Source: an uncultured delta proteobacterium | GTDB taxonomy: Bacteria; Desulfobacterota; Desulfomonilia; UBA1062 | Assembly (NCBI GenBank): GCA_963752595.1 | Contig: CAVVYZ010000001.1 | Coordinates: 388,961 to 452,960, forward strand | Direction: 5' to 3' | DNA: 64,000 bases | Shown here: piece by piece, positions 1 through 64,000 of the stretch | Numbering within the stretch: the stretch's first letter is position 1 | How the letters are laid out: each line of letters begins with the position of its first letter | The notes under the pieces: generated by a model | The model's input: only the letters and a program-made list of their open reading frames with translations | What the model was told of the DNA's origin: nothing | Databases searched by the model: none | Translations under genes and position numbers: made by a program

Positions 1-14439: not shown

Positions 14440-14558
14440 TTCCCGGTGATCATAGCAAAGGGGAAATACCCGATCCCATCCCGAACTCGGAAGTCAAGCC
14501 CTTTAGCGCCGAAGGTACTGCATGGGTAACTGTGTGGGAGAATAGGACGTTGCCGGGA
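14440..14558 (+). rRNA. rrf: 5S rRNA
   Basis: TCCCGGTG...CCCATCCCGAACTCGGAAGTCAAG...TGCCGGGA. Confidence 0.97.
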
Positions 14559-14572
14559 TCATTTATATATTC

Positions 14573-14610
14573 AAAAAAAGGCTCCTCACGATGTGAGGGG
14601 CTTTTTTTAT
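14573..14610 (+). terminator. rrn terminator
   Basis: AAAAAAAGGCTCCTCAC-GAT-GTGAGGGGCTTTTTTT. Confidence 0.9.
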
Positions 14611-14836
14611 TTCAACCGGAAAGAGTACATACCATAATTCAGTGGCTATTCCCCTCTATTTGCATACACGCAAGAGATCATTATTCTCTATTCATGATTC
14701 TCCCCGAGCAGAATAAAGAAAACAATGCCGCTTTTCATTTCAATACTTCCTCCCGGTTGTTAAGATCAGTAACCAAAGTATCCTGCCAACGATATCGAAC
14801 AGCATTATTGATATCGGATTAGAATGGCCTGCAGGC

Positions 14837-15742
14837 ATGAGATGTGCGGTTTGCAAAAGCTCTCCTTCCTTTAATCTCACAGGATACGCAAGCCCTTATT
14901 GCCCCTTTCATTTCAAAGACCATATCTTCAAACAAGTCTCCTTTGCCATCGATCAATACCGCCTCTTCGGTCATGAAAAGAAGATCCTCCTCTCTTTATC
15001 AGGAAGAACAAACAATCTCATGCTTGCGGAGATCCTTTCAAGAATGTGCTATGATGTCCAAGCTGTTCATATCAACAATGGGTTGGGAGAGTATTCCCGG
15101 AATTCAGAAGATGCGGCGCGTGAATTCGCACCGAAGATCGGAATCCCTTTAAAGGTATATAACATTGAGAATCTTCTTGGATTTCCTTTCCAGGAAACAG
15201 TGAAATATTCGCTTAGAAAAATATGTGTCGTATGCAGTGAGGTACAAAGATATTACCTCAACAGATTGGCCCTACAGCTTGGATGTGATGTGATCGTGAC
15301 CGGCGATACACTGGATGATGAAACATCCCTATTGATCGGCAGCATCCTCAACTGGCAGATGGATCGTAACTCCGCTATCGGCCCAATTTCATCCGAAGAA
15401 AAGGGCATGGTCCGAAAAACAAAACCTCTTGTCAGGTTGACAGATCGTGAAGTGCACATGTATGCAGTACTCAATGATATTCATAGTAATGAAGATAAAT
15501 GTCTCCATGCAAAGGGTTCGGCACGACCTATCTACAAGAAGGTATTGGAAGCCATTGAATGGGAGATGCCCGGGACAAGGGAGTATTTCTATTCAGCGTA
15601 TCTGAAAAAGGCCAAATACCAGATGGCCAGGGCTGAAGTCAGGAAAGGCAGTGCATATCACTGTCCCTGCTGCGGATATAAAACTGTTCAGAAGGATCTG
15701 TGCTTTATGTGCAAGCTGAAAGAGAGAGTGGCTCGTGGGTGA
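14837..15742 (+). CDS. TtuA/Ncs6-family tRNA thiolase homolog with degenerate PP-loop
   Basis: N-terminal CxxC..C..H and C-terminal CxxC..CxxC Zn fingers and central CxxC...C retained, but SGGKDS reads SGRTNN and GHNLDD reads GDTLDD. Confidence 0.85.
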   Translation: MRCAVCKSSPSFNLTGYASPYCPFHFKDHIFKQVSFAIDQYRLFGHEKKILLSLSGRTNNLMLAEILSRMCYDVQAVHINNGLGEYSRNSEDAAREFAPKIGIPLKVYNIENLLGFPFQETVKYSLRKICVVCSEVQRYYLNRLALQLGCDVIVTGDTLDDETSLLIGSILNWQMDRNSAIGPISSEEKGMVRKTKPLVRLTDREVHMYAVLNDIHSNEDKCLHAKGSARPIYKKVLEAIEWEMPGTREYFYSAYLKKAKYQMARAEVRKGSAYHCPCCGYKTVQKDLCFMCKLKERVARG

Positions 15743-16583
15743 TGTGCTCTCGGGTAAGGTAGTAGTAACCGATCTTGCAAGGTTTAAAAAAGTCATTGAT
15801 CTTTCAAATGTCGAAAACATCGGTCTTCCCTCGGGCCATATCCTTAAGGAGGAGTTGGCAAAAGTCCCCCTTGGTGGATCCTTCGAGCTCAAAGGCAAAC
15901 GCTACCATGTCCTTTCCTGCGATATGAATGATTTTGTTCTTGCCGGCCTCAAACGGAATACCCAGATCGTTTATCCCAAAGATGCGGGATACATCCTTAT
16001 GAAAATGGACATCGCACCGGGAAAGAAGATAGGCGAAGCAGGTACCGGCTCAGGCGCTTTGACCGCTGTGTTCTCAAGGGCTGTCGGAAACGAGGGCAGG
16101 GTATATACCTACGAGCATGACATCGGGCTGGTCAACCATGCCGCCAGGAATCTCAAGCTCGAAGCAGGGAGCAGCAATATTACTATCTGCCATAAGTCCG
16201 TGGAGGAAGGAATCAACGAGCAGGGGCTGGATGCATTTTTCCTGGATGTAAGAGACCCCTGGAAGGCGCTGAAGTCGGTATATAATGCCTTGAAGCCGAG
16301 CGGACACCTGGGAATTCTCGTACCGACCACAAACCAGGTGAGCCGGGTTCTCCGCTCCCTGGAGACGCAGGATATCTGGGTCACCGAAGTTACGGAAATA
16401 TTTCTGAGAAACTACAAAAACGTGCCCGGGAGATTGCGTCCCATGGACCGGATGGTCGCCCATACAGGGTATCTTGTCTTCGGAAGGAAGCTGCAGCCAG
16501 GATCATACGTTCAATACAGGGAGCCTTCTCCTTTTCCCTATGAAGATGATAATACGGATGGCGAGGAAACAGATATCACCTGA
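15735..16583 (+). CDS. trmI: tRNA (adenine58-N1)-methyltransferase TrmI/GCD14 family
   Basis: TQIVYPKDAGYI, EAGTGSGALT, FLDVRDPW, RP.DRMVAHTGYL. Confidence 0.92.
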   Translation: MGDVLSGKVVVTDLARFKKVIDLSNVENIGLPSGHILKEELAKVPLGGSFELKGKRYHVLSCDMNDFVLAGLKRNTQIVYPKDAGYILMKMDIAPGKKIGEAGTGSGALTAVFSRAVGNEGRVYTYEHDIGLVNHAARNLKLEAGSSNITICHKSVEEGINEQGLDAFFLDVRDPWKALKSVYNALKPSGHLGILVPTTNQVSRVLRSLETQDIWVTEVTEIFLRNYKNVPGRLRPMDRMVAHTGYLVFGRKLQPGSYVQYREPSPFPYEDDNTDGEETDIT

Positions 16584-16676
16584 ATAGATCTTTCATTATT
16601 GAAAACAACCCGAAAACACCAAAATCTTTTCGAATCCGTTCCTGATTACCCGTCTTTTGAAAATTGGTTTACTAAA

Positions 16677-18094
16677 GAGCCGATTGCAAAACTCTCAGCC
16701 GGTTTAGATTTTGAAGCCCAAAGCCGCTGTTACTTTCTATGTTCAAGGTCATGAGAGCTGTTTACCTGATGTTACCATTCTAAAAATTGCCCAAATGCGG
16801 ATTTTCGGGCGTAGCTGTCCGCCATACTGCACGGGAAGTACCGAGAATATGTCCTAGTTTGCATGTACACCTTTCAACAAAGCATCTGAAAAAGCTGATT
16901 CGCGGTTATGACAATGAGCCCGAACACGAGATGTGCCATGATCTTGGATGCCCCCCCTTACCCGGATATGATTTCCTCCGTGGTTGTCTTTCAGATACGA
17001 GTTTACTCTCTCACTACTGCTCCTTTGCGCAAAACGAGCTTTCCTGGCTGGATCAAGCGGGATCTTCTCTCCTCGCCTCTGGTTGGGATCAATGATCGGA
17101 ACATGCGAGAGTGCCTCACTGAATTCCTTGATCTGCGGCGCATCATAGGCGGAATCCATAAGATCATACAGACTCACCACCCGCTTCGACGTCATCTGCA
17201 TAAGCGGTATCGCTGCCTGAGAATCATGCAATGACGCAGAGGTTAATAATGCACTCACCGGAATATCCCCATCGATACAGTCGATATGCAGCTTGTATCC
17301 CCTCCGGGTCATCTTGTATCCCTTGCTGTCTACCTTGGTCCCTACAGCACAGTGATACGGCAGATCCTTTAGATTCTCCTCCAGGCTCCGGCCAACCTGA
17401 AGATCCAGCCTCTTCGGAGGCTTGGGAACAACTTCTTCTCCCTGCCTGGGGCGACCCCGTTTCCTCTTCGGCACCGACGCAGTTTCACCCGCTTCTTTCT
17501 TTATCGTCTTCTCTCGTCTCTCGTGCCTCTATGGCCGTCGCATCCCGGCTCACATGACCCACAAGCTTGTCCCCACAATGCTCCTTCACCATGGCCTCGT
17601 GGATCTTCTGTGGCAGGCATCCATGGGAGTACTCCCCAAACGCCCGGCAAAAGGTCGACTCAGAGGGAATATCTCCTCTCGTCTCCCATCCGCATAACCG
17701 CCTCGGATTCTTGCACCCCCTCAGATACTCTATGAGCACCTTCGTCGTCTCAAAATTGTATACCGCCTTCGCCACAAACGCCTTGGCGATTGAGACCCTG
17801 TCCTCTCGCTTCCTCCCTATCCCGATCCAGCGATACCCCTGCATGTGCTTCGGCAGGTCCATCAGACAGACAACTCTCACAAATTGCTGCTCCTTATCAC
17901 TCAACGGATCGAGTCTCTCTTCCAACCATGGAAAAATCTCGCCTGTGTGGTATTCCATATCTCGAAGAGATTGCTCATCGCTTCTCCTTTCTTTTTTGCT
18001 CAGCACAAAAAGAATAGAGCTTTCTCTTCACTATTTCATTACTTATATGCTGATTCGCAATATTATCCCTCATTGTGAGTTTTGCAATCGGCTC
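16677..18094 (-). mobile_element. Insertion sequence (IS5/IS1182-like DDE transposase), degenerate
   Basis: Perfect 18-bp terminal inverted repeats GAGCCGATTGCAAAACTC (16677-16694) / GAGTTTTGCAATCGGCTC (18077-18094); no clear target duplication; family assignment tentative. Confidence 0.88.
16880..17980 (-). pseudogene. Frameshifted DDE transposase (ends approximate)
   Basis: RRLCGW..IPSESTF.RAF, SRDATAIEAR, GYKLH, SASLHDSQ, LMDSAYD, ERVNS motifs spread over different frames. Confidence 0.85.
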
Positions 18095-18292
18095 TATAAT
18101 TAAACTGTTACTATCCTGATCCTATCACCCCTCCACTGATAGTCCTCATGAAATGACAACTAATTTAATCAAAGTCCAAACTTTGAAAGCAGGAGAAAAA
18201 ATCAAAAATGGAAGGAAAATATTCTAATTTATATTTTAACCACCTATGCTGAATAATTACATATGTTGGAAAAGATGGAAAGGAGAGGAACA

Positions 18293-18397
18293 ATGACAAA
18301 AATCCGCATATGTACAACAATATGTTTCTGCCTATTTGCTATTGCGGGTGCAGCACTTGCAGCAAATTCCGATTTATGTACATTGCCTCCAGAGTAA
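18293..18397 (+). CDS. 34-aa small ORF, mostly signal peptide (MTKIRICTTICFCLFAIAGAALAANSDLCTLPPE)
   Basis: AGGAGAGGA RBS, basic N-terminus, hydrophobic core, ALA-A cleavage motif; terminator downstream. Confidence 0.45.
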   Translation: MTKIRICTTICFCLFAIAGAALAANSDLCTLPPE

Positions 18398-18430
18398 AGG
18401 TAAAAGGACTTTAAACAATAAAAACAGGTG

Positions 18431-18475
18431 CCGGTAAAGGGGTTTAAATCCCCCTTGCCGGTATTTTCTTTTTTA
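18431..18475 (+). terminator. Rho-independent terminator
   Basis: CCGGTAAAGGGG-loop-CCCCTTGCCGG followed by a T-rich tract. Confidence 0.6.
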
Positions 18476-18751
18476 AAGAAGGGGTATTCCCGTTTTCCTG
18501 GGCGTTTCGGGTGTAATATTGAGATGAAAGTGCAACGAACCTCTATTTTGCAATTGACATGGAGAGCGATGATCATTAAAGAATATTGGAGATCTGAAAT
18601 AAGAATATATCCGACTTGAATCTTGCTTTACGGGTGGTACCTTTTAGTCCCGCTTCAACAAGTAAAAGTTCAGCGACGATAGTTCTCGGTTTCAGAAATA
18701 CAAAAAAGGGCCTCTGCTCGCCAAGCATAAGGCCTTACTACGAGGTGTTTA

Positions 18752-18952
18752 ATGGCAAAAGGAACAGTAAAATGGTTTAATGATTCTAAGGGCTTTGGTT
18801 TTATTACTGCTGAAGACGGGCAGGATGTATTCGTACACCACACGGCAATCAAGCAGGAAGGTTTCAGGTCGCTCGAAGAGGGCCAGAGAGTAACGTTCGA
18901 CATTACTCCCGGACCCAAAGGACCTCAGGCGTCCAACGTATACAAAGCGTAA
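18752..18952 (+). CDS. cspA: Cold-shock protein
   Basis: [14 protein letters not shown]...DVFVH; GAGGTG RBS. Confidence 0.97.
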
Positions 18953-19106
18953 GAGCTGCCTATTCGGGCAGGCAAGGTCTGTCTTCCGGGGCACAGCGCT
19001 TGGTTTCGCAAGCTGAGTAGTGTTATACCCGGAGGGAAAAAATGTATTAAAGCAGGGGCATGGCCTGACAGGGCTATGCCCCTGCAAATTTTCTGCAACA
19101 GGAACA

Positions 19107-20746
19107 ATGGAAATGGAAGCCGTTGATATTTATCAGGAAGTCGAAGAATTTAAGGACGCTGACAAGCAACTTGAAAAGGAAGTGGCGAGGCGGCGTACAT
19201 TCGGCATCATCAGCCATCCGGATGCGGGGAAAACCACGCTGACAGAGAAACTTCTGCTCTTCGGGGGTGCGATTCAGCTCGCTGGGACGATCAAGGCCCG
19301 CAAGGCAGCCCGCCACGCGACGAGCGACTGGATGAAGATCGAACAGGAACGCGGTATCTCCGTAACCACCTCGGTAATGAAGTTCACACTATCATGGCTT
19401 CGAGATCAACCTCCTCGACACCCCGGGCCACCAGGACTTTTCCGAAGATACCTACCGGGTGCTTACCGCAGTGGATTCTGCGCTCATGGTAATCGACAGC
19501 GCCAAGGGTGTGGAACCCCAGACCGAGAAGCTCATGGAGGTATGCCGGATGCGCAATACCCCCATCATGACCTTCATCAACAAGCTTGACCGGGAAGGTC
19601 TATCGCCGCTGGACCTGTTGACAGACATCGAGGAAAAACTGCAGATCGAGTGCGTACCGTTAAGCTGGCCCATCGGCATGGGCAAGCAGCTTCCGGGGCG
19701 TCTATAACCTCTACCGCAAGCAGATCCATCTCTTCACCCCGGGAAAGGCAACCAAGGACCAGGACGGCGTCCTGATAACCGATTTGAACGACCGGAAGCT
19801 GGATGAGCTACTGGGCAGCCAGGCGCAGCAGCTGCGCGAAGACGTGGAGCTTATCGAGGGTGTGCTGCCCAAGTTCAACCGGGATGAGTATCTCAAAGGA
19901 AATCAGACGCCGGTTTTCTTCGGCAGCGCCATCAACAACTTCGGTGTACGCGAGATGCTCGATGTCTTTGTGGAGATGGCCCCGCGTCCGGGGATGCGTC
20001 AGGCAGAGACTCGTGGAGTCTCTCCCCTTGAGCAGCCGTTTTCCGGGTTTACCTTCAAGATCCAGGCAAACATGGACCCTGCCCACCGTGACCGTATCGC
20101 CTTTTTCAGGATATGCTCCGGCAAGTTCACGCGCGGCATGAAGGTCATGCATCACCGGATCGGCAAAGAGGTGATCCTGTCCAATGCCACCATCTTCATG
20201 GCCCAGGACCGGACGAACGTCGAAGAAGCCTATCCGGGCGACATAATCGGCATCCACAACCACGGCACCATCCAGATCGGCGATACCTTCACCGAAAAGG
20301 AGCCGCTCAAGTTCCTGGGCATCCCTTACTTTGCGCCCGAGCATTTCCGGCGGGTGATCCTCAAAAACCCCATGAAGTTCAAGCAGCTCCAGAAGGGCCT
20401 CGTTCAGCTGAGTGAAGAGGGCGCGGTGCAGGTCTTCAAGCCCCTTGTCGGCAACAACTACATCCTGGGCGCGGTAGGCGTGCTCCAGTTCGACGTGGTC
20501 ATGGAACGGCTGCGGGACGAGTACGGTGTGGATGCTGCCTATGAGCCTGTGGAGTATATCGGCGCCCGCTGGATCGAGTGCGATGACGCTAAGATCCTCA
20601 GGAAGTTCGAAAAGAGCTACCAGGGATCTCTCGCCAGGGATGCAGGCGGGTATCTTACCTATCTGGCACCGAACCAGTGGCGTCTGAAAAACGCGCACGA
20701 AGAGTGGCCGGAGATCAAATTCCTGAAGACACGGGAACACAATTGA
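19107..20746 (+). CDS. prfC: Peptide chain release factor 3 (two frameshifts near 19390 and 19690, probably sequencing error)
   Basis: [29 protein letters not shown] (shifted frame), [32 protein letters not shown]. Confidence 0.93.
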
Positions 20747-20776
20747 CATATACCTTCGTGAATACGGAGGAAATCC

Positions 20777-21784
20777 ATGGACAGGGCTGCTGACTTCGAA
20801 CACCTCACCCCCGAGGTGCTGCTCGATGTGGTGGAAAACGCGGCAGGCATCCGCTTTACCGGTCTCACCATCCCGTTACCGAGCTATATCAACCGGGTTT
20901 ACGAGCTTCAGACGAGATCCGGCGAACGTCTCATCGCCAAATTCTACCGCCCGAACCGCTGGAGCAGGACTGCACTCGAGGATGAGCACCAGTTCCTCGC
21001 GGATTGCACCGAGTCCGAGATCCCTGTCGTGAGCCCGTGTAAGCTGGCTGACGGCAGTACCCTGGGACAGACTGACGACTGTTTTTTTGCGCTCTTCCCC
21101 AAGAAGGCAGGCCGCGAATTCGAGCTGAATACCGACGAGGACCTCCGTAGGGTGGGCACGCTCATCGCCCGCATCCATCTCGCAGGCCAGGCGCGCACAC
21201 CGAAGGACAGGATTACCCTGCACCCGATGAAATCCACGCAGAATGATCTGGAGTTCGTGATCAAGGGAGGTTTCATCGTTCCTGAGTTCAGGCAGGTTTT
21301 TGAGGATATCACGCTGCGCATTGTGGAGGGCATCACCCCGCTCTTCGAAGGGGCGGAATACATCCGGATTCATGGGGACTGTCACCGGGGCAACATTCTC
21401 GACCGGCCCGGCGAGGGCCTCATGGCCATTGATTTTGACGATATGATGATCGGCCCTCCTGTGCATGATCTCTGGATGCTCCTGCCCGACCATGCCGGCC
21501 GTTCCCGTCGTGAAATCGAACTCCTGCTCGACGGCTACGAGCAGTTCCGGGAATTCGAATACTCATCGATCCGGCTTATCGAGCCTTTACGGTTCATGCG
21601 GATAGTCTATTTCCTTGCCTGGACCGCTCGGCAATACCACGATTATGCCTTCCAGGCCAATCACCCCGACTGGGGCAGCGAGATCTTCTGGCAGCGTGAA
21701 ATCTCGGACCTGAGCCACCAGTTTCAGGTGATCATGGAGCACAAGGTAGCCTGGGAGGAAGGACGATTCTTCGGGGGAGAGTAG
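20777..21784 (+). CDS. srkA: Stress-response Ser/Thr kinase SrkA/RdoA
   Basis: SYINRVY, KFYRP.RWS...LEDEH, RIHGDCH.GNIL, DFDD. Confidence 0.9.
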   Translation: MDRAADFEHLTPEVLLDVVENAAGIRFTGLTIPLPSYINRVYELQTRSGERLIAKFYRPNRWSRTALEDEHQFLADCTESEIPVVSPCKLADGSTLGQTDDCFFALFPKKAGREFELNTDEDLRRVGTLIARIHLAGQARTPKDRITLHPMKSTQNDLEFVIKGGFIVPEFRQVFEDITLRIVEGITPLFEGAEYIRIHGDCHRGNILDRPGEGLMAIDFDDMMIGPPVHDLWMLLPDHAGRSRREIELLLDGYEQFREFEYSSIRLIEPLRFMRIVYFLAWTARQYHDYAFQANHPDWGSEIFWQREISDLSHQFQVIMEHKVAWEEGRFFGGE

Positions 21785-21960
21785 GTGCTTAAAGAGCATC
21801 GGCTTAAAAAACTCCGGGGGCGGATAAGGGTTCTCTTGGAACGAAAGGTTCATGTCGGAATCTTCAGCAGTATCCTGTAGAATGGCTCCCAGTGAGATAT
21901 CAAGGTTTTGACGTTTAAATACTATAAATTACCGGCTGAAAGAAATTAAGTTCCATTTAC

Positions 21961-21987
21961 ATGAATCCTTTTCATCCGGGGAGCATC
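21961..21987 (+). promoter_or_regulatory. Bipartite motif ATRAATC-N16-CATC upstream of sRNA copy 1
   Basis: ATGAATC cttttcatccggggag CATC agaa. Confidence 0.6.
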
Positions 21988-21994
21988 AGAATCA

Positions 21995-22066
21995 TAGTAA
22001 CAAAGGTTATTAACCTCCTCTTTAGGATGGCGAGTCCTATGCCCTAGCCGCCATCCTATTTTTTTT
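21995..22066 (+). ncRNA. Putative small RNA, sibling 1 (anti-SD tract + terminator hairpin; 5' end inferred)
   Basis: ACCTCCTCTTTA, then stem TAGGATGGCG/CGCCATCCTA with loop AGTCCTATGCCCTAGC and a T-tract; paralog at 26530-26596. Confidence 0.6.
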
Positions 22067-22159
22067 GCCTGCAAAAAAAGATAAAATTACACGCCTGTCT
22101 TTCCGCCTCCCGATGATTCAGTTTTTATCTGCTGCTTTTAGCATCCCTTTCCACTCACG

Positions 22160-23044
22160 TTATTGCTCTGCATTTATCGGCATAATATTCCGGACGGCAG
22201 ACACCTTTCTCTGGCCCGCAGCAGGTTCGAACCTGTCCAGAAGGACCAGAAATGTGCCCATGGTATGGTTTGCCTCTATTCTCAACACGTCCTTGAGTTC
22301 GTCTGCCGAGAGATAGATCTTGATGTCGGCAGGTTTCTTCTTCGCCGCCGAGTTATGTTTATCGGCATCCAGATCTTTCGCCGTGGGAACGATCACCCAT
22401 GCATCCCGTTTTCCGCCGGGCCTTTCGATGACCGTCTTGTCCGTGCACTTCAAATGAAGCTCATACCGGCTTTTCCCGGTGTACACCTCGAATACCTGCT
22501 CGGTTCCTACCTTCCAGTCGAGCCCGCGGGCCAGGTAGGTAGCTGAAAAGGGATCAACGGTATACCTGTCCGTATGGATTTTCCGCACCTCCCCGTCAAC
22601 GATTTCGCCTCTTTTGAATTTCTTCTCCGAAGTCTGTATGGTGCCGTTATTCTGGAATTTTATAACGAATTCTTTCCCGGTGGATTTCACCTGCTGTTTT
22701 ATTTTTGTCTCCACCGGAGCAAGGGGGTCAAGATCTGTGAGGTTTTCCCCCCGGTAGCGGATCTTGTATATATAATCAATTTTATCATTGGTTTTGGCGT
22801 TTACCTGCATCCTGTACAAATCGCCCTCACGCTCTATCTCGATGCACGCCGTCCCGATGTTTACGCTATTGAATTCAAAGCAATAAAAGTACGTTCCCAA
22901 ACGGGGAAGGTAATAGGAATCGTTGAGCAGGGGAAGTATTCCTTTTGCCTCCGGGGCCGCTGCATGAAGGGGCTGTGAGAAACCCATAACCAGAGAGATG
23001 ATTGAAACCAGGATTGCAGGATACTTTTTTTGTCTTTTCATCAT
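22160..23044 (-). CDS. DUF3108-like exported protein
   Basis: GGGAGG RBS, signal peptide, VDPFSATY, VYTGKSRY, IYLSAD pattern. Confidence 0.65.
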   Translation of the reverse strand: MMKRQKKYPAILVSIISLVMGFSQPLHAAAPEAKGILPLLNDSYYLPRLGTYFYCFEFNSVNIGTACIEIEREGDLYRMQVNAKTNDKIDYIYKIRYRGENLTDLDPLAPVETKIKQQVKSTGKEFVIKFQNNGTIQTSEKKFKRGEIVDGEVRKIHTDRYTVDPFSATYLARGLDWKVGTEQVFEVYTGKSRYELHLKCTDKTVIERPGGKRDAWVIVPTAKDLDADKHNSAAKKKPADIKIYLSADELKDVLRIEANHTMGTFLVLLDRFEPAAGQRKVSAVRNIMPINAEQ

Positions 23045-24068
23045 ACTTCCTCCCATTGGCAAGGTGCTCCGACCGTTACTTCTTGCTGAGACGATAAGCA
23101 CCGGGAAATTGTCTACCGTCCGTAGCGGAATCACCGGTTCTCAAGATACTATGGCAGGGATCACAAGGAAACCGCATCGATTGCCCGATTCATGTCTCCG
23201 GCATCAGGAAGGATGATCCTGGAGCGAGGGGAGTCGAATGCGTATTCCCGGCATGCGTTATTTCCATAAACCCTCCATTCATTCCCTACGGACCGGACCA
23301 TCGTAACAAGAACTATGGGATAATGAGCAAAGAGCATACCATCCCCGGAGGCCGACTTGCTTGTTGAGGTACAGAACCGCATGGAATGACATCCGGCAGT
23401 AGTCATACAGATCATGCATGAAAGGCTGAGGCTCTTTGGAGCTGTTGCAGAAAACACACAGCAAGACCTGCAGGTGAAATCTTTTTTGGGCGATGATTCT
23501 CATCTCGGGTAGCTCTTGCCACAGACCAAGGGGCGCTTGTCAGATTCGATGACCCCTCTTATCATTATTCTTATAAAAAACGTAAAGGAGGAGAAGCGTC
23601 CGCACTCCCGGTTCACCATTACAGGTGGAGCGAGTGAGGGTTTTTAAGGAGCAGCCGATCCGCTGCCTACGTTCAGGCCAGGGCAATGCAGGCCTCGATG
23701 GAAAGGTGCACATCTTTGAATCGAGACAGCTGAATACTTGGGAACGTAACAAGCTACACATTCTTTGATTATCATATGCTGGTAACCCAAAAGAAACAGG
23801 TCTGAATGGTATAATCTGAACTATCAGCACAGCAGGATCATATCTCCTTGCCGCGAGAGGAAGGCTATCGATGCTTGGATCTCATGAGCGGGACTGTAAA
23901 TTATGGGCTGATTGGATACATCACAGGTGCGAAAATCTCTAAGAGAATATTTTTGCCTGTTTCTGCATGGGATATGAATTCCACGTGCAGAAAGAATCAC
24001 GTACCTGATACGGATAGAATACGGCCCGGTAGGCATTTCCGGACAAAACTGAAGAAAGGAGAAAGCGT

Positions 24069-25765
24069 ATGAAAAAATTCATACTTACATTTCTTATGAT
24101 GCTGGTTCCTCTTGGTCTGCTTGCGCAGCAGGGAACTATTCCGGCACTGGCGGTTATCACGAGCCCCGGATTTTTCACCGCCCTTGTTGCAGGGATTATC
24201 ATTGCCTTAGGTTTCCAGCTTATCCTGACTAATTTATCCGCAGCCATAGGTTTGAGTGCCCTGCACATGGGAGCGGAAAGAATTGAAAAGGCGATAAGGA
24301 CCGGTTTTAAGCAAGGAAAACAGGAGGAATCATCCGAACCCATGGGGAGGAAGGTTCGAAAAATAAATGCGGCATTCGGGGTATGGGCAATCATAACCAC
24401 CAGCATTTCCCTGTTTTTCGCAGCCTTGCTGGCGGTAAAAATCAGCACAGCCCTCAATCTTATCGCCGGCGTAACCCTCGGCCTCGCAATCTGGGGGCTC
24501 TTCTATCTCATCACGGCGGCGCTCGAGATGACAGCAGTATCATCCATGGTCGGTTCGCTGATGGACATCGTACGTTCAGGCTTCAGGACTGTCTCCGATA
24601 CGACTTCCGGCATCTTTCTCAAATCAGGCGAGCAGAAAACGGTCGATACCGCCCGGGAGATCACCGATGCAGTGCGCGATGAAATATTCGGAGATGCCAA
24701 TGTAAGAAGGACGATTCAGAACTATATCGATTCGCTGAAACCCGATTATAATCAGATCCGTAAAGAGCTCACCGCGGTCCTGAATGATGCGGAGATCAAT
24801 GTAAGATCCTCGTATGCCCGGGGTACTACCACCGCACATATCCATACGGGAACCAGCGCTCCATCCCCGGCGGAGGCAAAGGAAAAGGCCCAGGCAGCAG
24901 CAGGCACGGTAAAAGAAGAGGCGAGAAAGGTGCGCGAAGAGGCCCAATCCGACAAGGATCTGGCAGAAAAGATCGCCGATACCACTATGGAACTGGCAGG
25001 CTTGTCACGACAGGAGGCAGAAGCGTACCGGAAGAAGCTGGAGCAGTACCTGGCCGGCACCGGGAAGACTGAGCTGAACCCCGAGGGGATCAAACGCGAT
25101 ATCGACAAGCTTGTCTCTGAGAATCCGAAAGAAGGGGTGGATGCAATCCTTGCCCGGCTCAGTGATATCGACCGTTCCACCATAACGTCAATCCTCGCAC
25201 AGAGAAAGGATATGAACAGGGACGAGGCGAACCGGGTCGTGGACATGGTTGCCGGAACGGTGGACAGCCTCAGATCGAGGTATCAGAAGACAAAAACAAC
25301 GACTCAGGCCGCTTCACGGCAGCAGCAGGGTGCATCAGAGGGACGATTGCGGCAATACCTGGATTCCCTCGATAATCCGGAGCTCCACTACGCCGATATC
25401 AAGACCGATCTGGAGGCCTTCTTCATGATCCCAAGGCAGGCACCATGTCATTGGTCGACAGGTTGAAATCCATTGACCGTCATGACTTGAAACAGATGAT
25501 CACAGAGAGCGGGCTGAACATCAAAGAAGAAGACATCGACCGGCTGGTAGGAAGGATAGAAGAAGCAAAAGATTCCGTGATCGACAAGACAGAGCAGATG
25601 AGGAGAGAGGTTGTTGCGAGGGTGCAGAAGGCTGAAGAAGAATCCATCCATTACGCAGATGAGGCGCGGAGGGTTGCCGCATCTGCTGCCTGGTGGGTTT
25701 TCGGCTCGGCACTGGTATCCGGAGTTGCAGCCGCGCTGGGTGGATTGGTCGGCCTTATGGTCTAG
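24069..25765 (+). CDS. Membrane protein with N-terminal TMs, long amphipathic helical region and C-terminal TM (one frameshift ~25420)
   Basis: AAGGAG RBS; F..ALVAG.IIALGFQL.LTNLS.A.GLS and AAWWVFGSALVSG termini; ELNPEGIKRD/ELHYADIKTD internal repeat. Confidence 0.65.
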
Positions 25766-26004
25766 CATACCCATGAGCTTGATTTACTGAGCAATGGATC
25801 CCGCTGTATGCCATACTTTACTCGCTTGCGGCGGGATACTTCATTGATGCGCGCGTATGGGTCTTTTCTGGTGTCCGGCGTGTGGTCTCCTGGAAATTTA
25901 TCTTGGCTGTTTTATCGAGGCATTTCATAACGTTATTGACTTTAGGGACTGGAGCACGCTATTCAGCACAGCAAAGATTGAGAGAGAAAGGAAGAAGGCA
26001 GCAT

Positions 26005-26328
26005 ATGAAATCTCTGGCAGGATCACAAAGGACGTATCTCAGGGGGTTGGCGCACAAGCTGCGGCCGGTTATCCAGGTGGGTAAGAACGGTATTACCCCC
26101 GAACTGATCAAGGCTGTGGACGAAGCCCTTACCATCCATGAGCTCATCAAGATCAAATATGGTGATTTCAAAGAGGAGAAAAAGGAACTCTCCGAGGATA
26201 TTGCTCAACAGACTTCGAGCGAGACAGTCGGCCTGATCGGTAACGTCGTCATACTCTACCGGCAGAATCCTGATGAAGAAAAGCGAAGAATAATCCTGCC
26301 TGGGAAGCAGACAAAGAAAAACCCGTAG
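26005..26328 (+). CDS. yhbY: CRM-domain ribosome assembly protein YhbY
   Basis: LRGLAH.L.PVIQVGKNG...HELIKIK...IGNVVILYR. Confidence 0.93.
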   Translation: MKSLAGSQRTYLRGLAHKLRPVIQVGKNGITPELIKAVDEALTIHELIKIKYGDFKEEKKELSEDIAQQTSSETVGLIGNVVILYRQNPDEEKRRIILPGKQTKKNP

Positions 26329-26495
26329 CTTATCCCCGGGCGGCACTGACTGTCCTCTGCAGAGCTGGTAATGGTTTGGAACATATAAGATTTGTAAATA
26401 CCAAGAAGCTTTCTCAAGCAAATCACCAAGATTGGGAATAAATAATGAAGAAACAGCCTGACTTGCCGTAATATACCGGATAGTCTCTTCCCTGC

Positions 26496-26522
26496 ATGAA
26501 TCTTTTTCCTTCCTGGTGCATC
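26496..26522 (+). promoter_or_regulatory. Bipartite motif ATRAATC-N16-CATC upstream of sRNA copy 2
   Basis: ATGAATC tttttccttcctggtg CATC agaa. Confidence 0.6.
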
Positions 26523-26529
26523 AGAAATA

Positions 26530-26596
26530 GAACATAACTTAATACCTCCTCTTTATGGATGGCGAGTCTTATGCCCTAACCGCCATCCATTTTTTT
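26530..26596 (+). ncRNA. Putative small RNA, sibling 2 (5' end inferred)
   Basis: ACCTCCTCTTT, then stem ATGGATGGCG/CGCCATCCAT with loop AGTCTTATGCCCTAAC and a T-tract. Confidence 0.6.
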
Positions 26597-26781
26597 ATCC
26601 GCCTTACTGCAAAATAGACCAATCTCCTACGTCCATGTATAAAATTGTTTGACAGAAAATCTTTGATTAGTTACGGTCATATAGTAATACAATAAGATTA
26701 ATAAAGGCATCAGCCTGCCTGGACCGTGTGAGCCAGAAAAGCGGAGGCCCTGACGGGACATGATGCATGAGGAGGGTTTAC

Positions 26782-27957
26782 ATGAGAGATGTTTTCGTTG
26801 TCAGCGCTGTAAGGACCGCAGTGGGCAAGCAGAAAGGATACTTCCGCGACTTCCTTGCGCCTGAACTTCTGGCATTGGCATTGAATGAATCCATAGGCCG
26901 CATCGATCTCGACGGTAATCTTGTAGACGACGTCATCACCGGCTGCGTCTATCAGATAGGCGAACAGGGATTCAACTTGGCCCGTATGGCCGTCCTGGCG
27001 TCGAAACTACCTGTGACGATTAGGCGGGATTACCGTGAACCGCCAGTGCGGCAGCTCGCTGTCGGCTATACAGATCGCTGCAGGGATGATCGGCTCCGGT
27101 ACCCATGATGTCATCATAGCCAGCGGTTGCGAGCTCATGACCAAGTACGGCATCGCCTCCGACATGAACTGTACCCTTGCCAACGGGCAGACACGCCGGA
27201 CACCCGATAGGAAAGTTCTACCTTGATAAATACGGCATTCCGAGCCAGACCGATGCCGCCCAGGCAATCGCGAACAGGTGGAAGATAACCAAGGAGGAAT
27301 GCCAGGATTTCGCTATCGCGAGCCACAAGAAGGCCCACAATGCCGCTCTGGAGGGCAGATTCTCCGGGGAAATATTCCCTGTGAAAGGACTCGACAAAGA
27401 CGGGAACCCGATCAACTGCATGACGGACGAGCCGGTACGTCCCGGAACAACCCGGGAAGCGCTCGACAGCCTCAAGGTTATCCCCGGCACCGAATGGATG
27501 ACTGCCGGCCTCTCACAGCACGGTTACCGACGGCGCATCGGCAATGGTGCTGATGAGCGGCCTGATGGCGAACAAGCTTAACCTCACGCCGCTGGCCCGC
27601 GTGGTTGCCAGTGCGGTTACCGGTTCCGACCCCGTACTCATGCTCACCGGTCCCATCTCGGTGACACCGAAAGTGCTTGCCAAAGCAAACCTGACCATGG
27701 ACGACATCGACATCTTCGAGGTCAACGAGGCATTTGCTCCCATCCCGCTTGCATGGGCAAAAGAGCTGGGTGCTGATACGGACAGGCTCAACGTCAACGG
27801 AGGGGCTCTGGCCCTTGGTCACCCGGTGGGCAACAGCGGATGCCGGTTGAGTGTCACCGCAGTACATGAATTGAAGAGGCGCGGCGGTAAATATGCCCTC
27901 GTAACGCTCTGCACCGGAGGTGGGCAGGCACCCGCAACTATTTTCGAGCGTATATAA
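26782..27957 (+). CDS. Thiolase (acetyl-CoA C-acyltransferase); ~3 frameshifts, probably sequencing error
   Basis: VSAVRTAVG, NRQCGSSL, EVNEAFA, NGGALALGHP, LCTGGGQA. Confidence 0.9.
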
Positions 27958-28076
27958 GAGATCTGTAAAAATCAGGGTTCGTATCAACCCGGTCGATCCT
28001 GTTTGCCGGCGATTCGAGCCCTTTTTTAATTTTAGCGGGAAATCGATGGGAAAAAGAGAAAAAACGACCTCTTGAG

Positions 28077-28211
28077 TTATCGACAAAATGTAGATAATCA
28101 TCCCGGATCAAGCGGGTTCCACAGTTCCCCGACACATCACCAAAATGGTGGAAAAGAGAGGGTGTTCCCTCCAGCCGATTGAAATTACAAACCTAAAGAG
28201 ACTTGTTCACA
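28077..28211. promoter_or_regulatory. Cluster of DnaA-box-like 9-mers
   Basis: TTATCGACA 28077, TGTAGATAA 28089, GGTTCCACA 28115, GGTGGAAAA 28147, TTGTTCACA 28203 versus consensus TTWTNCACA. Confidence 0.6.
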
Positions 28212-28329
28212 AGCCTCATAAAGATGGAAAAAATCGGAAAGCGTACGGTTTGATCTCTTTCATCGATGCGGGCATTATGCCTTCCATACACATCTTCTCT
28301 GCATCTTTTTTTCACCTGGGGGTTTTTAA

Positions 28330-29673
28330 GTGAATAGCTTTGATATGATAAAAGAATCTATCCTTGCATCAGTGCCGGGAGAATCCGAACGGGCGCTCAT
28401 AGAACAGATCGAGATCTCTGAAGAAAACGGCACGGTCGTCATCGGTTGCCCGAACGCTTTTTCGCACAAATACCTGAGCAGGCAATACAAGGACCCCATT
28501 GTCCAGTGCGTCCGTACAGCCCTCCAGCGGGCTGTCGAAGTGGATTTCTTGATCTGTACGAAGGAAAACCAAGGCGCGCACACCCCGCGTCAGGAACAAC
28601 CTGTTCAGATGACCTTGCCCACCCTTGCTCTTTCCTCGTCCTCCAACGGGCTGAACAGTAATTTCACCTTCGAGGAATTCGTCGTGGGAAGAAGCAATGC
28701 CTTTGCCTTTGAAGCTGCAATGGCTATTACCGAAGAAGATGCCAGCAGATATAACCCCTTGTACTTTTATTCCGATATCGGCCTTGGCAAGAGCCATATA
28801 GCCCACGCCATCGGCAACCGGATGACGGGTTCGGGAAAGACCCTGAAAGTCAGATATACGACTGCAAGGGATTTCTCCCAGGACTATGTCAACAGCATCA
28901 GGAACAATGGCATGGATAAGTTCGAGGCCATATACAGCCCGTCAAAGCTCGATATTTTCTTTATCGATGACGTGCATCTCTTCAAAAATAAAGAAAAGAC
29001 CCAGATGGAGCTCTGCCATGTTATGGATGACCTCATATGCGCAGGCAAGCAGGTAATCCTCTCCGGCTTCAGGCCGCCCAGTTCCATGACCCAGATCGAT
29101 AAAGGACTTCGCTCCCGGTTCTCCTCGGGCCTTGTCATAGACATCAAGAGGCCGGATAAGACGACGCGGGAGAAGATCGTCCGCCATAAGGCAATGAAAA
29201 ACGGCGTCAGCCTGCCTGAAGAGGTTGTCGAGTTCATCAGCAGCAGTGTGCTCGGCAGCGTCAGGGAGCTCGAGAGTGCGGTGCTGACCACGGTGGCCAT
29301 GAGCACACTCATGAAACGACAGGTCACCCTGAACCTTGCAAAAGAGATCCTGGAAGGCACCCTGGAGAAGCACCAGCAGATTACGGTCGACTACATTCAG
29401 GACTTCGTTGCAAAAAATTTCTGCATTTCAAAGGAGACGATGATCTCTGCTTCCAGGAAAAAGGAGATCGCCTATCCCCGTCAGGTGGCGATCTTTCTCT
29501 CCAGGAGGTATACGGCCGAGCCGCTCAAGAGCATCGGCGATTCGTTTTCCCGGAAGCACTCGTCCGTCATCCATTCTCTTGAGGTGATCGATAATGCCTA
29601 CAAGCAGAACCTCAAGGTAAAGAAAGAAATAGATTTTCTCATCGAGAAGCTGGAAACGGAAACCGGCGTATAA
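28330..29673 (+). CDS. dnaA: DnaA-family replication initiator homolog (divergent paralog)
   Basis: FTFEEFVVG.SN, YNPLY, GLGKSH, IDDVH, LRSRFSSGL, VRELE, domain IV PRQVAIFL...IG..F.R.HSSVIHS; no dnaN follows. Confidence 0.88.
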   Translation: MNSFDMIKESILASVPGESERALIEQIEISEENGTVVIGCPNAFSHKYLSRQYKDPIVQCVRTALQRAVEVDFLICTKENQGAHTPRQEQPVQMTLPTLALSSSSNGLNSNFTFEEFVVGRSNAFAFEAAMAITEEDASRYNPLYFYSDIGLGKSHIAHAIGNRMTGSGKTLKVRYTTARDFSQDYVNSIRNNGMDKFEAIYSPSKLDIFFIDDVHLFKNKEKTQMELCHVMDDLICAGKQVILSGFRPPSSMTQIDKGLRSRFSSGLVIDIKRPDKTTREKIVRHKAMKNGVSLPEEVVEFISSSVLGSVRELESAVLTTVAMSTLMKRQVTLNLAKEILEGTLEKHQQITVDYIQDFVAKNFCISKETMISASRKKEIAYPRQVAIFLSRRYTAEPLKSIGDSFSRKHSSVIHSLEVIDNAYKQNLKVKKEIDFLIEKLETETGV

Positions 29674-29723
29674 AGGAATCGCCGGGCACTACCCTTTCAT
29701 TTAGGAATTATTTTCATGAAAGT

Positions 29724-31034
29724 ATGCGTATCCTTCTGATCTCAGCAAATACCGAACCCTTTCCTGAGCCGGTATTCCCTCTGGGGGCGGTCTATGTGGC
29801 CGATTCCCTGCAAAAGGCCGGAGCAAAGGTCCGGATATCCGACATGCGCCACCATCCTTTGTTTGCATCATTGAATAAAGAGCTGTCAGCCTTCTGTCCG
29901 GACTGCATAGGGATTTCTCTGCGGAACATCGATAATGCAGCATTCCCCGCAACCCGTTGCTATCTTCCGCCATATGCATCTCTCATTACATCGATACGTT
30001 CCCGCTGCAATGCCCGGATAATTCTGGGCGGCTCGGCGTTCTCCCTCTTTCCGGAAGAGATTCTTGCATATCTGGGAGCGGATGGAGGTTTCACGGGCGA
30101 AGGAGAGGGCGCGGCAGCTATGCTGTGCAATAACGGGCCTGAAGGGATAACGGCATCCAGCCTTGCAGGCCTTGCCGATGTAGGATTTCCAAGGGATATC
30201 CGGGAGATCTTTCCGGGCTTCCGCAGATATCGGACCATCGGAATCCAGACAGCCCGGGGATGCCCCAATACCTGTATCTACTGCACATACCCTCAACTTG
30301 AAGGAAGAAAAAGAAGGAGCAGATCGCCGGAGCTCGTAAGCGCCGAGATCGCCATGCTCTACCGGAATTTTGGGATCAGGGAATTCTTCATCGTGGATTC
30401 CCTCTTCAATGCTGATGAAGATCATATGCTCGAAGTGGCTGGAAACATCGCTTCTCTGAACCTGCCGGTCAGGTTTTCCTGTTATGTTCAGCCGAAGTTT
30501 TCTGATCCGGAAATATTCCGGCTCTTGAAGGAGTCAGGGTGTATCGCTTTAGATTTCGGGACCGATTCAGGTTCCCCATCTATGCTGAAATCCCTGGGCA
30601 AGCCCTTTACTAAAGATGACATCAGAAAAGCATCTCTGGCTTGCAGCAAGGCAGGGATAGATTTCTGCCATTCTCTTCTCTTCGGCGGCCCTGGTGAAAC
30701 GCCGGAGACGATCCGCGAAACGGTTAATCTCATGGACGAAACCTCCCCCCGGGCAGTCGTTGCCATGACGGGCATCCGCATCTATCCAGGCACGGAAATC
30801 GAGCGGATTGCCGCCAGAGAAGGCATGCATACAGCCGATGAATCACTGTTGGACCCGGGATTCTATTTCTCCACAATGGGCTCCTCAGCACTTTTGAAGT
30901 GTGTTTATGAGGCGGCTGAGAATAGAAAAAACTGGTTTTTCCCCGGGAAAAGGAATTGGGGATCTGCTCCGGGATTCAAATTTTTCCGTTTCCTGCACCG
31001 GAAAGGTCCTCTCTGGAGGATCTTGAAGAAGTAA
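29724..31034 (+). CDS. B12-binding radical SAM protein (lipid-biosynthesis-associated type)
   Basis: P.PVFPLG, GISLRNIDN, QTARGCPNTCIYC, LLFGGPGET. Confidence 0.85.
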   Translation: MRILLISANTEPFPEPVFPLGAVYVADSLQKAGAKVRISDMRHHPLFASLNKELSAFCPDCIGISLRNIDNAAFPATRCYLPPYASLITSIRSRCNARIILGGSAFSLFPEEILAYLGADGGFTGEGEGAAAMLCNNGPEGITASSLAGLADVGFPRDIREIFPGFRRYRTIGIQTARGCPNTCIYCTYPQLEGRKRRSRSPELVSAEIAMLYRNFGIREFFIVDSLFNADEDHMLEVAGNIASLNLPVRFSCYVQPKFSDPEIFRLLKESGCIALDFGTDSGSPSMLKSLGKPFTKDDIRKASLACSKAGIDFCHSLLFGGPGETPETIRETVNLMDETSPRAVVAMTGIRIYPGTEIERIAAREGMHTADESLLDPGFYFSTMGSSALLKCVYEAAENRKNWFFPGKRNWGSAPGFKFFRFLHRKGPLWRILKK

Positions 31035-31179
31035 GACAGTACAGCTCTTTGCCCTGGGTTTCCGGGGGATAATTCATCCCTGTTCACGTACTCTCTGCTG
31101 TCGTCTCTCATACTTGGGTAAGTCCCTGCTATGCCTTATCTTACCTATAGTGACACAGCAGCAGACAGCCGAGGAGGGA

Positions 31180-32312
31180 ATGATGATTGAGGTGAGGCGC
31201 GTTGAGGGCAGCAATATGATGAAGGATTTCATCATGCTTCCATGGGAACGTGATATTTATCAGGACGATCCGGCATGGGTCCCTCCCCTCATCAGGGATC
31301 AGAAGAGACTGTTCGACAGAAAAAAGGGTTACTTCTTCGAGATCGGCGAGGCTGAGTTTTTCCTGGCGTACAAGAATGGCGTTCCCGCAGGGCGCATAAC
31401 TGCACAGGTAAACCACCTCTATGAGCAGACCTATGACAGGGAGACCGGGTTCTTCGGGTTCTATGAGTCCGTCAATGACGGGGCCGTGGCTTGCGCTCTC
31501 TTCGATGCGGCTTCACTGTGGCTGAAGGAGAAGGGCAAGAAGATCATGAACGGCCCGCAGAGCTTTTCCATTTATGATTCCGTTGGATTCGAGGTGGAAG
31601 GTGAGGATAAGATGCCCACGGTCGGGCTTTTCCATTTTGCCCCGTACTACCGGAAGACTTGCAGAGACATGCGGATTCTCCAAATGTATCGACTGGCACT
31701 GCTTCCTGGTGGAGAGGATCTACTACGACAAGCATGCACCATACCTGGAAGAGATCAAAAACAGCCTCCTGAAAGACACGGAAGTCGAGTTCAAGACGTT
31801 ACAGAAAAAGGATGTCATGAAAAGGGTCAGGAGAGGTGCAGCAGATCTTCAACGCTGCCTGGGAAGGAAACTGGGGCCACCTGCCGCTCACCGATAAGCA
31901 AATGGACATGATCTTTCGTGAGCTCAAGATGATCATTATCCCGGATTTTGCCATCTTTGCCGAGAAGGATGGAAAAACCATCGGCTTTATCATTTCTGTT
32001 CCCGATATTAACCCCGGCCTGAGGATCCTGAACGGAAGGCTGTATCCCTGGCGGGTGGTCAGATTCATGAGAGAGATAAAGAAAACCAAACGGGTCAGGT
32101 CGATCATCATGGGGGTGCTCCCGGAATACCGCGGACAGCACATTGACGACATCTTTTATTTGAAATCGATCGAGGCAGGGCTTCGCCTGGATATCTGGGA
32201 ATCGGACTGCTCCATGATCGTGGAGACCAACAAGAAGATGATCAATGCGCTCAAGCCGCTTACCCCGAACCCATACAAGACCTACCGGATCTACCAGAGG
32301 CCCATTTCATGA
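31180..32312 (+). CDS. YghO-like GNAT acyltransferase, bacterial ceramide synthase-like (2 frameshifts)
   Basis: FI.LPW..Y.DDP.WVPPL, FLA...GRI.A, GFFGFYE, IFN.AW..NWG..P, PDIN, MGVLPEYRG, I.ETN..M, KTYRIY. Confidence 0.75.
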
Positions 32313-32346
32313 TCTTATCAAGGCGTTTTCTGCACCTGAGAGGAAA

Positions 32347-33261
32347 TCATCCGGCTGCTTGTTCACGGGAAGGTTCTTTCGGGACGAGACGGGGGAATAA
32401 GCCCTGCCCGAAACAATAAATCACAAGGCCCAAGCCTGCTCCGATGATGATATCGAGCACATAGTGGTACCGAAGATAGACCGTTGAGAAGAGAACGAGC
32501 AATGCCCAGACGCAGAAAACCGGAAAGTAACTCCTAGCATACCGTCCGGCAAGGAGTACGGTCAGCAGGGATATCAGTGCATGGCCGCTCGGGCAGCAGT
32601 CCCGCATCCGACCTTCGGCCTGGGCAAGGGCTTCTCTGAGTGTGTCGAACAGAAATACGCCCTGCAAGGGGATCGTCTGGAGATGATCCAGGGTAAACCT
32701 CGGCCCGATCACCGGAGTGAAGTAATACCCTAGATAGGAAAGATAGAATCCTGCGAGAACCATGGAGGCAGTGGCGTGGAACTCGATGCGGGGTCTTTTG
32801 AGGTAGACTATCACGCAGAGCATGAAAGGCAGGAGGTAGAAACTCGCGTATGATATCTGGAGAATCTCGGAGAGGAACGGGAAGGTAATCCTCTCCAGCA
32901 GCACGGTAGGGTCGTGCCCAAGGCAGATGAACCGGTCGATTCCGATAAACGCCGGATCCAGGTCATGCGGGTTGACGAGCGGGATGAGCCTGCGGTTTTC
33001 AAGGAAAATGACAAACAGAAATACAGGCACATACCAGTCTCTGAAAAGCTGTACCCATGTCTGGTGGAAAAACTTGTGAAATGTGGATATGCCGAGGATG
33101 ATCCCGATTATGAGCAGGTTCAGGCAGAAGAGATCCCATGCCGGCACCGGCTGTACAAAGACCGGTATGAGTGTATCGAGCGTTGCTGCAGCAGCGATAG
33201 TGATGCGTTCCTCAAGGAGTAAATCGGGTTTAGAGAGGCATGCCGCGAAGGTGATCTTCAT
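32347..33261 (-). CDS. PAP2-superfamily membrane protein (Aur1/IPC-synthase-like)
   Basis: Multi-TM; PVIGPRF, DCCPSGH, STVYLRYHYVLD; start overlaps the lysE-family stop (TAATG). Confidence 0.75.
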   Translation of the reverse strand: MKITFAACLSKPDLLLEERITIAAAATLDTLIPVFVQPVPAWDLFCLNLLIIGIILGISTFHKFFHQTWVQLFRDWYVPVFLFVIFLENRRLIPLVNPHDLDPAFIGIDRFICLGHDPTVLLERITFPFLSEILQISYASFYLLPFMLCVIVYLKRPRIEFHATASMVLAGFYLSYLGYYFTPVIGPRFTLDHLQTIPLQGVFLFDTLREALAQAEGRMRDCCPSGHALISLLTVLLAGRYARSYFPVFCVWALLVLFSTVYLRYHYVLDIIIGAGLGLVIYCFGQGLFPRLVPKEPSREQAAG

Positions 33262-33872
33262 TACCGGCTCAGGAGAAGAAAAATTCCGAACCCTGCGACG
33301 GCCGTTCCTGCAACGCGGTTGACCCACTTCAATCCGGATGCATGGGTTCTCAGCCGAAGCATGCCGACGCCCGTGCTCAGGATAATCCACCACAGGGCAG
33401 AGCCGAGGAAAACACCGAGCACAAGTAAAATCGCCTTGTCAATGCCATGCCGGACATGTGCCACCCCGAATCCGGCAAACAAAAGACCATAGGAAAAGAT
33501 GGTCGTAGGATTGGCAAGCGTCAGGAAGAATGTCGAGGCATAAGCGGCCATAAGTCCGTTCACATGGAAAGATGCCGGTCGTTCTCTCGTTTCCGACAGT
33601 ATGGTCCTGACTCCCAGCCAGCAGACGAACAGTCCTCCGATTATGCGGAACCATGCCTGGTTTCTGGCCAGGATATCGGAAATGAAAGTCAAACCAAGCC
33701 CGGCAATACCTCCATAGACCGCATCGACCGTGGCTGCGCCCAGGCCCGAGACCAGGCCCACTATCCCGCCTTGGTTCAATGTGCGTTGAATGCACAATAC
33801 ATTGACCGGCCCGATGGGAATTGCGGCCAGAAACCCGATAATTATCCCCCTGAAAAAGATGATTGCATCCAT
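33261..33872 (-). CDS. LysE-family translocator
   Basis: AIPIGPVN.LCI.RTL..G...GL.SGLGAA..D, TLANP, GVFLGSALWW. Confidence 0.9.
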   Translation of the reverse strand: MDAIIFFRGIIIGFLAAIPIGPVNVLCIQRTLNQGGIVGLVSGLGAATVDAVYGGIAGLGLTFISDILARNQAWFRIIGGLFVCWLGVRTILSETRERPASFHVNGLMAAYASTFFLTLANPTTIFSYGLLFAGFGVAHVRHGIDKAILLVLGVFLGSALWWIILSTGVGMLRLRTHASGLKWVNRVAGTAVAGFGIFLLLSR

Positions 33873-34002
33873 TTGTCCTACATTACCCTGTGAACATGTC
33901 CATGGTAGGGAAGGGACATGCTTTTCTTGTTCTTATGATAGTGAGCAGGGATTGATCTGCAATGGGCAGGGCTTTTAAGGGGAAATGAAACCGGTTCTCA
34001 GG

Positions 34003-34058
34003 AAAAAGGGCCGGGGCTTGGATGGTTGTTGAGGCAACCGGGCCCCTGGCCCTTCTTT
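34003..34058 (-). terminator. Terminator for the OmpA/MotB-like gene
   Basis: AAGGGCCGGGG ... CCCCTGGCCCTT hairpin; the A-run to its left is a U-tract on the minus strand. Confidence 0.6.
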
Positions 34059-34061
34059 GTC

Positions 34062-34808
34062 TTATTTCGAGCGCCTGGGCATGAGGATTATTTCCATGCG
34101 ACGGTTCTTGGCCCGGCCTTCGGGGGTATCATTGCCGGCCACGGGGCGATATTCACTGAAACCGCCTGCACTCATGAGCTTCGGATCGACTCCGTCGGCG
34201 AGGAGAATCTTCACCACTGAGATGGCGCGGGCAGCGGAGAGTTCCCAGTTGGTCGGATAGATCTTTGCCAGCATGCCGCCGATTTGAACGTTGTCCGTGT
34301 ATCCCGCCACGACGATCTCCTGGTCCTTGGTGTTTTTGAGCACTTCGGCAACCTTATGGAGGGCATCGACACCTTCCTTTTTCACGTCTGCCTTACCGGA
34401 ATCGAACAGGATGGATTCCACCATGGTCAGGGTGAGTTTGCCCTCGAGTTCCTTGAGTGCGACCTGCTTGGAGGCAAGCTCGGATTTCATGGCTTCCTGC
34501 ATCTGGGTAAAGGCATCGCTCTGTTCCTTGACCTTTACTTCCTTCTCCTTCAGCTCGGTTTCCTTCACCTGGAGCTGTCCCTTCAGCGTTTTCAGCTCGG
34601 AACTCCTGGAAGAAAGCTCGCTGTCTTTCTGCTGAACCTGCTCCCGGCTTTTTGTCAGTGCGTCCCGGCAGGCCGTGTTTTCATTATTGAGCTGTTCGAT
34701 CTTCGATTTCTGGTCCGCTGTCTCGACACGAAGCTGCTTGAGCTCCGCACACCCCGTCAGTGAAAAAGCAAACAACACTGCCAATGCTCCAACCAGCTTT
34801 CGATTCAT
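34062..34808 (-). CDS. OmpA/MotB-C-domain lipoprotein with coiled coil
   Basis: Lipobox LTGC; ILFDSG.A, GYTDN, NWELSAARA.SV, NRRMEI. Confidence 0.88.
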   Translation of the reverse strand: MNRKLVGALAVLFAFSLTGCAELKQLRVETADQKSKIEQLNNENTACRDALTKSREQVQQKDSELSSRSSELKTLKGQLQVKETELKEKEVKVKEQSDAFTQMQEAMKSELASKQVALKELEGKLTLTMVESILFDSGKADVKKEGVDALHKVAEVLKNTKDQEIVVAGYTDNVQIGGMLAKIYPTNWELSAARAISVVKILLADGVDPKLMSAGGFSEYRPVAGNDTPEGRAKNRRMEIILMPRRSK

Positions 34809-35117
34809 AACACGTTACTCCTTTCTCATGTCGGCACATAACTCGATTTTTTAAAGGAAGGTTCCCTTCAATAGCCCATGGATGAGGATATATCCATAGA
34901 TGATGATAATACCTGAATATAATCCATGTGTCCCCACGAAGGCAAGCTTTTTAAAGGCAAAGGGAGGATATGGCTGACCTTGTATGCATCGGGAAACAGC
35001 CTGTCTTTCGGGAATTGCCCTGGGAAAGGGCGCTAAACGACGTCAATAAAGTACCGCTGATGCGGACTCCTGCGGGACATCTTCTTCAGGGAGCACAGGC
35101 AGGCAGGCGGCTTCGTG

Positions 35118-36173
35118 TTATACTACCTCTGCCAGCCTTCTCACAAAGCTCGCTGTTTCTTTCCAGCCCAGGCACGCATCGGTAATGGATTTTCCATAGA
35201 TATTCTCACCGATCTTCTGTGCGCCTTCTTCAAGATAACTCTCGATCATCAATCCCTTTATCATGTCCGCAAGGAGCGGATGGTACTTTCTGCTCTGCAT
35301 TATCTCCATGCCGATGCGGGGCTGTTCCCGGTAATCCTTGTTCGAATTGGAATGGTTCGTATCCACTACTATCAGGGGATAGGCAAGGGTGCGCTCCATA
35401 TATGCCCTGGCCACGCTCAGGAGATTTTCAAAGTGGTAATTCGGGATATTTCTCCCGTATAAGTCTACCGCACCGCGTAGGATTGCATGGGTATATGGAT
35501 TGCCTGAAGTCTTCACCTCCCACCGGTTGTAGATGAACACATGGGACTGCTGGCCTGCATAAACGGAATTCAGCATTACCGAGATATCTCCGCTGGTCGG
35601 ATTCTTCATGCCCGCAGGAACTGCCATGCCGCTCACCGTGAGCCGGTGCTGTTGGTTTTCCACAGACCTGGCGCCTACCGCGACATAGCTCAACAGATCC
35701 TCGAGGTAGGGAAGATTGCCCGGGTAAAGCATCTCATCGGCAGCAGAAAGATGGGATTCCCTTAAGGCCCTGATATGCATGTTCCGGATTGCACGGATGC
35801 CCTCCACTATGTTCGGTTTTTTATGAGGGTCGGGCTGATGGACCATGCCCTTGTATCCTTCGCCGGTTGTCCTGGGCTTGTTCGTGTAGATCCGCGGGAT
35901 AAGGAGAATCCTTTCCTTGACTTCGTCCTGCAGCCGGGCCAACCGGGAGACGTACTCGCACATTGCATCTTCATTGTCTGCAGAGCAGGGCCCGATTACC
36001 AGGAAGAAACGGTCGCTTTCTTTTTGGAATATCGCCCTGATTTGCCGGTCCCTTTCCTCTTTGGCTCTTTTCAAAGGCTCAGGCAGAGGAATGGACTCTC
36101 TGATTTCTTCAGGGCTCGGGATCTCCCTTATGTAGTCGAAACTCACTGTCTTTTGTCCTCCGTAACCATTCAC
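35118..36173 (-). CDS. aroG: 3-deoxy-7-phosphoheptulonate (DAHP) synthase, class I-alpha
   Basis: IGPCS, KPRT.G.GYKG, VGARS.E.Q.HR, MKNPTSG, HAILRG, D..HSNS, KSITDACLGW. Confidence 0.93.
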   Translation of the reverse strand: MNGYGGQKTVSFDYIREIPSPEEIRESIPLPEPLKRAKEERDRQIRAIFQKESDRFFLVIGPCSADNEDAMCEYVSRLARLQDEVKERILLIPRIYTNKPRTTGEGYKGMVHQPDPHKKPNIVEGIRAIRNMHIRALRESHLSAADEMLYPGNLPYLEDLLSYVAVGARSVENQQHRLTVSGMAVPAGMKNPTSGDISVMLNSVYAGQQSHVFIYNRWEVKTSGNPYTHAILRGAVDLYGRNIPNYHFENLLSVARAYMERTLAYPLIVVDTNHSNSNKDYREQPRIGMEIMQSRKYHPLLADMIKGLMIESYLEEGAQKIGENIYGKSITDACLGWKETASFVRRLAEVV

Positions 36174-36513
36174 TCGATCATGGATAGAAGGTATATGTCA
36201 TACACCTATGATGGTCAAGAAAGGGAAAGATTTCATGTAGCTTTCAACTTTTCATTATTGACCCGGCTCAAGACTGCATCCGGATTGTCCTGCCGGTCAC
36301 CGCAAGGCCTTGACAATGAAGAGGGAAATAAGCGTTTCCCTGGTTAAATTTTCTCTTCCCTTTATTAATATTATAGATTCGTAAGCAACATGCTGCAGGA
36401 GCTTGGATGATTAGGGAACGCTCTGTTGTTCGGTTCTCTGCTCACCTGAGTTTGTAAAATGGATGCCGATTGATGAACCCCGGCTCGTTTCCATGTGGAA
36501 TAAGGAGGTTACC

Positions 36514-38862
36514 ATGAGTAAAAAAAGGACAATGAGGCGCGTTTCCTCAATACATGCCCCGGTAATGCTTTTTTTGCTTGCAGTGTCCCTCCTGGCAGGG
36601 TGTGGTGCCGAAGGGGACGGCATACTCGACCAAAAGGCAGAAACAGAGGGGATTACGGTCCCTGTTCTCATCTCTCCTGCAGACGGTTCTTCCTTTATGG
36701 ATACCACACCTGATTTCGACTGGAACGATGTTTCCGGAGCAACCGGATACCGGGTTCAGATAAGCACCGTGAACGACTTCAGTGCAACGGTTACGGATCA
36801 GCAGACCCCTTCATCGTCATTTTCATTCTCCGGCCGGGCATTGAGCCCCGGGAACTATTACTGGAGGGTCATGGCTCACAACGGGGCTTCAGGGGCGAGC
36901 GAATGGAGCGATGCCTTTACTTTCTCAGTTGCCCGGAGCGGAACAGCAATTATCCCACCAGTTCTCCAATCCCCGGCAAATGGAGGCATCACTGAAGACA
37001 CAACCCCGGACTTTGACTGGGAGGATGCAGCGGGAGCAACGGGTTATCAGCTTCAGGCGGCCGGTTCGCCTGAATTTATCTCCCCGTCTGTCGATGTAAT
37101 GATGAGTGCTTCGAATTATGCTTTCTCAGCAACTCCGCTCGGTCTCGGTACGTACTATTGGAGGGTTCGGGCACAGAGCGGCCCGGAAAAGTGGAGCGAG
37201 TGGAGCAGCCCCTTCTCATTCACCATTGTGAGCACTTCGGTCGATACACAGCCTCAGGCCGTCATTCTTCAGCCTTCCGGGGACAGGACAATATTTGTCG
37301 GCGGCTCGGTCGATTTTGCCGGAGCAGTGACCGGAGGAGACGGGCAGATCACCTATACATGGGATTTCGGAGATGCGCGGACGAGCGATGTCCTCGATCC
37401 GCCCCCGATCACCTTCGGTACGCCGGGAAGATACACCATTCAATTCAATGCTGTGGATACAGACGGCGACCAGTCGACCAGCCGGATAATCATAACGGCA
37501 ACCGATGATGCGCCCGTTCTCATGGAGCCGGATAACGGGTATGCATCAACGAGCGGCACCATTGCATTCTCCTGGGGAATGGTAGATGCCGCAGCATCTT
37601 ATATCCTTTCACTTGAAAGCAACGGGTCTCCCTCATCCTATACGGCAACCGCCGCCGCTTACACGGTTACGGGCCTTTCATCGGGTGATTACACCTGGAG
37701 CGTCTGTGCAGTAGACTCACTGGGAAACAGGGGGAGGGAGTCTTCACAACGTTCCTTTACGGTCTCACCTTCATCCCCTTCGACATGGTACAGGGTCTGG
37801 GCAGGGCATAGTCATACCCTCGGCATCAGGGAATCCGACAGGAGCCTGTGGGCCTGGGGCAGCAGTGCCCAGTGCCGGCTCGGAGCCGGGTCAGGAGTTG
37901 AATACAGCACCGTTCCCTTACGAATCGGTGATCCCGGAGCCAGATGGAAATACATATGTGCAGATGATCACATGTCCTTTGCCATCCAGGAGGACGGATC
38001 GCTCTGGGCCTGGGGCCAAAATATGTACGGGTCACTCGGACTCGGCGATGGATACCTGGATACGGTGCAATGCATACCGGTCAGGGTTGAATATCCATCA
38101 AAGAACTGGGTGATGGTCGATTGCGGATACGGGCATGCCGCTGCCCTTTCCGAAGAGGGCGAGCTCTATGTCTGGGGCGACAATTCGGAGGGCCAGCTTG
38201 GAGACAACAGGACGGAGGCATACCGAACTATCCCTGAGAGGCTGGGGGCAGACCTCTGGAGAACAGTCGGTACCGGGGGCAATTACGTATTGGCCGTCAG
38301 GTATGATGGAACACTCTGGGGATGGGGCCAGAACCGGGGGGGAGAGCTCGGCGACGAATCCGACATTTCGAAAGACTTCCCGGTCCAGATCCTGACCGGT
38401 TCGGGGATAGAGGATAACTGGCAATCGGTTTCGGCAGGCTACTATCACAGTGTGGCAATCAAGGGTGGAGAACTGTGGGGGACAGGCTCCAACGGCCGGG
38501 GCCAGCTCGGCGGCGAGCCGTACGACCGCAGGCTGTCATTCGGGAAGCTCCTTGATGATACGGGTTTTACAACCGCTGCAGCAGGGTATTTCACGACGTT
38601 TGCTCTGAAAACCGACGGCTCATACTGGGGCATGGGAGAGAACGAGAGCGGGCAGATGGGATATGGTGATACCATAACCAGAAGGCCTTTCGAGCTTCTG
38701 GATGCAGCCGATTCATGGGTGCAGGTTTCCGCCGGTGATACCCATACCATGCTTCTCAGATCGGATGGCTCTCTTTTCGGAACAGGGGATAATCAGGATG
38801 GAAAGCTCGGTGACGGTACCGGCATTAATAGATCGTCACCGGTTATGATAACCATACCCTGA
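36514..38862 (+). CDS. Surface lipoprotein: Fn3-like repeats + PKD + RCC1/BLIP-II propeller
   Basis: AAGGAGG RBS, lipobox LAGC; repeated DTTPDFDW...YYWRV...SEWS; TYTWDFGD; repeated DG.LW.WG.N..GQLG. Confidence 0.85.
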   Translation: MSKKRTMRRVSSIHAPVMLFLLAVSLLAGCGAEGDGILDQKAETEGITVPVLISPADGSSFMDTTPDFDWNDVSGATGYRVQISTVNDFSATVTDQQTPSSSFSFSGRALSPGNYYWRVMAHNGASGASEWSDAFTFSVARSGTAIIPPVLQSPANGGITEDTTPDFDWEDAAGATGYQLQAAGSPEFISPSVDVMMSASNYAFSATPLGLGTYYWRVRAQSGPEKWSEWSSPFSFTIVSTSVDTQPQAVILQPSGDRTIFVGGSVDFAGAVTGGDGQITYTWDFGDARTSDVLDPPPITFGTPGRYTIQFNAVDTDGDQSTSRIIITATDDAPVLMEPDNGYASTSGTIAFSWGMVDAAASYILSLESNGSPSSYTATAAAYTVTGLSSGDYTWSVCAVDSLGNRGRESSQRSFTVSPSSPSTWYRVWAGHSHTLGIRESDRSLWAWGSSAQCRLGAGSGVEYSTVPLRIGDPGARWKYICADDHMSFAIQEDGSLWAWGQNMYGSLGLGDGYLDTVQCIPVRVEYPSKNWVMVDCGYGHAAALSEEGELYVWGDNSEGQLGDNRTEAYRTIPERLGADLWRTVGTGGNYVLAVRYDGTLWGWGQNRGGELGDESDISKDFPVQILTGSGIEDNWQSVSAGYYHSVAIKGGELWGTGSNGRGQLGGEPYDRRLSFGKLLDDTGFTTAAAGYFTTFALKTDGSYWGMGENESGQMGYGDTITRRPFELLDAADSWVQVSAGDTHTMLLRSDGSLFGTGDNQDGKLGDGTGINRSSPVMITIP

Positions 38863-38915
38863 GATTTTTTCTTTATGCAAAAAGAAAATCCGGGAGTACG
38901 GGCCGGAGATCAGGT

Positions 38916-40676
<1,761 letters not shown>

Positions 40677-40851
40677 ATATATCCCATGCACTTGCGCCAC
40701 TGGAAGTTGCCAAAAGAGTCTGTCGTTCCCGCGGAAGCTTGGAATCCGGGTATCGGAAAGACACCATCAGGGAGGCAGTCTCTGCTTATAATAGGAGCCA
40801 CCCTGGAAGACCGGAGGCGGTAGGAAATCTCATGGAAATGGAGAGGGGTCC

Positions 40852-42162
40852 ATGGACTCGATACGCCGCTATAAGCTGAATCATTTCCTGCAGACCTCCC
40901 TGTGGGTGATGCCCATTGCGTGCATGGCAGCCGCTCTTCTCGTTGCGCCACTGGTCCGCCTGTTCGACGAACGCACGCAATGGACATTGATGGGGTTCGG
41001 CCCTGAAGGGGCAAGAGTCGTGGTCGGGGCCCTTGTCTCATCGCTCCTGACCTTCATAGTCTTTGCCTTCAGCATTATCCTGCTCGCTGTCCAGATCGCT
41101 GGAGGCCAGCTCTCGCCCAGGGTTATCGCACGGATATTCGAAGGCCGCCTCGTCAAGCTGACCTTAAGTGCCTTCGTGTTCTCTTACACGTACTCGCTGG
41201 CTGCCCTTGGCCGGATCGAAGACCGCGTCCCACAGCTGCCTGTACTGCTCGCCATCCTCTTGAGTCTGGTCAGCGTTTCTTTGTTTCTCTACCTGATCCA
41301 GACGGCAAGCAAAAATTTTCGCTCCATCGCGGTCCTCACCCAGGTGGCCGACGATACCCGGGCCGTAATCAAGGCCTTTTACCCGCTCCCGTTCTCTGCA
41401 CACAGCAGGGAGCATTCCGTTCCTGATCTCGAGCGTATGTCGGCCGGGAGGACGATCGAACACCATGGACGCCCGGGAGTGGTTCTCGCCTTCGATGCGG
41501 CAGGCCTGGCGGAGATTGCTATGCTGTCCGGCTGCATGATCGAGCTCGTCCCGCAGGTGGGCGACTTCCTGGCCGCCGGGGAAGATGTGTTCCGTCTGTA
41601 CGGAGACGATGCGGACGCCATGGTTGAAGCCGACCTGTGCAGCTGTGTCATGATAGGCGGGGAGCGGAGGCTGGAGCATGATCCGGCCTTTGGGTTCCGT
41701 ATCATCGTGGACATCGCCGAGAAGGCCCTCTCTCCGGCCATAAACGACCCCACCACAGGAGTTCTGGCCGTCGATCAGATCGAACACCTCCTGCACCTGC
41801 TCGGGCAGAGGCAACTCGACACAGGCGTAATGCGGGATTCCTCCGGAGAAGTGCGTATCGTGTACCGGACCCCGGACTGGGAGGACTTCGTCACCCTCGC
41901 CGTGACGGAGATCCGGCTCTACGGAGGCAGCAGCACCCAGGTGACACGGCGGCTCAAGGCCATGCTCGAGCATCTCGCACGGGCCTTGCCCGCCGAGCGG
42001 GCGAGGGTGATGCTCCGGGAGATGGACCTTCTCCAGCGGACCATCGAAAGGGGGTTCGCTGACCCGGAAGACCGCATCATCGCTTCAGTCAGTGACGTGC
42101 AGGGCATCGGCAGCAGGCAGCGCATCAGGAATCCGACAGGGAAGGACAAACCCCCTGAGTAG
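40852..42162 (+). CDS. DUF2254 membrane protein
   Basis: QLSPR, D..FGFR.IVDIA.KALSPAINDPTT. Confidence 0.9.
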   Translation: MDSIRRYKLNHFLQTSLWVMPIACMAAALLVAPLVRLFDERTQWTLMGFGPEGARVVVGALVSSLLTFIVFAFSIILLAVQIAGGQLSPRVIARIFEGRLVKLTLSAFVFSYTYSLAALGRIEDRVPQLPVLLAILLSLVSVSLFLYLIQTASKNFRSIAVLTQVADDTRAVIKAFYPLPFSAHSREHSVPDLERMSAGRTIEHHGRPGVVLAFDAAGLAEIAMLSGCMIELVPQVGDFLAAGEDVFRLYGDDADAMVEADLCSCVMIGGERRLEHDPAFGFRIIVDIAEKALSPAINDPTTGVLAVDQIEHLLHLLGQRQLDTGVMRDSSGEVRIVYRTPDWEDFVTLAVTEIRLYGGSSTQVTRRLKAMLEHLARALPAERARVMLREMDLLQRTIERGFADPEDRIIASVSDVQGIGSRQRIRNPTGKDKPPE

Positions 42163-42440
42163 CTGCCCTCTGAGTGTTCAACGAGAAGAACAGCCCCAAG
42201 TATGCAGGATTGAGCGGCCGGACTTTGATATTATTATAATTACTACATACGCCATGGGATCCAAGCTACGAGCTGTAAATAAGCGCCTCTTGGATAATAT
42301 TACCCCGTGTTTCTCAATAACCTCACCTGAGATTCAGTGAAAGACCCGGTCCCGCAGCAAGGGAGGACTATCCGTGCCGGCTCAGGGTGTCCTGCGCTTT
42401 CCACCCGCCCTGTGGGCCATCATAACCAAGGAGGAAAAAT

Positions 42441-44825
42441 ATGAGTTCGCAAGACCAAATCCAACGATCCATTCTGCCCATCCCGGATCTGCCGCATATA
42501 GGTTTGACCACATACGATGCCAAGGACCCGGACACGAGTTATCCGCCGATCAGGGCAGCTGCGGCCGCCGCAGGGCGCGCCCAACGTGCTGATCATCCTG
42601 ATCGACGACGCCGGCTTCGGCTCGTCCAGCGCCTTCGGCGGGCCCTGCCAGACGCCGAACGCGGAGAAGCTGGCGGCGGGCGGCCTGAAGTACAACCGCT
42701 TCCACACCACCGCGCTGTGCTCGCCGACGCGGCAGGCGCTGCTGACCGGCCGCAACCACCACTCCGTCGGCATGGGCGGCATCACCGAGATCGCCACCGG
42801 CGCGCCGGGCTACAGCTCGGTGCTGCCCAACACCATGTCGCCGCTCGCGCGGACGCTCAAGCTCAACGGCTACTCCACGGCGCAGTTCGGCAAGTGCCAC
42901 GAGGTGCCGGTGTGGCAGACGAGCCCGGTCGGGCCGTTCGACGCCTGGCCCACGGGCGGCGGCGGCTTCGAGTACTTCTACGGCTTCATCGGCGGCGAGG
43001 CCAACCAGTGGTACCCGACGCTCTACGAGGGCACCACGCCGGTCGAGCCGAAGAAGACGCCCGAAGAGGGCTACCACTTCATGGAGGACATGACCGACAA
43101 GGCCATCAGCCTGGATCGGCCAGCAGAAGGCGCTCATGCCCGACAAGCCGTTCTTCGTCTACTTCGCGCCCGGCGCCACCCACGCGCCCGCACCACGTGC
43201 CCAAGGAGTGGGCCGACAAGTACAAGGGCAAGTTCGACCAGGGCTGGGACAAGCTGCGCGAGGAGACCTTCGCCCGGCAGAAGAAGCTGGGCGTCATCCC
43301 GGCGGACTGCCAGCTCACCGCGCGCCACAAGGAGATCCCGGCCTGGGACGACATGCCGGAGGCGCTCAAGCCCGTGCTGCGCCGGCAGATGGAGGTCTAC
43401 GCCGGCTTCATGGAGTACACCGACCACCACGTCGGCCGGCTGCTCGACGCGCTCGAGAAGCTCGAACATCCTCGACGACACGCTGGTCTACTACATCATC
43501 GGCGACAACGGCGCCTCGGCCGAGGGCACGCTGAACGGCACCTTCAACGAGATGATCAACTTCAACGGCACTGTCCGCCCTCGAGACGCCGGAGTTCCTG
43601 ATGGCGCGGCTCGACAAGCTCGGCGGGCCGGAGTCCTACAACCACTACGCCGTGGGCTGGGCGCACGCCATGGACACGCCCTACCAGTGGACCAAGCAGG
43701 TCGCCTCGCACTGGGGCGGCACGCGCAACGGCACCATCGTCCACTGGCCCAAGGGGATCAAGGCGAAGGGCGAGATCCGCTCGCAGTTCCACCACGTCAT
43801 CGACGTGGCGCCGACGATCCTGGAGGCGGCCGGGCTGCCCGAGCCGGTCTCGGTGAACGGCGTGCAGCAGAAGCCGATCGAGGGCGTCAGCATGCTGTAC
43901 TCCTTCGACGACGCCAAGGCGGCCGAGCGGCACGAGACGCAGTACTTCGAGATGTTCGGCAACCGCGGCATCTACCACAAGGGCTGGACCGCGGTGACCC
44001 GGCACAAGACGCCCTGGCTGCTCATGGGCGAGAAGACCCCGGCCTTCGACGACGACGTCTGGGAGCTCTACGACACGAACAAGGACTGGAGCCAGGCCAA
44101 CGACCTGTCCAAGCAGATGCCGGAGAAGCTCCACGAGCTGCAGCGCCTGTGGCTGATCGAGGCGACGCGCTACAACGTGCTGCCGCTCGACGACCGGCTG
44201 CGGCGAGCGCTTGAACCCGGACACCGCCGGCCGGCCGGTGCTGATCAAGGGGAAGACCCAGATCCTCTTCGGCGGCATGGGGCGCCTGTCGGAGAACTGC
44301 GTCGTCAACATCAAGAACAAGTCGCACGCCGTCACCGCCGAGATCGAGGTGCCCGAAGTCGGGCGCCGAGGGCGTGATCATCGCCCAGGGCGGGAACATC
44401 GGCGGCTGGAGCCTCTACGCCAAGGGCGGCAAGCTCAAGTACTGCTACAACCTGCTGCGGCGTGCAGCACTTCTACGTCGAGGCGACGAGCCCGCTGCCG
44501 GCGGGCGAGCACCAGGTGCGCATGGAGTTCGCCTACGACGGCGGCGGCCTGGGCAAGGGCGGCAAGGTGACGCTGTACGTCGACGGCAAGAAGGTCGGCG
44601 AAGGGCGACGTCCCCATGACGCTGGCGATGGTCTTCTCCGCCGACGACGGCTGCGACGTCGGCGAGGACACCGGCGCGCCCGTCTCCGAAGACTACGGCC
44701 CGCGCGGCAACGGGTTCAACGGCGCGGTCAAGGGCGTGCAGATCGCCATCGCCGATGCCGCCGAGAACGCGGATCACCTGGTCTCGCCCGAGGAAGCCAT
44801 CCGCATCGCGATGGCGCGGCAGTAA
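42441..44825 (+). CDS. Cys-type arylsulfatase with C-terminal beta-sandwich domain (many frameshifts)
   Basis: [55 protein letters not shown]. Confidence 0.88.
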
Positions 44826-44948
44826 GCACATCAGTGACCGGCAGCCCAACGCATAGCTGTATCGCGAAGAGATAGCGACAGCCTGGTCTCTTGATTCGGC
44901 GGTGGCTCCTCCTCAGGGCTTACGGCCAATAAGCGAAGGGGAATTCAC

Positions 44949-45341
44949 ATGCATTCACAAGGGAAGCTGTTCATCGCGACCGCTCTCATTGAGGTTGGCA
45001 CCGGTCTATCTCTTGTGTGTCTGCCTGCCCTGGTAATTTGGCTCTTGCTCGGTGTCGGGGAGCCTTCGCAGGAGGCGCTCGTTGTGGGCCGACTCGGTGG
45101 AGCGGCCTTGCTCGCAATCGGGGTTGCTTGCTGGCTCGCGCATGACGATCGCGGCAGTCTTTCGCAGCACGGTCTGCTGTGGGGAATGCTCACCTATAAT
45201 GTCGGGGCGTGCATCGTGCTCACGATCGCGGGATCGATGATGCGAATGTCCGGTATCGCCCTGTGGCCTGCAGTGGTACTTCACGCGGCACTGACGATTT
45301 GGTGCGCGGCAAATCTTCGAGCGTCGGGTGCTAATGCGTGA
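44949..45341 (+). CDS. 4-TM hypothetical membrane protein
   Basis: Four hydrophobic helices; RBS-like GAAGGGG upstream. Confidence 0.65.
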   Translation: MHSQGKLFIATALIEVGTGLSLVCLPALVIWLLLGVGEPSQEALVVGRLGGAALLAIGVACWLAHDDRGSLSQHGLLWGMLTYNVGACIVLTIAGSMMRMSGIALWPAVVLHAALTIWCAANLRASGANA

Positions 45342-45460
45342 TGGCCTAAATTTTCATGCTTGAGGCACGGTAGTACATACATTTATGTATGGCCGGCAGC
45401 CCAAACCGGGTCAGCTGGTCACTGGGAAAACGGGTGCAGCAACAAACATAAGGAAGCAAA

Positions 45461-46593
45461 ATGGAGGAGGAACGAGCGGACCTGACAGAGAGCCGGAATG
45501 CGATCACCCCCGGCGGGTATCGTTTCGTCATAATCTGGGCGGCTTGCCTGCTGCTCCTGTATGCGTTGGACGCCTCCTTCGGGGTCGTGAAGCTTCGCGG
45601 CTATGCGGCCGAAACCGAGAAGACGCGGAAAGCCAGGATTGCATCTCCAACCATTGAGCTGAATGTTGAAAAACCCGATCTTAAGATCCCGTCCAGGGCA
45701 AAGCCGGTGGATGTGCTGGTGGGGGGCAGCATCAACCGTATAGGTGACTTTGCCCTGAAAGAGGCTGCCTGGACAGCAGACTTCACCCTCTGGTTCACCT
45801 GGAGCAGCGATAAGGTGAACCCGGGCAAGAGCTTCCGCATCGTCAACGGCCAGATCCTGCAGCGGGAAAAAGGAGGGAGCCACCGGAGCGGCAAGGAGCA
45901 CTACGTGGAATATCACGTGGTGGCACGCATGACAAAACCTTTCGAGGCCTCGCGATTTCCCTTTCGGTGAGGAAGCGCTGTTCATACAGGTGGAGGACGC
46001 TGTCCATGGGACGGATACGCTCCGGTATATAGCCGACAAACAGGACAGCGGGATCGGCCCTGAAGCAATAATACCGCATGGAATTAACTCACCAGGTTCC
46101 TGGTGGACACCAAGATCGGCGGCTATAGGTCGGGGGTCAACCCCGGTCCTGCGGGCGGTAATAAAGAGGTCCGCTCAGAGTTCATATTGGCCATGCTGGT
46201 GGTGCCCGACGGCATGGGCATTTACCAGAAGATGTTCCAGGCGCTCTTCGCCTCCGTGGCTGTCGCCCTGATCGCCCTGTACATCAAACCCACCATATCG
46301 ATTGCCGCTTCGGGCTGCCCGTGGGCGGTTTTTTCGCCAGTGTGGGCAACAACATCTTCGTAGCTTCGATCCTGCCCCATGCGGACAGGCTCACACTGGC
46401 CGACATGATCAACACGGTCAGCCTGTTCACCATTTTCCTCATCCTGGTCCAGTCAGTGATCTCCCTGTACATCTTCGACACCATGGGCCGTGAGCGGCTG
46501 TCCCGTTTCTTCGACCGGGTCTCCTTTGCTGTATTTCTGATCGGGTACGTGGCCGTAAACCTGGCCCTGCCCCTTGCAGCGAGGCCGCTATGA
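45461..46593 (+). CDS. Prokaryotic pentameric ligand-gated ion channel (Pro-loop) homolog (~3 frameshifts)
   Basis: Extracellular domain PVDV.VG..I..I.......TADF.LWF.W...F.IVNG; loop F.ASRFPF; four TMs with RFGL.VG..FA.V, LP...LTLAD. Confidence 0.7.
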
Positions 46594-46694
46594 GAGGAGG
46601 CCGCACCCATGACCGGGACGGAGACGGCAGCTCAGGAGAACTCCGGGAGCGTGAAAAAAATGTGACAATGAATAAAACCAAAAGGAGAAACATT

Positions 46695-48186
46695 ATGGCT
46701 GATAAAAAACCCAATATTCTGATCCTCTGGGGCGACGACATCGGATGTGGAACATCAGCCACTACAGCCGCGGCATGATGGGCTACCGGACCCCGAACAT
46801 CGACCGCGTCGCGAACGAAGGCGTGACCTTCACCGACTACTACGCCCAGCAGAGCTGCACCGCCGGCCGCGCCGTGCTTCATCACCGGCCAGAACCCGAT
46901 CCGCACCGGCCTGACCAAGGTCGGCATGCCCGGCGCCACGGTCGGCCTGCAGAAGGAAGACCCGACCATCGCCGAACTGCTCAAGCCGCTCGGCTACGCC
47001 ACCGGCCAGTTCGGCAAGAACCATCTCGGCGACCGGGACGAATACCTGCCGACCGTGCACGGCTTCGACGAGTTCTTCGGCAATCTCTATCACCTGAACG
47101 CCGAGGAAGAACCGGAACTGCCCGACTATCCCAAGGATCCGGCATTCAAGAAGAAGTTCGGACCCCGCGGCGTGCTCCACTGCGTGGCCGACGGCAAGGG
47201 CGGGCAGACGATCAAGGACACCGGCCCCCTGACCAAGAAGCGCATGGAAACCATCGACGAGGAGATCACGTCAGCCGCTCTCGACTGGATGGAGAAGCAG
47301 GCCAAGGCGGACAAGCCGTTCTTCCTCTGGTACAACTCGACGGCCATGCACTTCCGGACCCACGTCGCCGACAAAGAATCTCGGCAAGAGCGGGCAGGAC
47401 CCCTACAGCGATCGCATGGTCGTCCACGACGAGCAGATCGGCCAGATGCTCGACAAGCTCGATGAGCTGGGCATCGCCGACAACACCATCGTCATGTACT
47501 CCACCGACAACGGCCCGGAGAACGACACCTGGCCGGACGGCGCCAACACGCCGTTCCGCGGCCAGAAGGACACCAACTGGGAAGGCGGCTGGCGCGTGCC
47601 GTGCTTCATCCGCTGGCCGGGCAAGATCAAGGCCGGCTCGGTCCTGAACGGCATCGTCTCGCACATCGACATGTTGCCGACGTTGCTGGCCGCCGCCGGC
47701 GATCCGGACATCACCCAGAAGCTCCTCAATGGCTACAAGGTCGGCGACAAGACCTTCAAGGTCCATCTCGACGGCTACAACATGGTCCCCTACCTGACCG
47801 GCGAGGTGAAGGAGAGCCCGAGAAACGCCATCATCTACTTCAGCGACGACGGCGAGGTCATCGCGGTGCGGGTCGGCGACTGGAAGTTCGATCTGGCGGT
47901 GCAGCGCGCCAATACGATGAGGCTGTGGGCCGAGCCGTTCGTGAAGCTGCGGGTGCCGTAGATCATGAACCTCCGCCGCGACCCGTTCGAGCGGGCCGAA
48001 TTCAACTCGAACACCTACTGGGACTGGATGGTCGATCACGCTTCCTGCTGTACGTGATGCAGGCGCTGGTGGCGCAGCAGATACGAGGACTTCGTCAAGT
48101 TCCCGCCGCGGCAGAAGCCGGCCTCGTTCAACCTGGACGCGGTGATGCGCAATCTGGAGTCCGCGGGCGGGGGCGGCAGCCACTAA
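46695..48186 (+). CDS. Arylsulfatase (CTAGR type); frameshifts and an internal TAG at 47959
   Basis: [56 protein letters not shown]. Confidence 0.88.
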
Positions 48187-48214
48187 ACTGCGATTAAACG
48201 AAGTTGAACATACG

Positions 48215-48251
48215 GGATTCCCCGGCGGACAATGGAGTCGCCGGGGAATCC
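48215..48251 (+). terminator. Intergenic hairpin (terminator or mRNA stabiliser)
   Basis: GGATTCCCCGGCG ... CGCCGGGGAATCC. Confidence 0.55.
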
Positions 48252-48333
48252 TGCGGCAGCATGCCGTTCGAGAAACGTTGAGGTGTTTGTGAATGAAAAA
48301 AACCGTTCCCGCAATGATGAATGAGGAAAACCA

Positions 48334-49627
48334 ATGTCCTTAACTAATAATCCCAAGGCCTTTCACATCATGGCCAAGCCGACGGGTTCGGCCTGCAATC
48401 TGAACTGCGACTACTGCTTCTTCCTGAAGAAGGAGAGGCTTTATCCCGGCAGTAGTTTCCGGATGTCCGATGAGGTGCACGAGGCCTATATCCGGCAGCT
48501 TTTCGAAGCCCACCAGGTTCCTCAGGTGACCGTCGCCTGGCAGGGAGGCGAGCCGACCTTGATGGGGCTCGATTTCTTCCGCCGGTCCATGGAGCTCCAG
48601 AAAAAATATCAAAAGCCGGGCACCCGGATCGAGAACACCTTCCAGACCAACGGCATCCTCCTCGATGACGAGTGGTGCCGATTCTTCCATGAAAACAACT
48701 TCCTTATCGGCCTGAGCATGGATGGTCCCAAAGAACTTCACGACACCTACCGGAAGGACAAGGGAGGCCATGGAACCTTCGACCGGGTCATGAAGGCTGT
48801 CCGGCTGCTCCAGAAACATAAGGTGGAGTTCAACATCCTGTGCACGGTCAATGCGAAAAACGCCGACCATCCGCTGGAGGTCTATCGGTTCTTCCGGGAT
48901 GATGTCTACGCGCAATACATCCAGTTCATCCCCATCGTGGAGCGGGTCAATGAGAAGCGGCTACCAGGAAGGGAACACGGTCACGGACCGGTCCGTCCGG
49001 CCGGAGCAGTTGGGCCGTTTCCTGATCGAGATCTTCGACGAATGGGTCAAGAGAGACGTCGGCCGGACGTTTGTTCTGAATTTCGACGGGGCGCTGGCGG
49101 GCTGGCTGGGCATGGCGGGAACCGTCTGCATCTTCGGGCCTACCTGCGGCCAGGGCATGGCCCTGGAGCATAACGGCGACCTTTATTCCTGCGATCACTT
49201 CGTCGAGCCGGCTCATCTCCTGGGAAACATCCTGAAGACACCCATGATCGAGCTGGTGGCCTCGGAAAAGCAGCGAAGATTCGGGCAGGACAAGCGGGAT
49301 GCACTTCCCCGCTATTGCCGGGAATGCGAAGTGCTGTTCGTCTGCAATGGCGAGTGTCCCAAGAACCGCTTCATCGAAACCCCGGATGGTGAGCCCGGGC
49401 TCAACTATCTCTGCGAAGGGTACAAGGCTTTTTTCAAACATGCTGACCGTCCCATGAAGATCATGGCGAATCTGCTTCGTCAGGGCCGCTGCGCGGACGA
49501 AATCATGTCGTTGTACGCTCCGCCGGGTGCCGTGAACGCTACGGGAAATGCCAAGACGGGCCGCAATGACCCCTGTCCGTGCAGGAGCGGACTAAAATTC
49601 AAGAAGTGCCACGGGAAAGAAGGATAA
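48334..49627 (+). CDS. Anaerobic sulfatase-maturating radical SAM enzyme (anSME) with SEC-C motif; one frameshift ~48955
   Basis: [35 protein letters not shown]...[29 protein letters not shown]. Confidence 0.92.
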
Positions 49628-49649
49628 CCGGTCATCAGGAAGAGCAACC

Positions 49650-49891
49650 GATGCTACCTGACCGATGGCCCACCGGCCACGGCTTTGACTACTTCTACGG
49701 CTTCTTCGCCGGTGAGACCTCACAATGGGAGCCGCGGCTCTACGAAAACCTCAATCCGGTGGAGCCGCCGCCCGCTCTCGCCCGCCGAGGTCGTCCTCAC
49801 CGTAGACGGCATAGAAGTCGCCCGCACCACGGTCAAGGGCACCGTTCCGGCTGTCTTCACTGCGAGCGAAACCTTCGGGGTGGGGGGTTGA
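49650..49891 (+). pseudogene. Internally deleted arylsulfatase relic
   Basis: [26 protein letters not shown] joined to C-terminal LTVDG.EVAR...TASETF. Confidence 0.65.
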
Positions 49892-50056
49892 CCTCGGTTC
49901 GCCTGTCTTCAAAAGCTCTCATCGAGGAATCCCTTGATAAGGTCTTTCATAGCCTTAATCAATATCTCTATATCGGGGTCGGAACCGGATGCCCTTTTTT
50001 TGATGAAGGATTGCGAGATTCGAAAAAAAGCAAGACCTTCGATAGGAGGACAGCTT

Positions 50057-50710
50057 ATGGTAGATCGCGGATCTTCTGAAAGTGAACAGCAGGAGATGCA
50101 CAAGAAACATGCCCTGGAGATCGCATCCGCCGTTCTCATCGCCCTTGCCACCGTAGCTTCCGCTTGGAGCGCATATCAGGCCACGCGCTGGAGCGGAGTT
50201 CAGTCCATAAGCTTCAATGAGGCAGCAGCTCTACGCGCAGAAGCCACAAGGAAAACGAATATCGCGACCCAGCGCGTGGAGATTGACGTGGGGATGTTCG
50301 TACAGTACGCCGCAGCCTTCAGTGGAGGCCGAAAAATATTTGCAGATTTTCTCTTCCAGCGTTTCCGGCCGGAATTGAAGGCAGCCGCAGAGGCATGGAT
50401 CAAGACGCGTCCACAGAAGAATCCGGATGCTCCTTCATCCCCTTTCAAAATGAAGGAGTACTCCGTCAAGGAGCTGGATGAAGCCAATGTGATCATCGAA
50501 AATGCGGAGCAACGGACCGTAAAGGGCAAAGATGCGAATCAGACCGGAGACAACTATGTCCTTGTCACTGTGCTCTTCACGCTGGTGCTCTTCTTTGCCG
50601 GCGTGGGAACAAAATTCGACCTGGACGTCCTGAAAGTGATCATGCTCTCTTCAGCAGCAGCTATCTACGTAGTCGGGATCATTTTTCTTCTAAAATTCTC
50701 CGTACATTGA
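50057..50710 (+). CDS. Conserved hypothetical membrane protein
   Basis: AGGAGG RBS; [31 protein letters not shown]. Confidence 0.7.
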
Positions 50711-50868
50711 ACCGCAGCGACCGGCACCGTCGGGCAATGATTGCCTATGGATAAAAGAAAAAATTCTTAAATTTTATGCCGGGGCTCGCTGGCACCCTGG
50801 GTGGAAGTGTGTTGAAGTCTGTGTGCCGTATCACGATTATAATCTTTAAAAACAGGGGAACGGTAACA

Positions 50869-51453
50869 ATGAATACCATGAATGCGGTACTGTACGGAAA
50901 TACGATGGAGAGTCTCTCCATGGAAGAAAAGGAAGAGTTGCACAGGAGATGGTTCTGGTTTTTGGCAGTCGGCATAGGACTTATCTTCTTTGGTGCATTC
51001 GCCATATCATGGGCCACTGTGACGACCATGTCCTTGATACTCGTCCTGAGCTGGCTCCTCACCATCAGCGGCCTGGTGCTCATAATCCACACCTTGGGCC
51101 GCAGGAGCCGGACCGGGTTTTTCCCAAATCTCCTCTCCGGGATCCTGTATCTCCTGGTCGGGATGCTCATGCTTGGCAATCCCGGCATGTCAGCGGCCAT
51201 GCTGACGCTGCTGATTGCCATGTTCCTGATCGTGAGCGGCGCCTTCATCACGGTTTCCGCCATTGTATCGGCATGGCCGGGTCGGGGATGGATGCTGTTC
51301 CAGGGCATTATCTCGCTCATCCTGGGAATGAGCATCTACCGGCAGTGGCCCCTTTCGGGGCTCTGGGTGATCGGTATGTTCGTAGGCATCGAGATGATGC
51401 TGAACGGCTCGGGGCTGGTCATGCTGGGACTCTCGGTGAGAAAGATCAAATAA
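50869..51453 (+). CDS. hdeD: HdeD/DUF308 acid-resistance membrane protein
   Basis: W.WFLA.GI, six TMs, QWP.SGLWVIG.FVGI. Confidence 0.85.
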   Translation: MNTMNAVLYGNTMESLSMEEKEELHRRWFWFLAVGIGLIFFGAFAISWATVTTMSLILVLSWLLTISGLVLIIHTLGRRSRTGFFPNLLSGILYLLVGMLMLGNPGMSAAMLTLLIAMFLIVSGAFITVSAIVSAWPGRGWMLFQGIISLILGMSIYRQWPLSGLWVIGMFVGIEMMLNGSGLVMLGLSVRKIK

Positions 51454-51469
51454 ACCATCTTGACCGTCG

Positions 51470-51897
51470 CTATCTGACAATAATGAAAAACAACACCAAT
51501 CCTATGAAGATGAGGATGAAGGCAGATACCGAAGCCACGCTCCATCCGGGGATGGGCATTCCCTCTCCCTTGATGAGCCTGGTTACCACCTGGAAGTATT
51601 CCAGGACCGCAATGATGGAGTGCCGGTGCCGAGGCCTATGAGGATGAGGCTGATGATGTGCGGCTGTTCGAGAAATCTCGGCCTTGCAGATGTATTTTCG
51701 TACATACCGAGGAAATGGAAGAACTTGCAGATACTGAAGCCGAAGGTGATGAGCGAGACACAGGTTCTCATCCACCCCATGAGAGTGCGCTCTGCCGCCA
51801 TGCGGTTGCGCATCTCGGCAAGCCGGGTCCTTCATTCTGCGAGGTCTTCGGCGGCAAGGAGAAGGCGCATCGCTGTCTTGCCTGCGGGTGAGCGCAT
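51470..51897 (-). pseudogene. DUF202/YidH membrane protein, disrupted
   Basis: R..LA..R..MAAERTLM.W.RT..SLI.FGFSI; in-frame TGA and a frameshift. Confidence 0.7.
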
Positions 51898-52000
51898 GCA
51901 GGCTTCAATAGGCAATTATACCGGGAGGGCATCGTGGGAGAGTTCTCCTTAGCTGCTGCAGCTTCTCTCTGTGATGAAACCGGGCTGAACGAAAAGGAGG

Positions 52001-52660
52001 ATGAACCCTATGAAAAAAGAACGACTGAACATAATCAAAATAGTGCTTGCCACGGTCCTTCTGGTCTCCGCCGCAATCGCACTGTCGGCCTGTGCAACAA
52101 CATCGAGCATGTCCGAAAAGGACACCGGCATCGAATCATCCATAAGGAATTCGAGTGCCTTCCAGAACTATCTGCTGGGTGAAAACATCTCGATCAATTC
52201 TCAGAACGGCAAGGTCGCTCTGACAGGGACCGTTACCGACGCATCCTACAAGTTTCTGGCAGAGGATATCGCCAAGGGCGTAGCCGGTGTCAAAGGCGTG
52301 GATAATAAGCTGGAAGCGGCAGGAGGAACCCCGGAGAAGGGCTCCGATGCATGGATAGGTGCAATGGTAAAGGCCGAACTCATGTCGCACCCCGACCTGA
52401 ACATCGGAAAGACCGACGTTTATGTGCAAGATAGACACGTGACCTTGCGCGGCGAGACAGTCAGTCCGCGCAGCAGGCCTGGCGGGGCTGTATGCGAAGA
52501 ATGTCGAAGGCGTCAAGGACGTAGTCAATGAGATAACCGTGGCGAGCGCTACCGGCATCCAGCCGCAGGCATCTGCCGGACAGATCGACGATGCGACCAT
52601 TACCGCGCAGGTCGGTACGGCGCTGGAATCGAACAGATCGACCAGCGGCCGCAGCGCCGA
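52001..52660 (+). CDS. Multi-BON-domain lipoprotein, frameshifted and 3' truncated
   Basis: AAGGAGG RBS, lipobox LSAC, G.V.LTG.V...GVKGVDN.L, IDDATITAQV. Confidence 0.75.
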
Positions 52661-52826
52661 AAATCCTCAACCGGACGCATACGATCACGGCTGAAGCGGG
52701 TATTCCCAAGGAGGGAGCGGAAGGCGCCCTGTTCAGCATGGGAGGCGCGACGACGGCGTCGACGTGAGCGAAGAGCATGTCGAGGACTACGAATCCCTGA
52801 TGCTGATCATCCTCGCCAAACAGTGA
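52660..52826 (+). pseudogene. Second arylsulfatase C-terminal relic
   Basis: ILNRTHTITAE..IP.EGAEGAL...GG ... ILAKQ* parallels the C-terminus of the 42441 sulfatase. Confidence 0.55.
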
Positions 52827-52835
52827 GGTAAGGTC

Positions 52836-53684
52836 ATGAAAGAATTCATCCTCGGCATGGTCAAGATCGGTCTGCCGCTTTCCGTGGTGGCCAGCATGTT
52901 CGCCCAGGGGCTGAGCACTCGCCCCGGGTGCAGCTGGCTCTTCAAAGAGCGTCCCTTGCTGATGGTGTGGTCTCTTGTGGTGGTTCTTGTTCTGGTCCCC
53001 GTTGCCGCGCTTGCAATCATTCTGTTGCTGAAACCCTCGCCGGCCGTCGCGATCGGACTGGCGATCCTGGTGGCATCACCGGCGGCCCCGATGATGCTCG
53101 TGAAGGTTCCCAAGAAGGGAGGGAGTCTCGCCTACATGGCGAGCCTTCATCTGAGCCTCGCGTTGCTTGCGCTCTTCACCGTTCCGGTCACCCTGTACCT
53201 GCTCTCTAAGGCGCTTGGTTTCCAGGTCGAGGTCTACGTGCTTGCGGTGGCCGGAGTGGTCGGGATGACGATCCTCGTTCCGGTCTTTCTTGGCATTCTG
53301 ATCCGCTCCTTCTTCCCTAAGATCGCTGACACGATCGGTCCGGTGCTGGCCAAGGCGGGCGGAGTCGTGCTGCTTATCCTGGTTCTTCTCGTTGTGGCGA
53401 TGACCTGTGGCCTCCTGATGAAGATGGATCTCCGGTCCTATCTGGTCATGGCCGTTGTCGTTGCCGTGTCCATTGCCATCGGTCACTGGCTCGGCCCGCG
53501 TGACGCTGAAGAGCGAACCACCCTGGCAATGGAAAGCGCGGCCCGCCACCCAGGATTGGCCATGACGATTGCGGCTCTGAACTTCGGTCCCCAAGAAAGC
53601 TCTGCCGGTGCTGATTCCATACCTCATCGTTTTCATGGTTGTCACCACGATTTATTTGCAATGGCGTACACGGCGCTCGGGTGA
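52836..53684 (+). CDS. Bile acid:sodium symporter family transporter (frameshift near C-terminus)
   Basis: MFA.GL, P.AP, multiple TMs, LA..SAARHPGLA. Confidence 0.8.
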   Translation: MKEFILGMVKIGLPLSVVASMFAQGLSTRPGCSWLFKERPLLMVWSLVVVLVLVPVAALAIILLLKPSPAVAIGLAILVASPAAPMMLVKVPKKGGSLAYMASLHLSLALLALFTVPVTLYLLSKALGFQVEVYVLAVAGVVGMTILVPVFLGILIRSFFPKIADTIGPVLAKAGGVVLLILVLLVVAMTCGLLMKMDLRSYLVMAVVVAVSIAIGHWLGPRDAEERTTLAMESAARHPGLAMTIAALNFGPQESSAGADSIPHRFHGCHHDLFAMAYTALG

Positions 53685-53760
53685 ACGAACCACTAAGCCT
53701 GCTTAACCTTGAGATGCATGGGAGCATTGAGCTCAACAGTGATGACTCAGGAGGAGGACG

Positions 53761-54133
53761 ATGGTGCAGATTCGCGAATGGATCGAGTTCGCTGCCCGGG
53801 CATCGAGGCCCTGGCCGTGGCTGATCATGGTTTCTGTCATCATCATCGGGACTACACGCTGGCTCTTTCACTCCGCTAAGGAAGATCGAAGGGGGCTACG
53901 AGCGGTACCGTGTCGTGTTGGGGAAAACACTGCTGGTCGGACTCGAACTCCTGGTGGCTGCCGACATCATCCGTACAGTGGCCCTCGATTTGACGCTTAA
54001 GAACATCGCGTTGCTGGGCGGCTCGTGGTGGTGCGGACGTTCCTGGGGTGGACCACTGACCGTCGAGATCGAGGGCCGCTGGCCATGGCAGAAAACGAAG
54101 GAATCCGGCTCCGGGACGGGCGAGAGGCAGTGA
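53761..54133 (+). CDS. DUF1622 membrane protein (frameshifted)
   Basis: LG..LL.GLELLVAADIIRTV, VRTFL.W.L.VEIEGRWPWQ. Confidence 0.8.
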
Positions 54134-54205
54134 AGAAACCATCGCTTAATGCGAGAGAAGCGATTGGGGGAGAAACGGAATCCGACAGAAAGGAGAGGAC
54201 TGGCA

Positions 54206-54601
54206 ATGGAGGATATTTTGTGAGATTCTTTGAGAATCTGGTGGACCGGGTAAGCGGGCCCATGAAATTCCGGCTTGTTCTGCAGCCGCTTATGGCCATC
54301 TTCTTTGCCATAAAGGACGGAAGGAAGGATGCCCGTGAAGGGCGGCCGCCCTATTTCTGGGCACATCTTCACCGACCCGGAGCACCGGCGCGACATGCTG
54401 CGAAACGGATGGAAGTCAGTGGGCAAGAGTTTTCATCCTCGCGCTTATCCTCGATGCCGTCTACCAGTATATCGTGCTCCGCATGTTCTACCCGGGCGAG
54501 GCTGTGCTGGTGGCATTTATCCTGGCGATTGTCCCTTACGTATTGCTGAGGGGTCCGGTGAACCGCTTCATGTCCCCAAAGAGAAAGGAAAAGAGCCATG
54601 A
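54206..54601 (+). CDS. Conserved hypothetical membrane protein (frameshifted)
   Basis: AGGAGAGG RBS; R.SGPM.FR.VLQP.MA...A.KDG..DAR; LAIVPY.LLRGPVNR. Confidence 0.65.
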
Positions 54602-54754
54602 ACGAAAAGACGATAACCAGACGCCCGAGAAAGGCCCGGACAAGCTGCCTTCACCCGCCAATCCAGGCAGGTGGCGGTGCGAAGGGGAAGACGTGAATCA
54701 TGAAGATCCTATCCGGCATTAAATCTGCGCTCGGTTTGGGCCAAGGGAAGACAG

Positions 54755-55168
54755 ATGAATCAGAGGCCCAACCGGCGACGTGAGCACGAAACTCGCGCAC
54801 CAACGCACAAACCTTGCCATGGAGCGGAGCTACCTGGCTGCGGACCGCACACTCATGGCCTGGATCCGGACATCACTCTCCATGATCAGCTTCGGGTTTA
54901 CCATCGGCAAACTCGGGCAAGTCATGAATCGGTTGAAGTGAAGGGAGCTTTTAGGCCGCACCAGAACGTTCAGTGTCGAGAGCATTGCCTACTTTCTCAT
55001 GATCCTCGGGACCTCATCGCTCTTGGGGCCGCTTTTCAGCACTGTGATCGCATGCGCGAGCTCCGCGCCATGGGCCTTCCCCACCAGCTCAGCCTCTCGT
55101 TCATTGTCGCGATGGTGCTGGCTGTGGTGGGAGGTTTCGCGCTTAGTTCCCTGATTCTGGCGTTATGA
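54755..55168 (+). CDS. DUF202/YidH membrane protein, second copy (frameshifted)
   Basis: RT.LA.ERSYLAADRTLMAWIRTSLSMISFGFTI in a shifted frame. Confidence 0.7.
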   Translation: MNQRPNRRREHETRAPTHKPCHGAELPGCGPHTHGLDPDITLHDQLRVYHRQTRASHESVEVKGAFRPHQNVQCREHCLLSHDPRDLIALGAAFQHCDRMRELRAMGLPHQLSLSFIVAMVLAVVGGFALSSLILAL

Positions 55169-55329
55169 AAGCGGACATTGCCTTCAAGGCCCTTTCTCCG
55201 GGGAAAAATGATCCGGTCAAAGATGCAAGAACGGAGGACCGAATATGAAGGATGATGGAGAGTCCGATGTCTTAAAATCTGCTTTTATCTATTTGCCTGC
55301 TGCGCAGTAGTCTGGGTTGGTGAACGAAC

Positions 55330-55921
55330 TTACTGTATCTTGCCCGGCGTTTCCCGTATGGTCATCACTGCCGCTGCCGCTTCCTCCTCTATGCTCAGCT
55401 CATTATTTACGCCTTTCACACCGGCGATGTCGGTGATGATCTTGGTGACCAGGTCCTTCTGGGCCTGGTTATCGGCAATGCCCTGCACTGAGACTATTCC
55501 GTAGTACGTCTCTACCGTTGCATCGAGGTCGCTGGTTGATCTGTTCGAAGCCAGCGCCGTATTGACCTGTGCCGTAATGGATGCGTCATCGACATCAAGG
55601 GAAGATGCCTGGGGCTGGTTCCCGGCAGAGCCTGCTACGGTTATATCATTGACCACATCATGCACGCCTTTGACTTGCCTGGTATATTCCGCTGTCAGGT
55701 CTCTCTGTGCTTTGCTGTCTACCTGCCCTCGCAAGGTAACGAGACCTTTACTCACAAAAACCTCAGTCCTATCGGTGTTCAAGCCGGGATGCATCATGAG
55801 ATCGGCTTTCACCTTCGCACCAAGCCATGCATCCGAACCCTTTTCAGGAACTTCCTCCTGCCGGTTCCAGTTGATTGTCCACGCCGTTGACCCCGGAAAA
55901 ACTCCTGGCAAGATCCTCTTC
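55330..55921 (-). CDS. Multi-BON-domain protein, 5' part missing at junction
   Basis: PEKGSDAW.GA.VKA.LM.HP and DDASITAQV, clearly paralogous to the 52001 gene. Confidence 0.8.
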
Positions 55922-56305
55922 AGAATGTCAGCGCGCCCGAATCAGAAAGACAAGCTCACGGTCTGGCAAGTACCTCGCCGAGAACGTGGCGCACTGCTTC
56001 CAGTGCCACACGCCGCGCAAGGACGGCGGCGCCCTGGACCTTGCGCGCATGGGGCAGGGGGCAACGCCTATCCGGCGCGTGGAGGCGGGCAGGCGGACCG
56101 CGCCAGAACATCACGCCAACGGGGCTTGCGTCCTGGACAGACGATCAGGATCGAGGAAGACGGCGATCACCAAGAAGAAGGTGTCGCGTCCCAAGACGGA
56201 GGCCAACTCGCGCCGGTGATGGATTTCGATCTCTATTCGAAGTTCACCGCTGACGATCTGGACGCGCTTGTCGCCTTTCTGCGGTCGAGGCCCGCTGTCA
56301 ACTAG
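55922..56305 (+). CDS. c-type cytochrome, C-terminal fragment (frameshifted, 5' missing)
   Basis: GKYLAE.VAHCFQCHTPR heme motif; NITP.GL..WTD; DL.ALVAFLRS. Confidence 0.75.
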   Translation, partial: RMSARPNQKDKLTVWQVPRRERGALLPVPHAAQGRRRPGPCAHGAGGNAYPARGGGQADRARTSRQRGLRPGQTIRIEEDGDHQEEGVASQDGGQLAPVMDFDLYSKFTADDLDALVAFLRSRPAVN

Positions 56306-56554
56306 GCGCGGCACGCAGACCGGCGCCATCGTGGGGAGCCTGAAATCGCCGCTGGCAATAATTGCCCAAGGTGACGTTTTCGCTGTCGTCCTATCTGCAT
56401 CGGGCGAAGCTTTCGCATGCTTGCGCAAGGGCGGCGGTCCCGCCGCCTATTTTTATGCGTGGGTCCGTCTTTGATTGGCGCTTTCAGTTCCGACCATGTA
56501 AGTTTATGCGAAGAAATTAATTCATGATCAGGCGAGACGTTCGCGGGGGCTGAA

Positions 56555-57978
56555 ATGGCAAGCTAACGTCCTCCGATTCACGTGGACTTCTCAGCAAGTC
56601 CAAATGGTCCACGACGACCGTCACCTACAGTTTCCCCGACAGCACGACCGATTATGAAAGCAGCTACAGCGAGGTGAATAAGTTCGTCGGGTTCAACTCG
56701 GGCGAGCGGGACACATTTCGCACAGTCGTGTCGCAGGTGATGGGTTTCACCAATCTGACGCTGACCGAAGCAACCGTCGACAGCACGGCATCCATCCGCA
56801 TCGCCAAGACCGTCACGCCGGGCGCCGACGCGTGGGCTTACTATCCCGGAACGGGCAAGGGCGACGCATGGTCGACACCAATCCGAGCCAGGTCGCATAT
56901 GGCGGAAAGGGCGGCATGAATTATTCCGCCATTCAGCCGGGCGACTACACCTATACCGTTTTCATGCATGAGTTCGGTCATTCCCTCGGCCTCAAGCATT
57001 CATTCGAGAAGGGCGGCGTCGCAGGCGCTGTTCCCAAGCAGTATGACAGCCTCGAATACACGGTGATGTCATACGACGCCTACCAGACCATCCCCTACAA
57101 CAAGAGCGTCGATGGCAGGGACTGGTGGGCGGACGACGGCAACAACCCGCAGACATTCATGATGCTCGACATCGCGGCGCTTCAGTCGATGTACGGCGCC
57201 GACTATACGTTCAACAACTCGGCCACTGTCTACAAGTGGAACGCGTCCGGCGGCTACAGCATCAACAACGGCGATTACACCGACCTCAACAGCAACACCG
57301 ACATCATCTTCATGACGGTGTGGGATGGTGGCGGCGTCGACACTTACGACTTTTCAAACTACTCGCTCGGCGTTCGCATCGATCTGAACGCAGGCGGGTG
57401 GGTATCGATCGACTATCTGAATACGTCGAGCCCGACACAGCGGGCGGATCTGCTCGCGGGCGATGGAACCTACTGGGCCACTGGCAATATCGCCAATGCG
57501 CTCATGTACAACAACAACACGGCCTCGCTGATCGAGAATGCCATCGGCGGCGACGGCAATGATTTCATCATCGGCAATCAGATCGCCAACACGCTCAACG
57601 GAGGGCTCGGCAACAACTCGCTCGATGGCGGGCTAGGGCTTGATATCCTGATCGGTGGCGCAGGCGGCGACATCTTCATCTTCGATACCGTGCTGTCATC
57701 CGGGAATATCGACACCATTCAAGGCTTCGTCGCGGGCTCCGATGAAATCTGGCTCGAGAACACGGGCATTTTTGCGACGCTCGCAGCGGGTGATCTGGTC
57801 GCCGGCGCTTTCGTCACCGGACAAGGCGCTCAATTCCGCGGACAGGATTATCTATAATCCAAATAACGGCGGGCTCTATTACGACGCCGACGGAACGGGA
57901 ACGAAAGCAGCGGTCCAATTCGCGACGATCACTAGTCTGAGCGGAACCCTGACTGCTGGCGACTTCTTCATCGTTTAG
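56555..57978 (+). CDS. Serralysin-like M10B metalloprotease with RTX repeats (frameshifted)
   Basis: HEFGHSLGLKH, Met-turn TVMSY, DIAALQ.MYG, WDGGG.DT, IENAIGG.GND, GGxGxD repeats, C-terminal DFFIV. Confidence 0.9.
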
Positions 57979-58002
57979 CGTCTCGTTCGTTCATCGGCGC
58001 AT

Positions 58003-59493
58003 TCACGCGATCGTCGTTACACCGCGTGCGCGGTGGCTGCTTGCGTGACGCACGTCAGGCAGGCCCCGCATGTCGCCGCGCAATTCGCTTCTTGCAACTT
58101 TTCCCGCTGACGTGCGCGGGATTTCGTTTATGCGTTCCAGACGCGATACATAAAACGACAGCGTTTCTCCCTGCGCCCTCGCAGCAATCCATGCGTTTAA
58201 CGCGTCACATGTAACGTCGACCTTGCCGGCTACAAAGGCCCAGGCCTCCTGTGTCCCGTCGCGTCCCGGCATCCTCACCACGGCGACTTCGCCAATGAGC
58301 GGATGGTGACGCAACATGCCCTCGATGACTTCAGGGTCGAACTTCGCCCCACCCATGTTGATGACTTCATCGGCGCGGCCGGTGACGACGCGCAGTCCTG
58401 TTCGTCGATGCGTCCAAGGTCGCCCGGGTAAATCCAGTGGTCGCCTTCAGGGTCGCGGATTTCGTCCAGCACGCCTTCATAGGGCCATGCCGCGCCGACG
58501 GAGCGAACCACGGATGCGGCCTTCTGCGCCGACTGGCGCGATCTCGCCGGTTTCGGTGGCTATCTGCACCTGCGCCACCATGTTGAAGCAATTGCCACGA
58601 CGGTGACGGCTGGCGATCAACTCGCCTCTGGCGAGGCCGATCTGACCTGTCTCCACTGACGAGTAGGGGTTGATGACGCTGCAGCGAAGGCGTCGCGAAT
58701 TTCCCCAGCAAGGCTGGCGTTAGATAGGCTCCGCCCGCCGATACGCTCTTGAGCACGGCGGGACGTCCTGCGGCGTTCTGTGCGGCGAGCCAGGCGCTTT
58801 ATCTGGCTTACGCAATGGGGATGATTGACGCTGAACAAAGTCAGGTTCGTAAGGATATCGCCCGCGGGCGCGAAGCAGATGGTGCGCCCCATCATGAGGC
58901 TCTGCAGCGCCTGCATGTATCCAGGCCCACTCATCGCATAGGCGGACATGACGCGTTCATGCGAGCCGATCCCAGCCGCCGTGAGCGTAAAGACGCGATG
59001 GCAAAGCGCGCGGAGGCTATATGCGACGGCTTTGGGGCGTCCTGTGGAGCCTGAGCTGAAAGCAATTTTCACGATGCGGCTGTCCGCCAGTTCACACGCC
59101 GGCCTGAAGTGCGCATCGGTTCGCATAGCGGAACCATTTCTCGTCCATGAAGATGCTGCGGCGTCGCGTGTCCACCTGCTCGCCGGGCCCGTCGACGATT
59201 ATGGTTTCTATGCCTGCATTGACTGCGGCCTCCAGCAGATCGGGCCGCAGTGATGCGCTGGTGAAGCCGCTCTTCAACAGGGCGAGGGCAAGAATCATAT
59301 GCCGGCTTGGATTGTCTATCAGCAGGCCGATTGGGCGAGAAGGATCAAGCTTCAGATCATCGAGAACGCATTGCGCCGACGCGATTGCGCTCTTCACCAT
59401 TCCATAGGTGGCGACGCGGTCAGGAAGTATGATCGCGGGTTTGGATGGGCTGGCGGCTGCATGATGTTCGATATAGGAAATCATGATCGACAT
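58003..59493 (-). CDS. AMP-binding (ANL) acyl-CoA synthetase-like protein (frameshifted)
   Basis: FSSGSTGRPK, YSS.ETG, YPGDLG, GRADEVIN.GG.K, IPRT.AGK. Confidence 0.8.
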
Positions 59494-59567
59494 GAAAAAG
59501 CGTCCTGCGATGCCGTGCTTTACCGCGTATTTTGGGGAATCCGCGCTTATGTCAATATCATGAGTTC

Positions 59568-60580
59568 ATGCCTGTGTTTTTGACACGCCTCGTTACTTTG
59601 CTCATGGTCGGCTTCAGCTCTGTGGTTTGCGCGCAGGAAGCTGGCGTATCATTTTATTCACATCGCCAGATGCGTCTGGTCGTCGGCTTTCCGCCGGGCG
59701 GGATTTTTGACATCACCGCTCGAAACGTCGCACGGCATTTTGGCCGTCATTTGCCCGGGGAGCCGCGCATGATCGTGCAGCACATGCCTGGCGCGGGTTC
59801 GATGACAGCTGCGGAATGGACCGTTTTGCAGGCGCCCAGAGACGGTACGGTGATCGCTTCCATCTCTTCGAGCGCCGTGATGCAGAGCGTGCTTGGCGGC
59901 AAGGGGGCCGCAAGCGCCCTGTCATGGCTTGGCAGCGTCGAGTTGACGACACGCGTCTGCGTTGCTTACGCGGACGCCGGGATTGGCTCCATCGACAGCG
60001 CGGTGGCCCGCGGACTTGTCGTGGGCGCTACTGGCGCAGGATCGCCGATCTCTGACTATGCCGCGCTGGCGCGCAACATACTTGGAGGCTCATTGCGCGT
60101 CGTGCCCGGATATGCGGGCACAGCTGCGCTGGCGCTGGCCATGGAGCGCCGGGAGATCGACGCGGTCTGCGGCACCTCGCTCGAGGCCATCAAGAGCGAA
60201 AGGCCCGACTGGCTAACGACGGGCAGGCTCATCGTCCTTGCCGCGTTCTCGGGCCGGCGCGTTCCCGACCTGCCGCCGGGGCCCTCGTTTCTGGATCGCG
60301 TGCCGCAGGAAGACCGCGCCGCCGTCGACCTTATCGTCGCGCAGGAGGAAATCGCCCGCCCTTACGCTGCGCCTCCGGGGACCGAGCCGGATCGGCTGAG
60401 AGCGTTGAGGAGGGCCTTCGAAGCCACCATGCTCTCCCCCGAGTTCATCGACGACATGGCGCGAAGCGGCGCCTCGATGTCCCCGTTTTCGCCGACGAGA
60501 TGACCGGGATCGTCGATCGGCTCAATGCAGCATCCCCACAGACGCGCGAGCGCGCCCGTCAACTTACGTCTTCAAGGTGA
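59568..60580 (+). CDS. Bug/TctC tripartite tricarboxylate transporter substrate-binding protein (C-terminal frameshift)
   Basis: VVGFPPGG.FD..AR, MPGAG, GY.GTA...LAMER.E.D, APPG. Confidence 0.85.
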
Positions 60581-60667
60581 GGATAAGGGGCTGTTGATGG
60601 CGCCCGGCAGGCGCAGAGGCCAAGCGAGTGGCAGGCCAGGAAAGCGCGGGCCGCCGAAACTTGAAGA

Positions 60668-60743
60668 TGGTGCCCAGGGGCGGAATTGAACCACCGACAC
60701 TGCGATTTTCAGTCGCATGCTCTACCAACTGAGCTACCTGGGC
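60668..60743 (-). tRNA. tRNA-Phe (GAA)
   Basis: Minus strand GCCCAGGTAGCTCAGTTGGTAGAGCATGCGACTGAAAATCGCAGTGTCGGTGGTTCAATTCCGCCCCTGGGCACCA. Confidence 0.97.
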
Positions 60744-60850
60744 GACCGGCGACGCCTGAGGCGTCCCACGGTGTGCGGCTTATAGAAAGGGCGGCGGGGC
60801 TTGTCCAGCCCGAACTTGCCTCCCCGGCCCTCAGGAAGGCCCCGGGCGGG

Positions 60851-60937
60851 TCAACGCAGCACCACCGCCAGCAGGAACGCCACGGATGCGGCCAGCGCGG
60901 TCAGGGCCCACAATTCAGCGCCTCGAACGTGGTTCAT
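60851..60937 (-). CDS. 28-aa single-TM small protein (MNHVRGAELWALTALAASVAFLLAVVLR)
   Basis: GGGAG upstream; GC-rich third positions; one hydrophobic helix. Confidence 0.4.
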   Translation of the reverse strand: MNHVRGAELWALTALAASVAFLLAVVLR

Positions 60938-61090
60938 GAGTGCGGAACTCCCCATAGCCCCTGACAAGCGTGAGGGGCCTCCGCCGGTTCCTTTTTCGTG
61001 GGGCGCAGGCGGGCGCCGCACAGCGACCTTTCCGCTTCGCCGGGCCCCGGTCTAGAATGGCGCGTCAACGAACCAAGATGAGGGCTGGAA

Positions 61091-61684
61091 ATGCTGCCTG
61101 AGGACATTCATCCCGTTTCGCGCTGCCGTCTGCCGCCGCCAAGGCGCGAGGATTTCGACGACGCCGGCAAGGCGGTGTTCGACACCTATGTGGATCCCAA
61201 GGGCGGCTCGATCCGCGGCCTGCAGGGGCCGGGCGGCATCCAGCTTCATTCCCCGCGGCTGGCGGAGATCAACCGGCCCGGCAATTCGTACCTGCGCTTC
61301 GAGTGCGGGCTCAGCCCGCGCGAGCGGGAGGTCGCCATCCTGATCACCGCGCGCGAATGCGACAGCCGCTTCGAATGGGCCGCGCACGAGCCCGAATTGC
61401 GCAAGTGCGGCGTGCCGGAAGAGACGATCCAGGCGATCAAGCACGGCGCCCGCTCGACGGCGTGCCGGAAGAGGACGCCATCATCGTGCAGCTTGGCCGC
61501 GAAACGTTCGGCAACCGCAAGGTGTCGCCTGAAACCTACAAGCGCGCGTTCGATCGTTACGGCGCCGAAGCAGCTTGTCGATCTCGTGGCGCTGATGGGC
61601 AAGTACGCGGCCACCGCCGCGATGCTGTGCGTGTTCGACATGCAGCTCGACGAGGGCGAGACGGCGCTGCTGCCGATCGGCTGA
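61091..61684 (+). CDS. Carboxymuconolactone decarboxylase (CMD/AhpD-like) family protein (compensated frameshifts)
   Basis: L.GP....LHSP, L.PREREVAIL.TAR...FEW.AH. Confidence 0.8.
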   Translation: MLPEDIHPVSRCRLPPPRREDFDDAGKAVFDTYVDPKGGSIRGLQGPGGIQLHSPRLAEINRPGNSYLRFECGLSPREREVAILITARECDSRFEWAAHEPELRKCGVPEETIQAIKHGARSTACRKRTPSSCSLAAKRSATARCRLKPTSARSIVTAPKQLVDLVALMGKYAATAAMLCVFDMQLDEGETALLPIG

Positions 61685-61762
61685 CGGGGCCTCATGAAAA
61701 TCTGCGTCGCGGTTTCCGCGGCGCAGACGCAAGCGACACAGGAAAGCCCCGTTCGCCGCCCA

Positions 61763-62387
61763 TGCATGCGCTCATTGAGAACATTTCATCTCATGGGAGC
61801 GGGGCATGCGTATCGCGGGGCGCGCGCTTGGGTTTGTGGCTGCAATTTTCCTCAGCTCTGTCGGGCGCTGCGGCGCAGGAGCCGCGCGAGCGGGCCGATC
61901 CGGAATTCAAGCCGCGATTGAAGCAGGTCGCGCCGGGGCGCTGCCAGCAGCAGACGTGCGACTGGTTCAGCATCGAGAGCGCCGATTATCTCGGCGCAAG
62001 CGAGAAGGGCTGGCTGTTCAGGCTCGAGACGCGCTGGTGGCGCTCGCAGGCCGACGGCGGCGATCGCCGCGCGCCGCGCCGGGACGCGGGCGAGCGGACG
62101 CTTCACGTGTTCTGCTCCAAGAGCGAGCCGGCGCTGATCGACGCGCCGAAGGAGGCGGACGGCAAGTTCATGGCGGTCATGCTGGCTCCCGGCGACGAGC
62201 GGGCGCTGACGGGCGCGCTCGAAACGCAGATCGCGTTGTACTGGCTCGCCTGCCACAACGCGGTGATCGAGGATGTCTACCGCGGCGGGACCAGCCTCGC
62301 GCGCCGGCTTGGCTATTCCATCCGGGCGCCGCAGGACGGGTTTCCCCCCGGCTGCTGTCCGAGCCCACGGACGCGCTGCGCTGGTGA
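61763..62387 (+). CDS. Hypothetical exported protein (start uncertain, frameshifts)
   Basis: GRCQQ.TC.WFSIE, VFCSK.EPAL, LYWLACHN with GC-rich third positions. Confidence 0.45.
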
Positions 62388-62418
62388 CGGCGCCGCGCTG
62401 GCGGGCTAAACATTCACG

Positions 62419-62640
62419 ATGATGAAATTCCTCCTCGCGCTCGTGGCCGCCGGCATGGGCTTCGTGATCCTGCGGATGCTGCTCGTGAAGGCGGGGCTCG
62501 CGAAGCCGTCGCAAAAGGACGCGGCCAAGGGCGCGAAGATGAGCCAGCTGCGCAAGGAGCTGGACCTGCTTCTGTGGGCGCCGCCAGTGCTGCTCGTGCT
62601 GGGCGCCATCTACGCGCTCGTCACGATGTGGACGCGCTAG
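62419..62640 (+). CDS. Small 2-TM hypothetical protein
   Basis: Two hydrophobic helices, GC-rich third positions. Confidence 0.55.
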   Translation: MMKFLLALVAAGMGFVILRMLLVKAGLAKPSQKDAAKGAKMSQLRKELDLLLWAPPVLLVLGAIYALVTMWTR

Positions 62641-62716
62641 GGGACGCTACCATCGGCTGACGCGGAACCCCCGCTCGCGCTTGCGGTTGTCTTTCGACCG
62701 TATCGGGAGCGCCGCC

Positions 62717-64000
62717 ATGAGCAACACCAGCGTCGAAGCATCGAAATCGCTCTGGATGGCGGATTTTCAGATCCCTCGCACGCGGGCCGCTGGCGGGCAG
62801 CGCCGAAGCCGACGTGGTGGTCGTCGGCTCCGGCATCGCGGGATTGTCATGCGCCTACGAACTTTCGCGCGACGGGTTGTCGGTCATCGTCGTCGACCGC
62901 GGCGCCATCGGCGGGGGGATGACCGCGCGCACGACGGCGCACCTCGTCGTCGCAGTTCGATGATTACTATCACGCGCTCATCAAGGTGCGCGGCGTGGCG
63001 GAAGCGCGCGCCTATTACGAAAGCCAGTCGATGGCGATCACGCGCATGGAGACGATCGCGCGCGAGGAAGCGATCGACTGCGACTTCATGCGGCTCGACG
63101 GCTACCTGATCCTTGCGCCCGGATGCGATCCGCGCATGCTGGAACGCGAGCGCGACGCCTGCAGGCGCGTCGGCTTCGAAGAGGTCGAATGGGCCGATCC
63201 GCCGGCGATGACGATGCCCGGGCCCGCGTTGCGATTTCCGGGCCAGGCGCGGATGCATCCGCTGAAATACCTCGCGGGACTGGCGCGCGCGATCGAGGCG
63301 CGCGGCGGGCGCATCTTCGCGGACACGCCCATCGTCGATGTCGAGGAAAAGAACGGCCGCGTGCGCGTGGCGACGCAGGATGGGCGCGAGGTGCGCGCGG
63401 CTTTCGCCATCGTCGCCACGAATTCGCCGATCAACGACCGCTTCGCGATCCACAGCAAGCAGGCGCCGTATCGCACTTACGCCATCGCCGCGAGCATTCC
63501 CGAGGCGGGCGTGCCCGACGCGCTCTATTGGGACACGCTCGATCCCTATCATTATGTGCGCATTCAGCCGGGCGCCGGCGGGCGCGCGTGGCTCATCGTC
63601 GGCGGCGAGGATCACAAGAGCGGCGAGGCGAGACGATTTCACGCGCGCGCTTCGCCCGCCTCGAAGCGTGGACGCGGCAGTATTTCCCGGTCGACGGGCG
63701 AGGTCGCCATCGCTGGTCGGGGCAGGTGATGGAGCCTGTGGACGGGGCGCCGTTCATCGGCCGCAACCACGGCAACCAGCGCATCTTCGTCGCCACGGGC
63801 GACTTGGGCGAGGGCATGACCAGCGGCGCCGTGGCGGGGATGCTGCTCTCCTCGCTCGTGCAGCACGGCGAACACGAATGGGCGCGCCTCTATCGCCCGC
63901 AGCGCGCCTCGCTGCGCGCGGTGCGCCAATATTTCAGCGAGAACGCGACGGTCGTGAAGAATAGCAATACGTAACGGCGTCAAGCGCGTACAGGACATAA
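62717..64000 (+). CDS. FAD-dependent oxidoreductase (YhfW/PuuB-like), frameshifted, runs to window end
   Basis: DVVVVGSGIAGLS.AY, GMTARTTAHL, QA..HPLKYL, VGGEDH, WSGQVMEP.DG.PFIG, ATGD.G.GMT.G. Confidence 0.85.

What the first reader, a model, noticed from the sequence alone, without database searches (positions are those of the whole stretch)
21961..26596. Pair of sibling small RNAs with anti-Shine-Dalgarno tract, conserved loop and shared promoter motif
Two intergenic elements 4.5 kb apart (21961-22066 and 26496-26596) share three modules separated by diverged spacers: ATGAATC-N16-CATCAGAA; ACCTCCTCTTTA (complement of an extended SD, TAAAGAGGAGGT); and a GGATGGCG/CGCCATCC stem with a 16-nt loop AGTCYTATGCCCTARC plus U-tract. 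The stem base covaries (TA..TA versus AT..AT). Each lies over 200 nt beyond the upstream stop codon and has an unusually large conserved loop, so it is not just a terminator. Inference: a family of ~70-nt trans-acting sRNAs that block ribosome binding under an alternative sigma, analogous to sigmaE sRNAs or CCUCC-motif sRNAs. I do not recognise it as a described family.
Basis: partly seen in the sequence, partly recalled or inferred. Interest (0 to 1): 0.8.

Follow-up and report, generated by a model that had tools for sequence, protein, structure and literature searches.

The report
Stress small-RNA family with two seeds
These two elements belong to a conserved family of short DNA motifs in uncultured anaerobic bacteria that are likely small regulatory RNAs made under stress and are predicted to block translation of mRNAs, among them that of the DNA-packing protein HU; relatives sit at the tail of a stress-chaperone gene, likely showing how such RNAs arise.

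Summary
The two elements belong to a family with four copies in this genome. It is found in 44 of 51 other genomes of the family (Desulfomonilia, UBA1062 group) and 0 of 70 of the sister family, and has no Rfam match. Every member keeps ACCTCCTC, a covarying terminator stem, TGCCC in the loop and a U-tract. Members split cleanly by promoter. 47 of 47 of the window's kind carry TG(A/C)ATC-N16/17-CATC, a motif also found before rpoH (30/30) and a conserved ECF sigma gene (30/30). 23 of 23 second-tier loci lie behind a sigma-54 promoter: 15 as the 3' UTR of a zraP-like gene, 8 without it. There is no conserved antisense peptide, so this is not a type I toxin-antitoxin. The best target is hupB (HU): loop and anti-SD pair with two sites in the expected order, and the site is kept in 32 of 33 genomes of five genera. 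It was found post hoc and is missing in two sRNA-bearing genera. No transcript data were available.

The parts
21961..21991 (+). Copy A promoter motif: -35-like TGAATC(C)TTTT, 16-nt spacer, -10-like CATCAGAA; predicted ECF-sigma promoter
   Evidence: same motif before rpoH and before the ECF gene
21994..22066 (+). Copy A predicted sRNA, about 73 nt (5' end inferred from the promoter)
   Evidence: 88 bits with model R1, which was built from it
22013..22022 (+). Copy A anti-Shine-Dalgarno seed ACCTCCTCTT, unpaired in the fold of the short RNA; ACCTCCT equals the 3' tail of the window's 16S rRNA
22023..22066 (+). Copy A terminator: 10-bp stem 22023-22032/22049-22058, 16-nt loop 22033-22048 with invariant TGCCC (predicted second seed), U-tract 22059-22066
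26496..26526 (+). Copy B promoter motif TGAATC-N16-CATCAGAA; predicted ECF-sigma promoter
26529..26596 (+). Copy B predicted sRNA, about 68 nt (5' end inferred)
   Evidence: 87 bits
26544..26553 (+). Copy B anti-Shine-Dalgarno seed ACCTCCTCTT
26555..26596 (+). Copy B terminator: stem 26555-26564/26581-26590, loop 26565-26580, U-tract 26590-26596
20777..21784 (+). Upstream neighbour of A: SrkA-type Ser/Thr kinase (context only)
   Evidence: NF008738, 322 bits, above cut-off
26005..26328 (+). Upstream neighbour of B: YhbY RNA-binding protein (context only)
   Evidence: TIGR00253, 87 bits, above cut-off

Best explanation
The two elements are sibling copies of a conserved, lineage-restricted family that likely encodes ~70-nt base-pairing small RNAs, likely transcribed by a stress ECF sigma factor and predicted to block ribosome binding with two seeds, one anti-Shine-Dalgarno stretch and the terminator loop. 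Shown from sequence: conservation, the covarying stem, the invariant seeds, the promoter motif and its sharing with rpoH and an ECF gene, and the sigma-54/zraP-like branch. Inferred steps, each with its own odds: a discrete plus-strand RNA is made (0.88); it acts by pairing at ribosome-binding sites, probably with Hfq (0.75); the window copies depend on an ECF sigma (0.8), namely the family-wide 202-aa ECF with its small soluble zinc-finger partner (0.6); hupB (HU) is a direct target, the loop pairing with the first ~20 nt of the mRNA and ACCUCCU covering the SD 16 nt further on (0.45). The same RNA module serves a second stress circuit. In relatives it is the 3' UTR of a sigma-54-driven zraP-like chaperone gene beside a ZraS/ZraR-like pair, as CpxQ is for cpxP. 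In some genomes, this one included, that ORF is gone and the promoter is predicted to drive the RNA alone.
For: Distribution: 44 of 51 other family genomes, 0 of 70 in the sister family. Structure: 98.7% of 461 cells paired; 5 of 9 pairs show double-sided changes; 0 of 500 shuffles reach this (alignment fitted to the model, sequences related). Promoter: 47 of 47 first-tier versus 0 of 23 second-tier members. It lies before rpoH in 30 of 30 loci (mean score 18.2 versus -5.7 inside the genes) and at the start of the 202-aa ECF gene in 30 of 30. That ECF is in 34 of 34 good genomes; the second ECF lacks the motif and was not found in genera that have the promoter. hsp20 genes score low for the motif, so it is not the RpoH promoter. 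Second tier: sigma-54 box in 23 of 23, TGTATA-N5-TATACA in 21 of 23, a ZraP-like ORF ending 28-143 nt before the seed in 15 of 23 (PF13801 above cut-off for the 3 tested; divergent ZraS-like kinase). HU: loop duplex among the best 4 of 4276 called genes, the only gene with GGGCATRGGR at -62..-18, and 0 of 1000 shuffled loops do as well. Both sites pair at once in co-folding. The site is in 32 of 33 hupB leaders of five genera and 0 of 6 leaders of the three genera sampled without the RNA. The purE control site is not conserved. In genus g9 the loop has changed to GCCTCCTTTGCCC, and an MFS transporter carries its exact 13-nt complement over the SD in 4 of 4 genomes.
Against: There is no transcript, Hfq-binding or repression data. 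The HU site was picked post hoc from 15 of 442 strong-SD genes with GGGCA upstream, and ranks 7th to 14th, not first, on the joint score. It is absent in g9 (0 of 4) and g2 (0 of 1), and only a wobble variant in g12 (0 of 3 exact), all of which have the RNA. The site changes state only about 3 times on a rough tree, so the correlation rests on few events. The neighbouring TGGGA is also kept in leaders that lack the full site, so the leader may be conserved for another reason. Net binding after unfolding is modest (-6 to -10 kcal/mol). Anti-SD-only target scans gave nothing above shuffled controls. The motif at the ECF gene abuts the start codon and has 17-nt spacing with TATC, an awkward place for an autoregulatory promoter. 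No ECF group with this exact motif turned up in the supplement passages seen.
Confidence: 0.62

Rival explanations
1. They are stress sRNAs as above, but their main targets are envelope mRNAs (porin-like or exported proteins, inner-membrane transporters), as for MicA, RybB and CpxQ; the HU match is incidental.
For: The second tier sits in a Zra-like envelope circuit. A porin-like gene ranks 1st for copy C and 10th for copy A on the joint score. A DUF6160 exported protein pairs 16 of 17 nt with copy B. The g9 target candidate is an MFS transporter.
Against: The porin-like leaders keep only a short GGGC(A/C), with weak and scattered energies in the 24 of 30 leaders that could be read. The DUF6160 match is no better than shuffles and is conserved in genomes that lack copy B's spacer. 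The ECF partner has no membrane helix, and the motif precedes rpoH, rRNA and a helicase rather than envelope-repair genes. This reading is compatible with the best one if both target classes exist.
Confidence: 0.2
2. The RNA does not pair with mRNAs. It is a decoy that binds a protein (Hfq, ribosomal protein S1 or a ribosome-associated factor) through its pyrimidine-rich strand and UGCCC loop, or it sponges another RNA.
For: TGCCC and ACCTCCTC are invariant across all tiers while the flanks vary, as a protein footprint would be. No target stands out on anti-SD pairing alone.
Against: Loop changes are mostly U/C exchanges that keep pairing with the G-rich HU site, and the shifted g9 loop has its own exact complement. 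The plus strand has only one GGA, inside the stem, so it is not CsrB-like.
Confidence: 0.1
3. They are copied promoter-terminator cassettes or plain terminators of upstream genes, with no RNA function.
For: The hairpin and U-tract are a good intrinsic terminator, and in 15 of 23 second-tier loci it ends a gene. Copies sit in different gene contexts.
Against: A terminator does not need an invariant 8-nt strand and loop across ten genera, nor a promoter at fixed spacing 30-58 nt upstream. Copy number is 1 to 4 with no terminal repeats.
Confidence: 0.05
4. The minus strand is the gene: a small peptide behind AAGAGGAGG, with the plus strand as its antitoxin (type I toxin-antitoxin).
For: An ATG lies 3-11 nt behind the minus-strand SD in 23 of 70 members, above shuffles (mean 13, maximum 26; relatives are not independent).
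Against: 47 of 70 lack it, and the peptides run from 2 to over 100 residues without family-wide likeness; copy B gives four residues. No sigma-70-like promoter lies on the minus strand of 21700-26800.
Confidence: 0.03

Closest known systems
Sigma-E-dependent sRNAs MicA, RybB, MicL (enterobacteria)
   Same: About 70-80 nt, several siblings under one ECF sigma, Hfq in the host, translational repression under stress (PMC6737893, passages read).
   Different: No sequence match in Rfam; a different promoter consensus; the candidate anti-sigma is small and soluble; the best target found is HU, not porins.
CpxQ (3' UTR of cpxP)
   Same: A highly conserved 3' UTR of a Spy/CpxP/ZraP-type periplasmic stress protein gene, serving as the non-coding arm of a two-component response (PMC9438474, passages read). 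Applies to the second tier.
   Different: Here the host gene is ZraP-like under sigma-54 with a ZraS/ZraR-like pair; there is no sequence likeness; the same RNA also exists without the ORF and under an ECF promoter, which is the state of the two window copies.
RaiZ (Salmonella)
   Same: An sRNA that represses an HU mRNA at its ribosome-binding site using a single strand plus a stem-loop (PMC5391140, passages read).
   Different: RaiZ comes from the raiA 3' end and depends on ProQ; no homology; here the predicted second seed is the terminator's own loop.
Anti-SD sRNAs AbcR1/2 (alpha-r15) and NfeR1/cuckoo (alpha-r14)
   Same: CU-rich anti-SD motifs in unpaired regions; multicopy (PMC7143759, passages read).
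   Different: Those have three hairpins with the motif in loops and occur in Alphaproteobacteria; this family has one hairpin with the motif 5' of it; no Rfam hit.

Membership tests
Any Rfam 15 family | Covariance-model score at or above the gathering threshold | tested here: not met
   None in the window at these places; best weak hits 20 bits, E 1.4, against cut-off 50; none over the elements in four loci at E up to 1.
Hfq-type trans-acting sRNA (kind) | Intergenic, own promoter, intrinsic terminator with U-tract | tested here: met
Hfq-type trans-acting sRNA (kind) | Conserved unpaired seed with a conserved complementary site in an mRNA elsewhere | tested here: inconclusive
   hupB site in 32 of 33 leaders of five genera but missing in g9 and g2; found post hoc.
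Hfq-type trans-acting sRNA (kind) | Hfq encoded by the host | tested here: met
   (48 of 52 genomes; also in genera without the RNA).
Hfq-type trans-acting sRNA (kind) | Discrete transcript, Hfq binding, repression | not testable with these tools
   No RNA run could be laid on the stretch.
MicA/RybB/MicL (sigma-E sRNAs) | Sequence homology | tested here: not met
MicA/RybB/MicL (sigma-E sRNAs) | ECF-dependent promoter | tested here: inconclusive
   ECF-like motif shared with rpoH and an ECF gene; the sigma is assigned by co-occurrence only.
MicA/RybB/MicL (sigma-E sRNAs) | Outer-membrane protein mRNAs as targets | tested here: inconclusive
   A porin-like gene ranks high in one genome but its site is poorly conserved.
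CpxQ | 3' UTR of a cpxP gene under CpxR | tested here: not met
   Window copies follow srkA and yhbY with their own promoter; second-tier hosts are ZraP-like under sigma-54.
cuckoo / alpha-r14 / AbcR | Several hairpins with the anti-SD motif in loops | tested here: not met
   One conserved hairpin with the motif 5' of it.
Type I toxin-antitoxin | Conserved small peptide on the opposite strand | tested here: not met
REP/MITE | High copy number, terminal inverted repeats | tested here: not met
   1-4 copies per genome, at largely syntenic loci.
CsrB/RsmZ | Several GGA motifs in loops | tested here: not met
   One GGA, in the stem, although csrA is present.

The most novel reading that the evidence does not exclude
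One sRNA module caught in three states within one bacterial family: as the 3' UTR of a sigma-54 zraP-like chaperone mRNA (a non-coding arm of a Zra-type response), freed by loss of that ORF, and re-wired as multiplying siblings under an ECF sigma. It clamps the HU mRNA with two seeds, one of them its terminator loop, so that two stress circuits converge on nucleoid-protein synthesis, and loop and targets shift together between genera.
Probability: 0.3. Interest if true: 0.75.

Novelty: new variant of a known kind. Interest (0 to 1): 0.57.

Why it matters
My searches found no sRNA described for this group of uncultured anaerobes, whose named records include a phosphite oxidiser. The family gives a promoter, a sigma candidate and a target that can be tested in E. 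coli reporters without culturing the host. More widely, 3' UTRs are thought to be a breeding ground for sRNAs (PMC9438474). Here the same RNA is seen with its host ORF, without it, and under another sigma, which makes that route testable by comparison. It also predicts a CpxQ-like RNA arm for Zra-type systems.

Tried and rejected
Expression: no RNA holder was listed for window 20700-27000; this is no evidence either way. Rfam at gathering and E-value thresholds gave nothing. Earlier findings of the scan: nothing shown. A bare TG(A/C)ATC-N-CATC count showed no preference for 16 nt genome-wide (44 sites versus 21-57 at other spacings). Only the weighted motif did so (31 versus 9-16 sites above 16 bits, which includes the training copies). 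RpoH as the sigma: rejected, hsp20 leaders score at most 6.4. The second ECF (205 aa): rejected. I could not assign an ECF group; the supplement of PMC7826278 is cut as stored. Free duplex ranking was dominated by noise. DUF6160 and purE as targets: not supported by conservation. An intramolecular partner for the HU site at the end of lon: rejected, because that stretch varies while the site does not. This genome's nearest match to the g9 MFS protein is only 28% identical and lacks the site. A phylum sample gave 3 weak hits in 146 genomes outside the class; none has the loop motif. The hupB/lon tree has long-branch warnings and is used only to count changes.
Full report
Observation. Both elements are in the sequence as described. 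Copy A lies between an SrkA-type kinase and a convergent DUF3108 gene; copy B lies between yhbY and a thiolase. The cores are 93% identical over 54 nt, and the laid genome holds a third close copy. A covariance model built from 24 sequences finds a fourth, diverged copy at C22:136333-136409. The hairpins fold better than 199 and 200 of 200 shuffles. Rfam has no family for them.

Distribution. A hairpin pattern matched 19 of 36 genomes of the family and 0 of 24 of the sister family. The model matched 44 of 51 and 0 of 70. In a phylum sample of 151 genomes, only 3 weak hits lay outside the family. An exact pattern over the GTDB collection gave 40 loci, titled Desulfomonilia, Deltaproteobacteria, UBA1062, Phox-21 and similar MAGs, with one Spirochaetota-titled short contig. 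The family is thus the UBA1062 group of Desulfomonilia, which per 10.1101/2020.12.28.424620 (passages read) includes Ca. Phosphitivorax. Genera g4, g6, g7 and g8 (7 genomes, 77-100% complete) had no match.

Anatomy. Among 70 distinct members the base before CCTCCTC is always A (the pattern itself required CCTCCTC and TGCCC). The stem pairs in 98.7% of 461 cells, with double-sided changes at 5 of 9 pairs, above all 500 shuffles and all slid controls. That alignment was fitted to the model and the sequences are kin; the independent MAFFT alignment of 24 gave 2 such pairs. The 5' part is A-rich and variable in length. A minus-strand ATG follows the SD-like sequence in only 23 of 70 members, with peptides of 2 to over 100 residues, which rules out a conserved toxin.

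Promoter. First-tier members carry TG(A/C)ATC(C)TTT-spacer-CATC(T/A) at fixed spacing, 30-58 nt before the hairpin: 47 of 47, against 0 of 23 second-tier members. The motif lies before rpoH (identified) in the 30 best of 52 orthologous loci, and at the start of a 202-aa ECF sigma gene in the 30 best loci. That ECF is in 34 of 34 good genomes and is followed by an 87-aa protein with HxxxCxxC and no membrane helix (zf-HC2 E 0.0026, below cut-off). The other ECF tested lacks the motif and was not found in g5, g10 or g13. That an ECF sigma transcribes rpoH in E. coli is recalled, not from a call. The assignment rests on co-occurrence; the motif's position against the ATG is unexplained.

Second tier. 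I fetched 40 of the lower-ranked hits and examined 23 second-tier loci, the own fourth copy included. All 23 have a sigma-54 box upstream and 21 have TGTATA-N5-TATACA palindromes. In 15 a ZraP-like ORF ends 28-143 nt before the seed; in 8 there is no such ORF and the box is 48-194 nt from the seed. Three of the ORFs were scanned: PF13801 above cut-off, the ZraP equivalog below. In this genome the divergent gene best matches ZraS, below cut-off, and is followed by a response-regulator gene. Close relatives in genus g1 show both states, so loss of the ORF is the simplest reading; the direction towards the ECF-driven copies is inferred. The 23 loci and the 23 differ by one member. That ZraR is a sigma-54 activator of a divergent zraP is recalled; PMC6737893 (passages) supports only that ZraSR is a zinc-responsive envelope system with ZraP.

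Targets. Anti-SD pairing alone picked nothing above chance. The two invariant motifs predict an mRNA with GGGCA upstream of its SD. Fifteen of 442 strong-SD genes fit, among them the HU gene after lon. Its leader reads GTTTGGGCATGGGA, then 16 nt, then AGGAGGT and the start codon. The loop pairs at 13 of 14 positions (-20.4 kcal/mol for A, -17.6 for B), and both sites pair together in co-folding. Conservation was the held-out test: of 49 leaders, the site is in 12/12 g1, 5/5 g10, 13/14 g14, 1/1 g11 and 1/1 g5, and in none of g2 (1), g6 (3), g7 (1), g8 (2), g9 (4), g12 (3) or g13 (2). In g11 it is the perfect complement, and in g5 loop and site differ yet still pair fully. The hupB leader matched the two-part pattern in each of five genera searched; the other matches were not examined. 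Against this: g2, g9 and g12 have the RNA without the exact site; the label changes about three times on a rough tree with long-branch warnings; the joint rank is 7-14 of 4276. In g9 the loop is GCCTCCTTTGCCC, and an MFS transporter has its exact complement over the SD in 4 of 4 genomes. About 0.025 such genes are expected per genome using this genome's SD count, but the pattern came from one of the four and they are close kin. Gene starts came from my own crude caller, which over-calls.

Mechanism and comparison. The most likely reading is a stress-induced, Hfq-type repressor RNA with two seeds. It works like the sigma-E sRNAs in its ECF control and sibling copies, like CpxQ in its 3' UTR branch (PMC9438474, passages), like RaiZ in the proposed HU target (PMC5391140, passages), and like AbcR/NfeR1 in its anti-SD motif (PMC7143759, passages). 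It is a member of none of them. PMC4817254 and PMC4102768 were seen as search listings with the start of the abstract only. PMC7826278 was read as passages of text and of a supplement that is cut as stored, so an ECF group with this motif may be described in the part not seen.

Novelty. Searches for Desulfomonilia or Phosphitivorax with small RNA, CpxQ/ZraP/sigma54, hup mRNA with sRNA, ZraP with small RNA and Deltaproteobacteria sRNA families listed no description of this family or of a zraP 3' UTR RNA; the library lacks most subscription papers. Verdict: real, undescribed as far as searched, a new variant of a known kind. Interest 0.57, held down by the lack of expression data and an uncultured host.

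Noticed in passing
window 8967-8996 and 9067-9096: Two more copies of the promoter motif lie ahead of the sigma-70-like promoters of the rRNA operon; one is also there in G002.
   Followed up: partly
L410:580-1220 (G000 C20:51279-51920, minus): The family-wide ECF gene has (T)GAATCC-N17-TATCTAA directly against its ATG in 30 of 30 loci. A transcript from it would start inside the ORF, so it may drive only the downstream 87-aa zinc-finger partner, a shortened sigma, or block the gene.
   Followed up: partly
G000 C20:147589, C14:82932, C9:48666, C14:31658: The motif also precedes a tRNA/tuf-like region, lies inside a 579-aa ORF upstream of rpoD, and precedes a DEAD-box-like helicase and a 2-oxoacid oxidoreductase-like operon; these labels are read from the sequences, not from family scans.
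   Followed up: no
L480-L509: In other Desulfobacterota families, zraP-like genes often end in a CU-rich strand just before the terminator: CCTCC within 170 nt in 18 of 30, single-stranded before the hairpin in 9 of 30 by eye; control 552 of 3091. Two loci of family f58 show TGCCC and CCTCC together (30 best of over 200 matches).
   Followed up: partly
L150-L156, L159: A weaker tier (28-40 bits) has CTCCTCT or CCTCCCT plus a short terminator without the TGCCC loop, possibly further anti-SD sRNAs.
   Followed up: no
window 19020-20746, 24069-25765, 26782-27957: prfC, a large membrane-anchored gene and a thiolase are each split by frameshifts; frequent splits elsewhere suggest assembly indels.
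   Followed up: no
window 16854-18006 and L031:5227-6382: Near-identical transposase-like ORFs; one copy lies about 100 nt after the third sRNA copy.
   Followed up: no
G000 C9:233339 and C9:262112 leaders: Two hsp20 leaders share CCCTTGAA(A/T)T at a promoter-like distance, one followed by CCCTACAT: a likely RpoH promoter of this lineage.
   Followed up: no
L110: One full first-tier copy sits on a 1.1-kb contig of a record titled Spirochaetota; likely mis-binned.
   Followed up: no
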